Of a stretch of DNA of 64,000 nucleotides, positions 1-64,000 are shown piece after piece. The position numbers and the translations under genes are program-made. Origin of the DNA: Callorhinchus milii (Eukaryota); NCBI RefSeq assembly GCF_018977255.1, contig NW_024704742.1:39620001-39684000 (forward strand), read 5' to 3'. The first letter of the stretch is position 1. Each line of letters opens with the position of its first letter. The notes beneath the pieces were generated by a model. The model saw nothing but the letters and a program-made list of their open reading frames with translations, had not been told where the DNA came from and did no database searches.

Positions 1-3000
1 AGGTGGTAACAATGCAATGTGGATAGTGAAACATAAACTTCCACTGCTGATTGGACTGCTAATGTGTGTTTAGGTGAGTCAGAATTACACTAAGTGGTAA
101 TCGAATGCTCCGCTTCACGAACCAAAAGTCCAATGCACATTCTGCTTCACCGGTGCAACTATTACACCAACAACAACTTACATTTGTATAGCACCTTTTA
201 TGATGGGAGGATATCCCAAAGTTACCACATCCCCCTCTTTCAATTTGGAGTGTTTGGGATGTGGGGAGAAGCCTCCAGCACCACCAGGATGAGTTGATGG
301 ATTAAGTAAGGTTAAGATTACTAAATTGAATGAAATAATAATTAATACACAGGTAATAACAAATCATAGTAATGCAAAATTGAGCCCAGGGTGGATGCAC
401 TGGAGCCCTAACCTCAGGCAATATGTCAGCAAAAGCTGACAGAATTGCTACTCACTCTTGAAATACCAGTGAGAGACTTGGTTATGATGCAGCCATACAG
501 AGAACTGCTTCATGAGGTTCACGAGTGAGGTTGCTGACAAGTTTTAAGGATGGTTTATCCTCACTGTGAGAACTATGTATAATAAATATAAGCTTTGTCC
601 TTTCAACATCCAAGAAATTGTCATGTAAGAACTCTCAAGACAACTGGTTTCCAGCTCACTCTCTATTTCTTAGTATTTCAACTTATTTGTCTGTTGTTTC
701 CATCAGGTTTTTTTTTCTCTCTGCACCACAATTATCTTGCTAAATAAATAAATAACTCCCAGCTTAACAGTCAGTTTACCATTAACAGTAGTGAGAAGAT
801 TCAAGTATCTTTCCTATCGTACGTACATTACGATCAGTCAAAATTAGATACTTCAATACACAGCACTTAGTTCGGATCCATGACTTTGTTTTTCGGTACA
901 GAAACTAGCACAGATAGGCAACAAAAAAAAGAAATAGAAACATTAGACAAAAGAACCTTAACTCAATTGATCCCAATGGGAATCAGGCCATAACAACTGA
1001 GTACCAGTGGCCCAATCAAACACAGTTTATTCTCTTCAACTGTGGTTTTTGTTATTGTATGAATAAGAATCTACCCAGGCACAGATGTACAAAGGCTCAG
1101 TGGCAGTGATACACAAACACAATGTCAATAGTCAAATGGGGTCCTTTATAACAGATTAATTATACTATTTTTTCTTGGAAAGTAGCAAACAATTCAATTA
1201 AAAAAATGGTTGAGTACATTTCCACAGTTTATTGGCATATCTTAATATTTTCAGTGACTAACACAAACATATTTGCTTGTAGTTCGATGCTTTCAATGAA
1301 ACATTTCATCATTGTTAAACAAAGAAAGGTGGTTGATAATCAAAGTAGAAATAATTTCCACATAAAATAAAAGACAATAGCTCAAAATATCTGTAAAACT
1401 CAGTGTCCTGGAACAATTATGTAAATGTGCAGTAAACTAAATACTGTGTTATTATCACAGCTTTGAGTGATGGAAACCACTAGAGTGGAAAATAATAGTT
1501 AGTCAAGCTCATAATGCAAAATACTAAAAGAGATGAGACATTAAGCTGCTGCACTTGTTATTGCTTCAGCTTTGAAACAATTAGTGAGTTGTTTGCATGG
1601 CAGATCTGCTTGAAGCAGGTAAGCAAGCAGATTCAGTTCATTGCTACAATTTGTATAGCACACATGTCTAACTCCTTGAACTTTAATGAACTGCAGCAGT
1701 GACTCCACAACTTCAGAGGGCCTTGAAGCAGAATCTATTGGTTAGTTAAAAACTTCATTGTAAGATCCAATATATTATGCTCCTTCCCTAGTTAATGGTA
1801 CAGATATTGCACAGATGCCATTTGTAGGTATTTGAAATGTTCGGATCTCATTTGAACACCACTCAGGTGTGTCATGCTATGAAAAAATAAGCTCTGTAAG
1901 TGGTATTAATGATGTCCCAGTGCAATGTGAGGCAAACATTCTTTTTTGCCCTGGTTGCTGTTTTTTTTAAAAAAAATTAATTGTATAATTTATAATTAAA
2001 ATATATTTTTAAAAATTAATTAAATTTAATGAAATAAAAAAATGTTGCTTTGCTTTGGGCAACATTTCTGCAATAAACTGAATAGTGGATATTCTCTCTT
2101 GTAGATACATTATTTTTTATATATATATATACCTGTTAACTTGTATTGTGATTCCAGATGTTTATATGATCTCCTATCTCATTTAAATAAGAATTTGGAA
2201 TAGGGAAGATTCAATAACAATAATGATTACATTTACATTTGATATATCTATTATGTTTAAATAATAATGATATAAATATTAATAATAATCTTTGCATTGA
2301 TGTAGCATCTGAAGAATGTCTCTAAGTGCTTCACAGAATGTACTGTAAAGTATATTAACTGTATTTGTTTGTAGGTGAACAAGGCAATGAGTTTGCGTGC
2401 ACCAATGTCCCATACACAACCATAATTATTTTTGTGGGGGGTATTGTTGGCCAGGACATCAGGAGATATTCTTTTCAAATAGTGTCATAGGATTTTTAAA
2501 GACTAGGCAGATGGGACCTTTGTTTAACATCTCATCCAAAGGACAGTACCTCCAACAATGCTGCACACCAGCAATGCATCACATTTAGATCTCTCAAGGT
2601 GCTTTTTTCTCCAGTGTAGAAACCATGTACTGGGTTTGCGTTGAGTGCAAACCCTGGACTGGCAGTATCTTTGGACAACCTACTGATATGAGAGACACTA
2701 CATAAATGTACATTTGTATTATATTGTAGTAACTGTGTATTTGTAGGTGAATGCAGCAACCAATTTGTGCTCAAGAATGTTTGAACAACAGCCATGAAGT
2801 GAATGACCAATTCTATCTGGGGGATTGTTGGCCAGGAAAGATTATATACTGAAATGTAGAACTATTTATTTCATAAATTAGAAGCAAATAGTAAGAGTGC
2901 TTAGGATTTCAATTCAATTGCTGTCTTCTTAACATATTTTTATGGTAGCTTACCATTTCATGGGAATATAATAATTCTTGCATTTGGTATAGAGCCTTAT

Positions 3001-3261
3001 TTTTTTGAAAGCATGTCTCAAAGTGCTTCACAGGATTCACTTTGAAATGGAGTCACTGTGTATTTCTAAGCAAATGTGGCAGCACAGTTCATGTAGCAAT
3101 GTTCAATAAACAGCCATGAAACAAATGACAAATTTTTATTTGGGGATTGTTGGCCAGGACAATGGAAGAAAGTCCCTTCTCTTTTCGAACATCGCCATAG
3201 GATCTTTAATGCCCACCTGTTCAGGTGGATGGGAACTTGGTTTAAAGTTTCATCTGAAAGA

Positions 3262-3640
3262 CAGAAGAACATAAGAAAATAAAAAATTTCTAGGCAAAAG
3301 AAGACCAAGGTCCATCTAGTTCGCTTTCCACCATCCTGGCAGTCACTTGACATGTCATGTCCCAAACTATACACCATATCCCAAGATATTATTTTCTAGC
3401 AGAAATCTATCTAATTTAATTTTGAAACAAATGACATTTTCTGCTTGAATTGTCTACCTAGGGAGCCTGTTCCATAAGTTTACTACTGGCTCACTGAAGT
3501 AGTGTTTCTGCAGATTTGTTCTGAATTTGCCCCCCTTCAGTCGTAGGTCTTGTCCTCTGGTTCTACTGTTCAGTACAAGATAAAAGAGCTTGTCATGGTC
3601 TACATTATCTATTCCCTACAAAATCTTAAAGACCAATAGA
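3262..3640 (-). mobile_element. CR1-like LINE 3' end inserted in a Deu-type SINE
   Basis: AACATAAGAA tail and decayed C-terminal ORF2-like sequence. SINE sequence lies on both sides (2970-3260, 3640-3778). Confidence 0.6.
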
Positions 3641-3869
3641 TGACACCTTTGACAATGCAGCACAACCCCATCACTGCTTTGGATTGTCATCCGACTTAGA
3701 CCATGCGAGTTCCAAGTCTTGATGTGGGACTTGAACCCACAACCTTCTCACTCAGAGGTGAGAGTGCTACCACTGAGATTTTACAATATCATATCTTATT
3801 CTATATATTCCCCCTCAACCTTTGCCTTTAAGTTCTGATTTCCTTCACTATCCTTGGCTTAGTCCCGGC

Positions 3870-4035
3870 TCAGGACCCTCCTCTTCGACCATGCCATCAG
3901 CCATGCCACTTCCCCTCCCCTCCCTTCTCCCCCGCTGACCCCAGCTCGGGTCTGAAATGCTGTACACTGTCAAGCGCCTTGGGACGTCTTCCCAACGTGA
4001 AAGGCGCTATACAAATGTAATATTGTTGTTGTTGT
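3870..4035 (+). mobile_element. Short L2 3' end (similar pieces at 6120-6270, 21310-21600, 24715-24920, 52445-52600, 60835-60895)
   Basis: CCCTCCTCTTCGACC...GGGACGTCTTCCCAACGTGAAAGGCGCTATACAAATG(TTG)n. Confidence 0.85.
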
Positions 4036-4631
4036 TCTCAACTTCCACTACCTATTGTGAAAGCAGAGTGTGTTTGAAGACTAATCCAGGGCATTCTTCG
4101 AATTTGAATGTAAATGCCATGCTCCATATATAGGGCCAAGTCAATGCTGCAAAGTTTCTCCCTCCCAAACAAATCCTTGGAAAACATTTGAAACCACAAA
4201 TGGGATTTTACTTTTGCCAAACACTAAATCTGCGTGCACTCTCACATCTGGCACTTTATATACTCACCCCTTTACATCTAAAATTGCATTCACATCTGCT
4301 ACTCTGCATACATCGTACATTTTCAGAAGTACTTATTTTAGATTTAGGTTAATGGCATGAAGATATTATTAACATCGTGCTAAAAGTTGCTATGAGAAAT
4401 GAAATGTGGCCTATGATTTTTAGCATGATGTATTAAATATCTTTCTTTAACGTGACCTAAAAAGTCAGAATGGCCGTCAGACAATTCTGGACACCAGCCA
4501 GTCTGCTGGAGTTAAAGCTAGAATTAAAAAAAACTTGTCAGGAACAATCTTCACTGTTGTAACTCCTCTAAATTTAGACTTTGGCTGGAAAGGTCTTTAA
4601 TTTGTGTAAGATTTTATTTACCCTTACCCTA

Positions 4632-4953
4632 GTGGAGTCCTGTAGCTCAGTGGTTAGAGCACTCGCTTTGCAAGCGAGAGACCTGAGTTCAATTCCAGGC
4701 AGGGCGAAACCTTGGGCAAGTTTCCTTACTCCACACAGAGCCTAATAATAATCCCTCCAAAAAACAAAACAATAATAAATTGGTCATTTTTAATCTACGA
4801 CTGTTTGTGGGACATTGCTGTCCGCAATTGGCTGCCGCGTTCGCCCACAAATATACAGTCAATTCACTTTACAGTGTGTTCTGTGAAGCGCTTTGGGACG
4901 TCCTCCCGACGTGAAAAGCGCTATATCAAATGCAAGGATTATTATTATTATTA
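4632..4953 (+). mobile_element. Young tRNA-Ala-derived SINE (short subfamily) with Deu-like body and L2-like tail
   Basis: Box A TAGCTCAGTGG, box B GAGTTCAATTCC, anticodon arm CTCGC-TTTGCAA-GCGAG (TGC). The 3' ~50 nt is shared with L2. Ends in (ATT)n. Confidence 0.92.
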
Positions 4954-5879
4954 GTGTGTCCAGAACAGCTTCCATCACAGATATCTGTCATTACACACTG
5001 CAATCACATGCTTATAAACATAAAGCATCAATGTATTTAAAGAGGAAAATTGACTTACTACTTACTTATTACTTACAATACAATACAGTTTACATTTATA
5101 CAGCGTCTTTCATGTCAGGTAACCTTCTCAAAGCGCTTAGCTATAGGAGGGGGAAAATATCAATGCAAAACAAATGCTTAATGTTCACACAATTTCCAAA
5201 GTTAGAAAAAGCATGTCTGTTTAGGATGGAACAACACACTGCAGTTTGAGGGTGAAATGGTTGAAAGTTCCTTGTTGCAAGAAGAATCTTTGTAAAAAAA
5301 ATACTGCATCATTCTGGGTCTGAAATTTTGTTTCTTTAGAAAAGGAGGAGATAATAATAATAATAATAACAATCTTTATGCTAATATAGTGTATTTCACA
5401 TCAAGATGAAGTCGAAAAGGGCTTCACAGAATTTACTGTAAAGTGTAGTGACTGCTTATATTGTAGGTGAAAGTGGAAACCAATTTGCATACAGCAATGC
5501 TCCATAAACAGCCATGAAGTGAATGACCAATTTTATTTTTTGCAATAATAGAAAATGCTAAAAATTGGATCTAAACTTTTGCAGAAAAATGGATAATGTA
5601 AGAGAACTTGGAATGTAACAAATTAATTAATGCATCCCAAATGTGGTCGTAACATTTGTCAGAGTTTGTGAGATTTTTGAGGGTTTAAATGTGCTGCACA
5701 AAAATACAGCTTTAGTCAGAGGTTCAATAGGTTAAAGAATTTGGTTCATTCACTTCAAAGTGTAGGTATTGTATATTATTATTTGACATGTAATCAAAGA
5801 GAATTTGATTTTAGATGTCTGGTGCGAGGAAATGTGTTTTCAACAAAATGAGTCTGCAGCTTTCAAAGTCTATTGACTT

Positions 5880-6330
5880 TAGGCAGAGGATATTACATTG
5901 TATTTGATATTTGTTTTCAGCTCGCTGACGTGCCTTGGGAATTTTATTTAGTAGGAAGAATTATATTCCTTTTCTGTAAGAGCTGTTGGCTATGCTTAGC
6001 CATTCCTTACAAGAACACAGGTTTCAAAGCCCTAAACAACGTGTTTAAAATGACTTTGGGATTTAAAAGAACTCAGGTTTAGTAGTTCATCTGATAATCT
6101 GAGATTTGGTGTTGACTCTACAACAACAACAACAAATTATATTTGTAAAGTGCCTTTCACGTCGGGAGGACGTCCCAAGGTGCTGGGCAGTCAGGGATTT
6201 GGACCCGAGCTGGGGGTTGAGATCAGGAGGCATGGGGGGCAGGGAGGGTATTGGTAGGAGGCAGGGAGGATAGGGTTAATATCATAGTACTTGAATCTTG
6301 TTTCATCGTCTTCAGAAGGACTCAAAATAT
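5880..6330 (-). pseudogene. Possible heavily decayed acidic/C-terminal part of the SOX4-like pseudogene (split by an L2 3' end at ~6120-6270)
   Basis: 6272-6323 reads SPSEDDETRFKYYDINP (cf. SSSDDEFEDDLLDLNP). ~6045-6092 reads DELLNLSSFKSQSHF. ~5880-5945 reads KFPRHVSELKTNI (cf. EFPDYCTPEVSEMI). Order and strand fit, similarity is weak. Confidence 0.35.
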
Positions 6331-6789
6331 ATAGAGAGGCTTTGTCACTTCAGAAGACCCTCCTTTAAATGTACAGAAATTCACAACTGTAGTTTAATTC
6401 TGCTCTATATGTCTGTTTATACAGTGGTGTCCAACCTGTAGGGTGGGGCCAGAAGTGGCCGTCAAGAAACAGCTTCCTGAACATTCACATGAGCCTTGTC
6501 ACGTCATTGAGACGTTTCAAAGCATTCACAGAATACATTGTAAAGTGGATTGACTATGTATTTTGTGGGCGAAACACAGCAGCCAATTGCGCACAGTAGT
6601 GTTCCACAAACCAAATTATAGTGACAAAATTATTATTATTGAATTCTTTTGATTGAATTTTTTTGGGGGGGTTATCACCCCTGGAAAGCAATCTGCCAAT
6701 TGACTAACAACCAAGTTCCTACTGAGCTCTAGGTAAACAGAGGCATGTGTGGAGTAAGAATTCCTGAACTGCACTGACAGTGCTTACAC

Positions 6790-7191
6790 CTCCCTAACCA
6801 GAGGCCATTCAATACAATCTGCTGCCCTGGGAGACCCCTCCTACCACCTCAGTGGTGAGGTCAATCACAGCTCACTGGGGGAGCTTTCGCTGGGTGAATC
6901 TGGAACCTTCACTCCTGCCCCCGCCCCCGCCTGTTAAACCTTTGAAGAAGCTGACCCTGTTGCTCGGTTCAGCTGATGACCTGAGGGTCATGTTGGCTGA
7001 CAGGATGGCTTTAGAGGTAGTGCCTGGCCCCCAAATAACTGCCTCTCTTTTAGTTTCTTATTTACAAGGCACTGAGAAGTAGGTCTTGGCTGCACTGTGT
7101 AAATTGAGTATAAATTTGTGATGCCAGAGTGCGGATGCTCCTGAGAAATCGGAGACTTGGAATTCGTACCCAAGATGATTCTGGGTGTTTA
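6790..7191 (-). pseudogene. SOX4-like: SOX4-like pseudogene, central fragment (resumes after L2 insertion)
   Basis: With frameshifts it reads PRIILGTNSKSPISQEHPHS...NKKLKERQLFGG...SAEPSNRVSFFKG. These are collinear with SOX4 motifs KPHAKLIL, DHHSLYK, EKKVKRVYLFGG and ADPSDPLGLYEE. It joins the 7620 fragment directly when L2 7192-7618 is removed. Confidence 0.75.
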
Positions 7192-7618
7192 CAGTTCAAG
7201 ATCCTGGTCCTCACCTTCAAAGCCCTCCATGGACTTGCTCCCCACTACCTCTGCGACTTCCTAACCCCCTACCATCCTGCTTGTTCCCTCCGCTCAGTGG
7301 GCTCCGGCCTGCTTTACATCCCCTGCCTCGCTCGCCCCACCTTGGCAGGCGGGCCTTCCGTCACTCTGCCCCCACTACTCTGGAACTCCATCCCACAGTC
7401 CCTCTACTTCGCTTGCTCCCTTGCCTCCTTCAAGACCCATCTCAAGATCCTCCTCTTCGACCGTGTTTTCGATCTCCCTGCTTCCCCCCCTGCCCTCCAC
7501 CCTCCCCGATCCCGACCCCCAGCTCGGGTCCGAAACTCTGTCTGTCCAATACCTTGGGACTTCCTCCCGACGTGAAAGGCTCTATACAAATGTAACTTTG
7601 TTTTTGTTGTTGTTGTTG
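7192..7618 (+). mobile_element. L2-clade LINE 3' fragment inserted in the SOX4-like pseudogene
   Basis: QFKILVLTFKALHGLAPHYLCD...LWNSIP...SFKTHLK, with a (GTT)n tail. Confidence 0.92.
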
Positions 7619-7619
7619 T

Positions 7620-7897
7620 ATTGCTGGATTTGTTAATGCTACTACTGCTGCTGCTCTTCATAGCTGAGAGTTTAAATGTTGATCTCTTCACTTTTCTCTT
7701 CGGGCTAATTGCTTGCACTTTTTGCCTTCTTTTTGGTCTGTACTTGATAATGCTTCAGTCACAGGCTATCAGCTTCTCGCATAAAAGGGATCTCATCACA
7801 GTTTTTCAATAATTTCTAACATTTACCCAGAAGCTTGGAGATCTCAGTGTTGTGCATGAGGCAGTGATTGTTCCATGATCTTCCTCCTCTCTATCTG
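7620..7897 (-). pseudogene. SOX4-like: SOX4-like (SoxC) pseudogene: HMG box and following Lys/Ser-rich segment
   Basis: Minus strand reads [11 protein letters not shown] [frameshift] [34 protein letters not shown] [MADYPD missing, frameshift] YKYRP [frameshift] KKAKSASN*PEEKSEEIN. Recalled SOX4: [66 protein letters not shown]...SKPGEKGDK. Stops fall at W (TGG>TAG) and R (CGA>TGA). Confidence 0.93.
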
Positions 7898-7904
7898 CTG
7901 CTGT

Positions 7905-8055
7905 TTAAATGATTATTTGGGGAGGACAAGTTTGCAGGGCTATGGGGAGAGAGCAGGGGAGTGGGATTGATTTGGATAACTCTTTTCAAACAGCCAACAT
8001 AGACATTGTGGGCCGAATGGCCTCCTTGTATGCTGAATAATTGTATGATTCTATA
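7905..8055 (+). mobile_element. CR1 3' UTR fragment abutting the 5' break of the SOX4-like HMG box
   Basis: CAGGGCTATGGGGAGAGAGCAGGGGAGTGGGA...GGGCCGAATGGCCTCCT...TATGATTCTAT is a typical CR1 3' end. Confidence 0.8.
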
Positions 8056-8303
8056 GATAAATCAGTGTATTTTCATGTTTTTCTCGATTGAATATTTCTT
8101 GATTTTTATGGAATAAATCAAGACTGTCCGACCATAAATCTTGCCACCAATGGTTTACAACATTAATGGAGAGAAAATAAATAAATAATCATAGCATTTG
8201 TTATGACCCTTTTCACATCAGGATGATGTCTCAAAGTGCTTCACTTTATTTACTATGTTGAAGGTGACGTCTTTTGGATGAGATGCAAAGTCCCATCTAT
8301 ACA

Positions 8304-8602
8304 AAACACAAAATACTGCAGATGCCGGAAATCTGAAAACAAAAACAAAAGTCACTGGGAACACTCAGCAGTTCAGGCAGCATCTATGGAGAAAGGAAAG
8401 TGAGTCAATATTTCGGGTCCATGACCCTTCATCAGAACTGGGGCTGTTGGGAGGCAGAGGCTTTTAAGGGCTATCAGAGAGGGGGAGGCAGAGTAAGGAA
8501 GACAAAGGAGAAAATGGGGTGGAGGACAGGGGATGATGAATGATGGTCCATTGATGCTGCCTGACCTGCTGAGTATTTCCAGCGACTTCTGTTTTTGTTC
8601 CA
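8304..8602. mobile_element. Non-autonomous Penelope-like terminal-repeat element with inverted ends and 9-bp TSD
   Basis: ATCTATACA at 8295-8303 and 8603-8611. Imperfect ~48-bp inverted repeat (8335-8383 vs 8553-8600) with GATGCTGCCTGACCTGCTGAG, a motif typical of shark Penelope-like ends. Confidence 0.75.
8403..8439 (-). ncRNA. Degenerate minimal hammerhead ribozyme motif (Penelope-type)
   Basis: AGTT-CTGATGA-A-GGGTC-ATG-GACCC-GAAA-TATT-GACT: both core boxes, perfect 5-bp stem II, and stem I AGTT/GACT. The stem III and cleavage region is altered. Confidence 0.65.
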
Positions 8603-8877
8603 ATCTATACATGTTCAATGGGCATTAAGCACCCCATGCACTTTTTGAAAAGAGAATGGAGTTTCTCCAGGTGTCCTGACCAATGATTCTCCCCAGATAA
8701 AATTGGTCATTTCACTTCATGGTTGTTCATGGGACATTGGCTATCACATTAGCTTACAAATTGTGCACACATTACATTTTGTAGTAAATCATGTGAATCT
8801 CTTTGAGTTGGTCTCTTGCCATGAAACGTGTTGTATGAAATACAAGGATTATTATTATTATCATGCTGATTTACATT

Positions 8878-9345
8878 TTTGGGAGCCAGTGAAGCCAGAT
8901 GAGGGTGGGGGTGATAGGCTCGCGGAGTCTCCAGCGGGAAAGGATATGGGCTCCAGAGTTCTGGATCATCTGCGGCTTGAATACAACAACAACAACAATA
9001 GAGAAGAATTGGGAAATCCAGCGAATAGAACATTGGCGTCATCTTGCCTGGATGTGATAAATACGTACAAGAGGGTCTCTGCAGCCTGGAGGGAGAGCCA
9101 GTGGCAGAAGCAGACAATATTTGGGAATTGGGGAAAACCTGAACATATGTGGTGCTTAAAGGACAGTTGGGAGTCAAACAAGATACTGAGTTTCCGCACT
9201 GGCTCTGCAATTGCAGGTTGATGCTGTCAGCACGTCAGGCGAGAAAGCGTTGACGGAAGCCAAGCAGCAGAGCGTCTGCTTTGTTGACATTCAACTGAAG
9301 AAAGTTAGAGCTCATCCAGGACTTGATGTCTGACAAGCAATCAAT
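8878..9345 (-). mobile_element. Older internal L2 ORF2 fragment
   Basis: LSILFDSQLSFKHHI...AAETLLYVFITSRQD.ANVLFAGFP. Confidence 0.8.
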
Positions 9346-10019
9346 CAGAACAGCAGTGGTCCTGGAATCAGGGCTGGAAAGTTTGGTCTCATCTGCTTTC
9401 CAAAACAAGTCCCAACTTTTTAAATGTCTTCACAGAAATAGAATCTCAGCACAATCTCCACCTTACCCTTGCCATGACTATAAGCTCCCTCAGTTTTCAA
9501 AACATATCATGTACAGTCCACATTTAACTGTAACAGAGCAGCAGTCCAACTCTGACAGGGTCTTCCCTGGTGTTTTAATTACACAGATCCCTCACCGAGT
9601 TCTGTTGATGATACAGCAGCATCATCGAACCGGTGATGGACAGTGTGACAGTGTGATAGAGAAGGGAAGAATCTGACAGAACAGCATAAACAGGACATCA
9701 CTGGGCCAGCATTTCACTCCTCATAAAAGGCAACCACGGGAGGCACAAATGACTTACAAAATCAAAGAAAGAGCACAGAAAGTGAATCATATAGACTGCA
9801 ATATCAGAGCTTAAATACTTAACAAAATAATAGAATTCAACATATTATTGCACTTAACAATTCAGCAGTGTTGGCTCTTCTGGAGTGCAGGGGTCATTGT
9901 AACAAACAGAATGGTAATATCCATGATTGACAGGAGTACCTCATTACCCAGACAATCTATTGTGTCCCACATCAGCAAGGTGAAAACTGTATTGAGTTTC
10001 TTCTATTTCTGACACTTAC

Positions 10020-10249
10020 TCACTGTATAAGACCTCGTCAGGTTCATAGTGTTACAATCTCTTCTGCGGATCTTGTTTTCTGTGACTTCAAATTGTATAA
10101 GACCATGCATTCCGACAGGTGAGCTGACTGTGAAGTACCCTGATTTTATCTTGACTGATGCAGACAGGAATTCCTTCAAGAGCTGCTTTAAGTCACTCAA
10201 GATTGTGTTAAAAGCAGCAGCTATCTGATACACCCTCAACTTCAGCAGG
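10020..10249 (-). CDS. Internal coding exon of an unidentified gene (LLKLRVYQIAAAFNTILSDLKQLLKEFLSASVKIKSGYFTVSSPVGMHGLIQFEVTENKIRRRDCNTMNLTRSYTV)
   Basis: Acceptor CTTTTCTATCATTGCCGTTAG| and donor |GTAAGT (exon end 10020) or |GTGAGT (end 10024). Open ~76-codon frame in non-repetitive sequence, entered after a phase-2 intron. Confidence 0.65.
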
Positions 10250-12492
10250 CTAACGGCAATGATAGAAAAGCAGAATAATTCATCATTACTAAAAATACAC
10301 TAACTAAAGAGAAAGATTTAGCTAGTAACTGATTCCAGCATGAAGTGGCTCCAATGTATGAATTATTGTGGATGGTTTATCCAGATTTAATCTTGATGAT
10401 ATTCATGCTGCTTCAATTTTTATCAACACCAGACACATAAATCATGGATTCACACTACAGCTGCTATAATAATAATAATCCTTGCATTTAATATAGCGCC
10501 TTATCACATCTTCAAGGCATCTGAAAGTGCTTCATAGAATATACTGTAAAGTGAATTGACACTATATTTTATTGTGGGCGAAATTTTCATGAGTGCACAG
10601 ACAACTTGTTTTCAAATAATCGGTACTTATTTCTTACCAGTGACAGACATGCTTTTATTCTCTTATGAGCTTTGCGACGTCCTCCCGACGTGAAAGATGC
10701 TCTACAAATATAATTTTGTTGTTGTTGTTGTTCTTATGGCCATTTTGCTACACAGATGCAATTTTCATGTTTAATCGACCCAAACTCTGCAAATGCAATG
10801 TAACTACAGAGTTAGCACTTGTGAATTAATGCTTTGCAAATTACATGTTTCTTAATTCAGCCAAGGTGTCAGTTTTGGACTTTGCAACCATTCTAATTTG
10901 TCAGCACTTGAGGTCTCTGTGAGGGAATATGTCTTATTCCATTTGTTAACTGGCCAGTAATCCTACAGGTAAATTGTTATCATTCATTTCACAGTTATTT
11001 AAAGGGACTTTACAATGCACAATTTGATGCCACATTCACCTACAAATTCAATTACAAAAATAATTTGTGATGTGGTTTGAGACATTTTGAAGATATAATA
11101 ATAAAATAATAGACTTTGCCTCAGGATGGCATTTCAAAGTGCTTCACAAGATTTACTGTGAAGTGTAGTAACTGAAATTGTAGGAAACACAGCAGCCAAT
11201 TTGGTGACAGCAATGTCCCCCAAACAGCCATGAAGAAACCAGTTTTATTTGGGGAATTATTGGCCAGGACTCTGGGAGAAACTCGCTTCTCTTTCTGAAT
11301 AATACCATGGGAGCTCTGAACACCTATCTCAATTCGCAGACAGGACATCAGTTTAATGCCTCAATTGAAAACAGCACCTCCAGCAATGCAGTGCTCTCCT
11401 TGCAACCTTCTACCTCAGAAGTGAGAGTGCAACCAACTGAGCCATGCTGATACCAAAGTTGTAATAACCAGTATTGTATTAATTTTATGTGAGGAAGAAA
11501 ACTTTATATTGAAAGTACTCAATCCTTTATGACACTCTTTCTTCATAATTACCATTTTTGAGTAGAACACTTTAACAGTGTTATTTGGAAAGATGTCATG
11601 TTTTGTAATGGTTATTTGTCATGGCTAGGTTTTTAATGTGAGCGATATTTGAATTTGTGAGCTGACCATAATTCACTCGAGATTATGTCTCGTATTTATT
11701 TTCTTGTCACCCTCGTTTATAGAAATATTTATCATTTGTCATTGCTTTGTCATTTTGATTCACACCAGCAGGAAAATGATTTTTATTTCAATTGCATTAC
11801 TCAACACAAGTGCCATAAAGTAATGTCTGCACCTCAGATATTCTGGCTACTGTGATATTCTTTTAATTTATGGTTATATTTCCCATCTTACTCTCATTTA
11901 CCAATATTAATGTTTTTATATTAGATGATATAAGAACACTGTGCATAAATAATACTACTAATAATAATTAATTCTAATTGTTGCTTTCAAAACCCCAGCT
12001 CGGATACTGAGCAGAATTCTTAAATACCTCGGGATGGCCTGCTGACGTGAAATAAATATGAATTAGTATTGTACATCCTTGCATTTGATATAATACATTG
12101 CCACATTGACAAAACATCTCAAGGTGCTTCACATAATTTATTGGCATGTGCAATGACTGTTTGTAGATGAATAAGCATCTCTAATAATGATCTATGCAAC
12201 ATTCATTCTGATGGCTTAAAAAATGGTAACTCAGAAACAAGGCATTTGTCCGGTTAACCTTCCCTAAATGTTTGGGCTTTGACTCAAAGGATTGGGATCA
12301 TGCGTAAAGATCCAAGTCTTATTGATGTACTTGACAGGCCAGTCAAGCAATAACTATGCCTTGGATTACTGCAGATCTGCTTGATGTTTTGTCAGATGTT
12401 TCTCCTGGGAGCCAGCTCTGTCCTGGGGAGAAGGGGGTAGGGCATTTTGTCTCTCCCCACTGCAATGGAAGATATCTGATGTTTCCTTAGAA

Positions 12493-12852
12493 TAGTGGAA
12501 TCCTGTAGCCCAGTGGTTAGAGCTCTCGCCTCATAAACGGGAGATTGTGTTCAATTCCCAGCAGGGTGAAATGTTGGCAAGTTTCCTTACTCCACACGCC
12601 TGTTTACCTAGCAGTAAGTAGGAACCCAGTTGTTAGTTGATTGGTGGATTGTTTCTTCGGGGGTAATAATCCCTTTCAAAAGAAATTGGTCACTTCAATC
12701 CACGACTGTTCGTGGAACACTGCTATGTGCAATTGACTGCTGCATTTTGCCCACAAAATATAGTCAAATCACTTTACAGTATATTCTGTAAATGTAATAA
12801 GGCGCTGTATCAAATCCAAGGATTGTTATTATTATTATTATTATTATTATAA
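12493..12852 (+). mobile_element. tRNA-derived SINE, long subfamily
   Basis: Same head and tail as the short form, plus internal TGTTTACCTAGCAGTAAGTAGGAACC...GTTAG segment. Confidence 0.88.
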
Positions 12853-14384
12853 TAATGAATGACCTGAAGAATTTGCATTGGTATGCCACTAAAATCCTTC
12901 CTATGTACTAATGCTTACCTCAGCAACTGTGGAAATTCCTCATTCCTTATCAAAGTATATTTAAGTATAACTTCAGTTCATTCTTGAATATCTTTTAATC
13001 AATACCTTTCTACAAATGACAAAAGCAATTGACTGTGTGGGAACCATATTAACAAATTCCTTCCACCTGTTTGGAATAAAAGTATTTTTGATAACGTTTT
13101 CAATTGGAAAGGTATTTTCTTCTCACAAATTACATATTCTGCTATTGGAAAAAACCTTTTAACATATTTTCTCTAGCATTTCAATATACAACAATAATAA
13201 TAATAATAGTCCTTGCATTGATATAGAGCCGTATCACATCATCACGATGTCCCAAAACGCTTCACAGAATATAATGTAAAGTGTATTGAATGTACATTTT
13301 GCGGGTGAAAGTCGCAGCCAATTCCACACTCCAATGCCCCAGAGATGGATATTATTATTAAATATATATACTTTTAATTGTTGGAGGGATTATTACGCCA
13401 GAAAAAATAAACAGGTACAATGATTTATCTAATATTATTCATATATAATACTTAATATTGTTTAATATTAAACAATATCATATGATATTAACTAATATTA
13501 TTTATATCTAAATAATATTATGTGTTTATGTAAATTTGGGACAATTGTTAATCCAACCTTAATTTTGAAGTTATTTTTCTCTAGGTTCTTTCAAGTGCAA
13601 TAGAAAACCACCTTCACAATTGAGACTTAATTTACACATTTTGAAGTACTACAAAAATATAACAAAATCTAGATCCAGGTGGAATTTCTCCACCCAACTA
13701 TTTGAAAGATTTCCAGTCTTGCAATGAAAAATCAAAGCCAATCTTGGCTAATTAAATAGTTAATCAAGGCAACCATTGCATTCCAAGGTAGCACTGAATA
13801 CATCAATGAAATGTTTGGAACAGTCAGTATGTTTATTATTTATTATTAATAATAAATTAGCCACTTAATCCACGACTTTTTGTGGGAAACTGCTGTGCAC
13901 AATTGGCTGCCATGTTTCACCCACAAAATATACAGTTAATTCACTTTATAGTATATTCTGTGAAGCGCTTTGGGACGTCTCGAAGACTTGATAAGGTGCT
14001 ATATCAAAATGCAAGAATTATGTTTAACATTGCATCTCTTTTGGCAGATATTTTTAAAGTGACTGAGTAAAACCATTTTGAGGCTCATATTCCAATGTTC
14101 TCTAATATTAGTGTTCAGCAATTGAACTTTGAGAGTTGATTTATCTAGACGTTCTGTGAATTGGCTTTGAAATCAATGATCCATTAGATGGTTGGTTCAA
14201 ATGTGTGGCAGGCCAGGCTTAGTAGCTTTACCTTATTTTCACAAAAAACAGGGTGGGGGAAAGGGAGAGGTGCTTGCTGGCTTAGAATTGCCAAAAGCAA
14301 GGCTGCTGATGCACGTAATTATCAAAGTGATATTCATAACATTGAATGTAACATTTGTCACCCAATATCTTATTAGGTATTGGA

Positions 14385-14995
14385 TCATGCAAGCTTTCAT
14401 TACATCCAGGCTCGACTACGCAAACTCACTGCTTGTCGGCCTCCCCAACTCCTCCCTCCACAGGCTGCAGATCATCCAGAACTCTGCAGCCCGTGTCCTC
14501 TCCCGCACCAGACTCCCGACCCTATCACCCCCATCCTCGCCCAACTCCACTGGCTTCCCATCTCACATAGGATACAGTTCAAGATCCTGGTCCTCACCTT
14601 CAAAGCCCTCCATGGTCTTGCTCCCCCCTACCTCTGCGATCTCCTAAGCCCCTACCATTCTGTTTGCTCCCTCTGCTCAGGAGGCTCCAGCCTGCTTCAT
14701 GTCCCCCGCCTCGCTTGCCCCACTATTGGTGGGTGGGCCTTCTGCCACTCTGCCTCCACCCTCTGGAACTCCATCCCACAGTACCTCTGCCTCGCCCCCC
14801 CCCCCTTCCCTTCCCTTTCAAGACCTATCTCAAGACCCTCCTCTTCGACCATGCTTTCAGTTTCCCTGCTTGCCCCCTTCCCTTCACCTCCCCGACCCCA
14901 ACCCCCAACTCGGGTCCGAAACTCTGTCTGTCCAGTGCCTTGGGAAGTCCTCCCAACGTGAAAGGCGCAATACAATGTAATTTTGTTGTTGTTGT
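14385..14995 (+). mobile_element. L2-clade LINE 3' fragment
   Basis: AFITSRLDYANSLLVGLP...ITPILAQLHWLPISHRIQFKILVLTFKALHGLAPPYL...LWNSIP, with a (GTT)n tail. Confidence 0.93.
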
Positions 14996-15121
14996 AAGTT
15001 TGCTTTTAATTAGTTACACGTTTTACATTTTTTTTCCAAACAAGGATATTTTGCAAACCTAATTCCTTTTTTCGTGAAGGTTTCCAAAAAATTGTAGAAA
15101 CATTGAACTGAACTTTCAGCA

Positions 15122-15535
15122 TGTCAACCCTGGCTCAGTTGGAGGTATTCTCACCTCTGAGTCACAAGGTTGTGGATTCAAGATCTACATCAGGACTTTG
15201 AACTCTCACTGTATGAACTAGCACTCCATTGTTGGAGGTGTCATCCTCTGGATGAGATGTTGAGATCCTGCCTGTGTATTTAGTTGGACATTGAACATCC
15301 CATGACACTGTTGAAAAGAGAAAGGAGTTTCTACCACTGTCCTGGCCAACCATCCCCCAGATAAAATTGGTTATTTCACTTCATCACTGTTTGTGGGACG
15401 TTGTTATGTGCAAATTGACTGCAGCATTCACCCACAAAGCACATAATCATTCTACTTTAAAGTAAATTTTGTGAAGCACTTGAAAATGTCCACCTGACGT
15501 GAAAGACGCTATACAAAATGCAAGGTTTATTTTAT
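15122..15535 (+). mobile_element. Older full-length DeuSINE (SacSINE1/AmnSINE1-like). Other copies ~2280-2580, 2970-3778, 8250-8860, 11110-11450, 24930-25360, 30650-30945, 33480-33850, 49185-49475, 49805-50030, 59745-60180
   Basis: Head GGCTCAGTTGG...CTCACCTCTGAGTCACAAGGTTGTG. Deu-like core GGAGTTTCT...GTCCTGGCCAAC...TGTTTGTGGGA...TGTGCAAATTG. L2-type tail. Confidence 0.8.
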
Positions 15536-16291
15536 TAATATTGATCCAGGAGATATTGTCAATTTGAAAGAGGTGATAAAAGCTATTGGCATAATTTTCC
15601 TTCAGCTATCCTTCAGTTTGACTTAATTAATAGCACTAGCTTATGAGTGACGTGACAAAGATCTACATTTAAGTCTTACTTTGGGATTTGAGCTTATAGT
15701 TTTGGTTGGCAGTCCAGTGGGGTATCGGGGCTACACTGCTTTGTCCAATGGCTGAGTCTTCAGGTGAACTTTAAAGATCCCATGAAACTACGCAAAAAGA
15801 GAAGGGAGTTTCTCCTGTTATCCTGACCAAAGGTCCTTCAGATAACGTGTAGGTGCAAATGGCTGCCTGTTCATGAGAACTGACAGTACATACTTGTGGA
15901 ATATTTTGATGTGACAAGACATTATAAAAATGCAAGTTATCTCTTTATTTCTGTTCTTTAGAACTATGTTGGGAAAACAAGTCAAGTTCTCAGATCAAAA
16001 AACAAGGTCACAAGCTGTCAACTTTTGTATAAAAGAGAGTCCCAGGGCACATTGGCAGCCTGGCATACTACCAATCACATGTCCTTGTCATATTGGCTTT
16101 GCAACTTTGTAGCAATATTTAAATAACATTTGGGAATTTTACACAGCTGATTATTTTAAATAAAGATAGGAAATAACATGAAAACATTTCGACTTATGTT
16201 CCAGCAAATATTGTGTATTGAAAAAAAGTCAATAAACATTTGATATCTTCCCTAATATTTATTCACTTCTCAGATACAATCATGAAATAAC

Positions 16292-16807
16292 TGTTGTCAA
16301 TCTAATGTCTTTCTGAGATTCGGATGGAGACGACCAATATGGTTGCTTAATAATCCAAAGTTTAATAAGCAATACAAATAACCTAACTTAATCTAAAACC
16401 TGAGACCATAGATACGGTAAAATCGACATTGATTCCACTGGGAAGCGCGCTGACCCTCTATGAGAATTTCAACTTTTCCAAAGTAACTTCTTCCTTTTAT
16501 GTATTTTAAACTCCATCTCCTCTTCCCTGGTCTGTTTCACAAGCTCTCATTTTTCCTCTGAGAAAGTGGAGCTGCAGCCAATGGCCTTGAGCAACCTATT
16601 TTCCTATGAGAAAAGAATCACCACCTGTTTCCTTCATCCTGTCCGAGCCACTCTTTCCTCCCTATCTCAGTATTCCTTAATTAATCTGAGGCGCTGTTAT
16701 CAGGAAGTTGAAACTAGACAAAGCCAGTCAGACCAAACAAGGACTGCCAACATTCTATCCTTTTCTCAACTAGCTTGCACACATCAGCAGTGTTTTATAT
16801 AACAACA
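16292..16807 (-). mobile_element. Possible solo LTR
   Basis: TGTTGT...ACAACA termini. On the minus strand a TATA-like TACATAAAAG lies upstream of an ATTAAA poly(A)-like signal. No clean TSD. Confidence 0.3.
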
Positions 16808-17397
16808 CTCTACATGTTTATGGGATACTGCTGTGCGCAATTGGCTGCCGCGTTTCGCCTACAAATATATGGTCAATTCACTTTACAGTCTATTCTGTGA
16901 AGCGCTTTGAGAAGTCAAGAAGACGTGAAAAGCGCTATATCAAATGCAAGGATTATTATTATTATTATATATTATTACATATTTTGCAAAGCATTATTTT
17001 CTTTAGTCAAGCTGTATTAGCACAACCTTAAACTTTCTTCCATTCACCAGCTGAATAAATTGCAAATTCATCAAGTGAAACCAAAGAATGTATAATAACG
17101 ATTGCAAGAAATGTCAAGAGTCTGGTAGTTCGGTTGCTTAATTCTTAATGGAACAAAAGATTATTTTCAGGTTACTCTGACTGAATATGGATTATGAATT
17201 CTAGGGAAGTGGGGAAATTAATTATGCAAATGATAACCTTTATATTTTTTGGTCAGCTGGGTGTTTGACATACACATAAACCCATTACCATGCTTAAGAG
17301 TATCCAAATCAAACAGAGAGTTCCACTCATCCCACCTATACATGGACATTCCTTTATTATATTTATTATATATATATATCAAATCTGTACATATACA

Positions 17398-17712
17398 GTA
17401 GAGTCCTGTAGCTCAGTGGTTAGAGCACTCGCCTCGCAATTGAGAGACCTGGGTTCAATTCCCGGCAGGGCATAACTTTGGGTAAGTTTCCTTACTCCAC
17501 ACGCCTGATAATGATCCCTCAAGAAAAAAACAATAATAAATTAGTCACTTCAATCCACGACTGTTTGTGAGACACTGCTGTGCACAATTGGCTGCCACAT
17601 TTCACCCACAAATATATAGTCAATTCACTCTACAGTATATTCTGTGAAGCACTTTGAGACATCTAGAAGATGTGAAAAGTACTATATCAAATGCAAGGAT
17701 TATTATTTATTA
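17398..17712 (+). mobile_element. tRNA-derived SINE, short subfamily (5'-truncated relative at 46345-46595; related copy at 18040-18375)
   Basis: GAGTCCTGTAGCTCAGTGGTTAGAGCACTCGC...CAAGGATTATTATT. Confidence 0.9.
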
Positions 17713-20700
17713 TTTATGTTATTCTTCAGGGAATTTTTCAGCAATGGATCAATGTCATGTGGTGCTATAATAGGAACAAAAAGATAAAGAAACCATTCAG
17801 TCCATCACAAACAATGCAAAACCTCTACCCTAATATTATTCTGTGGTATCCCAATAATTTAAAACTTCACACGCTCTCTAATTTTGCAGTGGTGCTATCT
17901 ATTTTAACTAGAAAATATTAGAATTAAAACCACACATATTTAATAACACTGCCAAGTTAGTATCCATGACTTATGTTGGATGTAAGGATCCTGGAGTTTA
18001 CAACTTGCAATTATATAACGCTCTTCTTCTAGGGTTAATAGAGTTCTGTAGTGTATTGGTTAGAACAAATGCCTTTGCAAGCGTGAGAACCCAGATTCGA
18101 TTCCTGGGTAGAGCAAAACCTTAGGCAGGTTTCCTTACTCCACATGCTGGTTGATTGTCTATTGGGTAACTTTCTTCAAAAATCCCTTCAAAACAATAAT
18201 AATTTGGTCACTTATCCACTTCTGTTTGTGAGACACCTCTATGCACAATTGGCTGCTATGTTACGCCCACAAAATACATAGTAAATTCACTTTACAGTAT
18301 ATCCTGTGAAACACTTTCAGAAATAGTAATGACGTGATAAGGCGCTATATCAAATGCAACGATTATTATTATTAGTAGGATTATTTATGAGTATTTTGGT
18401 TAGGAACATAAAATGGTCAAAGAGGTCGTTTTTCAGGTGGGATTCAGAGATAGATAGAGAAGGGTCAAGACAGGGAGGTAGTTCCAGAAGTTAGATGTGC
18501 AGTTACTGAAGGCTTGATGTGGAGGGGATGAGGTGTGAACTGCATATTGCGTATTTTCCAAGGAGGTGGAATGGGTGGATTGGAGTCAATAATGGGCCGG
18601 AGTTTGAGTGATTTATGGAGGAACTGAGCTCGACAGGCTGGATGACCTGTACTCATTCCAAGTTTCTTAGGTCCTTTTCCAGCCATCTTCAGTGGCCAGA
18701 AATAGTCCAGTTGGTTCTCAGTAGGGTCAGGAACCAAAGAATTCAATGCAACTTAGAATAATTATATCTAATCCATAAAGAGATTTCCTTCAATGGCCAT
18801 TCCCACTAATATATCATTTTGACACTTCTGTTTCCATGTATATTTATGGGTCTTGGAGTCAGATCACATAATTGTCATCAAATTATGGCTGTTTGTGTGC
18901 TGTGGATTCCTGTCCAGTGGAAAAAAAGAATAAAAACTGTCCAAGCACATTTTATTTTCCATTATTAACAGAGAGAAACCTTTCATTCCATCTGTCTAAA
19001 TTGGATTCAATCCCAGATTCAGGGCAGGAAAAGCATTTGATGCCAACCCATCATGCCACCTCATCCCTCCTTCAGCTGTTTTGTGAAGTATTACTGACAT
19101 CAGGACTCAAAGGATTCTGTGGCTTTTCCATCTGCCATCTCCAGGTGGAAGAGATTTGAATGGAGGTGAGTAGCTGTACATTGTTTTGGGAGAGAGGAGA
19201 TGGGGGGGAGCCCATTACAGTTAAACAATAGGGTATTTTCAGTACAACAGATTTTCAACTTTATAATAAAATAAATTTATAAATCTAAATATGGAAACAA
19301 ATTGACTTTTGTCCGGCTGCAATGTGAATTCATGCCATGATGGAATTACCACTTGAAATAAGTTATGAATTTTCTGCTGTGCTCCAGGTAAATGAACTAA
19401 CAGGTTATTTACGCTCTTGTTTTATGCCACGTTTTAGTAAAAAGAGTTGTTATTGCAAGTTGTTGTTGATGTTATTGTAAATATTGGGATCTTTATCAGG
19501 CTTCATTGCACACACTGCTTCAGTCAGCCTAAGCATTTAATTGCAACTGCAAATTCCCAAAGCTAAACCTGTAGGATATCTTTGCCATTATTCAAGGAAT
19601 ACCTCACATGTTATTTTATAGTACATGATCCTCTTCATTGCCATTTAATCGCTTCAGCCAAGAATAGCTTGCACTGCCCCAAGGGTGAAATCCTCCTTTA
19701 CCACACAGTGATAAATGGAGCAACCTAGCAGGAACCAGCCTCATTACAACCTTCTCAAGAAAGTCAAATAGGTCCTACGAAATTAAAGAGTAGCCACAGA
19801 TAGGGTAAAAAAAACACAGATCTAGGTATGTCTCATGGAAACATGTCTTTCATTCTGACAGTTACTTACAATCTGCTAATAATAGGCATCATTTTTCCCT
19901 TGTTGACACTATTTTCAAGGTCAGCACATTGTGTGACATTAATAAATGAACTCTGAAATGAAGATTTAAAGCTTCATCTTTCTATTGCTATGCTTCACCC
20001 CACCTGATGTACAGTAGGCTTCACAATCCTATGATTGCATAGGGAGATTGTTCGCAAAAAGTATGTGTGTGAGTGTTTTGTCATAAAATAGCCTAATGTG
20101 CCAAAATAACCTGGCACCTCACAATTCATACACTTTTCATGAATACAATTTTTAGCAATGCAAGAAAAGAATAGCTTACAAATTCAGATTTTTAGCTTTT
20201 TTTAATGAGATCAAGTGTTAATCTGAATCAGTTGGTACCACTCATGCTTTTGAGTCAGAGGGTCGTGAGTTCAAGCCACACATCAGGACTTTGAGCTCAC
20301 AGTCTAGGCAGCCACTCCAATGCAGTGCTGGGGGTGTCCTGTGTAATCAAAGATGCCGTACTTTGGATAAGACATTGAACTTGAGACATCTCGATGATGT
20401 GATAAGGCACCATCACATGGCTTATCACATTATTGAGGATTCTAACAGGATTCTTTATAATAATCTTTGCAAGATTAGAATACCAATTGGCCCTTGGGGA
20501 ATTTTGCTCCAGAAGCGGATTGGATAGAGCGGAGTTCCCACGAGCTGGTCTAACAAACATCCAGTTTGGAATCCTCATGTAATCCTCATTTGAATGATTT
20601 GAATTCATTATTGTGGATTCCCATTAAGGCCATTAGAACTAATTTGTGCAGGAGTTTGATCATGATGATTTTTAGGCTTGAAATAAGAATATTTATGCAT

Positions 20701-23700
20701 GGTAATTGTATTGTTTTGATTCCATGAGCAAGTGCACATTTCATTGTGATCACAGCTAAAAATATGGGGAAGGGGAGTAGTCTTGCCTGATGTTTTATTA
20801 TGTATGAAAAATGACAATCTGGGTACTAAGCTGCATTCAGCCAATATTTACTCCAGTTCAAAATTCCTAATACAGATTTAATATAATACTAATATAGATA
20901 AACACACAGATTTAACACTGTGGGGGGCGAAATTATGCAAGTGGTGTAAACACACAATTTACATAAACAGGTTGGCTTTTGCAATATAAAAAACTTTTCA
21001 AAGCACTGAACAATGGGAATAGGAAGCAAAGAGCTACTTAGCCAATTATTGGATTAAGGATCTTCCAAAAGACATTGCAAATTTCAAGTAGTCATTGGCC
21101 AACACAACAGGAATAATAAATCACATATAAATCTTAATCTGTACCAATGAAGTAGAGTTAATTTGCTGGGAGTATGATTCTGTTACATGTAGAGGTATCA
21201 TATATTGAGAGTGATGGTTGCTATTTGCACCAAATTGATGATGTATACAATATGCATAAGTAAAACCTTGGTGCATTGCATTTTATGACTGCAGTGTTCT
21301 AAATGTTAATACAGTACAATACAATTTGCATTTGTACAGAGCCTTTCACATCAGGAGGATGTCTCAAAGTGTTTGACGTAGCTAGATTGGGCACCCAAGC
21401 TGGAGATGAGAGCCTAGGAGAGTGGAGAAGGGAAAATATATCTGAAAGTATGGCCAAATAAGTACTTTTTGAAATGTGCCTTGAACGAGGGGAGTGAGGA
21501 ACAAGGTGAGAGTGGAAGAAAGTTGAAGGGATTCCACGATGGAGTCCCAGAGAGCCTGGGCAGAATCGCTGATACCTGGATATGACCAGTTTCTGGTCCC
21601 TACTTCCTGCTTCAAGCACACAAAGATTGAACTTGTCACTTCTGTAATATAACTCTTCTATCCTTCAATCATTTAGCTTTCTATTGAATGCAAAACTGTC
21701 ATGTGAAGCTGGTATTCAGCTGTAAAAAGTATGTGAAATAAAGTTGCTGCTACTTTTTCATACTGGATAGGGAGAGTTGGAAGCAATAAGAAGAAAATCA
21801 CAGAAAAGATTTTCGAAGAATAGAAGAAAAAGAACAATTTATATTTGCATTTATATCATGCCTTTCAACCAGAATAATGTCGTGAAGGACAGCACAATGG
21901 CTGTTAGACACCGAGCTATTGAAAAGATTATAGGCATGGTCAAAGAGGTTAAAATTTAAAGTGGGATTAAAGATAGATGAAAAGCGGCCAAGGTGACGGG
22001 ATTGAGGCAGGGAGTATACAAATTAATAACAAATTAAAAATAAAACAAAAATTGATGACCAGAGAAGCAGAGGGAAATGTTTAAAAAGTAACTCTGTTTT
22101 GCATTATTTTAGTGGTTTAAGGTTAATATTTCTGAAATAAAAAGAGGCTTCAGACACAGTCTGTCTGTTCAGGGCTATAGCACTATTCAAAAAAAAAGGG
22201 AGTTTCTACCGGTGTCTGGCCAACAAGCCCCCAAATAAAATTGATCATTCACTCCATGGTTGTTTGTGGATCATTGCTGTGTGCATATTGGCTGGTGCAT
22301 TCACCCACAAAATATAATATAATAATATAATAATAATAGTAATAAATACACACATTCACCCCACTACAGTAAATCCTGTGAAGCTTTGAGATATCTTAAC
22401 CACGTGATAAGACTTTATATCAAACGCAAGGATTATTATTATTATTCCTTTGCCTACAACGTACCCAGTCACTACACTCTACTGTATATATATACACTGT
22501 GGCACTATACAAAGACACTGTATCAAATGCAAGGATTATTATTTACCTTACAACTCTTTCCTGCATCAAACATTTCTTGAACAATTTCCTATCTTCTCAA
22601 CTCCAAAATAACTTGGAACATCCTCCTGATGTGAAAAACACTATATAAATGTAAATTTGTGTTTGGGTTGTAACTACTTTCAGTGACACAAATCTCTCCC
22701 ATGTATTGCTAGGTGTTCACAGCTCCTAATGCTAAGCACATTCAGGTGTTCTTTTATACATTACCCCTTAATAAACTTCAAGTTTCTGTTTTCTCCAACA
22801 GTTCAATAGCCTTTTGAACTATCCATACGCAGCCTAGGTAGTGATCTACACAAGGTAGAACAATGTCTTCCGATTTTCAATGAAATTCCCTGTGGTAACA
22901 ATATGCCAACGCATGATCGTAACAATGTAACACGATCACATCTAGAATTGCACACACACAATAAGTTCTCAGCTAGGCCTCAGAGGGTGGTGGGGGAGTG
23001 GTGGCGGGGGACAAATTAGATTCTCCCATGAGGTTAAGAGAAAATTGGAAGATGTGTCAACCTGTAGGCGACTGTTGTTTTGTATACAGTAATTACAGAA
23101 CAGCTCGAGCAGAGGCTAAGGAATATTTTGTCCTTTCAGCAGAGAAGGACTTAATGGATGGGAAGAAAACGTAAGAATAAATAAAATAAGAGGAGAAAAT
23201 AACAAAACAAAATAGGTGCATAAAAATAAAGCGTTCCTCCTCCTATCAACAAGTGGAAGCTTACGAGAGGTATTTTCATGGATTTAAAATAGTTAGGTCC
23301 TAATATAGTGGAGCATTCTTACATCTCTACATTACCAAATAATACATGTACACCTGTAAGTGTTAATCCTATTTGTTCTTTTATCAGTTTCATTCAGAAT
23401 TAACTGAAGTGTACAGGGTACAATGAATCAACGTTATGGAAAGGATGAGAACAAAAGATTCAGCATAATAGGCCTGAAATTCCATCTATTCTTATCCTGT
23501 AAAAAACTGTTTTGTCTTACAATGTAAGATGCTTAAATGGAGTCTTAATTTGGCAGACAGTTTATCACAATTCCTAATAAGAATAGACTTTCAACGACTG
23601 AAGACACATTTCTATGCCATCCTAAATTTTAACTTATACACTAAAACAAGGGGAAATTTGCTGTGTGCAATTGGCTGCCGTATTTCTACCACAAAATATA

Positions 23701-24257
23701 CAGTCAATTCACTTTACAGTAAATCTTGTGAAGCAATTTGATAAGTCTCAATGGCGCGATAAGGCTTTATGTCAAATGTAAGGATTATTATTATTAACTT
23801 AGGATCTCTGATGTATTAATGCTTTTATTTATTGTGACTCAACAAAGATTGATGTAATGAGAAAATATATTTTTTAGAGGACAGAGCTAAGACAGTCTGG
23901 AGAAGTTGTGCTTGGGTGTCAAGGGAAAAGCCCAAAGGCTTCTCGTGGCCTCAAGCACACTCCAACAATTCTGGGTCAGTAGGTGATGTATTTTTGTATG
24001 CAAGAGGCGTTCAGCTCCAAGTGATGTCTGGGAAGAGAATTCCTCAAGCAAAAGAGATAGTGTATAAAGTATTGTTGTTGATATTCTACATGGAATCTTT
24101 GAGGCACAGTCAACTCTTTATGTTTTTAATGTGCACTTTCACCAGTTTCACTAACATGGTCCTCCGATCTGTGCTATTTATAACAAATTTAGTGAAGTGA
24201 AAAAAACATTATTCTGCTGTTCAGTAAGTTTAGTAAATTTATCCCCATGCCTCCATA

Positions 24258-24462
24258 AATAACTATAATGCAAATTTAAATTATAAATAACAATGCATTA
24301 TAAAAATACAGTTTAATAATGCATAAAATATTATAAATATAACAATAAATTATACATACAAATGCATTACAGTTACGTATGAGGGAACAATAATCTTATA
24401 ATTTAATTATATATTTATAATGCAGCATTATTTATAATTTAAATAAATACATTAGAGTTATT
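24258..24462. repeat. AT-rich imperfect palindrome
   Basis: AATAACTATAATGCAAATTTAAATTATAAATAACAATGCATTATAAA is an approximate reverse complement of TTTATAATGCAGCATTATTTATAATTTAAATAAATACATTAGAGTTATT. Confidence 0.7.
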
Positions 24463-27400
24463 CATATGCTCCCAGGCATAAATTTGCTAAACTTCCTGGA
24501 AGGAGTGGGTAGCACACAGCTCACATCAATGACTTTTCTACATGTAGCAAACAGAGTAAGACAGCTCCCCGCTACCCACAACTGCGTGCACATGAAAAAG
24601 TTAAGAAATGACAGAGCGCTAAGAAGCCACTGTGTTTTTCAGATTCATTATGGCAAAAGGCAAATAATAATGAATAATAATAACATTATTATTAATATTA
24701 ATTGCAACAATAGTAACAAAAAATTGCATTTATACAGTGCCTTTAAAGTTGGGAGGATTGCCCCAAGGTGCTGGATGCTGGACAGTCAAGAGTTTGTACC
24801 CCAGCTGAGGGTTGGATTTGGGGGGGAGGGCAGAGTAGCATGGGACTGAAGGTGACTAGTAAGGTGACTGAAGGCACGGTCAAAAAGGAAGATCTTAAGA
24901 TGGACCTTGAAAGAAGCAAAGCAATAATATGAATAATCCTTACAACTATTATAGCGCCTTTTGCTTCAAAAGTACATCACAATGTGCTTCACATGATTTA
25001 CTCTAAAGCAATGACTGTGTATTGGTACTTAAACCCAACAGTCAATTTGCACACAGCAATATCCCCTACAAAAACAGCTATGAAGTAAAGGACCAAATTT
25101 ATGTGGAAATTGTTAGCCACAACACCAGAAGAAACTCCCTTCTCAAATAGTGTCAAGGATCTTAAGCATTTACCTGATCAGGCAGATGGGACTTCGGTTT
25201 AATGTCTCATCCAAATGAAGGCACTTCCATCAAAGCAGCACATCCCAGCACTGGACTGGAGTGCAGCCTGGATGGTGAGTTCAAAGTCCCAGCATGGGAA
25301 TTGAATCCAGACCTTCTGATTCAAAGGCAAGATGGCTACTAACTGAGTCAGGGTGGCACACAACCTGGTAAAGCAGCTAGGATAAACTGCCCTCTGTATT
25401 ATGAGATGTCTCAGCCCTTGCAAAAGCATAAGGTTGTCAAGTGTCATCCCAGGTAGCTCATTTGTTTGAACACCAGCAGGCTTAAAGGTCCTGAGTTTAA
25501 ATCTTGATACATCTAAATTACTCAGAATCAAATTATACACAAAAATTGACCATAAGTTTGCAATTTAACTTATTATTTACATTGTGTCATTATTTATATG
25601 GCAATGTATTAAGGTTATTTAAAAGGATATTAAGGTCCATTTAAAAGCACAAAAAAAGATAATCTGGTTACATTTGCTAGATGGAGCAGAATAAAACAAA
25701 ATTTACGTCATTCAGCCCTTCACCCTTTTGATGTTGATAAAATGAGTACAACGTCTAAAAATGTCTTTCTTGAGGGGGAAGTGAGCAGGGTTTCATTAAA
25801 ATGAACTGGCATTGAGGCGACATGCCTGACAGGGTCAGTAAACTGTGCAGTAATCCAGGGACACTGCAAAGTTTAGTCATACCCCAAACTCTGCAAGTGA
25901 AAGCCCTAACAAGTACTGTGATGCAGTATGAGGTGGCTAAGTATCATACTGGATGCTTCAGTCACATACAAGGTGTCAAGTCTTATACTCAAGGTTAACT
26001 GATGCAAACACACTGTTCCCTCCTCAGGAATAATAATCCTTGCATTTGTATAGCAACTTATCACATTGGAAGGATATCTCAAAGCGCGTGAAAGAAGAAA
26101 CTTTACAAAAGTTTAGTCAGCAGCTGCTAAAAATTTCACTGATGTGTTTGAAAGTACAAAGCTATTTTCAGAAAGGAACAATTCTAACAACTTGGAGGAT
26201 CATTTGAAAAGGTTATTGTTCAAAGGTATAACTACGTTTTGACAATAACATTGTGGGATCAGATCAATGATTTTAAAGCTACACTGAGAGATGATAAAGC
26301 AAATTTTGAAAGATGTAGAGGTTTTTGAAAACTTTAATAGAGCAGGGAGCATTTTATCCAATAAAGGGTCTACCTAACTATTGACTTAGAAAAATGTTAC
26401 TTATGAATGTTATTGCATGCAGATTCAATCAACTCATTTAAAATTAATATAAAAAGCGCAGATTATTTATCATTCAACACAATTTTCTTCTAACACATAT
26501 TTTGTTCTAAATATTTGAGCTAAGTATGCACATTTATGTGATGAATGTTCAAAATAGAAACCAATGTTAATGATACCCCATCAAGGAAGGGAAATATTCC
26601 ATTTAGCATTTCAGGAGTTGTGGCAAATGTAACTGACGTGTTCTCATATTTCATGTATTTACACCACAAATCTGAGACATTCAGATTAAATTCACAAAGA
26701 ATAATAATGATTAGTTATATTTATACATTACCTTTTGCATAAAATAAACATCAGAAAGAGAGTCAGCTTTGTGCACATTGACAGATCCAGAATTTCACCG
26801 GGGTGTGGGGGTTTATCCAAACTACACCATTTATTACAAAAGCAAAATGTTAAAAATGGTATTAAAAATGTTAAGGAATGTTAAAATTGTTAATTCCATT
26901 CAGCAATGACCTCAGTAAACACTTAGTAGACTGACTTTACCCTAAGTCATAAAGGGTGCTTTATAAATGCAATGTTGTACTAGACTTGAGGTACATAATT
27001 CAGAGGCCTGATAATCCTGGAATATTGTGCACAATGTGTTGTGCACAACGTGCCATTGTCTGTCACAAACGTATTGATTCATCAATTTTTGTTTATCCAA
27101 CAAGGACTTTACTTGAAAAAACACTGCTGGATCATTGAGATGCAACTGTATTGATCAGATGTTGTACAGATTTACCAATTCAACAGAGCCTGTCTGAAGC
27201 TGGTAACAATAAATGTGACCCTGTCACCACAAATGTTTCTACACGTCTATCGACTCAAAGTACATCTCTGAGACAACATTATTTTCTGTTGTCTGCTTTG
27301 GTTTCTCCTATGAATCACTATTCATTCAGATTCAATTCAATTTATCCGCTACCAGACAGCTCAATAATTCATCTGCCAGGCACTGTCCTACATTCCAGAC

Positions 27401-30400
27401 TCTGACATCTAACCTGCCAGGAGTGAGAAACAAAGAAGTCAAATGAATCTTTAGCAGCTTAGTCGCAAAGTCAGAAATCTGTGGAAAAGTACACAAGTTT
27501 TAAAAGATATTTGGCATGTAGTCACAGAATAACAGTTTATCACACAAGCAATATTTGTATTGTGTGAGTCCAGTGTGTTGCTACTTCAAGGGTAGTTCGA
27601 CATACTTGGGCTGACATACTGTCACACTGTCAAGCACCATCAAGGGAACTCTGTCAAATAATCTTGAGGGGCCAACGAGGTTGACCAGAATGTTCAGTCT
27701 TACTAACTTAGTGACTGATTACACAGCCACAATGGTGTTGGCTGAGCAAGGTTAACCAGCGTGTTCTTGTTAAGATGCTGAATGGTTAGTTTTCTTTGGT
27801 TAACCAACAGTTATCAAAATTCATAATTTCAGCAGGCCTGCAATTACATTAGAATACATTAGAATTTACAGCACAGAAACAGACCATTCGGCCCAACTGG
27901 TCTATGCCGGTGTTTATATGCTCCACATGACCTCCTCCTGCCCTTCCTCAACTAAGCCTTCAAGTATAACCTTCTAAGTATCTCATCAATGTAACTTTTC
28001 CTTGTATGGGTTTGCCATCAAACTGATGAAAGACACAATAAATGACTCACAGGGATTACATTTTTTCATTGAATTACAGCGAGTTTAGCGGTGATTCAAA
28101 AAGGAATTTTGTTGACTTTGAATTATTGCTGTGCCCTGGGCATGGTTCACATCCATATTCTAGACATCGGAGCTGCAGCTAAAACATAGTCACATCAGAA
28201 AAATATTGGATATATTCAGATTTTAAACTCAGATGTGGAGGATTACAGAAGTTAAATCATCTGAGTAGGAATTCAATTTACTGAGACTGGGGCATGAATA
28301 GGGAACGAGATAGTCAGGTCTGGACTGAAACAAATATATACTGCCAGGAACTGGATACATACATATAACTAGATCCCCAGAAATTATATGTACAGCACAC
28401 ACCACTAAACCACTACATTCAGGCAATTATTGAAACAGCACTATTAGATCATTGGGCTGATTCCAACAGTAAACTACTAGGGATCAGAATATATACACAC
28501 CACTAACCACCAGAGACTCATCAATTACTGGCACTGGTCTATCAAGGGCTTGAATGCACTCCGGTATGAAATTACTATGGATCAAATGTACACTGCTAAA
28601 CCACCGCACCTCAGTCCTATGCCCTCCTTGTACTCTCCTCTCGATGCAGCAGGAATCAAAGTCACTAAATGATAACAATAATCCTTTAATTTGATACAGT
28701 ACTTTTCACATCAGTAGGATGTCCCAAAGGGCTTTATAGGATACAAAATAAATTGGAGTGATTGTGTGTTGATTGGGCAAATGGCGGGCATTGTGATGTG
28801 ACAACTCAAATATCACGTATCCACACAAAATTTTATTCCTTCTTTAGGTCAGTTTAGATTTCCACATTAGGTTTATGCTCTATGAATAGAATGTACCTAT
28901 GAGGGTTAGCTGAACTCTATACTTAACACAGAAAGTAATATATAAAGTAATCTAATTTGGTCACTCATTCCATGGCTGTTTGTGGGACATTGCTGTGCAC
29001 AGATTGACTGTAACATTGACCCACAAAACACATAGTCATAGTACTTTATAATATATCCTGTGGAATATCCTCCTGCTGTGAAAAGGTGCTGTACCAAAGG
29101 TAAGGATTATTATAATTATTATTAATTTGTAATCTATTAATACAGATATTATACTTGAAAGTTCGAAATGACATAGAATATCAACAAAAATCCTAAATGT
29201 GTTTCAGATGTTTCAAATTTATTTTTAAATGGAGCAATATTGTTCACATTGGGGTTGAAAATGAGATGCCCTCTACCTGGATTTGTGAACAATGTAGCAT
29301 CATGCTGACCTGTGGGAACTGCGCTCCAACATTCCAGGAAATAGTTTTTGATGTTCCCTTGGGATCAGAAGGAATCACAATTTCCAGTTCCAATTTCCTG
29401 GTGTGTTGGAGGGGAGTCTCCACAGGTCTGTGTGAAGCAATTCCAATTGTGGCAGGTTGTGAATATCACATCTAAATAATAAATTAAATAATTCTTGAAT
29501 TTTTTAAAATACCTATTACTTCGAAATATCCCAAAGAGTTTTGCAGGAAACTGCTGTCAAATGTAGCAACTGAGCACTTGTGGGTATTTTCAACATTTTG
29601 TTTTGTTCATTATGGAATAGGTCTCGCCTCACTAGATTCACTATTTATTAGTCAATCTCAGAGCCAAGAGCCAGTATCACAGGATTAATGTTCCTATGAC
29701 TTTTTAGTGCAGAGCGTGTGAGCTGTACAGGCACAGAGCAATGTTAAACACCTTTAAATAAATAACAACATGACAAATGGATGTGTTTTTCAATTGGCAA
29801 TCTATTTTAATTGTGCGCTTTCAAATGAAATATTTAGGTTGCTGGGGAGTAGTAGGTTTAAATTGAAACAAAAAAGCAGGGGGTTTGAATGATAATATGT
29901 ACATTTAAAAATCACTTTTGAAAGTGTTAGAAATCAACCCAATGAAATGGATTGGAATAATTATTAACTTATCAATGAATGAGAATTTGCTTAACGCACT
30001 TGAGATGTGTCCCCAGATTGAGGGAGAAAGCGGACATGTCAGAAATGGTGATTCACGGGCCAGCGTGGCAGAGCAATGCATCAATATTAATATGATTTTC
30101 TCTGCGAAACTGGGTATGGATTTGCCCTGCATGACTCCCTCACCTTGTTTGTGACATTAACAGCAGAAGCTGAGCAACAGCTTGGCATTTCCCACAAGCA
30201 GCAAAGGGAAAATTGGATGATGTCCTGGTCTTGACCTGCTCTCCTCCTGTTTACCAATCTCTTTCTTGGATAAGAATTGTGAGTAGTGCTTTTTTTAATA
30301 AGAAATAGAATAGAATTGCCCTGCACAAAAAAAGAGAAAATACATAACAAATGGAAGTAAATTAGAATTACACTATGTTGTTGGAATAATGCTGGAATAA

Positions 30401-31504
30401 ACACCCAATACTAAACACATATTTTCAGTTTGAATAAGATATTATTATAATATTTAGTACCATTTCATTAAAATTGTTTTGTTGTGGTGGTAAACTGAGC
30501 AATCTCTCAGGATTAAAAGATTGGCTAATGAAACTCTACATAGAGGTGAAGCCTATTTAGTTACGTGATTACACCTCTTTCTCGCATGTGTTAAATTGCT
30601 TCATGTGGAAACTCAATTCCCTATTGGTCAAAAGGTTTGTTGGTTTAGCAAATAGTCTGAACCTGATGCTCCAGTGCAGTACTGCAATATTGTTGTATTG
30701 TCGAAGGTGCTGTCTTTCATATTAGACATTAAACCAAGGCCCCACATATCTGTTTTCAGGTGAATGTTCAAGAATTTCTCCAGATATCCTGGCCAACAGT
30801 TAATCATTCACCTCAAGGCTGTTTGTGGGATCTTGCTGGTGCAAATGTCACTCCTGTGTTTGCCCATAAAATAATCACAACAATGGACAGAAATTGCTGT
30901 GAAGTACTTTGAGACCTTTCAGCATCATAAAGCACTATAAATATACAACCTTTTTTAAATCTTAAGGTTGTAACATTTATCATACTGTAACTGTAAGATG
31001 CAGTATCTTCATATGTTTGAAAAATCCAGTTCTGTTGCAGTTGTATCTAGTTAGCTGCTCAATGACTGTTACTCAGCTGCTGAGCTGCTATACCCAAGGT
31101 TAGTTTAAATGTTCATGGAGAGCCATAAAACTCACTATCAGGATTTATAGTTTTACTTCCTTCTTTTTTGTGTGGGTTGTAACATTTACCAATAATAGTG
31201 TATGTGTCCCTGGAGTTTTGTGAATGTTATATATAAGATAATGCATTGCACAGAATTATTCTGTACAGACACAGAGTTAACTCTTGCTGTGCAACAAGTG
31301 TGTTTGTCCATTTGGGGATAATTGACTTCTTGGACTTGCAAATGAGTTCAAGAGGCAGGTCTGTCTGGGGTTAAACGTGAAGCTAAGCTTGCCACGTTTC
31401 TATCTGTACCAGTGGAAGGTTGGAGGAAAAGTGAAACAGGAAAGAAAATGTTTCATATTTAGGTTTTAAAAAGAAATTAAAATGTATATACTTGGTTAAA
31501 TGAA

Positions 31505-32600
31505 ATACAACGACGACAACAAATTATATTTGTATAGCACCTTTCACATCGGTATGACATCCCAAGGCACTGGACAATCCGGAATTTGGACCCGAGCAGT
31601 GGCTTGAGATCAGAGGGGGTGGATGGCAGGGAGGATAGGGGTAGGAGGGTGGTCGAAGGCTAGGTCGAAGCGGAGGGTCTTGAGACGTGCCTTGAAGCAG
31701 GCAAGGGAGAGAGCAAGGTAATAATAATAATCCTTGCATTTAATGTAGTACTTTTCACATCTTCTAGACATCTCAAAGCGCTTCACAGAATACAACAACA
31801 AGATTACATTTGTATAACGCCTTATACGTCGGGAGGATGTCCCAAGGCGCTGGAATAAACTGTAAAGTGAATTGACTGTATATTTGTGTGCAAAACACGG
31901 CAGCCAACTGTGCACAGTAGTGTCCCACAAACAGTCGTGGATTGAATGACAAAATTATTGTTGTTTTTTTCTCTTGAGGGAAAGTGATCCCCTAATCGTC
32001 TAACAACTGGTTTCCTACTTACTGCTAGGTAAACAGAGGCGTGTGGAGTAAGGAAATTTGCCTAACATTTTACCCACGAGGAATTAAATCCAGGTCTCTT
32101 GCTTGTGAGGCGAGTGCTTGAACCACTGAGCTATAGGACTCCAAGGTAAAAGGACTGTGGAATGGAGTTCCAAAGGGTGGGGTCAGAGAGGCTGAAGGCC
32201 CAAACGCCGATGATGGGGCAGGCTGGGGATGTGGAAAAGGCCAGAGCCTGATGAGCGGAGGGAGCGGACATGATATGGGCTTAGCAGGTCACTGAAGTAT
32301 GAAGGAGCAAGGCCGTGGAGGACCTTGAAGGCGAGGATGAGGAATTAGAACTCTATCCACCGGGAGATGGGGGAGCCAGTGGAGCTGGGCGAGGATGGGG
32401 ATGATAGGGTCATGGAGCCTGGCGTGGGAGAGGAAACAAGCTCTGAATGATCTGTAGCTTGCAGAGGAAAGAGTTGGGAAGGATGAGAAGCAGGGAGTTG
32501 GCGCCGTTGAGCCTAGGTGTAATGAATGTGTGGATGAGGGTTTCAGCGGCCTGATGGGTGAGGCACTGGCAGAGCTGGGCGATGTTGTGGAGGTGGAAGA
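31505..32600 (-). mobile_element. L2-clade LINE 3' fragment with nested SINE
   Basis: Same L2 family sequence, interrupted at 31722-32141. Confidence 0.88.
31722..32142 (-). mobile_element. tRNA-derived SINE, long subfamily, TSD CAAGGTAA, containing a 60-bp L2 tail
   Basis: CAAGGTAA at 31714-31721 and 32142-32149. The head reads GGAGTCCTATAGCTCAGTGG on the minus strand. Confidence 0.88.
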
Positions 32601-34889
32601 CGTTAGAGCTGATTATGGCATGAAACGAGAACTAAAGTCAGCATAGATGGAAAAGTAAAGTCAGCATAGAATAATATTGATTTAAATAGGCTGTTTCCAG
32701 CATAGAAACAGGCCATTTGGCATAACTAGTCCAAGTTTATACTCCATATAAACCTCCACCCCTCCTGATCCCCCCTCGCATACCTTTTCTCCCTTATTTA
32801 TGCAAATAGTAAGAAAATGTTCAGTAGTAAGAATAAAAAATAGGGAAGTGATCGCAGAAGAGAGACAGGAGAAAACAGAATATAGGATGAGCTCAAGTAA
32901 AATGTTAAATGATGTTAGTATTGTCGAATATTATACTTCAACCTCAATACAATACAATTTACATTTATACACCGCCTTCCATGTCGGGAGAATGTTCCAA
33001 AGCGCATTCACAGTACTAGATGAGCACTCAAGTTGGATAGTGAGAACTGAAGGGGTGAGAGGGGAAATAGACCAAAAGTGGAGTCAAAGAGCTACATTTT
33101 GAAAGAGTGGAGGGAGGGAGTGAGCAATTATTTTTACCTTAATATTAAAGGGGTCTAAAATGTAGTGATTTGAAGCACGAATTTCATTTAATATATCTGA
33201 GCAGGGACTCGTTCCTAACTAGCAGCACATCATGAGAGTCACGTTGCCTCATGTGGGTTGCGCTCTGCAACAAGATGACATTGGAAGGAGCTCCCGTTAG
33301 TCAGCTTGTCAAATTTCCAGATTCCATAATTGAGCAATCCCGTTTGAAATTGCCATATTTTATTAGAGCAATAAAGTAATAGAGTGCAGCAATAAAGCAA
33401 CTTTTAATGTTTGAATAACTTCAATGCAGTAATTGTAATCTTCGTTTCAACATCAAAGTGAATCAACTGAAATAATGATAAAGATAATTCTTACATGGTA
33501 TAGGGCCTTTCAGGTTGGGAGCTTGTCCCAAAGTCCTTCACAGGATATTCTGTAAAGTGCAGTGACTGTATTTTGTGCGTGAACAGGGAAGCCAATTTTC
33601 TCATGGCAATCTCCTACAAATAGCCATGAAGTGAATGACAATTTTATTTGGGGGATTATAGGCCAGGACCTCGGGAGAAATTCCCTTCTCTTTGCTGTGG
33701 GATCTTTAACGTCAATATGAGCAGGCAGATGAGGCCTAGGTTTAACATTTTATTCTTAGGACGGCACCTGCAACACAGCAGCGCTCCTCCTGTACTGCAT
33801 ATATAAATTCCAAGTCCTGAAGTGGGCCTTGAACCCCAACCTTCTGACCTTCAGCGGTGTATGTGCAAACAATTCAGACACATAAATCACGTTTAAAAAG
33901 GCTATTTAAGGAGACTGCTCTTTCCTTAGTCTTACCAGTGGTCCAAGAGCTGAGCATTTACTTTTTGCATTTGCTGTTGCTGATAAATCTAAAGATAAAT
34001 ATTACAGTAAATGTTTTCTTTTCAGAGCAACAGCCAGCAGCCTCGAATGTACAATAATATTTGCCAAGAAGTGGCATTGGAGCTCATGACTGAACGATAA
34101 TCTGCCAGACAGAAAACTAATTCTGTACAGAATATGATGAATTTTGCCATCAGCTCAAATCACCCATCTGATGTTGCTTTGGGTGTAAAAACAGTCCTGC
34201 TTTCTACTGAACTATGACTGTTTAGGCCTGGTACAATATAATCAGCAGTCAGGGAAACAATCCACCCTAAGCGCAACAGGCGATTGATGTGATCTGATTT
34301 TGCTTTCAATCATGTGCATCTGGCATCTGGAACACTAAATTCCTTTTGCTTCATCTTTGATAATGTGCTGTGGTCATTCCCATTGAATCAGAGGCGAGAG
34401 CGCTACAAACCGAGCCTCGCTGACATTTTTATTACATAGAGAATTTAAACCTAATAAAAGAGGGTTTAAAACTTGTGCAGAAATTTTCACTTATGTGTTG
34501 GGAAGTTTTTGACTGATCTTTGACTGGAAGTTCCAGTGATTAGAAGGAGCATGAAATGCAATAGGTTCCATAATGTAATATGTGGCATTTCCGATGATCC
34601 AAATATCCAAGTGGAAGAGATCTTCAGTACAAGCTGAGGAAAAATAATAAATTGTAATAATCCTTGCAATTGGAATAGTGCCTTTCATGTCGGGGGATGT
34701 CTCAAAGCTCTTCACAGGATTTATTGTAAAGCGTAGTGACTGTGTATTTTGTAAGCGATTGACAAGGCTTAGTCCCTCTGAACAGCAGTTTTCTGAGTAA
34801 GTTTAGATTAATCAGGCTATTAATCATAGTGATCTGTCAATTGATTGCTCCAGGAATTTGAGTCAGTCCCATTACACTACACTACACGC

Positions 34890-35460
34890 TACACGTGGCA
34901 CTGGAAGCTTTTACTGTCTGTGTATACTTGGCTAGAAGGCCTTTCCAAAAGCAAGACAAAGATTACATTGGCATTGCTCAAAGCACGATGTCTACTTGGA
35001 TTGAAAAAGTGATTGAGGCTTTCATCATACGTTGTTCATGCTTCATTCATTTCTCGGTAACAAAAGAAAACCATTTGTGAAGGCAGCAGAAGTTCTGTGC
35101 CTCAGAGGATTTCAAAATATGTAGCGTGTGCTTTAAATCAAGACCTGGCAACTTATGAAAACCTCTGATGCAGAAAATATTTTTACAGTGATTACATTAC
35201 AAAACTCTAGATCAATGTGATATATTCTTAACACAATTCTAGTATTGGTTGATGGAGATAACTGCACAAAGAAAGCTTCTGGATGCTTTAAGTTTTGCTT
35301 TGAAACTGTGGATGAAGGCATTGGAGCTGAAAAGCACTCGAAAAATGGGAAACTTATGCCTCGCGCCAGAAAAAACACCTCCAGGCACAAAGTGAGTCTG
35401 CACCAAGGAACTCCTATGTGATATGGCAACAACCCTTGAGAACTCATCTCCATAGGAATC
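34890..35460 (+). mobile_element. Fossil PIF/Harbinger (HARBI1-like) transposase fragment
   Basis: VALEAFTVCVYLARRPFQKQDKDYIGIAQSTMSTWIEKVIEAFIIRCSCFIHFSVTKE resembles the Harbinger helix-turn-helix segment (L..LA.GSFQ...GD..GISQS.....I..V..A.......FI.FP). Downstream W..PLR (~35432-35450) resembles WLMTPLR. Confidence 0.7.
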
Positions 35461-36510
35461 TCAGGTCATAGTCAAGATCGCTCAAGTCAAAAGTCATTTT
35501 ATACAGGTGATGCACTCTCCATCCAACAGCAACAACAACTTGCATTCATATAGTGCCCTTCAAGCAGGATAGCACCCCAGAGCGCTTCATAGTGTCGCAG
35601 TCTAACAACGAGCCAGGGGGAGAGGGAGGTGGGAAATGCACTTTCCATCCAAGGTACTTGTCAGGCACAAGTTGACTTTTACACACTGCTGTTTTCCCAT
35701 AAAAGTGCATGTTGAATCCCACTGGTATATATACGGTATATATATATGAGGTATTTACAGTATTTGGAAGGCTTGATTAGATCTGGTTGTGCCTTTTTAT
35801 AGCAGCCAATGAAGAAAGAACGTTTGCCAAATTTTAATAGCTTGGTGATAAGAATAGGTGTTAAATATATATCTAACCAACAATTTGCCCAGAGGCAGAT
35901 GACTTGGCACAGACTATAAATTAATGTAACCATGGAACTGAAAATAACTTAACATGAAGGTAATTAATGTGACAAACATTTTGGTACACTTTACTGAAAT
36001 GCCATTTTTCGTTCTAATGTTTGCAATATGCTTAACTTGAGGTATATGGTATACAGATAGAATTGCAGTCACGTAAATTTGAACACAGAAGGCAGTTTTT
36101 TTTGCTGTTCAAAAAATGTATTGATCTTGATGGAGAATTAGCCCTGCACTGTCCAAATAACATGTATAAAAGAATAGTACTAATTCCAGGTGAATTTATG
36201 CTCTGTTCAGGCATATAATGCAGTTTGCAGTTTGAGATTTTAGGCGCTACAAAAATAACTGAATGAAGCAGAAGATACAATGTATCAAATTTTTATTAAT
36301 ATATGCAGTATACAAAAAAGTATGTGTCTGCTGTTTGCAATGCTGTGGCCTTTGCCTTGAGATCCTGGAACACCATTACAATGGCACTGGACACAGGGGA
36401 TCCAATTCTATCAGCGCTACAGGACTGCCACAAAAGATGCAGGAGAACTGAATGTTTTCTCCAGGAAACCCCCTGCACAGAAGGCCCCAAATTCCTCCTA
36501 GATGTACACT

Positions 36511-36646
36511 GGTCTTAAAATTTAAGATCGCACAGAATTGTGGAAAATGTTTAAATTCAGCTTTAATTTGGTAGCTAAGAACTGCAAACTTTTGAAATTA
36601 TTGCTGAATTTAGGAGTTTTCCACAATTCATCTTAAATTTCAAGAC
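36511..36646. mobile_element. Palindromic MITE
   Basis: Left end GGTCTTAAAATTTAAGAT...GAATTGTGGAAAA...TAAATTCAGC mirrors right end GCTGAATTTA...TTTTCCACAATTCATCTTAAATTTCAAGAC. Confidence 0.7.
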
Positions 36647-36889
36647 AAAATTGTCATACAGACTCAGACCAGATGTATTTTTGGATCAAAAGTCACAAGC
36701 CTTCAGCTCCATTGAGAATGTGAATCATTGCTAATGTCTCGTAACTCCATGTGGTGCATGAAATTGTGTGGAGCAAACGGCGTTTATGCCATGGTCACTT
36801 TTTCTGTTGGTTTAGCAGCAAATGTGCCACTAAAGCACATTATAGATTACTTTGAATGCACACAAATTGAGAATTACTTACCCTGGTTT

Positions 36890-37537
36890 AACAACAACAA
36901 AATTAGATTTGTATAGTGCCTTTCACATCTGGAGGACGTCCCAAGGCGCTGGAGAGACAGAGTTACAGACCCAAGCTGAGGGTCGGGGTGAGGGAGGGCA
37001 GTGGGGGGAAGCAGAGAGATCGAAAGCACAGTCGAAGAGGAGGGTCTTGAGGTGGGTCTTGAAGGAGGCAAGGGAGTGGGCGAGGTGGTGGGACTGCGGG
37101 ATGGAGTTCCAGAGGGTCGGGGTAGAGTGGCAGAAGGCCTGCCTGCCAATGATGGGGCAGGCGAGGCAGGGGATATGAAGCAGGCTGCAGCCCGTTGAGC
37201 GGAGGGAGCGGGCAGGATGGGGGGGAATTAGGAGGTCACAGAGGTAGAGGGGAGCAAGACCATGGAGGGCTTTGAAGGTGAAGACCAGGATCTTGAACTG
37301 TATCTTCTGTGGGAAACCAGTGGAGTCGGGTAAGGATGGGGGTGATAGAGCCACGGAGTTTGGTGCGGAAGAGGACATGGATTGCAGAGTTCTGGACATC
37401 TGCAGCCTATGGAGGGAGGAGTTGGAGAGGCCGACAACCAGGGAGTTTGAATAATGAAGCCTCGATGTAATGAAAGTGCATATGAGGGTTTCGGCAGCCT
37501 GCGGTGTGAGACAGTGGCAGAGCCGGGTGACGTTGCT
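36890..37537 (-). mobile_element. L2-clade LINE 3' fragment
   Basis: AAETLICTFITSRLHYSNSL...IQFKILVFTFKALHGLAP...LWNSIP. (AAC)n on + strand at ~36890. Confidence 0.93.
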
Positions 37538-39999
37538 CTGGAACTCCATCCTGGAATCCCTTCACTTACCCCTTCCCTAATCACCTTCAAGGTCCACTTA
37601 AAGTCCTTCTTCTATTGATTGCACTTTCGACCACCTTTCATGAAATTGGATGCTTAAGTGAAACAAACACTTTACGTAGTTATCCTGATCTTCCAGAATT
37701 AATGGAGTTTAAGCAAAATATGCTGAACTGGCTCAGACTATCTGCGTAGAGTGAAAAGTTGTGATGGCAGACTTTAGATTTCACTCGACATTTCTTTTGG
37801 AATGGGACCAGCGCATGAAGCAATGCCTGGTGCTTTGCTGGTTGAAAATATTTCCAAGAAATATGAATGATTCTGGACTAAAAGTAAGGCAATTAAATGA
37901 GATTGTAAGAGTCACATGGCCTGTTTATTTCAACACAATGAAGAACAATGAGGCCCGATCAAGGGTAACTCTGATATCAAGGGTACAAAATACATTTGCT
38001 GTTGCCCAAAGCTCATTCAGTCAATTTCCTGAATTCACGGTTACAAACTTCCATTAATTTGATATTTCTTCCTGCAAGCATGGGGGATGACAATTTCCTT
38101 ACTGTGAAAAATAGTTTAAGAAAGAATGATGAAGTACTTTTAATGATCAGCATTTCACAACATTAATGAACCAGAAGAAACCAATTTAGTCTTATTCAAG
38201 TTATTGTATTGAATAGTCTGTAAATCCAGCTTTGGAGTTTGGAATTGGGCATAAAGGGCTGCGCTCTGCCCCTGATTACCTACATGGGTATTTTTGCTAA
38301 CAGAAGAGTAATTTGGGGTTACTATTATTAAACAATGTGATTATATCCAACTTTAAAAAATGAGACTTTGCATAAATAATTCTTAAAGTTCTACAAGCAG
38401 CTTAATAGCTCTGAGTAAAACATGCACATAATGCCTTCTGACTGCAGTCTTTGCATTATGTATCCAATTGACAACTTAGAATAACAGCCCATCAAACACA
38501 ACAATTGCTTCAGAGACCTGACAGAGAAGAAAAACTTCTAGTTTCCAGATATAATTTTGCCACCAAACGTCTGATACAGTTCAACAGTTTAACATGTCAG
38601 ATGTGAAGCAGATGTGTTTTAAGCTTGTGCCATGCAAAGCTAGGAACTACAGAATTTTGATCAAAGGCAAATATATTAAACCATTGTATCCTTTTCAAAG
38701 CAAGACTGTTGAGTAAACACATTTAAATAATGGTCACATTTCAGTGATGCATGAACTTCAATTTTCTTGCTTCTATTTTTACTGTATCTTTCTCCTCTGT
38801 CATGTTCGTTCAGGTGAAGAATGACAACACTGGAAAATGCAATATTTTCTTTTGTTAAAATCGTCAAACAACTCTAATGGTGGAGTGCTCAACTTCCATC
38901 AAAAGATTCTTGAGTTTCAGGTTTAATTTTGACTGGCGTTTGAAATTAGCTGCACAAGAAAGGTTCGGATGAAGAAAATCCTTCGACCCATTTGATCCCA
39001 TCCTTCCAGAAAACAATCCTAATATCTAGCTATAATAATATCCAGCTGTATTTCCAAGTTCAAAGTTTGTATACAAATATACAGTCACCACTTTACAATA
39101 AAAATCCTATGAAGAGTGTTGCAGCATCTTGATGACATGACATGGTGCTATACCAAATACAAGGATTATTATAATATGTTGGTCTCTAACATCCTTCCTG
39201 GTAAACCAGTGCACCTTTTTAAGAAACAACTTGGTAGTTCACTTAAAAGCTCTTTTACAAGTTCTCAGCCAATCCTTTACATTGAGCAGTACAGCAGTGA
39301 TATCTATATCACTCAATTCGATGTGCTGAAGGCTGGAATTATCACTTTTCATCCTTTCCGCACTCCTCACAAAAATGAAGTTCTAAACTTCATGCAGTGG
39401 TATCTGGAGCAAAGTGTATCCCATTGACCTGATATTAGAATCAGACCTTGCTTGGATCAGACACCAGGTGCTATTAAATGTGGTGCCAAATTTGAAATAC
39501 TTATGAGCCATGAAGTTATATTTTGGCAATTTTTTTTGGCAAGGCATGTTATTTCATGGTGATTGTATAAAATTCATTCCTTTTTGTTTATTTCTTCATC
39601 TAATGCACAACCATTGTGGAAAGTACAGATGTCTTTGCTTGATGCAACATATGGAGTATTTGGTTAATTTGTGAGCAGAAACTTTCCTAAACTCTTAGGA
39701 TCATTAACTGCTTCCTCTTGTGTCCCTTGCATGATAGAGAAACTATTATGTTGCATCATGATCAATTATGTCAAGCTGTTCAGCTACAGAAAGCACCTGC
39801 TCTCTCATTACAACTTCTATTACATGGTATGAACTATATCAGAGAGTGCATCACTATATTTCCCTTCCAATAGCTAAATATAAAAGTATCACTATTCAAA
39901 ATAATTTTTTTGAGATTTTGTATGATTTTTCTATCCCACCACAATAACCAATGTTTTTTTGTACACGAATGTAATACACGTTATCTGTCATGGTTTATT

Positions 40000-40390
40000 T
40001 ATTATAATAATACTAATAATCCTTGCATTTGACATAGCACCGTATCACGTCTTCGAGACATCTCAAAGCGCTTCACAAAATACTGAAGTGAATTGATTAC
40101 ATTTTGTGGGCGAAACGCAACAGCCAATTATGCACAGCAGTGTCCCACAAACAGTCGTGGACTGAGTGACCAAACTGTTATTATTTTTTATTTATTTATT
40201 TGTTTGCAAGTATTTTATCCCCAGAAAAGCGATTTGCCAATCGACTAACAACCAGGTTCCTACTTACTGCTAGGTAAACAGAAGCGGATGGAGTATGGAA
40301 ACTTGCCTAATGTTTCACCCTGCCCAGGAATCAAACCCAGGTTTTCTCGCTTGCGAGGCGAGTACTCTAGCCACTAACCTATAGGATTCC
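40000..40390 (-). mobile_element. tRNA-derived SINE, long subfamily (partial copy also at ~6480-6765 inside the SOX4-like pseudogene)
   Basis: Reverse complement of the 12493 type. Confidence 0.87.
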
Positions 40391-42829
40391 TTGTATTTCA
40401 TTTTACTGTGAAGTTTAAATTCCAATGTGTTTGGAAATTCATAATCGTGAGCATATATCGTGAAATATTAAGATGTGAATACAATTAATACAGAACACCA
40501 CTTCTGTTTATTTCACGTGTAGGCAGGGAATTGATTTTAACTTGTGTTGTTTGAGGTATCATCAGTATCATAGATAAAAAGTCCCAAGACACTATTCGGA
40601 TGGAGGAGGGAGTTTCTCAGTGTCCTGGCCAACAGTCCCCTAATTAATCAACCATTGATTAGCTGGATTATACAGCACATATAACATTGAAATGTTATCA
40701 AGTGCTTCACAAATAATTGTTATCAATGACTATATTAGAAAGCAGACGTGGCAGTCATATGTGCACAGCAATATCCATAAGTCCCATAGTTCCTATTACT
40801 TTTCATGGGACCTTGCTATATACAAAATGGCTGCTATGTTTGTCTCCAAAAGTCAGCTACACTTCACAATAATTACTGCTTTGAGTCTTTCAATGTATAA
40901 GGTGAGTTCTTTTTTTCTAGATCCACTTCACTTATGCAGAGAAATTTGTATCAGCTATTTATTGTGTGTCAGCGTGGCTCAGGTGGTAGAATTCTTGCCT
41001 CTGAGTCAGAAGACTGGTTTCAAGGTTCTCTTTGAACTTCAGGTCATGGCTGTTTGCAATACGTTGCTGTGTGCAAATTGGCTGCAGCATTCACCCTCAA
41101 AATACACATTCAGTATACTTCACAATAAATTCTGTGAAGCGTTTTGAGATGTATCGATGATGTAATAAAGCACTATATCAAATGCAAAGATTATTATTAT
41201 TAATATTTTTATAACCTCATTGTAGCACAATAGTTTGGGTCCATAAGCTCAGACCCCTGGTTTAAAATGAAGCATGAAAAAATGACTGATTGCACAGCAT
41301 TGCACAGAGGTCACCGGAATGTGGCTACCTTGAAGCATAGGAAGCTGTCTGGGGCACATCAGAAGCCATAAATATACCGCATTTCCAGCATTCACAGGAC
41401 CTCACTAAAAATGAACTTGCCCTCTAGAAAGGCGCTTAATAATGGGGTCGCTTTGTAATACATAGAGTTACACAGAATCATTTGGCACAGAAACAGGTCA
41501 ATCAACCTAACTAGTCCACTTTTCATTAAGATTGCAAAATAGACCTTATTGTGCTCCCTCTTTCCCCAATAGTTGTATGGCACTATCTCTAAATACAACT
41601 TATTAGATGAGTTGCCTTTGTATAAAATGGCTAACTGAGGAACACTGGTTGTGTTTCAGGCTGTTGAATGAAATACGAGATGGATGGGAAGCAAAGATTC
41701 CAGGCGATTCTCTGTAATGTTTGATTAAAAGTAAATGTTGGTTTAAAATTTATATTTTCCTACAATTTCAACCTATTTTCCTAAGAGCTCTTTTCTTTTG
41801 GTTCATTAGCCAGCATCCAAAGCAGCACTTTGGATGTTACTGATTATTGCGGCTGGCAGTGTAACAATAATTCCTTTCTTGCTCTCACTCTCTTTCTCTG
41901 TCCCCCACATCCTTTCCACAAATTAGTTCACATTCTATCTGCATCACGTAAGATATAGCATTTAGCATTATTATTGGCTTGATTATTAGGCAGCGAATGA
42001 GCTACAATAAGGGAAAAGCAATGTGAAAAGGAGGGTAAAGTTTTATCAAGAGGCAGTGAACTGACCTGATGTCGCTTTATAGTTGGTAATAGTTGCTTTC
42101 TGGCTTCAAATTGGTCAAGCAAAGCATTCTCTATTTCATCTTTCTGATTTATCTATTTTGTATCCATTTTGTGATTTACTTTCTAACTTAATGGAGTCAT
42201 TCTTGAGTGCACTCTTTGGTGGAAATGAAACTGTTCTGAATATCAATGTAAAGCAATAAATAATAAAAGCGGTGAAGGCATATCTCAAAACTTTCGGTCA
42301 TCTTTACCCTCTCCACACTCTTCAGCTCCAACTCCCTGTTCGGGTACCCATCCAACATTGTTAAGCGCTTTGAGACATCCTTCCAACATGAAAGGTGCTC
42401 TATAAATATGTAATGTAAAGCTATACTAAGGGGCATAGATAGGTACTTGTGCTATCTTGACTTGTGCATCATCTATACTGAGGATCATTGATAGGCCTTG
42501 TACTATTTTGATTTATGCACCTCACAAGGACCTATGAGACCTTGGCTCTGAACTGAAATTGCTGTGGAACTGAGTTGTGCAAGTTGGCACGACATACAAT
42601 GATACAAAGTATGTAGGAGATGTATTTTACATGATGAAGTGTTGTCCACTATTGAGGTATCATTAATATTGCCAGTATCCCAACAAACACCTTTTCAACC
42701 TTGGATGAAACATAGAGAATGGACATTTGGACCAAGTGCTCGATAAAAGACAACACATGTGGATGAAATACAAAGCATACAAAGGAACCCGAAAAGAAGT
42801 CAAAAAGAAATTCTTAATAAACTAAACAA

Positions 42830-44422
42830 AAATAAAAAAAAGTGATGGATAAAATAATGAGACTCAAAATAGGCAAATCTCCAGGAACTGACAGATTCCA
42901 CCCCAGGTTTTTAAAGGAAATAGGAGAGGAAATTGCAGATGCATTGGTCATGATTTTCCAAAGCTCACTAAATTTGGGAATTATGCCCTTAGATTGGAAA
43001 ATTGCTAATGTCACCCCTTTATTTAAGGGGGGGAGGGAGAGACCAGGAAATTACAAACCTGTCAGTTTAACGTCGGTTGTAGGGAAATTACTGGAAACCA
43101 TCATCAGGGACAGAGTGACTGAACATTTGGAGAGGTATGAGTTTATCAAAGGGAGTCAGCATGGGTTTGTAAAGAGTAAGTTGTGCCTAACTAATCTAGT
43201 TGAATTTTTTGAGGAAGTCACTAAAATGGTCGATAAGAGAGTGTCTATGGATGTCGTTTACATGGACTTTCAGAAGGCATTTGATACACAAAAGATTATT
43301 AGCAAAAATAGAAGCGCGCGGAATCAGAGGTAAGCTTGTGACGTGGCTTCACAATTAGTTGGGAGGCAGAAAACAGAGGGTAAGGATTAAGGGAATGTTC
43401 TTTGATTGGGGGGATGTGACAAGTGGTGTCTCCCAGGGGTCTGTACTGGGACCTCAGCTTTTTGCCATATACATAAATGATTTGGATGAAGAAAAAGAAA
43501 GTTCTATATCCAAGTTTGTGGATGACACTAAGATAGGAGGCTCAGCAGGTAGTGAAGATAGGAGTAGGAAGTTACAGAGGGACTTAGCCAGATTAAGTGA
43601 GTGGGCAAAGCTGTGGCAGATGGAGTTCAATGTAGGGAAGTGCGAGGTCATCCATTATTGACCAAAAAAAAAGGGCAGAATACTTTCTTAACGGGGAGAA
43701 ATTAAGAACTGTGGAAGAGCCAAAAGATTTGGGTGTCTATATCCACAAATCACTAAAAACTGGTTCCCAGGTGCAAAACATAATCAAAAGGCAAATGGTA
43801 TGTTGGCCTTTATCTCGAGAGGCCTGGAATACAAAGGGGAAGAAATTATGCTTCAGCTGTATAGAGCATTAGTCAGACCCCACCTGGAGTACTGCGTTCA
43901 GTTTTGGGCACCACACCTCAGGAAGGATATATTGGCCTTGGAGGGGGTGCAGCGCAGGTTCACCAGAACGTTACCAGCCAAAAAGGGTTAAGTTACGAGG
44001 AAGGCTGAGTAAACTTGGATTGCATTGCCTCGAGTTTAGAAGATTGAGGGGTGATTTGATAAAGGGATTTGATAGGGTAGATGCGGAAAAGCTATTTCCC
44101 ATGTTGGGGGAATGCAAAACAAGGGGGCATAGTCTTAAAATTAGAACCAAACCATTTAAGAGTGAAATTAGGAAGCATTTTTTCACTCAAAGGGTGGTAG
44201 AAATCTGGAACTCTCTCCCCCAAAAGGGCGTGGATGCTGGATCCATCCACACTTTCAAGAAAGAGATTGACAGATTTTTGGTAGTTTGGGGTATTAAGGG
44301 ATACCAGGAGAAAGCGGGAAATTGGAATTGAAATTCTCGTCAAGATTAGCCATGATCGAATTAAATGGCGGAACAGACTCGATGTGCTGAATGGGCTATT
44401 CATGTTCCTATGTATTCCTATG
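42830..44422 (+). mobile_element. CR1 LINE, 5'-truncated, disrupted ORF2 reverse transcriptase plus 3' UTR
   Basis: Peptides KSPGTDRFHPRFLKE, DWKIANVTPLFK, YKPVSLTSVVGKLLE, SQHGF, VYMDFQKAFD, GVSQGSVLGPQLF, KFVDDTKIGG, LVRPHLEYCVQFW, FFTQRVVEIWNSLP. Ends in GTTCCTATGTATTCCTATG. Confidence 0.95.
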
Positions 44423-45689
44423 CACAGCAGCAAAATTTAGGACCAAGGGAATGAGAGAAAATTGGAAGGTAAGAAAGAGTAAAACTTATTTTATTTTGTG
44501 TTTCTGCCCAAAGTGTACTTTGCTCATACAAGAAGGAGAAGGGAATAGAGGCCTAGGCAAGAATTAGCAAGGATTAGGAGGGGTGTAGGCTCTGTGGAGC
44601 ACAAATACTGGCAGAGATTTTAGTTGGACTGAGTGAGTTGTTTTCATGCAATAAAATTCTATGTAACTCAATGCTGCACTGGTGGTATTTATATTTCCCT
44701 GATTACTTTGCATTGTAACTGAATTATTTTAATAAGCTCAGTTTACCTTTCTAACCTAACTAAAATAGACAATTCACATTAATTAAATGAAACAATGGCA
44801 GTCTTCTGTGGCTGAGGTGAGTACTTTGTATGTGTTAGGATTTCCTAAGAAGCTTTCTGGCATTCCGGGCATTTTTTCCCCATCTTAGTTCAATAAAGCA
44901 GATGAAAGCAACAAATCATGCTACTGGAAATCGATAGCTCATAAGTCTGCATTTGTTCTTCACATGTTCTCAGTGTGCAAGTGAAATTGATATTCTTAAT
45001 GAAATTGTTGCTGTGTCAAAACACTCATCTATACTCAGTGGAGGTGGATACAGTAAAGGAGCAATATACTGATAATGTTTTCTGTTATGTTCAATCATTG
45101 TCACGGGGGTGGGGGGGGGATTGCAATCTCTGTAACAGTGCTCAATTGTTCTTACAAGTAAGGTAGTGAATGATTAATGTGCATTATGTAATATGATACA
45201 GCATCATGAGGTTGTTATTTGTATGTACCATTTGGGAAATAATGATTTTCTTGCTGACAGCATTCTAACAATTAACATTGCTCCATGGGGCACAGTAATT
45301 CCTGAGCTGTTGGGACTGAGGGACACTGTCTTAGGAGGAAAAGGGGCCAGTATTAAACAGTGATGATCTGGCAAATTTTCACTCCATCAGTTTTGCAGTT
45401 CAGGAAGAATCTGTATAGAGCTTTCTCACTTGGGATGAAATAGGTGGGTTTAGGTCCACAATAGGGTATTTAACCTGAAATCCTGTGAAAGTTCTCTCAA
45501 AGCCATACGCTGTGGACGACAAATCCAATGGCAGATGCAGACAGTTTCCAGTCCAACTATTATACTGAAGTTGAGAGGTTAATTATCAACTGGTTTCTTT
45601 ACAATTTCCGGCTGTGTGATAAAGATGGCTCCAGTAGATGAGTTACTGCTTTCATCACGTGCAGGCATGACTATGCTAACTCTGTGTAC

Positions 45690-46150
45690 TTCAGACTACC
45701 CAACTTTTCCCTACGCAGGCTATGGATGATTTAGAACTCTGCAGCTTGTGTTCCTCTCCCACACCAGGCTCCATGAGCCGATCATCCCCATCCTCACCTG
45801 GCTTCCCTGGCTCCCATCCCCCAGAGGCTTGAATTTAAGCTCCTCGACCTCTGTTAAAGCCCTCCAAGGTCTTGCTCCTTCCTACCTCTGCAATTTACTA
45901 AAACCATAGAAACTGGTCCACTCCCTCCGTCTAGTGGGTACTGGCTTGCTCCATGTCCCCCATCCTGTCCGCTCCACCACCGATGGTCAGGGCTCCCACC
46001 CTCTGGAACTCTATTCTGGAATCCCTCCACTTCGGCCTCTCCCTTGCCTTCTCCAAGGCCCATCCTCTTTAACCATGCCTTTGGTTATCCTCCCCACTCC
46101 TCACCCTACTTTACCCCCATCCCTTTTAATTCGAACCCTGGTGCAAACCC
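45690..46150 (+). mobile_element. Decayed L2 3' fragment
   Basis: Similar to 14410-14930 (AGAACTCTGCAGC...AAAGCCCTCCAAGGTCTTGCTCC...CTCTGGAACTC). Confidence 0.8.
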
Positions 46151-47288
46151 TTGACTGGTATTAGCCAGTTTGTTCTGTGTATATTCTGTGAAGCACTTTG
46201 AGACATCTCAAAGACATAATAGGGCACTGTATCAAATCAAAAACTATTATTATTATATTATGGCACCCTTCACGTGAGTTGGCATATCAGAGAGCTGGGA
46301 CATTAAACAGATTCAGATTTCTGGTGGCTCTATGGGTTATTGGAATAAACTTTGGGCAAGTTTCCTGACTCCACACGCCTAATAATAATCCCTCTAAAAA
46401 CATAAACAATAATAAATTGGTCATTTTCAATCCACGACTGTTTGTGGGACACTGTTGTGTGCAATTGGATGCCGCGTTTCGTCCACAAATATACAGTCAA
46501 TTCACTTTACAGTCTATTCTGTGAAGCACTTTGAGACGTCTAGAAGACATGAAAAGCGCTATATCAAATGCAAGGATTATTAGTATTTATTATTATAAAC
46601 AATGAGGTAAAAAATGCAACATGTGAAGAATATAAAATGGTTCAGGAATTGGAGAGGATGGTGAGTACCAGCAGATGAGCTTGTACCAATTTAGATTTAG
46701 TAGACTGAATGATCTCCTCCAAACCTAAACCTTGGGACCTCAACCCAACATGAAAGGCGTTGTACAATGCAATTTATTGTCGTTTTTTTTGTTTACCAGT
46801 TTGGGTTCAATTGGTTTAATGGCCTCCACATTTGATAAATCGTCACATCACATAGTGCCTTTTTGCACCCCATTGTTTGTTCCAATAACTCATAGAACCA
46901 TCAGAAATCTATCTCAGTGCCAGTAGTAGCGAGAGCAGTGATATAATCTTTTCATATTTGTGGTTTTGCTGCAGCCATTCTAGCCAGTTCTAGCCAGGCT
47001 CTACTGGCTCCCTGTCGCAGGCTCCACTTACTCCCTATTGCTGAACGAATTGATTTCAAGATCTTCACACTCATTTTCAAATCCCTTCATGCCCTGGCAC
47101 CTCCCTACCTCTCCGACCTGCTTACTCCCCAACCCACTACCCACTGTATCCACTCAACTGGCTCCAGCCTCCTGCATATGTCCCTTGTGCTCTCCTTTCC
47201 ACCATCGGTGGCTGCGCTTCAGCCACTAAGCTCTGAAACTCTGGAATTTTCTATCCTTCCATCTTGCCCCTTCCTTGCCATCTCAGGT

Positions 47289-48206
47289 CATAGGAACATA
47301 GGAACAGGAGTAGGCCATTCAGCCCTTCAAGCCTGTTCCACCATTTAATCAGATCATGGCTGATCTGTACCTCAGAAAATCCTTTCTATTTCAATTTCCC
47401 ACTTTCTCCCCATATCCCTGATACCCTGACCTACCAAAAATCTATCAAACTCACTCTTGAAGGTGTGGATGGATCCAGTATCCACAGCCTTTTGGGGGAG
47501 AGAATTCTAGATTTCTACCACCCTTTGAGTGAAAAAATGCTTCCAGATTTCACTCTTAAATGGTCTGGTTCTAATTTTAAGACTATGCCCCCTTGTTTTG
47601 GATTCCCCCACCAGAGGAAATAGTGTCACTGTATCTACCCAATTGAATCCCTTTATCATCTTAAATACCTCAATAAAATCACCCATCAATCTTCTAAACT
47701 CAAGGGAATACAATCCAAGTTTACGCAGCCTTTTAACCCTTAACTCTTAACCCTTAACTTAACCCTTTTAGGTCTGGTAACATTCTGGTGAACCTACGCT
47801 ACACATCATCCAGGCCCAATATACTTAATAATAATGATCCCTGCATTTGATATAGCGCTTTTCACGTTGGGAGGACGTCCCAAAGCGCTTCACAGAATAC
47901 ACTGTAAAGTGAATTGACTGTGTATTTGTGGGCAAACGCAGCAGCCAATTGCGCACAGCAATGTCCCACAAACAGTCGTAGATTGAAAATGACCAATTTA
48001 TTATTGTTTTTTGTTTTGGAGGGATTATTATTAGGCGTGTGGAGTAAGGAAACTTGCCCAAGGTTTCGCCCTGCCTGGAATTGAACTCGGGTCTCTCACT
48101 TGCAAAGCGAGTGCTCTAACCACTGAGCTACAGGACTCCACAGGACTCCTGAGTTGTGGTGCCCAAAACTGAACGCAGTACTCCAGATGGGGTCTGACTA
48201 AGCTCT
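47289..48206 (-). mobile_element. CR1 LINE 3' portion, interrupted by a SINE and itself inserted in an L2
   Basis: Minus ORF YSLEFRRLMGDFIEVFKMIKG...FFTQRVVEI. (CATAGGAA)n tail at ~47290. Closely similar to 43850-44420. Confidence 0.92.
47826..48140 (-). mobile_element. Young tRNA-Ala-derived SINE (short subfamily), nested in CR1
   Basis: Near-identical reverse complement of 4632-4953. Confidence 0.92.
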
Positions 48207-50949
48207 AGGACACGTCTGAAGACCTTCCTCTTCAACTGTGCCTACAGTTATCTGCCTCTCCCCCCAGCTCAGCATCATGCTCCACCACTGTCAAGTGATC
48301 TGGGATGCTACCTTGCATTAGGGCACTATATAAATGCAAGTTGCTGTTGTTGTTGTAACTAATCACTCAAAATAGTAAAAATGCAAATTAGCTGTCATGT
48401 TCACCTATACATACACAGCCACTACACTTTACTCTAAATTTTGTGAGGTGCTTTCAGATGTTTTGACAACATGATAAGGAACTGTATCAAATGAATATTA
48501 ATATGATTTTTATTAAGTCAGGTTTAGCAAAACTTGCAGCAGTTTCTTCCGACATCTATGAAATTAATTCTTGTTTCAGATATCTTTTAAAATATTGTTG
48601 AGGTGATATTTGAAAGTGTATGTATGCCTGCATTTCTCAGACAGTGCATGAAAACATGAGTCTTTACTTCAAAACCATTCTATAAACTATGCCATTGACT
48701 GTCCTTACTGGAATCATCTCATTTCTACCCCTCCCACATTCCACCCTGCTTGGATTCCCACTCCATCTCTGTAAAGTGCCTTGAGACATTTAACAATGTG
48801 AAAGGTGCCAGATAAGTGCAACTTGTTGTACTAACTACTTCCAGATGCAACCACTTCACTTCTCAGGTTTCCGCTGGAAGTGTGTGTAATTTGTCTCAAT
48901 GTACTCATCACTGAGTACATTGAGTGACAATGTATATTGTCACTTTATGTACTTAAATTTCACTCACCAGTAAAATCTTACAGTAATAGAAATTACAGTA
49001 AAGGAGGAGGTCATTCAGTCCATTGAATCTAAATTGGTACAAGCTCATTCTTTACTGCTAGATAAACAGTGGCATGTGGAGTAAGGAAACTTGCCTATAT
49101 AAATACAAGTTGTTGTTGGTGTTGTTGTAAAATGGTTACATCTGGAAACAATTCCCTCTAATAAGTTTTTCTACAATTTAAATCAATAATAATAATTCTT
49201 ACATTTGATTCAGTACCTTTCACATCAGGAGTATGTCCTAACGTGCTTCACAGGCTATTCTGTAAAGTCAAATCAGTTTGTATGTGTTGTGGGCAAGTAC
49301 AGCAGTGAATTTGCACACAGCAATGTCCCACAAAGAGCCATAAAGTGAATGAATAATTTTATTTGGGGGATTCCAGGAGAAACGCTTCTCTTTTCAAATA
49401 GTGCCGAGGGATCTTTAACATCCACCTGAAAAGGCAAACAGGACCTCGGTTTAACATTTCATCCAAAGGACAGCTATTTGCAGCTACTTGCAGGAATCAA
49501 TCAATATTGTGATAACCCTCTGCATTAAGGATTCTTCCAAGCTCCCTCTTAACTCTATCACTGGAAATCCTGATCTTATTTCCCTCTTTGTACTAATTTT
49601 CCAATTTAAGTCCAATATGTGAAGTAGTTCAAAGTGGGGATGAATTAGGGAAAGCTGAAAATGTCATGTTACTCCCACACAACTCTACACACGTATGTAC
49701 AGACTGAGGTCACACATAGAGAGCATGTGATCGGTACATTTGTGCCATTATTTTACTTTAATAGTTGTATGGACCAATCTAGTATGCCATTTACTCCTAT
49801 TTGTCAGTCTCGCTGAGTTGGTAGGACTCACCTCTTGAGTCAGAAGTTTTGAGTTCTAGCCCCATGCTCTCCAGTACATTGCTGGGGGTGTGTTCCAATG
49901 TCGGAAATGTCGGTCTTTAAACCAAGGTCCTGTCTGCCTGTCCAGGTGGTTGTTAAAGATCCCATGGCACTTATTAAAAAGAGAAGGGAGTTTATCCCGG
50001 TGACCGGCTCAACAATCCCCCAAATAAAATACCAGTCAGCTCAACTCTACAATATAACAAGTGAAGTGCTTTGAGTAAATACAGCATATGTTTTTAAATA
50101 GTTTAGCGCACAAATTAAACATATTTTTACTGTACTTAAAATGCAAGATCCTGTTGAGATCCTGCTCCATGGTGATCGATAAACTCACTAATGGATGTTA
50201 GTATAGTCATACATTAGATCCACCTTAGCACAAGTTAGGATAGCCAGAAGTGGAATAAATTCTACAAATCATGACATTCAACAGTGAAATACTCCTTTGA
50301 AAGCTCTATTTATTTTATCCAGATTAAACTAAAATAATCTTCCTTGCAGACAGAACAGATTAACGTGATTTCAATTTAAAAAGTAGACCTCTAAATCGAA
50401 AACAGTTTTAATTTCACGCAATTGCATATAAACGTTTGATCCAATTCAAAATTCAATGTAGATATCTTGTCATGAATTCAGTAGGTCAATAATGTCACTT
50501 GTGGCATTTGACATGGGTAATGAGTTTGCAAACAAGTGCAGCATTTTGCATCAATATGCACAGAATGCACTTTGCTATAGAAATGGGATATTATTGTGAA
50601 GCAAAGCAAATACATTAGCAGAGGTTATCTAATTTCACTCGAGTTTGATTCTGCAAATGCAGATAACATTAATACATTTCTACATTTGTCTGTGGTATGC
50701 CAGGGTCTATTTTGCATACAACAGAATGATTATTTGGTGAGAATGTGTTTGCTGAGGTGAAGCCAGAGATTCAAGAACATGATTTGAAAACCTTAGTGAT
50801 TTGACCACTGTGTATTACACCTGACCTGACAGCCCAGCACTTTCAATAACGTGTAGGTTAAAATTCCAACTGGGTCTAGATTGTGACTCTTAATGTAACA
50901 TTTCAAGGGCTGCAGAATTTGGCAAATTGTTGAATTCAGTTTTAACTTA

Positions 50950-51341
50950 CAACAACATTCATTTATAAAGCGTTTTTCATGTCGGGAGGACATCCCAAGG
51001 CACTGAACATTCAGGGATCAGGACCCGAGCAAGGGGGTCAGAGTTGGGATGATGGAGGGCAGAGGGTAAAGGAGGGCGACTGAAGGCACGGTCAAAAAGG
51101 AGGGTCTTGAGTCATGCCTTGAAGGAGGCAAAGGGATTGTGGGATGGAGCTCCAAAGAGTGGGAGCAGAGAGGCTGAAAGCCTGGCGGCCGATGGTAGGG
51201 TGGGTCGGGCGGGAGACCTGAAGCAAGCCGAAGCCTGCTGAGAGGAGGGAACAGACAGGTGCATAGGGGGTCAGCAGGTTGGAGATGCAGGAGGGGGCAA
51301 GGCCATGGTGGTTGGGAGGGCGTTGGCAGCTGAACGCACTC
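50950..51341 (-). mobile_element. L2 3' fragment with AACTTA target-site duplication, inside a MITE
   Basis: HGLAPSCISNLLTPYAP...APTLWSSIPQ. AACTTA at 50944-50949 and 51342-51347. Confidence 0.88.
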
Positions 51342-52904
51342 AACTTAAATTGATTTCTGTATTAAAAGAACAAACAGAAAACAGCTTCAAAATTAGCAAT
51401 GGTATACCAGGATTTGACAGATTCTTGACATTCTGAATTGCTATGTTAATAGAATAAATCTAGACCCAGCTGGAATTTCTACCCAATAATTTGGTAAATT
51501 TGTCACATTTCATATTTTAGACAATGTTGATCTTTCAGAACCTGAATATGGAATGTTTTAACTTCATTGCTGTTTGTGGGACATTGCTGTGCGCAAAATA
51601 GCAGCTGTGTTCACCTACAAAATACTCAATCATTACATCTTACAGTAAACTCTGTGAAGCACTTTGAGATATCCTCCTGACGTGAAGGGCACTATACCAA
51701 ATGCAAGCATTATTATTATCATTATTATCATCATTAGATTGACTTTTATTGAAAAAATGTGACACGTTCTGTTATGAGGGAAGCGAAGAAATGAAATCTG
51801 CATACTTCTACTCCAGAATCAAATACTCACTTCCATTGTCCCACCCTGTTTCAAATAGAGCATTTAACAGCAAACAAAATGGACATCAAAGAACCAGCAA
51901 GATAATTACATAATAAAAATCAGATTAAGACACATTTGGAACTCACTTAATATCAAGCATCAATCTATCAATAACAGAGCAAAAGAAAATATTTAATGTG
52001 CTATCTCAAGCTGTTGCATGTCTTGGTTTATGGCAGATCAGAAACCAAATTGACTTCCAGCTCTCTGGTCAGATTAACACTCTACAAATCTGATTTAAGT
52101 GACAGAGTGCTCACACATCTAACCTTTTCTATCAGCAGAAGATTTTACCAGCTGTAATTAATGACAAACCTGTAATCCTATTCCCTAAAGCTCTACCGAT
52201 ATTCTACTGCAGTAATCATCTCTCTCTAAGGAGTGGTGCAGTGACTCCTGAAAGCAATAAAGCAATGCTCTTGCCTCTTGATTTTAACTGTGCACATTTT
52301 AATTTCCTGTATCATAGCAAAAACAGCTGAATAATTAATAGGTACCAAATGAGGTACCAAATCTCAAAATGGTCTCTTTTATACTGCATGCAGGGGTTTA
52401 TTGGAGCATGATCACTGAATTCATGTCTGAATTGATATACAATATAAATTACATTCATATAGCGCCTTTCATGTCAGGAGGACGTCCCAAGGTACTGAGC
52501 AGTCAGGGATTTGGACCCGAACTGGGGGTCAGAATTTGGGAGGGTGGAGGGTAGGGAGGGTAGAAGGGTGGCCGAAGGCTCGGTAGAAGAGGAGGGTTTT
52601 GAGATGTTTAAAAATTGATACCAAATGTTTCCTGTTTGTTTGTGTCTCCCTAGATCACCAGTGAATTCTTCACCTGATGAATAATTAGAAGAAATTGAAA
52701 GAAGCAGACTTGAAGAGAAATGTATTGTGAAGAAACAGATATTCATCATTAACATTAGCTATTGTGGCGACTGTGAAATCAAAGTAGTGGTATATTCTCC
52801 TCATGTTGGTTGTTAATAACATTAAGAAAGAAATTGTGTGTTAAATCTGCTGATGACCAAACAAGAAATATGATGGAATTTTCCTCTGAGTAACCACGAA
52901 CTTA

Positions 52905-53243
52905 CAACAACAACAACAAAATTGCATTTATAGAGTGCCTTTCACGTCGGGAGGACATCCCAAGGCGCTGGACAGTTGGGTCGGGACCCGAGCAAGGGGG
53001 AAATGGTGAGGGGAGGGAAGGGAGGGAGTGAGAAGGGGGTAGAGAGTCGAGAGGGGAGCTGAAGGCACGGTTGAAGAGAAAGGTCTTGAGACCGGCCTTA
53101 AAGGAGGAAAAGGAGGAAGCAAGGCGAAGGCACTGGGGGATGGAGTTCCAGAGCCTAGGGGCTGAGAGGCTGAAAGCCCGGCCACCGATGGTAGGGTGGT
53201 TCGGGCGGGGGGTGTGGAGCAGACCGGAGCCAGAGGAACGGAG
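52905..53243 (-). mobile_element. L2 3' fragment with 7-bp TSD GAACTTA
   Basis: L2 3' UTR and (AAC)n tail. GAACTTA at 52898-52904 and 53244-53250. Confidence 0.9.
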
Positions 53244-55123
53244 GAACTTAGAAACATGTATGTCACCAATTTAGAAAAATCCATGGGGGATTCTCTCAAT
53301 TACCTCTTATTGAGAACTTAAAGAGGCCACATGTAAAGGTAATAAACAAAGGCATCCAGTTTGTGGTATTTCTTAACAAATTTGTTAATTAAGACATCTG
53401 AGTGTAGGACTCCTTTCACTAACTGGAAATACCTCATGCCAACTCGAGGGAATCCTGCTGCAAAAATGGATGGGCTTGGGTCCGCGTTTCTTCAATTAGA
53501 CATCGCAGACTTCATATTTCTTGACAAAGAAATCAATTAAACAATAGTGTAAATTAGACCCAAAGTATGATCAGGAAAATACAGTAGAAACAGTTACATC
53601 ATGAAAGTTGTGCTTCACTGAAATTGAAGTTTTACTTTCTTAAGTTTTTTAAATTTTGAATTCCAAGGATATTTGGCTTCAATTAAATACTTTAATGCAC
53701 ATTTTAACAATGTGGTTGGAAACCACTGTTCAGCCAATATACTGCAAGGCAAAGAATTGTCACCTCCATTTAAACGGATGAAATTCCATACTCCTGAAAC
53801 TCCATCTTAAGTCCTGTCATTGTCCGTAAATTTTCCAGACAGAAATAAAAGTTGGCCCTGTTGATTTTTTCAAAATAAATGTTTGTGTTGTTTCTCAATA
53901 AAACATATATGGAAAGCAATTGAGAATTGAGATTTCATTGACTCTCTCCTTTTAACATTGACTTCGAGTCAGTTCAATGAGGCGATAACCTGGTTGGGCA
54001 ATAGGATATTCAATGCATCAATGTAAAACCCTTCTTCTTTCAACCTTGAACAGATCACATTCAGGATGGGCTCAAACTAAACAGAAACAATTACACAGGG
54101 TTCAAACCAAGGGCTTCCTAGCATTGGTCCATAGAGCATGAAATATTCAGTTGTGCTGAGGTTTTGATTTATGGTTCAAATCTGCACAAGATTTGCACGA
54201 GGCTTTTGTTTCATGCTGGGGAAATATCTCCTGGGTTGCAACCTCAGTCAAAAGCAATAGAAAGAGGTGGAAGGTTTCACTTCTGAAACTAATTGGAAGA
54301 AACAGCTTCCCTTTATAGTTAGACAGTTGAAGTAACTGTCTTGCAAGTTTGCAACAAAGAGCAACTTTGCAGTGTAATCCAAGTACAAATTGAGCTGTTC
54401 TCATCACTCTCAGGTCTGACAAAAGTGTTTAGATTGTTATGCTCTTATTTCCCAAGAAAATAGGGATACAGTTTGTAGAATTTCATAACCTGTTCCTTAT
54501 TATCAAATGAAGCAAAATTGTTCCCTGAACCATCGCAGGCATTAATTTGCAAGATTAACTAAAGTGATATTACTGCTCACTGCACACAAAGGTGGAGGAA
54601 GAGTGATTGAGGAAAAATATTCTTCTCTACCAAATGTATTGAGCAACCCAACAATTTCAAACCCGTTCATTTAAAACTAAACGAATAATAATCATTGCAT
54701 TTGATATAGCGCCTTGTCATGTCGTTGATACATCTCAAAGCACTTCACAGAATATACTGTAAAGTGTACTGATTGTATTTTGTGGTTGAAATGCAGCAGC
54801 CAATTGCGCACAGCAGTGTCTCACAAACAGTTGTGGATTGAGTGACCACTTTTTGGGGGGTTATATTATTACAAACTAGTTGGAAATTAGATCAGAAAAC
54901 ATTTCTTCACAGAAAGGGTTGTGAGAATGTGGAATGCTCTATCCCATAAAGTTATAATGCAGAATTGACAGAATTGATTAGGATGTTTAAATGATAGATG
55001 GAATACACAGATACATTAGAAATACAGTATTAAGGAATGTGGAGAAAAGGAGGAGAAATTGGTTTTAAAAATCTACCAATGAATTGTGTTGTCTATTGCT
55101 GATCCTATATTCCTAATCTTTGC

Positions 55124-55361
55124 AGAGAAATTCCACCTGAGTCTAGATTTACTCTATTTATGTAACATTTCAGAGAGTCGAGAATTTGGCAAATTGTGAA
55201 TTCAGTCTTTTTTATGAAGTTGGATTCCTATAATTTTTTATAAGAATTTACAGAAATCCAGCTTCACAATTAATGTTGTATTTTTTAAAAATTACCAAAC
55301 TCTGGATGCCCTGAAAAGCTGCATAAATAGATTAAATGTAATCCTAGGTGAAATTTCTCCC
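55124..55361. mobile_element. MITE with long imperfect TIRs; relatives at 50856-51484 (L2 inside) and a half copy ending at 13695
   Basis: GAGAAATTCCACCTGAGTCTAGATTT...AAATGTAATCCTAGGTGAAATTTCTC. The terminal motif AATCTAGA(C/T)CCAG(C/G)TGGAATTTCT recurs at ~13667 and ~51457. Confidence 0.7.
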
Positions 55362-55499
55362 CAGAGTTTTGCATTATGGAATTATCCTTAATAATTTTGT
55401 TTCACAATTGTTTTCCCTTCTCTCATTTCCTTGGGGGAATTTTGATTTATTTATCCTTTATCCACTTTATTTATCTACTTGAACATGGTTCTGAGGGTA

Positions 55500-55810
55500 T
55501 TCTCACTCTCTAATACCTTCTCAATGTCAGTGAGCCTTGAGACTGAGTTTTGGTAGGTTATTTGATTATGGGACTATCATAGCCAAACCCCTATTCTGTT
55601 CTCACTCGATATTGTCACATGTTCAATTCAGCAAGAATAGCTGGATTGTGATCAAACTTTGGTATTTTTTTCCTTTGTAATCCAGGGCCCAGAGGGAAAT
55701 TGTAGCACTGATTAAGATCCGTCAATTTAGCATCAGAATCAAACCCAAGATATTCTTGGTATGTATGGCTCAGCTATTTAAGTGAATAAGCTCATGGAAC
55801 CATTGGGGGA
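55500..55810 (-). mobile_element. Ancient tRNA-derived SINE of a different family (AmnSINE2/MER131-like); related 3' piece at ~61480-61590 (+)
   Basis: Minus strand reads CTGAGCCATACATACCAAGAA...GGGTTTGATTC...TGCTAAATTGAC.GATC. Family name from recall only. Confidence 0.5.
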
Positions 55811-55959
55811 TTGAATCAGCCTAGTTGTTCTTTTCTAAACGTTTAATGTAGTTCCTTTGAATGTCAGGTGCCTAAATCTACACAAAGTGTTCCAAATGTG
55901 GCTTCATTGTTTTCTATTAATCAAAATGAGAACAGTATTTTGATTGTTCAGCTTCATAC

Positions 55960-56020
55960 CTTAGAAACTCTGCTTGAAGCAGAAATTCAATCCATTCTGA
56001 ATTTGTAAATAAGAAGTAGC
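55960..56020 (-). CDS. Candidate 61-nt coding exon of the same gene ((G)YFLFTNSEWIEFLLQAEFL(S/R))
   Basis: Acceptor CCTTTTTATTTCAG| and donor AAG|GTATGA. Only one frame is open. It ends in phase 2, compatible with the exon starting at 10249. Confidence 0.5.
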
Positions 56021-56541
56021 CTGAAATAAAAAGGTAACGTCTAGAAATATCTATAGTTACATGACCTTGGTAGAGGCTCATATGTTCAAAACCAATAATG
56101 GTTTGTAAATTATCTTTTACTCTGAAGACTTTCTTCAATGATTGCTCGCAACCTACTGCTCATTGATTTTCCCATAAACTTCTATTGTAAAACTGCCCAC
56201 GCATGCAATAATGTAACAACGTTTGAACAAAAAAAAACATGTGCACAGCAGATTTAATGAAAATGTATCGTTAGATCTGCGACTGATGCTTTCCAGTGAC
56301 TAAATCTTCAGTGGAGTCTTAATTTAGAAGATGATTACACTTAATGTTTGAGTTTATTAAATAAAGATGTCTTTTCGGAAAATGAGATGTTTTCATTAAA
56401 ACACAAAAGTAAATGAATTCTCCCTGCCCTTGGAAATGAGCATAAATAGCAAAGTTTTTATATAGAGAGAAGTGCAAGAATACAAATGACTTGACCATGG
56501 TGGAATATATGCTATTGAAAATTTCACCAGTATATGCTTAC

Positions 56542-56569
56542 CTGTGCTTTTCTTAGAAAGACACATATT
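56542..56569 (-). CDS. Candidate 28-nt micro-exon (NMCLSKKST(G))
   Basis: Acceptor TTTTTTCAAATTGTTTTTCATTGATGTAG| and strong donor CAG|GTAAGC. Ends in phase 1, matching the start of the 55960-56020 exon. Confidence 0.3.
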
Positions 56570-59500
56570 CTACATCAATGAAAAACAATTTGAAAAAATG
56601 AGGCTGTAATGAATGGGTACCCAATATTCAAGCAAGGATGACAACTTAAATATTTTCAGCGTTGAATTATAGAGTAGATTGTTAAGAAAACAGGAGAGCA
56701 AAGCATATTTTTGTGCATGCTTCCTAACTCAGGCACAAACCACATTTTGACAGCAGGATTTCCTCTTGGAAGCCAATGTTTGGTGAAACCCACGATCCTC
56801 CAGAATGTCTAGGAGCCAATCTGATAAAACATAAAATAACATTCTTTTACCTGGCAGAAACCATCATGCAAAAAAGCCAAAGAGGAAGGAATTTTTGATT
56901 CCTTTGAAATCACCCCAAAGGCAACGGTTATCATTAAATATAAAACAAATTTCCTTATTTTTTGCTAAGCATCTGTTTTTTNATGAACTTTTATAGGCTA
57001 ATATCAAGGTCTCTACAGATGAATAATACATCTTTGCTACACATTTCAAGTAATGTAATTATGTTTTTTCTTTTAAATGTGAATGAAGCTTTTGCGATGT
57101 TACTTAATGTTGATCCTGGCTATGAAATAATAGTCCAGTGTAAATGTATGGTGTCATGGCACAGTGCAGTGTTTTGTGTTATGAAAGTTCAGGCCTGTGT
57201 TTCTTCACATAATAAGTTCCCCGATTTCAGTCCAAATAGTCTACCACCCAGGCTAGGCAAATATTGACATAGAGATAGACTTGGTTCACAAATCATAGTT
57301 TATTATGAGGAGGGACCAGGACAGGATTATTATTGAAATTTTAAGTACTGTTAAGTATCTTGAGAGTTCTGGAGTTGAAATTTTAAATCCGCAATCTGCG
57401 TAGCAACTTTGATGTTGACAATGGAGAAATCCAATCACCGTCCAAAATTGTGAATGTTGGTATGAATCAATTGCAACGGGATTTTCTGTGTCTTTCTTTA
57501 AAGTGTACATGTGTCTCATTGTTCACAGGAAGGGAAGAGCAGGAGAAAAGAAAGATAGATGATGGGACATGGAAATTGAGAAAAGAGATATGGGAAAAGA
57601 AAATGAGAGAACGAATACAGAGAAATTAAAAAGTGATTAACGAGATTCAAAAGTGGGAGAGACAACCAGACGGAAAAGTATTCCAGATTTCCAGACCAGT
57701 CAGTTAGGCTCATTAGTAGGACTGGGATTGTTCCCACTGGGCTCATGTTAATCCTGCAAGCGAATGGCCTAATGGGTAGAATGCTTTTAGCTGGACAAGC
57801 AGCAGGAAACTTGCTAGACGGTACTCTCAATGGCAAGATATGCAGTTTTACCTTGTTGGACACCAACCAATGTACAAAATTGCTGAGTAAAATGGCGAAA
57901 GCAGCTTCCAATTTATTTGTATGGCCTTTGGGACTGCAGGAAGCTCTGGTCTGAGCATTCCTGCTCTTTCCTTTTTGGAATTCAATAATTGTCAATCTCC
58001 CAAGGTCAGGACCAGAGAGAAGGCAGTTATTGATGCTCAGCAAGGTTTGGAGCTAAGAGAATACTTGTTTCCAAAGCCTAACAACAGGGAACATTTTCAG
58101 AGCATTATAGATGAGGGTATCCTCATTCTACTACTTATCCAACAGTGCAGACAACCAGTTTTGCTGAGCGTGAAATAAGCTTGTTAAAATTGTTATACTG
58201 AGTTAGCCTAAAGACATTCAGAGTTCCTGCAGACATGCTGGCAACCACTTTGCTATCTATTACTATATATCAGGATCCCTAAATCTAGCTTCTACTTTAA
58301 AGAATGGGCCTCTGGGATGATCCCACTGTGTGTCAAAGTCCATGGTTTAATTTGGAAACCAAATTGCATGTTGCAAATTGCAATATAGCTCTCAAGTGTA
58401 GAGTGGGAAGCTAAAGTTGAAAATAATTGAGATTATAAACACAAGTTAATTTTAGTCACAAATATTTTATAAACTGAGCAGGATCCAAATGAACTTGAGA
58501 CAGAACATTTTCAGAAGGAAACTGTGATGTGAATATCGGTCTGTGAAAAGCTGTTAAACCTTCCATCACATCTCGAGGGCCGATTAATTGCTGAGCTATT
58601 TAGCATTGACTGCGGCATTGTTTGACACAAATTCCCAAGAGGACGAGGCTGTTTTTCAACTTAATGTCTGGCTCAAAGCCTGCACAGATCATCCCAAAAA
58701 TCAGGGAATAAAGGAAGATGCTATCTTTTGAATAGAATACAATTTGGTTGGATAGGATACAACATGGATTTTCTGTGGGACACCAGATAGGGGGCCAACA
58801 AATGTGTAACAGTGAGTGGGAGGGAAACATCCTGAAGCCCATACAGAAAGCTTATCAAATACAAAATAAAATGCTTTAGTTCTGGCAGTCATACCTTCAT
58901 GAGATGTGAAAAAAAATAATCCCCATTCTACCTCCTTCTCCAAAGAAATGACAGATCAATGGTTTTACTTTGTTTAGCTCAGAGACATTGAGGCCATTTG
59001 TAGCACAGACCAGTGAGTTGGAATTCCTGGTTCCATGTGATACATTTGTCACTGAGCCACAGGGGAAGACTGAGCTTTGTGTTATAAATTAACTGTATGC
59101 TAGAAAATGTTCCTTGAGTCTTGACAGCTTTTAAACAGACAGCCAAAATCGTTTCAAAATACATTTTTTTCCTTAAACATAACAAAAACACCAAAAAAGT
59201 GAAGGGGAAAAACTTGCAGTTTGTCATAAGATAAAAACCTGCAAAGCTCTGTTATGACATTTCATATCTATTATGTGGCAGTTCAATGCCCTTATTAGTT
59301 CCAGCACTCTCTGTAGCTTGAGACTAAGCTTTTCCTTTTTGGTTGAAAGTTCAGCACAAAACTCATATTTTGTATAAATAACCTATGGAAATGCATAGTT
59401 GGACACAGACCAGCTATTGTGCTCTGCACTGATTAATGAAACTGTCCGCAGCAAGAGACCTATTAAAAAGGAAACCAGGAAATCTTTGTGTTAGAAGCCT

Positions 59501-61849
59501 CTGAGACCCATCTTTGGGAGAGTTTAATGGTTCAATTATTTCAGCATCCCCAGACACTTTCAAACTGAATTGATATGTCAGGTTGGAGATTTAACCATTC
59601 CAATAAAAGTAAAACTCAATCTTTTCTTATTTAGTGGTCCTACAAATACAAACACCTTTCAGCCCAGGGTACATTATTCAACATCTATCCATCTGGAACT
59701 GATTAACCAGAAACCTGAGGCATTCATAAATATTACAATAAAATAATAATACTTGCATTTGATATAGCACTTTTCATGTTGGAAGAACAATTCAAAGCAA
59801 TTTGTAAGGTTTTACTGTAAAGTGTTATGACTGTACATTTTGAAGGTGAAGAAAACAACCAATATGGATGCAACAATGTTCCACAAACAGCTATGAAGTG
59901 AATGACCAATTATATCTGCAGGATTGTTGGCCAGAACACCATGAGAAACTCCCTTTACTTTTTGTATTATGCCATAGAATTTTTAGTGTCCACCTGAACA
60001 AGTAGACAGGCATCGGTTTAAAGTTTCATCCGAAGGACGGCATCCCCAACCACATAGCACTTCCCTTGTACCGCATGTGAAGAGTCAGCCTAGAATGAGT
60101 ACAAATTCCAAATATGGGGTTTGAACCCAAAACCTTCTAATTCAGAAGCTAGCATGTTACCAACTGAGCCAGGCTGACACCTTTCCTTTTATCAAGATTA
60201 TTCACAACAACTAAACAGGAAACCTATTACTGAAGTATTGAGAGGTAAGCACTTTCTCTGATTTTGTGAAATTTGATTCTCACAAAATTTGCTATAAATT
60301 GAAGGTGGACCAATATATTTGTCTGTATTCTTCTAAAATAAGTGCTAAGTATTCTTTTGTCCTATATAGTTTGCCATCTTTTTACTTTGTTTGTTGTTCT
60401 AATGATTCATCTGTCAAAGGATACAATTAAGCATTGTATTAATCCTTGCATTTGATATAGAGCCTATAAAATAGATAGGCACTACACTTTATAGTCAATC
60501 TTGTGAAGCATTTTGAGACACCTTCCTGACGTGAAAGCTGCCATATCAAATGCAAGGATTATTATTATTACATTATCGAGAATTTATAGATATATTGACC
60601 ATACTTTAACATTCTCAACCAGGTCTATATTCTGGCAAAAGGAAAATAATTCTTACATTTGTTAGGTGTCACTGTCTATAACTACACTCTAACTTGAACA
60701 TTTAGTTGATCTGAGTGTTGAAATCTTTCACAGACTTTTAAGTCGTAAATCAAATAAGTGAATCCTTCATATGCATCCCTAGTAATAGGACTAAATTGGT
60801 CTCAATGTGCCTGAACTCCAATAGGGTAATATTACAACAACAACAAAATTGCATTTGTATAGCACCTTTCACATCAGAAGGACACCCCAAGGTGCTGTGA
60901 GATAGTTTTATAACCCTATATGTACACCTAGGATATGGCTCCCTTGCAGAATTTACTGGGTGGCCTCTGTGTTAAATCCTCACTAAATGAAAGCAAATCC
61001 CTATAACTAGGTGTAACTTGTCTAATGACACAACAACAGGTACTACCAATTGCTATTTAAATTAAAGCAAATTGGGAAACTTCCATCCTCAGTTTTATTC
61101 TAAACAGACTATGATGTAGGCTCAACCTGTTTGTGTATTCCCTCCTTCTTTGATTAATACGGGAAGCTCGAGAAAGCACGGTCAAGTAAACGCCACAGAA
61201 TTTTATTGTAGTTTCAATCAAATCTACAACTTTTGGCATTAAGCTTTAAATGGCACAATAAATATTAACAAACACAACTATGAAAAAATAAACACTAATC
61301 ATACTTAAACTAAAACATGCTAGCAGACGCTTGTAAATGATGATAATGTAAAATGCATGAGAAACAAACCTCTGACTACTACTCATCAATAGTTAGGGCA
61401 CATAGCTTTTCATGTCATCAGATAGAAAAAGTGACAGGTAGAAATATTAGTCAGAATTCCTCTTCTAAATAGCTGTCCGTAACGTCTGCTTATATGTATG
61501 CATGTGGATGTTGGGTAGGACAGAAAGAGGCTTTATTTGTAATACCCTGAATTGTCCAATAACCTGCCAAGACTTTCTGGGGTTGAAAGGATCATCAGAA
61601 AAGGAGTAGCCATTTGACTAATTGAGCAAATTATTAGGTCACAACAGATCTTTTAGTCTCATTCCCGCCTTATTCCCAAATCCCTAAATGCCTGTCTGCT
61701 TGCCTGGCTGCCTGCCTAACTGACAGCATACACGTAGTGATGTCGGAATTGACGTGATGAACCAGAGGTCAACCATTTTGAAGGTGGGAAGCCGTCTGGT
61801 GCACAGGAAGCTCTGTGTGCATGTGCAGTGAGCTTGGAAGTGCTGAGAA

Positions 61850-62785
61850 GCACTTAATTCGTGGACGATACAAAGCTAGGTGGGAAAGTAAGCTGTGAGG
61901 AAGACACAAGGAGGATGCAAAGGGATATAGAAAGGTTAAATGAGTGGGCAAGAAGGTGGCAGATGGAGTATAATGTGAAGAAGTGTGAAGTTATTTACCT
62001 AGATAGAAAAAATAGGAAGCAGATTATTTTCTAGAGGGGGAGAGACTAGAAAGTGTTAGTTTTCAGAGGTATTTAGTTGTCCTTATACACCAATCATAGA
62101 AAGTCAGTATGGAGGTACAGCAAGCAATTAGGAAGGCTAATAGCATGTTAGCATTTATTGCAAAGGGGTTAGAGTACAAGAGTAGGGAAGTCTTACTGCA
62201 ATTGTAAAGGACCTTAGTGAGACGGCACCTAGAATATTGTGTGCCATTTTGGTCTCCTTATCTAAGAAAGGATATACTCGCCTTAGAGGGGGTGCAACAT
62301 AGGTTCACTAGGTTGGTTCCTGGGATGAGGGGGTTGACCTACAAGGAAAGGTTGAGTAGACTAGGCCTATATTCTCTAGAATATAGAAGAATTAGAGGTG
62401 ATCTTATAGAAATCTATAAGATTCTTAAGGGTCTTGACAGGGTAGATGTTGTGAGACTTTTTCCCCTGGTTGGAGAATCTAAAACTAGGAGTCATAGTCT
62501 CATGATTAAAGTTCAGCCCTTTAGAATTGAGTTGAGAAAACATATCTTCACTCAGAGGGTAGTGAATTTATAGAATCCTCCACCCCAGAAGATTGTGGAT
62601 GCTCAGACACTAAACATATTTAAAACTGAGATTGATAGATTTTTTAAAAATAATGGGATTAAGGGATATGGGGATAGGGCAAGTAAATGTAATTAGGTTA
62701 GAAGATCAGCCGTGATTTTATTAAATGTCAGGGCAGGCTCGAGGGGCCGAATGGCCTACTCTTGCTCCTAGTTCTTATGTTCTTA
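61850..62785 (+). mobile_element. CR1 LINE 3' portion
   Basis: HLEYCVPFWSPYLRKDILALEGVQHRFTRLVPG...FTQRVVNL, then 3' UTR GGCCGAATGGCCTACT and TTCTTATGTTCTTA tail. Confidence 0.93.
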
Positions 62786-64000
62786 AGCATTTGTGCCCTG
62801 TGATATGGGTCCCTACCACCATATTATTACAGGGCACCACTGTAATAAAAACGAAATTGAGAAATGCCACAGAGCAGTACAGTGAGAGAAAAAATGAGTT
62901 TCTGCAATTACATGTAAGTAGATGTAAAAAGTGGACCTATACAGCAACAAATTGACTGAAATGAACTGATTCGTATCTAGTAACCAATTTTGAAAACATG
63001 AAATGAAAATGAAAATCAGCAATAAGAAATTACGATTGGTTCCAGGTGGTGTCTCAAAGAAAACATTTCTTTGTTGTGTTCAATAAACTGACACATACAC
63101 AACCATTGATCTGTGGCACCAAATACACATTGCCAATAAATCAGCCTGCCCAAAAATGCCAATATGTAATAATAAAAGTCTAACTCTTCACACGCGTGTA
63201 CAGGAACACAAATCAATAAGTCGATTTATATGAATCATGTCTTTGGAGCCTTTGAGAAATAACATTAATATTCATGTACCAATTTTCTTAAAATAATCCT
63301 CCAAAGTTGTATTTTCATAGTATTTTGCATTAAAATGTTGTGCCTGAGAAATATTCATAGTTCTGTGCATTTTGCAAATTATTCTTCATAATGTTCAATG
63401 TTGGAAAACAAGCAAGGCTTTACTTGACATATTTTATAGGACATAAAAGCTAGGTTTATTTTAAAAACTGGAAACGGTGCTATACAATTTTTGCTCTGAA
63501 AGCAAACAGATTAAGTTTATTGAGTGAGAAATCACATGAAAATGATATTAAAACTATTTGAACTTGATTATCTTTTACGATACTTTAGCTCTGTCTATAG
63601 AAGTCTATAGGTTCAATATATTTAGGTTATGATTTGACTTGAAATTGTAATATCTGTAATATCAATATTAGATTGTAAAGGAGCAAAGTTGCAGTGATTA
63701 AAACAATTTGTTTGAAATACATTAACTAGATCAATTTATATTGCCTCAATGTTTAGGGCATTTAAAATGTATGGATTTATTTTGCCTAAGATTCGACCTT
63801 TGTGAGAACAAAAGCAATGCATTCCTTTAAAAGGGAAGGAAACTTAACAGGAAAGAAATTTCAATGTAAAATTTCGTACTTCCTATGTATTCCACATTGT
63901 TCAATTTGTTTAGAAACAGCTTAGAGGAGTTGCAGTGCAGACCTCAACCACAGAGTCCAGCTCAAGGTCAGAGGATATGAGGTCATGGAAAATCGTAAAG

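What the first reader, a model, noticed from the sequence alone, without database searches (positions are those of the whole stretch)
5880..7897. Hidden, fragmented SOX4-like (SoxC) pseudogene, possibly the remnant of an extra SoxC paralog
Seen: a broken HMG box ([11 protein letters not shown] 11/11, then 25/36 identical to the recalled SOX4 segment, then YKYRP) with two stops in conserved codons, frameshifts and loss of MADYPD. SOX4-type motifs follow in order (PEEKSE~PGEKGD, RIILG~KLIL, KKLKERQLFGG~KKVKRVYLFGG, AEPSN~ADPSD, DDE..DINP~DDEFEDDLLDLNP). Two L2 pieces and a SINE interrupt it, and a CR1 tail sits at its 5' break, so no ORF in the track shows the HMG box. Established: jawed vertebrates have three single-exon SoxC genes (SOX4/11/12); KLLK..D favours SOX4 over SOX11 (KMLK..E) and SOX12. 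Inference: since SoxC genes lack introns, this could be a SOX4 retrocopy, a segmental duplicate, the dead SOX4 ortholog, or a fourth whole-genome-duplication ohnolog lost late in a slowly evolving cartilaginous-fish lineage.
Basis: partly seen in the sequence, partly recalled or inferred. Interest (0 to 1): 0.85.

Follow-up and report, generated by a model that had tools for sequence, protein, structure and literature searches.

The report
Dead partial SOX4 copy, one of three
This stretch holds a real but long-dead, incomplete copy of the developmental gene SOX4, one of three related dead copies in this chimaera-type fish genome; it is an ordinary gene fossil, not the remnant of an ancient extra SoxC gene.

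Summary
The broken SoxC HMG box is real. Read through its stops, window 7675-7857(-) matches the genome's own SOX4 at E 4e-12 and 9e-19, and the SOX4-type motifs follow in order. The relic spans only about 6801-7898, not 5880-7897, and the last claimed motif (DDE..DINP near 6300) has no support.

An intact SOX4 (414 aa) lies on contig C2. Intact SOX11-like, SOX12-like and fourth SoxC genes also exist.

Two more dead copies lie on C8 and C2. All three hold only an internal piece of the coding sequence (about nt 125-870). No terminal coding, UTR similarity or shared flank was found. The window and C8 copies share a frameshift, a TGA stop, the 17-bp MADYPD deletion and a truncated SINE.

In an ML tree the three form one clade (97) inside chondrichthyan SOX4 (100/96). 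An origin outside gnathostome SOX4 is rejected (AU p 0.018).

Verdict: an ordinary, lineage-specific SOX4 pseudogene family. The whole-genome-duplication ohnolog and dead-ortholog readings are refuted. How the copies spread is unresolved.

The fourth intact SoxC gene, sister to SOX11 and listed only from cartilaginous fishes, is more interesting than the finding itself.

The parts
7750..7898 (-). Remnant of the SoxC HMG box, starting in mid-box. It holds [11 protein letters not shown] (7865-7897), a +1 frameshift, TAG at 7816-7818 (Trp codon) and TGA at 7759-7761 (Arg codon). A 17-bp deletion (MADYPD) lies between 7750 and 7749.
7618..7749 (-). Post-HMG linker of SOX4 type (YKYRP, KKAKSASN, PEEKSEEINI, SSSSINKSS). 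It carries further frameshifts and stops, including TAG at 7705-7707.
7190..7617 (.). Insertion of a 428-bp high-copy interspersed repeat. It is absent from the C8 sister copy, so it was inserted after the two copies separated.
   Evidence: 26,622 first-look candidates, 40 scored, 86-88% identity; C8 is contiguous across this site
6853..7189 (-). Central, non-HMG part of SOX4 (RIILGTNSKSPI, LVNKKLKERQLFGG, SSAEPSN, VPDSP). It corresponds to residues 169-287 of a shark SOX4.
   Evidence: E 3.7e-16, 40% identity
6801..6852 (-). Tail shared with the C8 and C2b copies that cannot be aligned to any SOX4. It contains GGGCAGCAGATT (6816-6827). In the C8 copy this 12-mer also stands at the 5' edge of the SOX4 fragment.
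6480..6760 (-). 5'-truncated tRNA-derived SINE (profile positions 104-327 of 332), present at the same place in the C8 copy. Similarity between the window and C8 ends at its 3' tail.
7906..8054 (-). First 150 bp or so of another interspersed repeat, cut off where it meets the 5' break of the relic. The first 82 bp or so that the C8 copy keeps (SOX4 CDS nt 125-206) are missing here.
5880..6479 (.). Not shown to belong to the relic. It has no significant SOX4 similarity and no similarity to the sister copies. It includes an inverted partial copy (6120-6248) of the 428-bp repeat family.

Best explanation
Window about 6801-7898 (minus strand) is a non-functional relic of SOX4. It is later split by a 428-bp repeat and followed by a truncated SINE.

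Shown:
- It derives from the SOX4 lineage of cartilaginous fishes, not from SOX11, SOX12 or the fourth SoxC.
- The living SOX4 is intact elsewhere in the genome.
- The relic is one of three copies: C1 (this window), C8:505.2-505.9 kb and C2:63.8877-63.8885 Mb.
- All three carry only an internal piece of the coding sequence (about nt 125-870 of 1245). They have no start, no C-terminal transactivation domain and no detectable UTR.
- The window and C8 copies share disabling lesions, so they were copied from an already dead template.

Inferred:
- One partial SOX4 copy arose on the holocephalan line, after the split from sharks and rays but early. It died, and was then re-copied twice as a discrete unit of about 0.75-1 kb.
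- First, the C2 copy separated from the C1/C8 ancestor. Later, after a SINE had landed behind the fragment, C1 separated from C8.
- The copying mechanism is not settled. I favour retroposition of a pseudogene transcript primed on the SINE tail for the C1/C8 step (about 40%). The alternative is capture of a small DNA segment at a chromosome break.
- The relic has no present function.
For: Family assignment:
- Read through its stops, the window is identical to own SOX4 at 114 of 188 compared positions and to a shark SOX4 at 119 of 181. Against own SOX11 it is 65 of 178, against SOX12 54 of 148, and against the fourth SoxC 54 of 142.
- At the 20 positions where all 4 intact chondrichthyan SOX4 share a residue that none of 8 bony-vertebrate SOX4 has, the window has the chondrichthyan residue at 12 and a bony one at 1. 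It is missing at 3 and has another residue at 4.

Trees:
- ML tree of 18 sequences: C1+C8 99.9/100, plus C2b 93.7/97, inside chondrichthyan SOX4 100/96.
- AU test: forcing all intact SOX4 to form a clade without the relics costs 12.95 lnL, p-AU 0.018.

Living genes:
- Intact SOX4, SOX11-like, SOX12-like and fourth SoxC ORFs of 414, 459, 352 and 343 aa.

Descent from one dead template:
- C1 and C8 share the +1 insertion, the TGA stop, the 17-bp deletion and the truncated SINE.
- Two-state sites among C1, C8, C2b and SOX4: 26 group C1 with C8, against 8 and 4 for the two other groupings.
- C8 and C2b begin their SOX4 similarity at CDS nt 125 and 127.
- All three share a tail of 37-50 nt past the SOX4-alignable part.

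Discrete unit:
- No low-copy collinear flank is shared in 40 kb around each sister copy.
- The 399-bp 5' flank of the C8 copy is unique in the genome.
- No similarity to 10 kb upstream or downstream of SOX4.

Timing:
- The relics share with own SOX4 the derived Cys of KDCDK (C1 and C8) and the Asn of SNKP (all three).
- At the 27 positions where own SOX4 differs from three agreeing elasmobranch SOX4, the window carries the elasmobranch state at 10 and the own state at 5. It is missing at 8 and has another residue at 4.
- K2P distances are 0.158 (C1-C8), 0.28-0.30 (to C2b) and 0.38-0.40 (to SOX4).
Against: - The sister relation to the species' own SOX4 is weak (SH-aLRT 45.7, UFboot 58). An origin before the shark-chimaera split is not rejected (p-AU 0.137).
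- Dead sequences attract each other in trees, so the 97% support for one origin of all three may be inflated. The 68 sites where all three differ from SOX4 cannot be assigned to a branch.
- No poly(A) tail, UTR or target-site duplication was found in the window copy, so retroposition is not shown.
- If the window copy had been inserted into the repeat at 7906-8054, the rest of that repeat should lie behind the SINE. It does not.
- Pfam's HMG_box profile did not list any of the three copies among 50 genome matches at E <= 0.001. The family call therefore rests on homologue-based searches that read through stops.
- Orthologous copies in other cartilaginous fishes could not be looked for.
Confidence: 0.88

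Rival explanations
1. The relic is the remnant of a fourth SoxC ohnolog from the vertebrate whole-genome duplications, lost late in this lineage.
For: Only the general expectation of four ohnologs. The window shows no host genes that could argue either way: 133 of the 144 ORFs of 70 aa or more were scanned, and the only hits were reverse-transcriptase fragments and weak chance hits.
Against: - The relics nest inside chondrichthyan SOX4 (100/96).
- Exclusion from gnathostome SOX4 is rejected (p-AU 0.018).
- They carry 10-12 of 20 chondrichthyan-specific SOX4 residues.
- A fourth SoxC is alive on C10 and is sister to SOX11, not SOX4.
Confidence: 0.01
2. The relic is the dead SOX4 ortholog of this species.
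For: SOX4 is its nearest family.
Against: An uninterrupted 414-aa SOX4 with a full HMG box and C-terminal domain lies at C2:30827419-30828660. It is 96% identical to the protein that a source names SOX-4 of Callorhinchus milii.
Confidence: 0.005
3. The three copies are independent retrocopies of SOX4 mRNA, not descendants of one dead copy.
For: - The parent gene has no introns, so retrocopies are hard to tell from DNA copies.
- The copies lie on three different contigs or far apart, without shared flanks.
- C2b keeps MADYPD and has an A9 run shortly after its tail.
Against: - C1 and C8 share three disabling lesions and a SINE.
- C8 and C2b start within 2 nt of each other.
- All three end at the same internal point, with a shared tail that is not SOX4-alignable.
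- No UTR similarity was found.
- The three are monophyletic at 97.
Confidence: 0.06
4. The fragment is kept for a function, for example as a non-coding RNA or regulatory element.
For: The 140-bp tail at window 6761-6900 is 92% identical between C1 and C8, higher than the 81-86% of the rest.
Against: - All three copies are riddled with stops, frameshifts and repeat insertions.
- GC content has fallen to 44-49% and CpG count to 9-11, against 68% and 80 in SOX4, as expected for neutral decay.
- The three copies differ by 14-25% from one another.
Confidence: 0.04

Closest known systems
SOX4 (SoxC group of SRY-related HMG-box genes)
   Same: - SoxC-type HMG box.
- SOX4-specific linker (KKAKSASN, P.EKSE) and central motifs (IILGT, LV.KKLKER, AEPS..VSF), in the same order as in shark and own SOX4.
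   Different: - No start codon.
- The first 68 or so residues and the last 90 or so residues, including the C-terminal transactivation domain, are absent.
- At least 4 stops, several frameshifts and a 17-bp deletion.
- Split by a repeat.
Processed pseudogenes (retrocopies) of intronless genes
   Same: - Dispersed to other chromosomes as a short discrete unit without shared flanks.
- 5' truncated.
- The C8 copy has a 12-nt direct repeat at both edges of the SOX4 fragment (0 of 2000 shuffles reach it), which may be a target-site duplication.
   Different: - No 3' UTR and no poly(A) tail in the window copy.
- The 3' end lies inside the coding sequence.
- No target-site duplication was found in the window copy.
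Duplicated pseudogenes (a pseudogene copied from a pseudogene)
   Same: C1 and C8 share lesions that must predate their separation.
   Different: Typical segmental duplicates share long flanks. Here similarity ends at the fragment's edge and at a SINE tail.
Chimeric retrocopies made by LINE template switching or by read-through into a SINE (recalled from the literature on L1-mediated chimeras; no paper read here)
   Same: The C1/C8 shared unit is a SOX4 fragment followed by a SINE in the same orientation. Similarity ends at the SINE's 3' tail.
   Different: No target-site duplication around the whole unit was found. The SINE is missing from C2b, so it was not part of the first event.

Membership tests
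SoxC / SOX4 lineage (by descent) | SoxC-type HMG box | tested here: met
   Read through stops: 61% identity over 67 residues plus 11 of 11 for [11 protein letters not shown], E 9e-19; E 4.2e-12. Only the last two thirds or so of the box are present. The Pfam HMG_box genome scan did not list the locus among its 50 matches.
SoxC / SOX4 lineage (by descent) | SOX4-specific sequence outside the HMG box, and placement in a SOX4 clade | tested here: met
   E 3.7e-16 to residues 169-287 of a shark SOX4. Inside chondrichthyan SOX4 at 100/96. Exclusion from SOX4 rejected, p-AU 0.018.
Functional SoxC gene | Uninterrupted reading frame from a start codon | tested here: not met
   Stops at 7816-7818, 7759-7761 and 7705-7707, frameshifts, a 17-bp deletion and a 428-bp repeat insertion.
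Functional SoxC gene | Conserved C-terminal transactivation domain (..HFEFPDYCTPEV..DWLE..) | tested here: not met
   A profile of 123 SoxC C-termini run against 9 frames of the three tails gave a best E of 1.1. Nucleotide local alignment was no better than shuffles: 496, 225 and 101 of 500 shuffles reach the score. There are no tblastn hits.
Processed pseudogene (retrocopy) | Poly(A) tail at the 3' end | tested here: inconclusive
   There is none in the window or C8, where a SINE sits at that place. C2b has an A9 run about 20 nt after the shared tail.
Processed pseudogene (retrocopy) | Target-site duplication | tested here: inconclusive
   None of 10 nt or more (1 mismatch allowed) was found around the three units as first delimited. 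A 12-nt exact direct repeat flanks the SOX4 fragment in C8 (0 of 2000 shuffles). The search windows for that repeat were chosen after seeing the sequence.
Processed pseudogene (retrocopy) | Carries the parent's UTRs but not its promoter or introns | tested here: not met
   No similarity of the heads or tails of the copies to 10 kb upstream or 10 kb downstream of SOX4, apart from common repeats. The intron criterion cannot be applied because the coding sequence is a single exon.
Segmental (DNA) duplicate | Flanking non-genic sequence shared between copies | tested here: not met
   No collinear low-copy matches outside the unit in 40 kb around C8 and C2b. The C8 5' flank is unique in the genome.
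2R whole-genome-duplication ohnolog | Branches outside all gnathostome SOX4, at the depth of the SOX4/11/12 splits | tested here: not met
2R whole-genome-duplication ohnolog | Paralogous synteny with SOX4/11/12 neighbourhoods | not testable with these tools
   The window shows no host-gene domains in 133 of the 144 ORFs of 70 aa or more that were scanned. No vertebrate gene annotation or wider flank was available.

The most novel reading that the evidence does not exclude
The three relics are very old fossils, possibly hundreds of millions of years old, still legible because this genome changes slowly. They come from one dead internal SOX4 fragment that was re-copied at least twice as a discrete unit. 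The last copying was by retroposition primed on the tail of a SINE that had landed behind the fragment. Because they froze early, they keep the ancestral chondrichthyan SOX4 sequence (SSINK, IILGT, LV.KKLKER, as in sharks). They would thus show that the non-HMG part of the living SOX4 of this lineage was later rewritten by GC-biased substitution (68% GC and 80 CpG, against 44-49% and 9-11 in the relics).
Probability: 0.3. Interest if true: 0.35.

Novelty: new member of a known kind. Interest (0 to 1): 0.2.

Why it matters
The relic itself matters little. It is a dead gene fragment of a familiar kind, and it removes a tempting but wrong reading, that of a lost fourth SoxC ohnolog.

Two by-products have modest value:
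- The three relics give an internal outgroup. They date changes in the living SOX4 of this lineage and point to strong GC-biased change outside its HMG box.
- They are a small, clean case for asking how short gene fragments get re-copied in a genome dominated by CR1/L2-type elements and SINEs.

The fourth living SoxC gene, noted in passing, bears more directly on the long-standing question of which 2R ohnologs survived in which vertebrate lineage.

Tried and rejected
- **C-terminal domain.** By eye, window 6790-6890 looked like the SOX4 C-terminus (PDYCTPEV..GDWLE). Local alignment against shuffles and a protein profile gave no support, so I dropped it.
- **SINE head.** The same stretch could have been the tRNA-like head of the following SINE. 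A profile built from 9 SINE copies matches only from profile position 104 on and finds nothing in C2b. Rfam finds no tRNA there.
- **UTR content.** No match to 10 kb on either side of SOX4.
- **Carrier transposon.** The C8 5' flank is single-copy, and the shared tail occurs only in C1 and C8 by this search.
- **Insertion into the repeat at 7906-8054.** The repeat's continuation is not found within window 5000-9000.
- **Target-site duplications around the whole units.** None found.
- **Expression.** No RNA holder was listed for window 7618-7898. I did not lay reads.
- **Pfam on the broken frame by reference.** The genome-wide family scan that reads through stops lists 50 HMG boxes but none of the three relics.
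- **Host genes in the window.** 133 of the 144 ORFs of 70 aa or more were scanned. I left out 11 that overlap the relic, its inserted repeat or SINE and repeat copies. Only reverse-transcriptase fragments at 42836-43658 and four weak sub-threshold hits appeared.
- **Literature.** Searches found no paper on a SOX4 pseudogene or a fourth SoxC in cartilaginous fishes. One search failed on a term that was too short.
- **Earlier findings of this scan.** None.
- **First family tree run.** It timed out and was repeated with a fixed model.
Full report
**1. What is there**

The window is G000:C1:39620001-39684000 of a 991-Mb assembly. On the minus strand, 7865-7897 encodes [11 protein letters not shown].

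After a one-base insertion, the next frame reads [12 protein letters not shown], a stop, [18 protein letters not shown], a stop, then LKH. A 17-bp deletion follows where MADYPD should be. After it come YKYRP-type and KKAKSASN/PEEKSEEINI-type linker sequence.

A genome search with the species' own SOX4 protein, reading through stops, finds window residues 83-150 at E 4.2e-12 (67% identity; 1 TGA, 2 TAG). It finds residues 175-283 at E 2e-6. Local tblastn gives E 9e-19 and 1.8e-12 for the same pieces. A shark SOX4 gives E 3.7e-16 over its residues 169-287, at window 6853-7188.

Pfam's HMG_box profile run over the genome lists 50 matches but none at this locus. The call therefore rests on homologue searches.

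**2. Extent and repeats**

Nothing past about 6850 aligns to any of five SOX4 proteins, and the claimed DDE..DINP motif near 6300 has no support.
- A profile of 123 SoxC C-termini finds nothing in the tails of the copies (best E 1.1).
- Nucleotide alignment to the SOX4 3' end is no better than shuffles.

A 428-bp repeat sits at 7190-7617 (26,622 first-look candidates, 40 scored at 86-88% identity). The C8 sister copy is contiguous across that site.

A tRNA-derived SINE family is defined by copies at 4633-4953, 12489-12850 and 17401-17730, with Rfam tRNA hits. It contributes a 5'-truncated copy at about 6480-6760, in the orientation of the relic. This copy matches profile positions 104-327 at E 6e-54.

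At the 5' break, the first 150 bp or so of another repeat (2,024 candidates) ends at 7906. Other copies of that repeat continue where the window switches to SOX4 sequence. I could not classify these repeats as L2 or CR1.

**3. The living SoxC genes**

The genome holds four uninterrupted SoxC genes:

| Gene | Position | Length |
|---|---|---|
| SOX4 | C2:30.83 Mb | 414 aa |
| SOX11-like | C3:13.97 Mb | 459 aa |
| SOX12-like | C18:1.70 Mb | 352 aa |
| Fourth SoxC | C10:10.90 Mb | 343 aa |

Sources name identical or near-identical proteins as SOX-4 (96%), SOX-12 (100%) and SOX-11-like (100%) of Callorhinchus milii. The relic is therefore not the dead SOX4 ortholog.

**4. Two sister relics**

The genome holds two more broken copies.
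- C8:505250-505928(-) is 86% identical to the window over the HMG and linker part and 81% over the rest.
- C2:63887729-63888474(-), called C2b here, is 74% and 71% identical.

In a four-way alignment with SOX4, C1 and C8 share the +1 insertion, the TGA stop and the 17-bp deletion. C2b keeps MADYPD. C1 and C8 also share the truncated SINE.

Among two-state sites, 26 group C1 with C8, against 8 and 4 for the alternatives.

C8 and C2b begin their similarity to SOX4 at CDS nt 125 and 127. All copies end near nt 843-868, then share a further 37-50 nt that align to no SOX4.

No similarity exists to 10 kb upstream or downstream of SOX4. Outside the unit no low-copy collinear similarity exists in 40 kb around C8 and C2b. 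The C8 5' flank is single-copy.

**5. Where the relics branch**

Read-through translations, with X at stops and broken codons, were placed in an alignment of 12 SOX4 proteins plus the own SOX11, SOX12 and fourth SoxC.

The ML tree gives C1+C8 99.9/100 and all three relics 93.7/97. The relics nest within chondrichthyan SOX4 at 100/96 and are sister to the own SOX4 at only 45.7/58.

| Constraint tested | delta lnL | p-AU | Result |
|---|---|---|---|
| All intact SOX4 together, without the relics | 12.95 | 0.018 | rejected |
| Four intact chondrichthyan SOX4 together, without the relics | 3.4 | 0.137 | not rejected |

Character counts agree.
- At 20 chondrichthyan-specific SOX4 positions, the window has the chondrichthyan state at 12 and a bony-vertebrate state at 1. 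It is missing at 3 and has another residue at 4.
- Two derived states link the relics to the own SOX4: Cys in KDCDK (C1 and C8) and Asn in SNKP (all three).
- At 27 positions where the own SOX4 departs from three agreeing elasmobranch sequences, the window keeps the elasmobranch state at 10 and the own state at 5. It is missing at 8 and has another residue at 4.

I infer that the fragment left the SOX4 line on the holocephalan branch, early.

K2P distances are 0.158 (C1-C8), 0.28-0.30 (to C2b) and 0.38-0.40 (to SOX4). SOX4 is 68% GC with 80 CpG, and the relics are 44-49% GC with 9-11 CpG.

Absolute ages would need a neutral rate that I do not have. With a slow rate near 0.7e-9 per site per year (my assumption), the three events would fall roughly at 100, 200 and 300 million years.

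**6. How the copies spread**

This is not settled. An internal coding fragment without UTRs, poly(A) or shared flanks is odd both for a classic retrocopy and for a segmental duplicate.

Three clues stand out.
- Similarity between C1 and C8 ends at the 3' tail of the SINE. This is what retroposition of a transcript primed on the SINE tail would leave.
- In C8 a 12-nt exact direct repeat, GGGCAGCAGATT, stands at both edges of the SOX4 fragment (0 of 2000 shuffles). I chose the search windows after seeing the sequence. Its 3' copy is at window 6816-6827.
- C2b has an A9 run where C1 and C8 have the SINE.

Against insertion of the window copy into the repeat at 7906-8054, the rest of that repeat is not found behind the SINE.

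**7. Function**

None is indicated. No RNA holder was listed, which says nothing either way.

**8. Comparison and novelty**

The relic is a member, by descent, of the SOX4 lineage, and a pseudogene by every test of integrity. It fits neither textbook class of pseudogene cleanly (see the membership table).

In five full-text searches I found no paper on SOX4 pseudogenes in cartilaginous fishes. For one paper, PMC5524304, I read passages and a supplementary table. That table lists three elephant-shark SoxC contigs.

**9. Side result: a fourth SoxC gene**

The fourth SoxC (C10) has relatives named SOX-11-like, SOX-12-like or SOX-4-like in eight other sharks and rays among the top 120 hits. None comes from bony vertebrates.

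In a tree of 37 SoxC proteins (JTT+G4, columns with more than 50% gaps removed, rooted on a hagfish SoxC), SOX4 pairs with SOX12 (98). The fourth clade (100) is sister to all gnathostome SOX11 (92).

This is the pattern expected of a 2R ohnolog kept in cartilaginous fishes and lost in bony vertebrates. Absence from a top-120 list is not proof of loss.

Noticed in passing
G000:C10:10904065-10905096 (minus); locus L029:988-2019: A fourth intact SoxC gene (343 aa), 100% identical to a protein named SOX-11-like of Callorhinchus milii. Orthologs were listed in 8 other sharks and rays, and none from bony vertebrates among the top 120 hits. In a 37-protein tree it forms a clade (100) sister to all gnathostome SOX11 (92), while SOX4 pairs with SOX12 (98). 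It looks like a 2R ohnolog retained only in cartilaginous fishes. No paper was found on it. The supplementary table of PMC5524304 lists only three elephant-shark SoxC contigs.
   Followed up: partly
G000:C2:30827419-30828660 (own SOX4; locus L028): Over CDS nt 207-868 the living SOX4 is 68% GC with 80 CpG. Outside the HMG box it has replaced many residues that sharks and the three relics still share, for example SSINK to SGGGK, IILGT to TIPGT and LVDKKLKER to LADRKPKDR. This suggests GC-biased, Gly/Ala-enriching change in this lineage.
   Followed up: partly
G000:C2:30827419-30828660 compared with protein P0002: The SOX4 ORF of this assembly has 414 aa, while the database protein named SOX-4 of Callorhinchus milii has 400 aa. 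They differ in the His-run region (SGHQRKPPPGGHHHHHHHHHPRS against SDHHHHPRS). This is an allelic, assembly or annotation difference.
   Followed up: no
window 4633-4953, 12489-12850, 17401-17730 (plus strand): Full-length copies of a tRNA-derived SINE of about 320-360 bp with an (ATT)n tail. Rfam tRNA hits of 53.5, 30.7 and 53.1 bits lie at their heads. The copy at 4633-4943 is 96.8% identical to one on C8, so the family was active recently. A subfamily carries an extra body segment of about 60 bp.
   Followed up: partly
window 42836-43658 (plus strand): Two ORF fragments with reverse-transcriptase (RVT_1) matches, E 8e-7 and 1e-10. This is a decayed LINE or retroelement.
   Followed up: no
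window 1-64000: No host-gene protein domain was found in 133 scanned ORFs of 70 aa or more. The window looks gene-poor and repeat-rich. A single N stands at 56982.
   Followed up: no
G000:C8:505199-505210 and 505932-505943: An exact 12-nt direct repeat, GGGCAGCAGATT, lies at both edges of the SOX4 fragment in the C8 copy (0 of 2000 shuffles reach 12 nt). It may be a target-site duplication or microhomology from the original insertion.
   Followed up: partly
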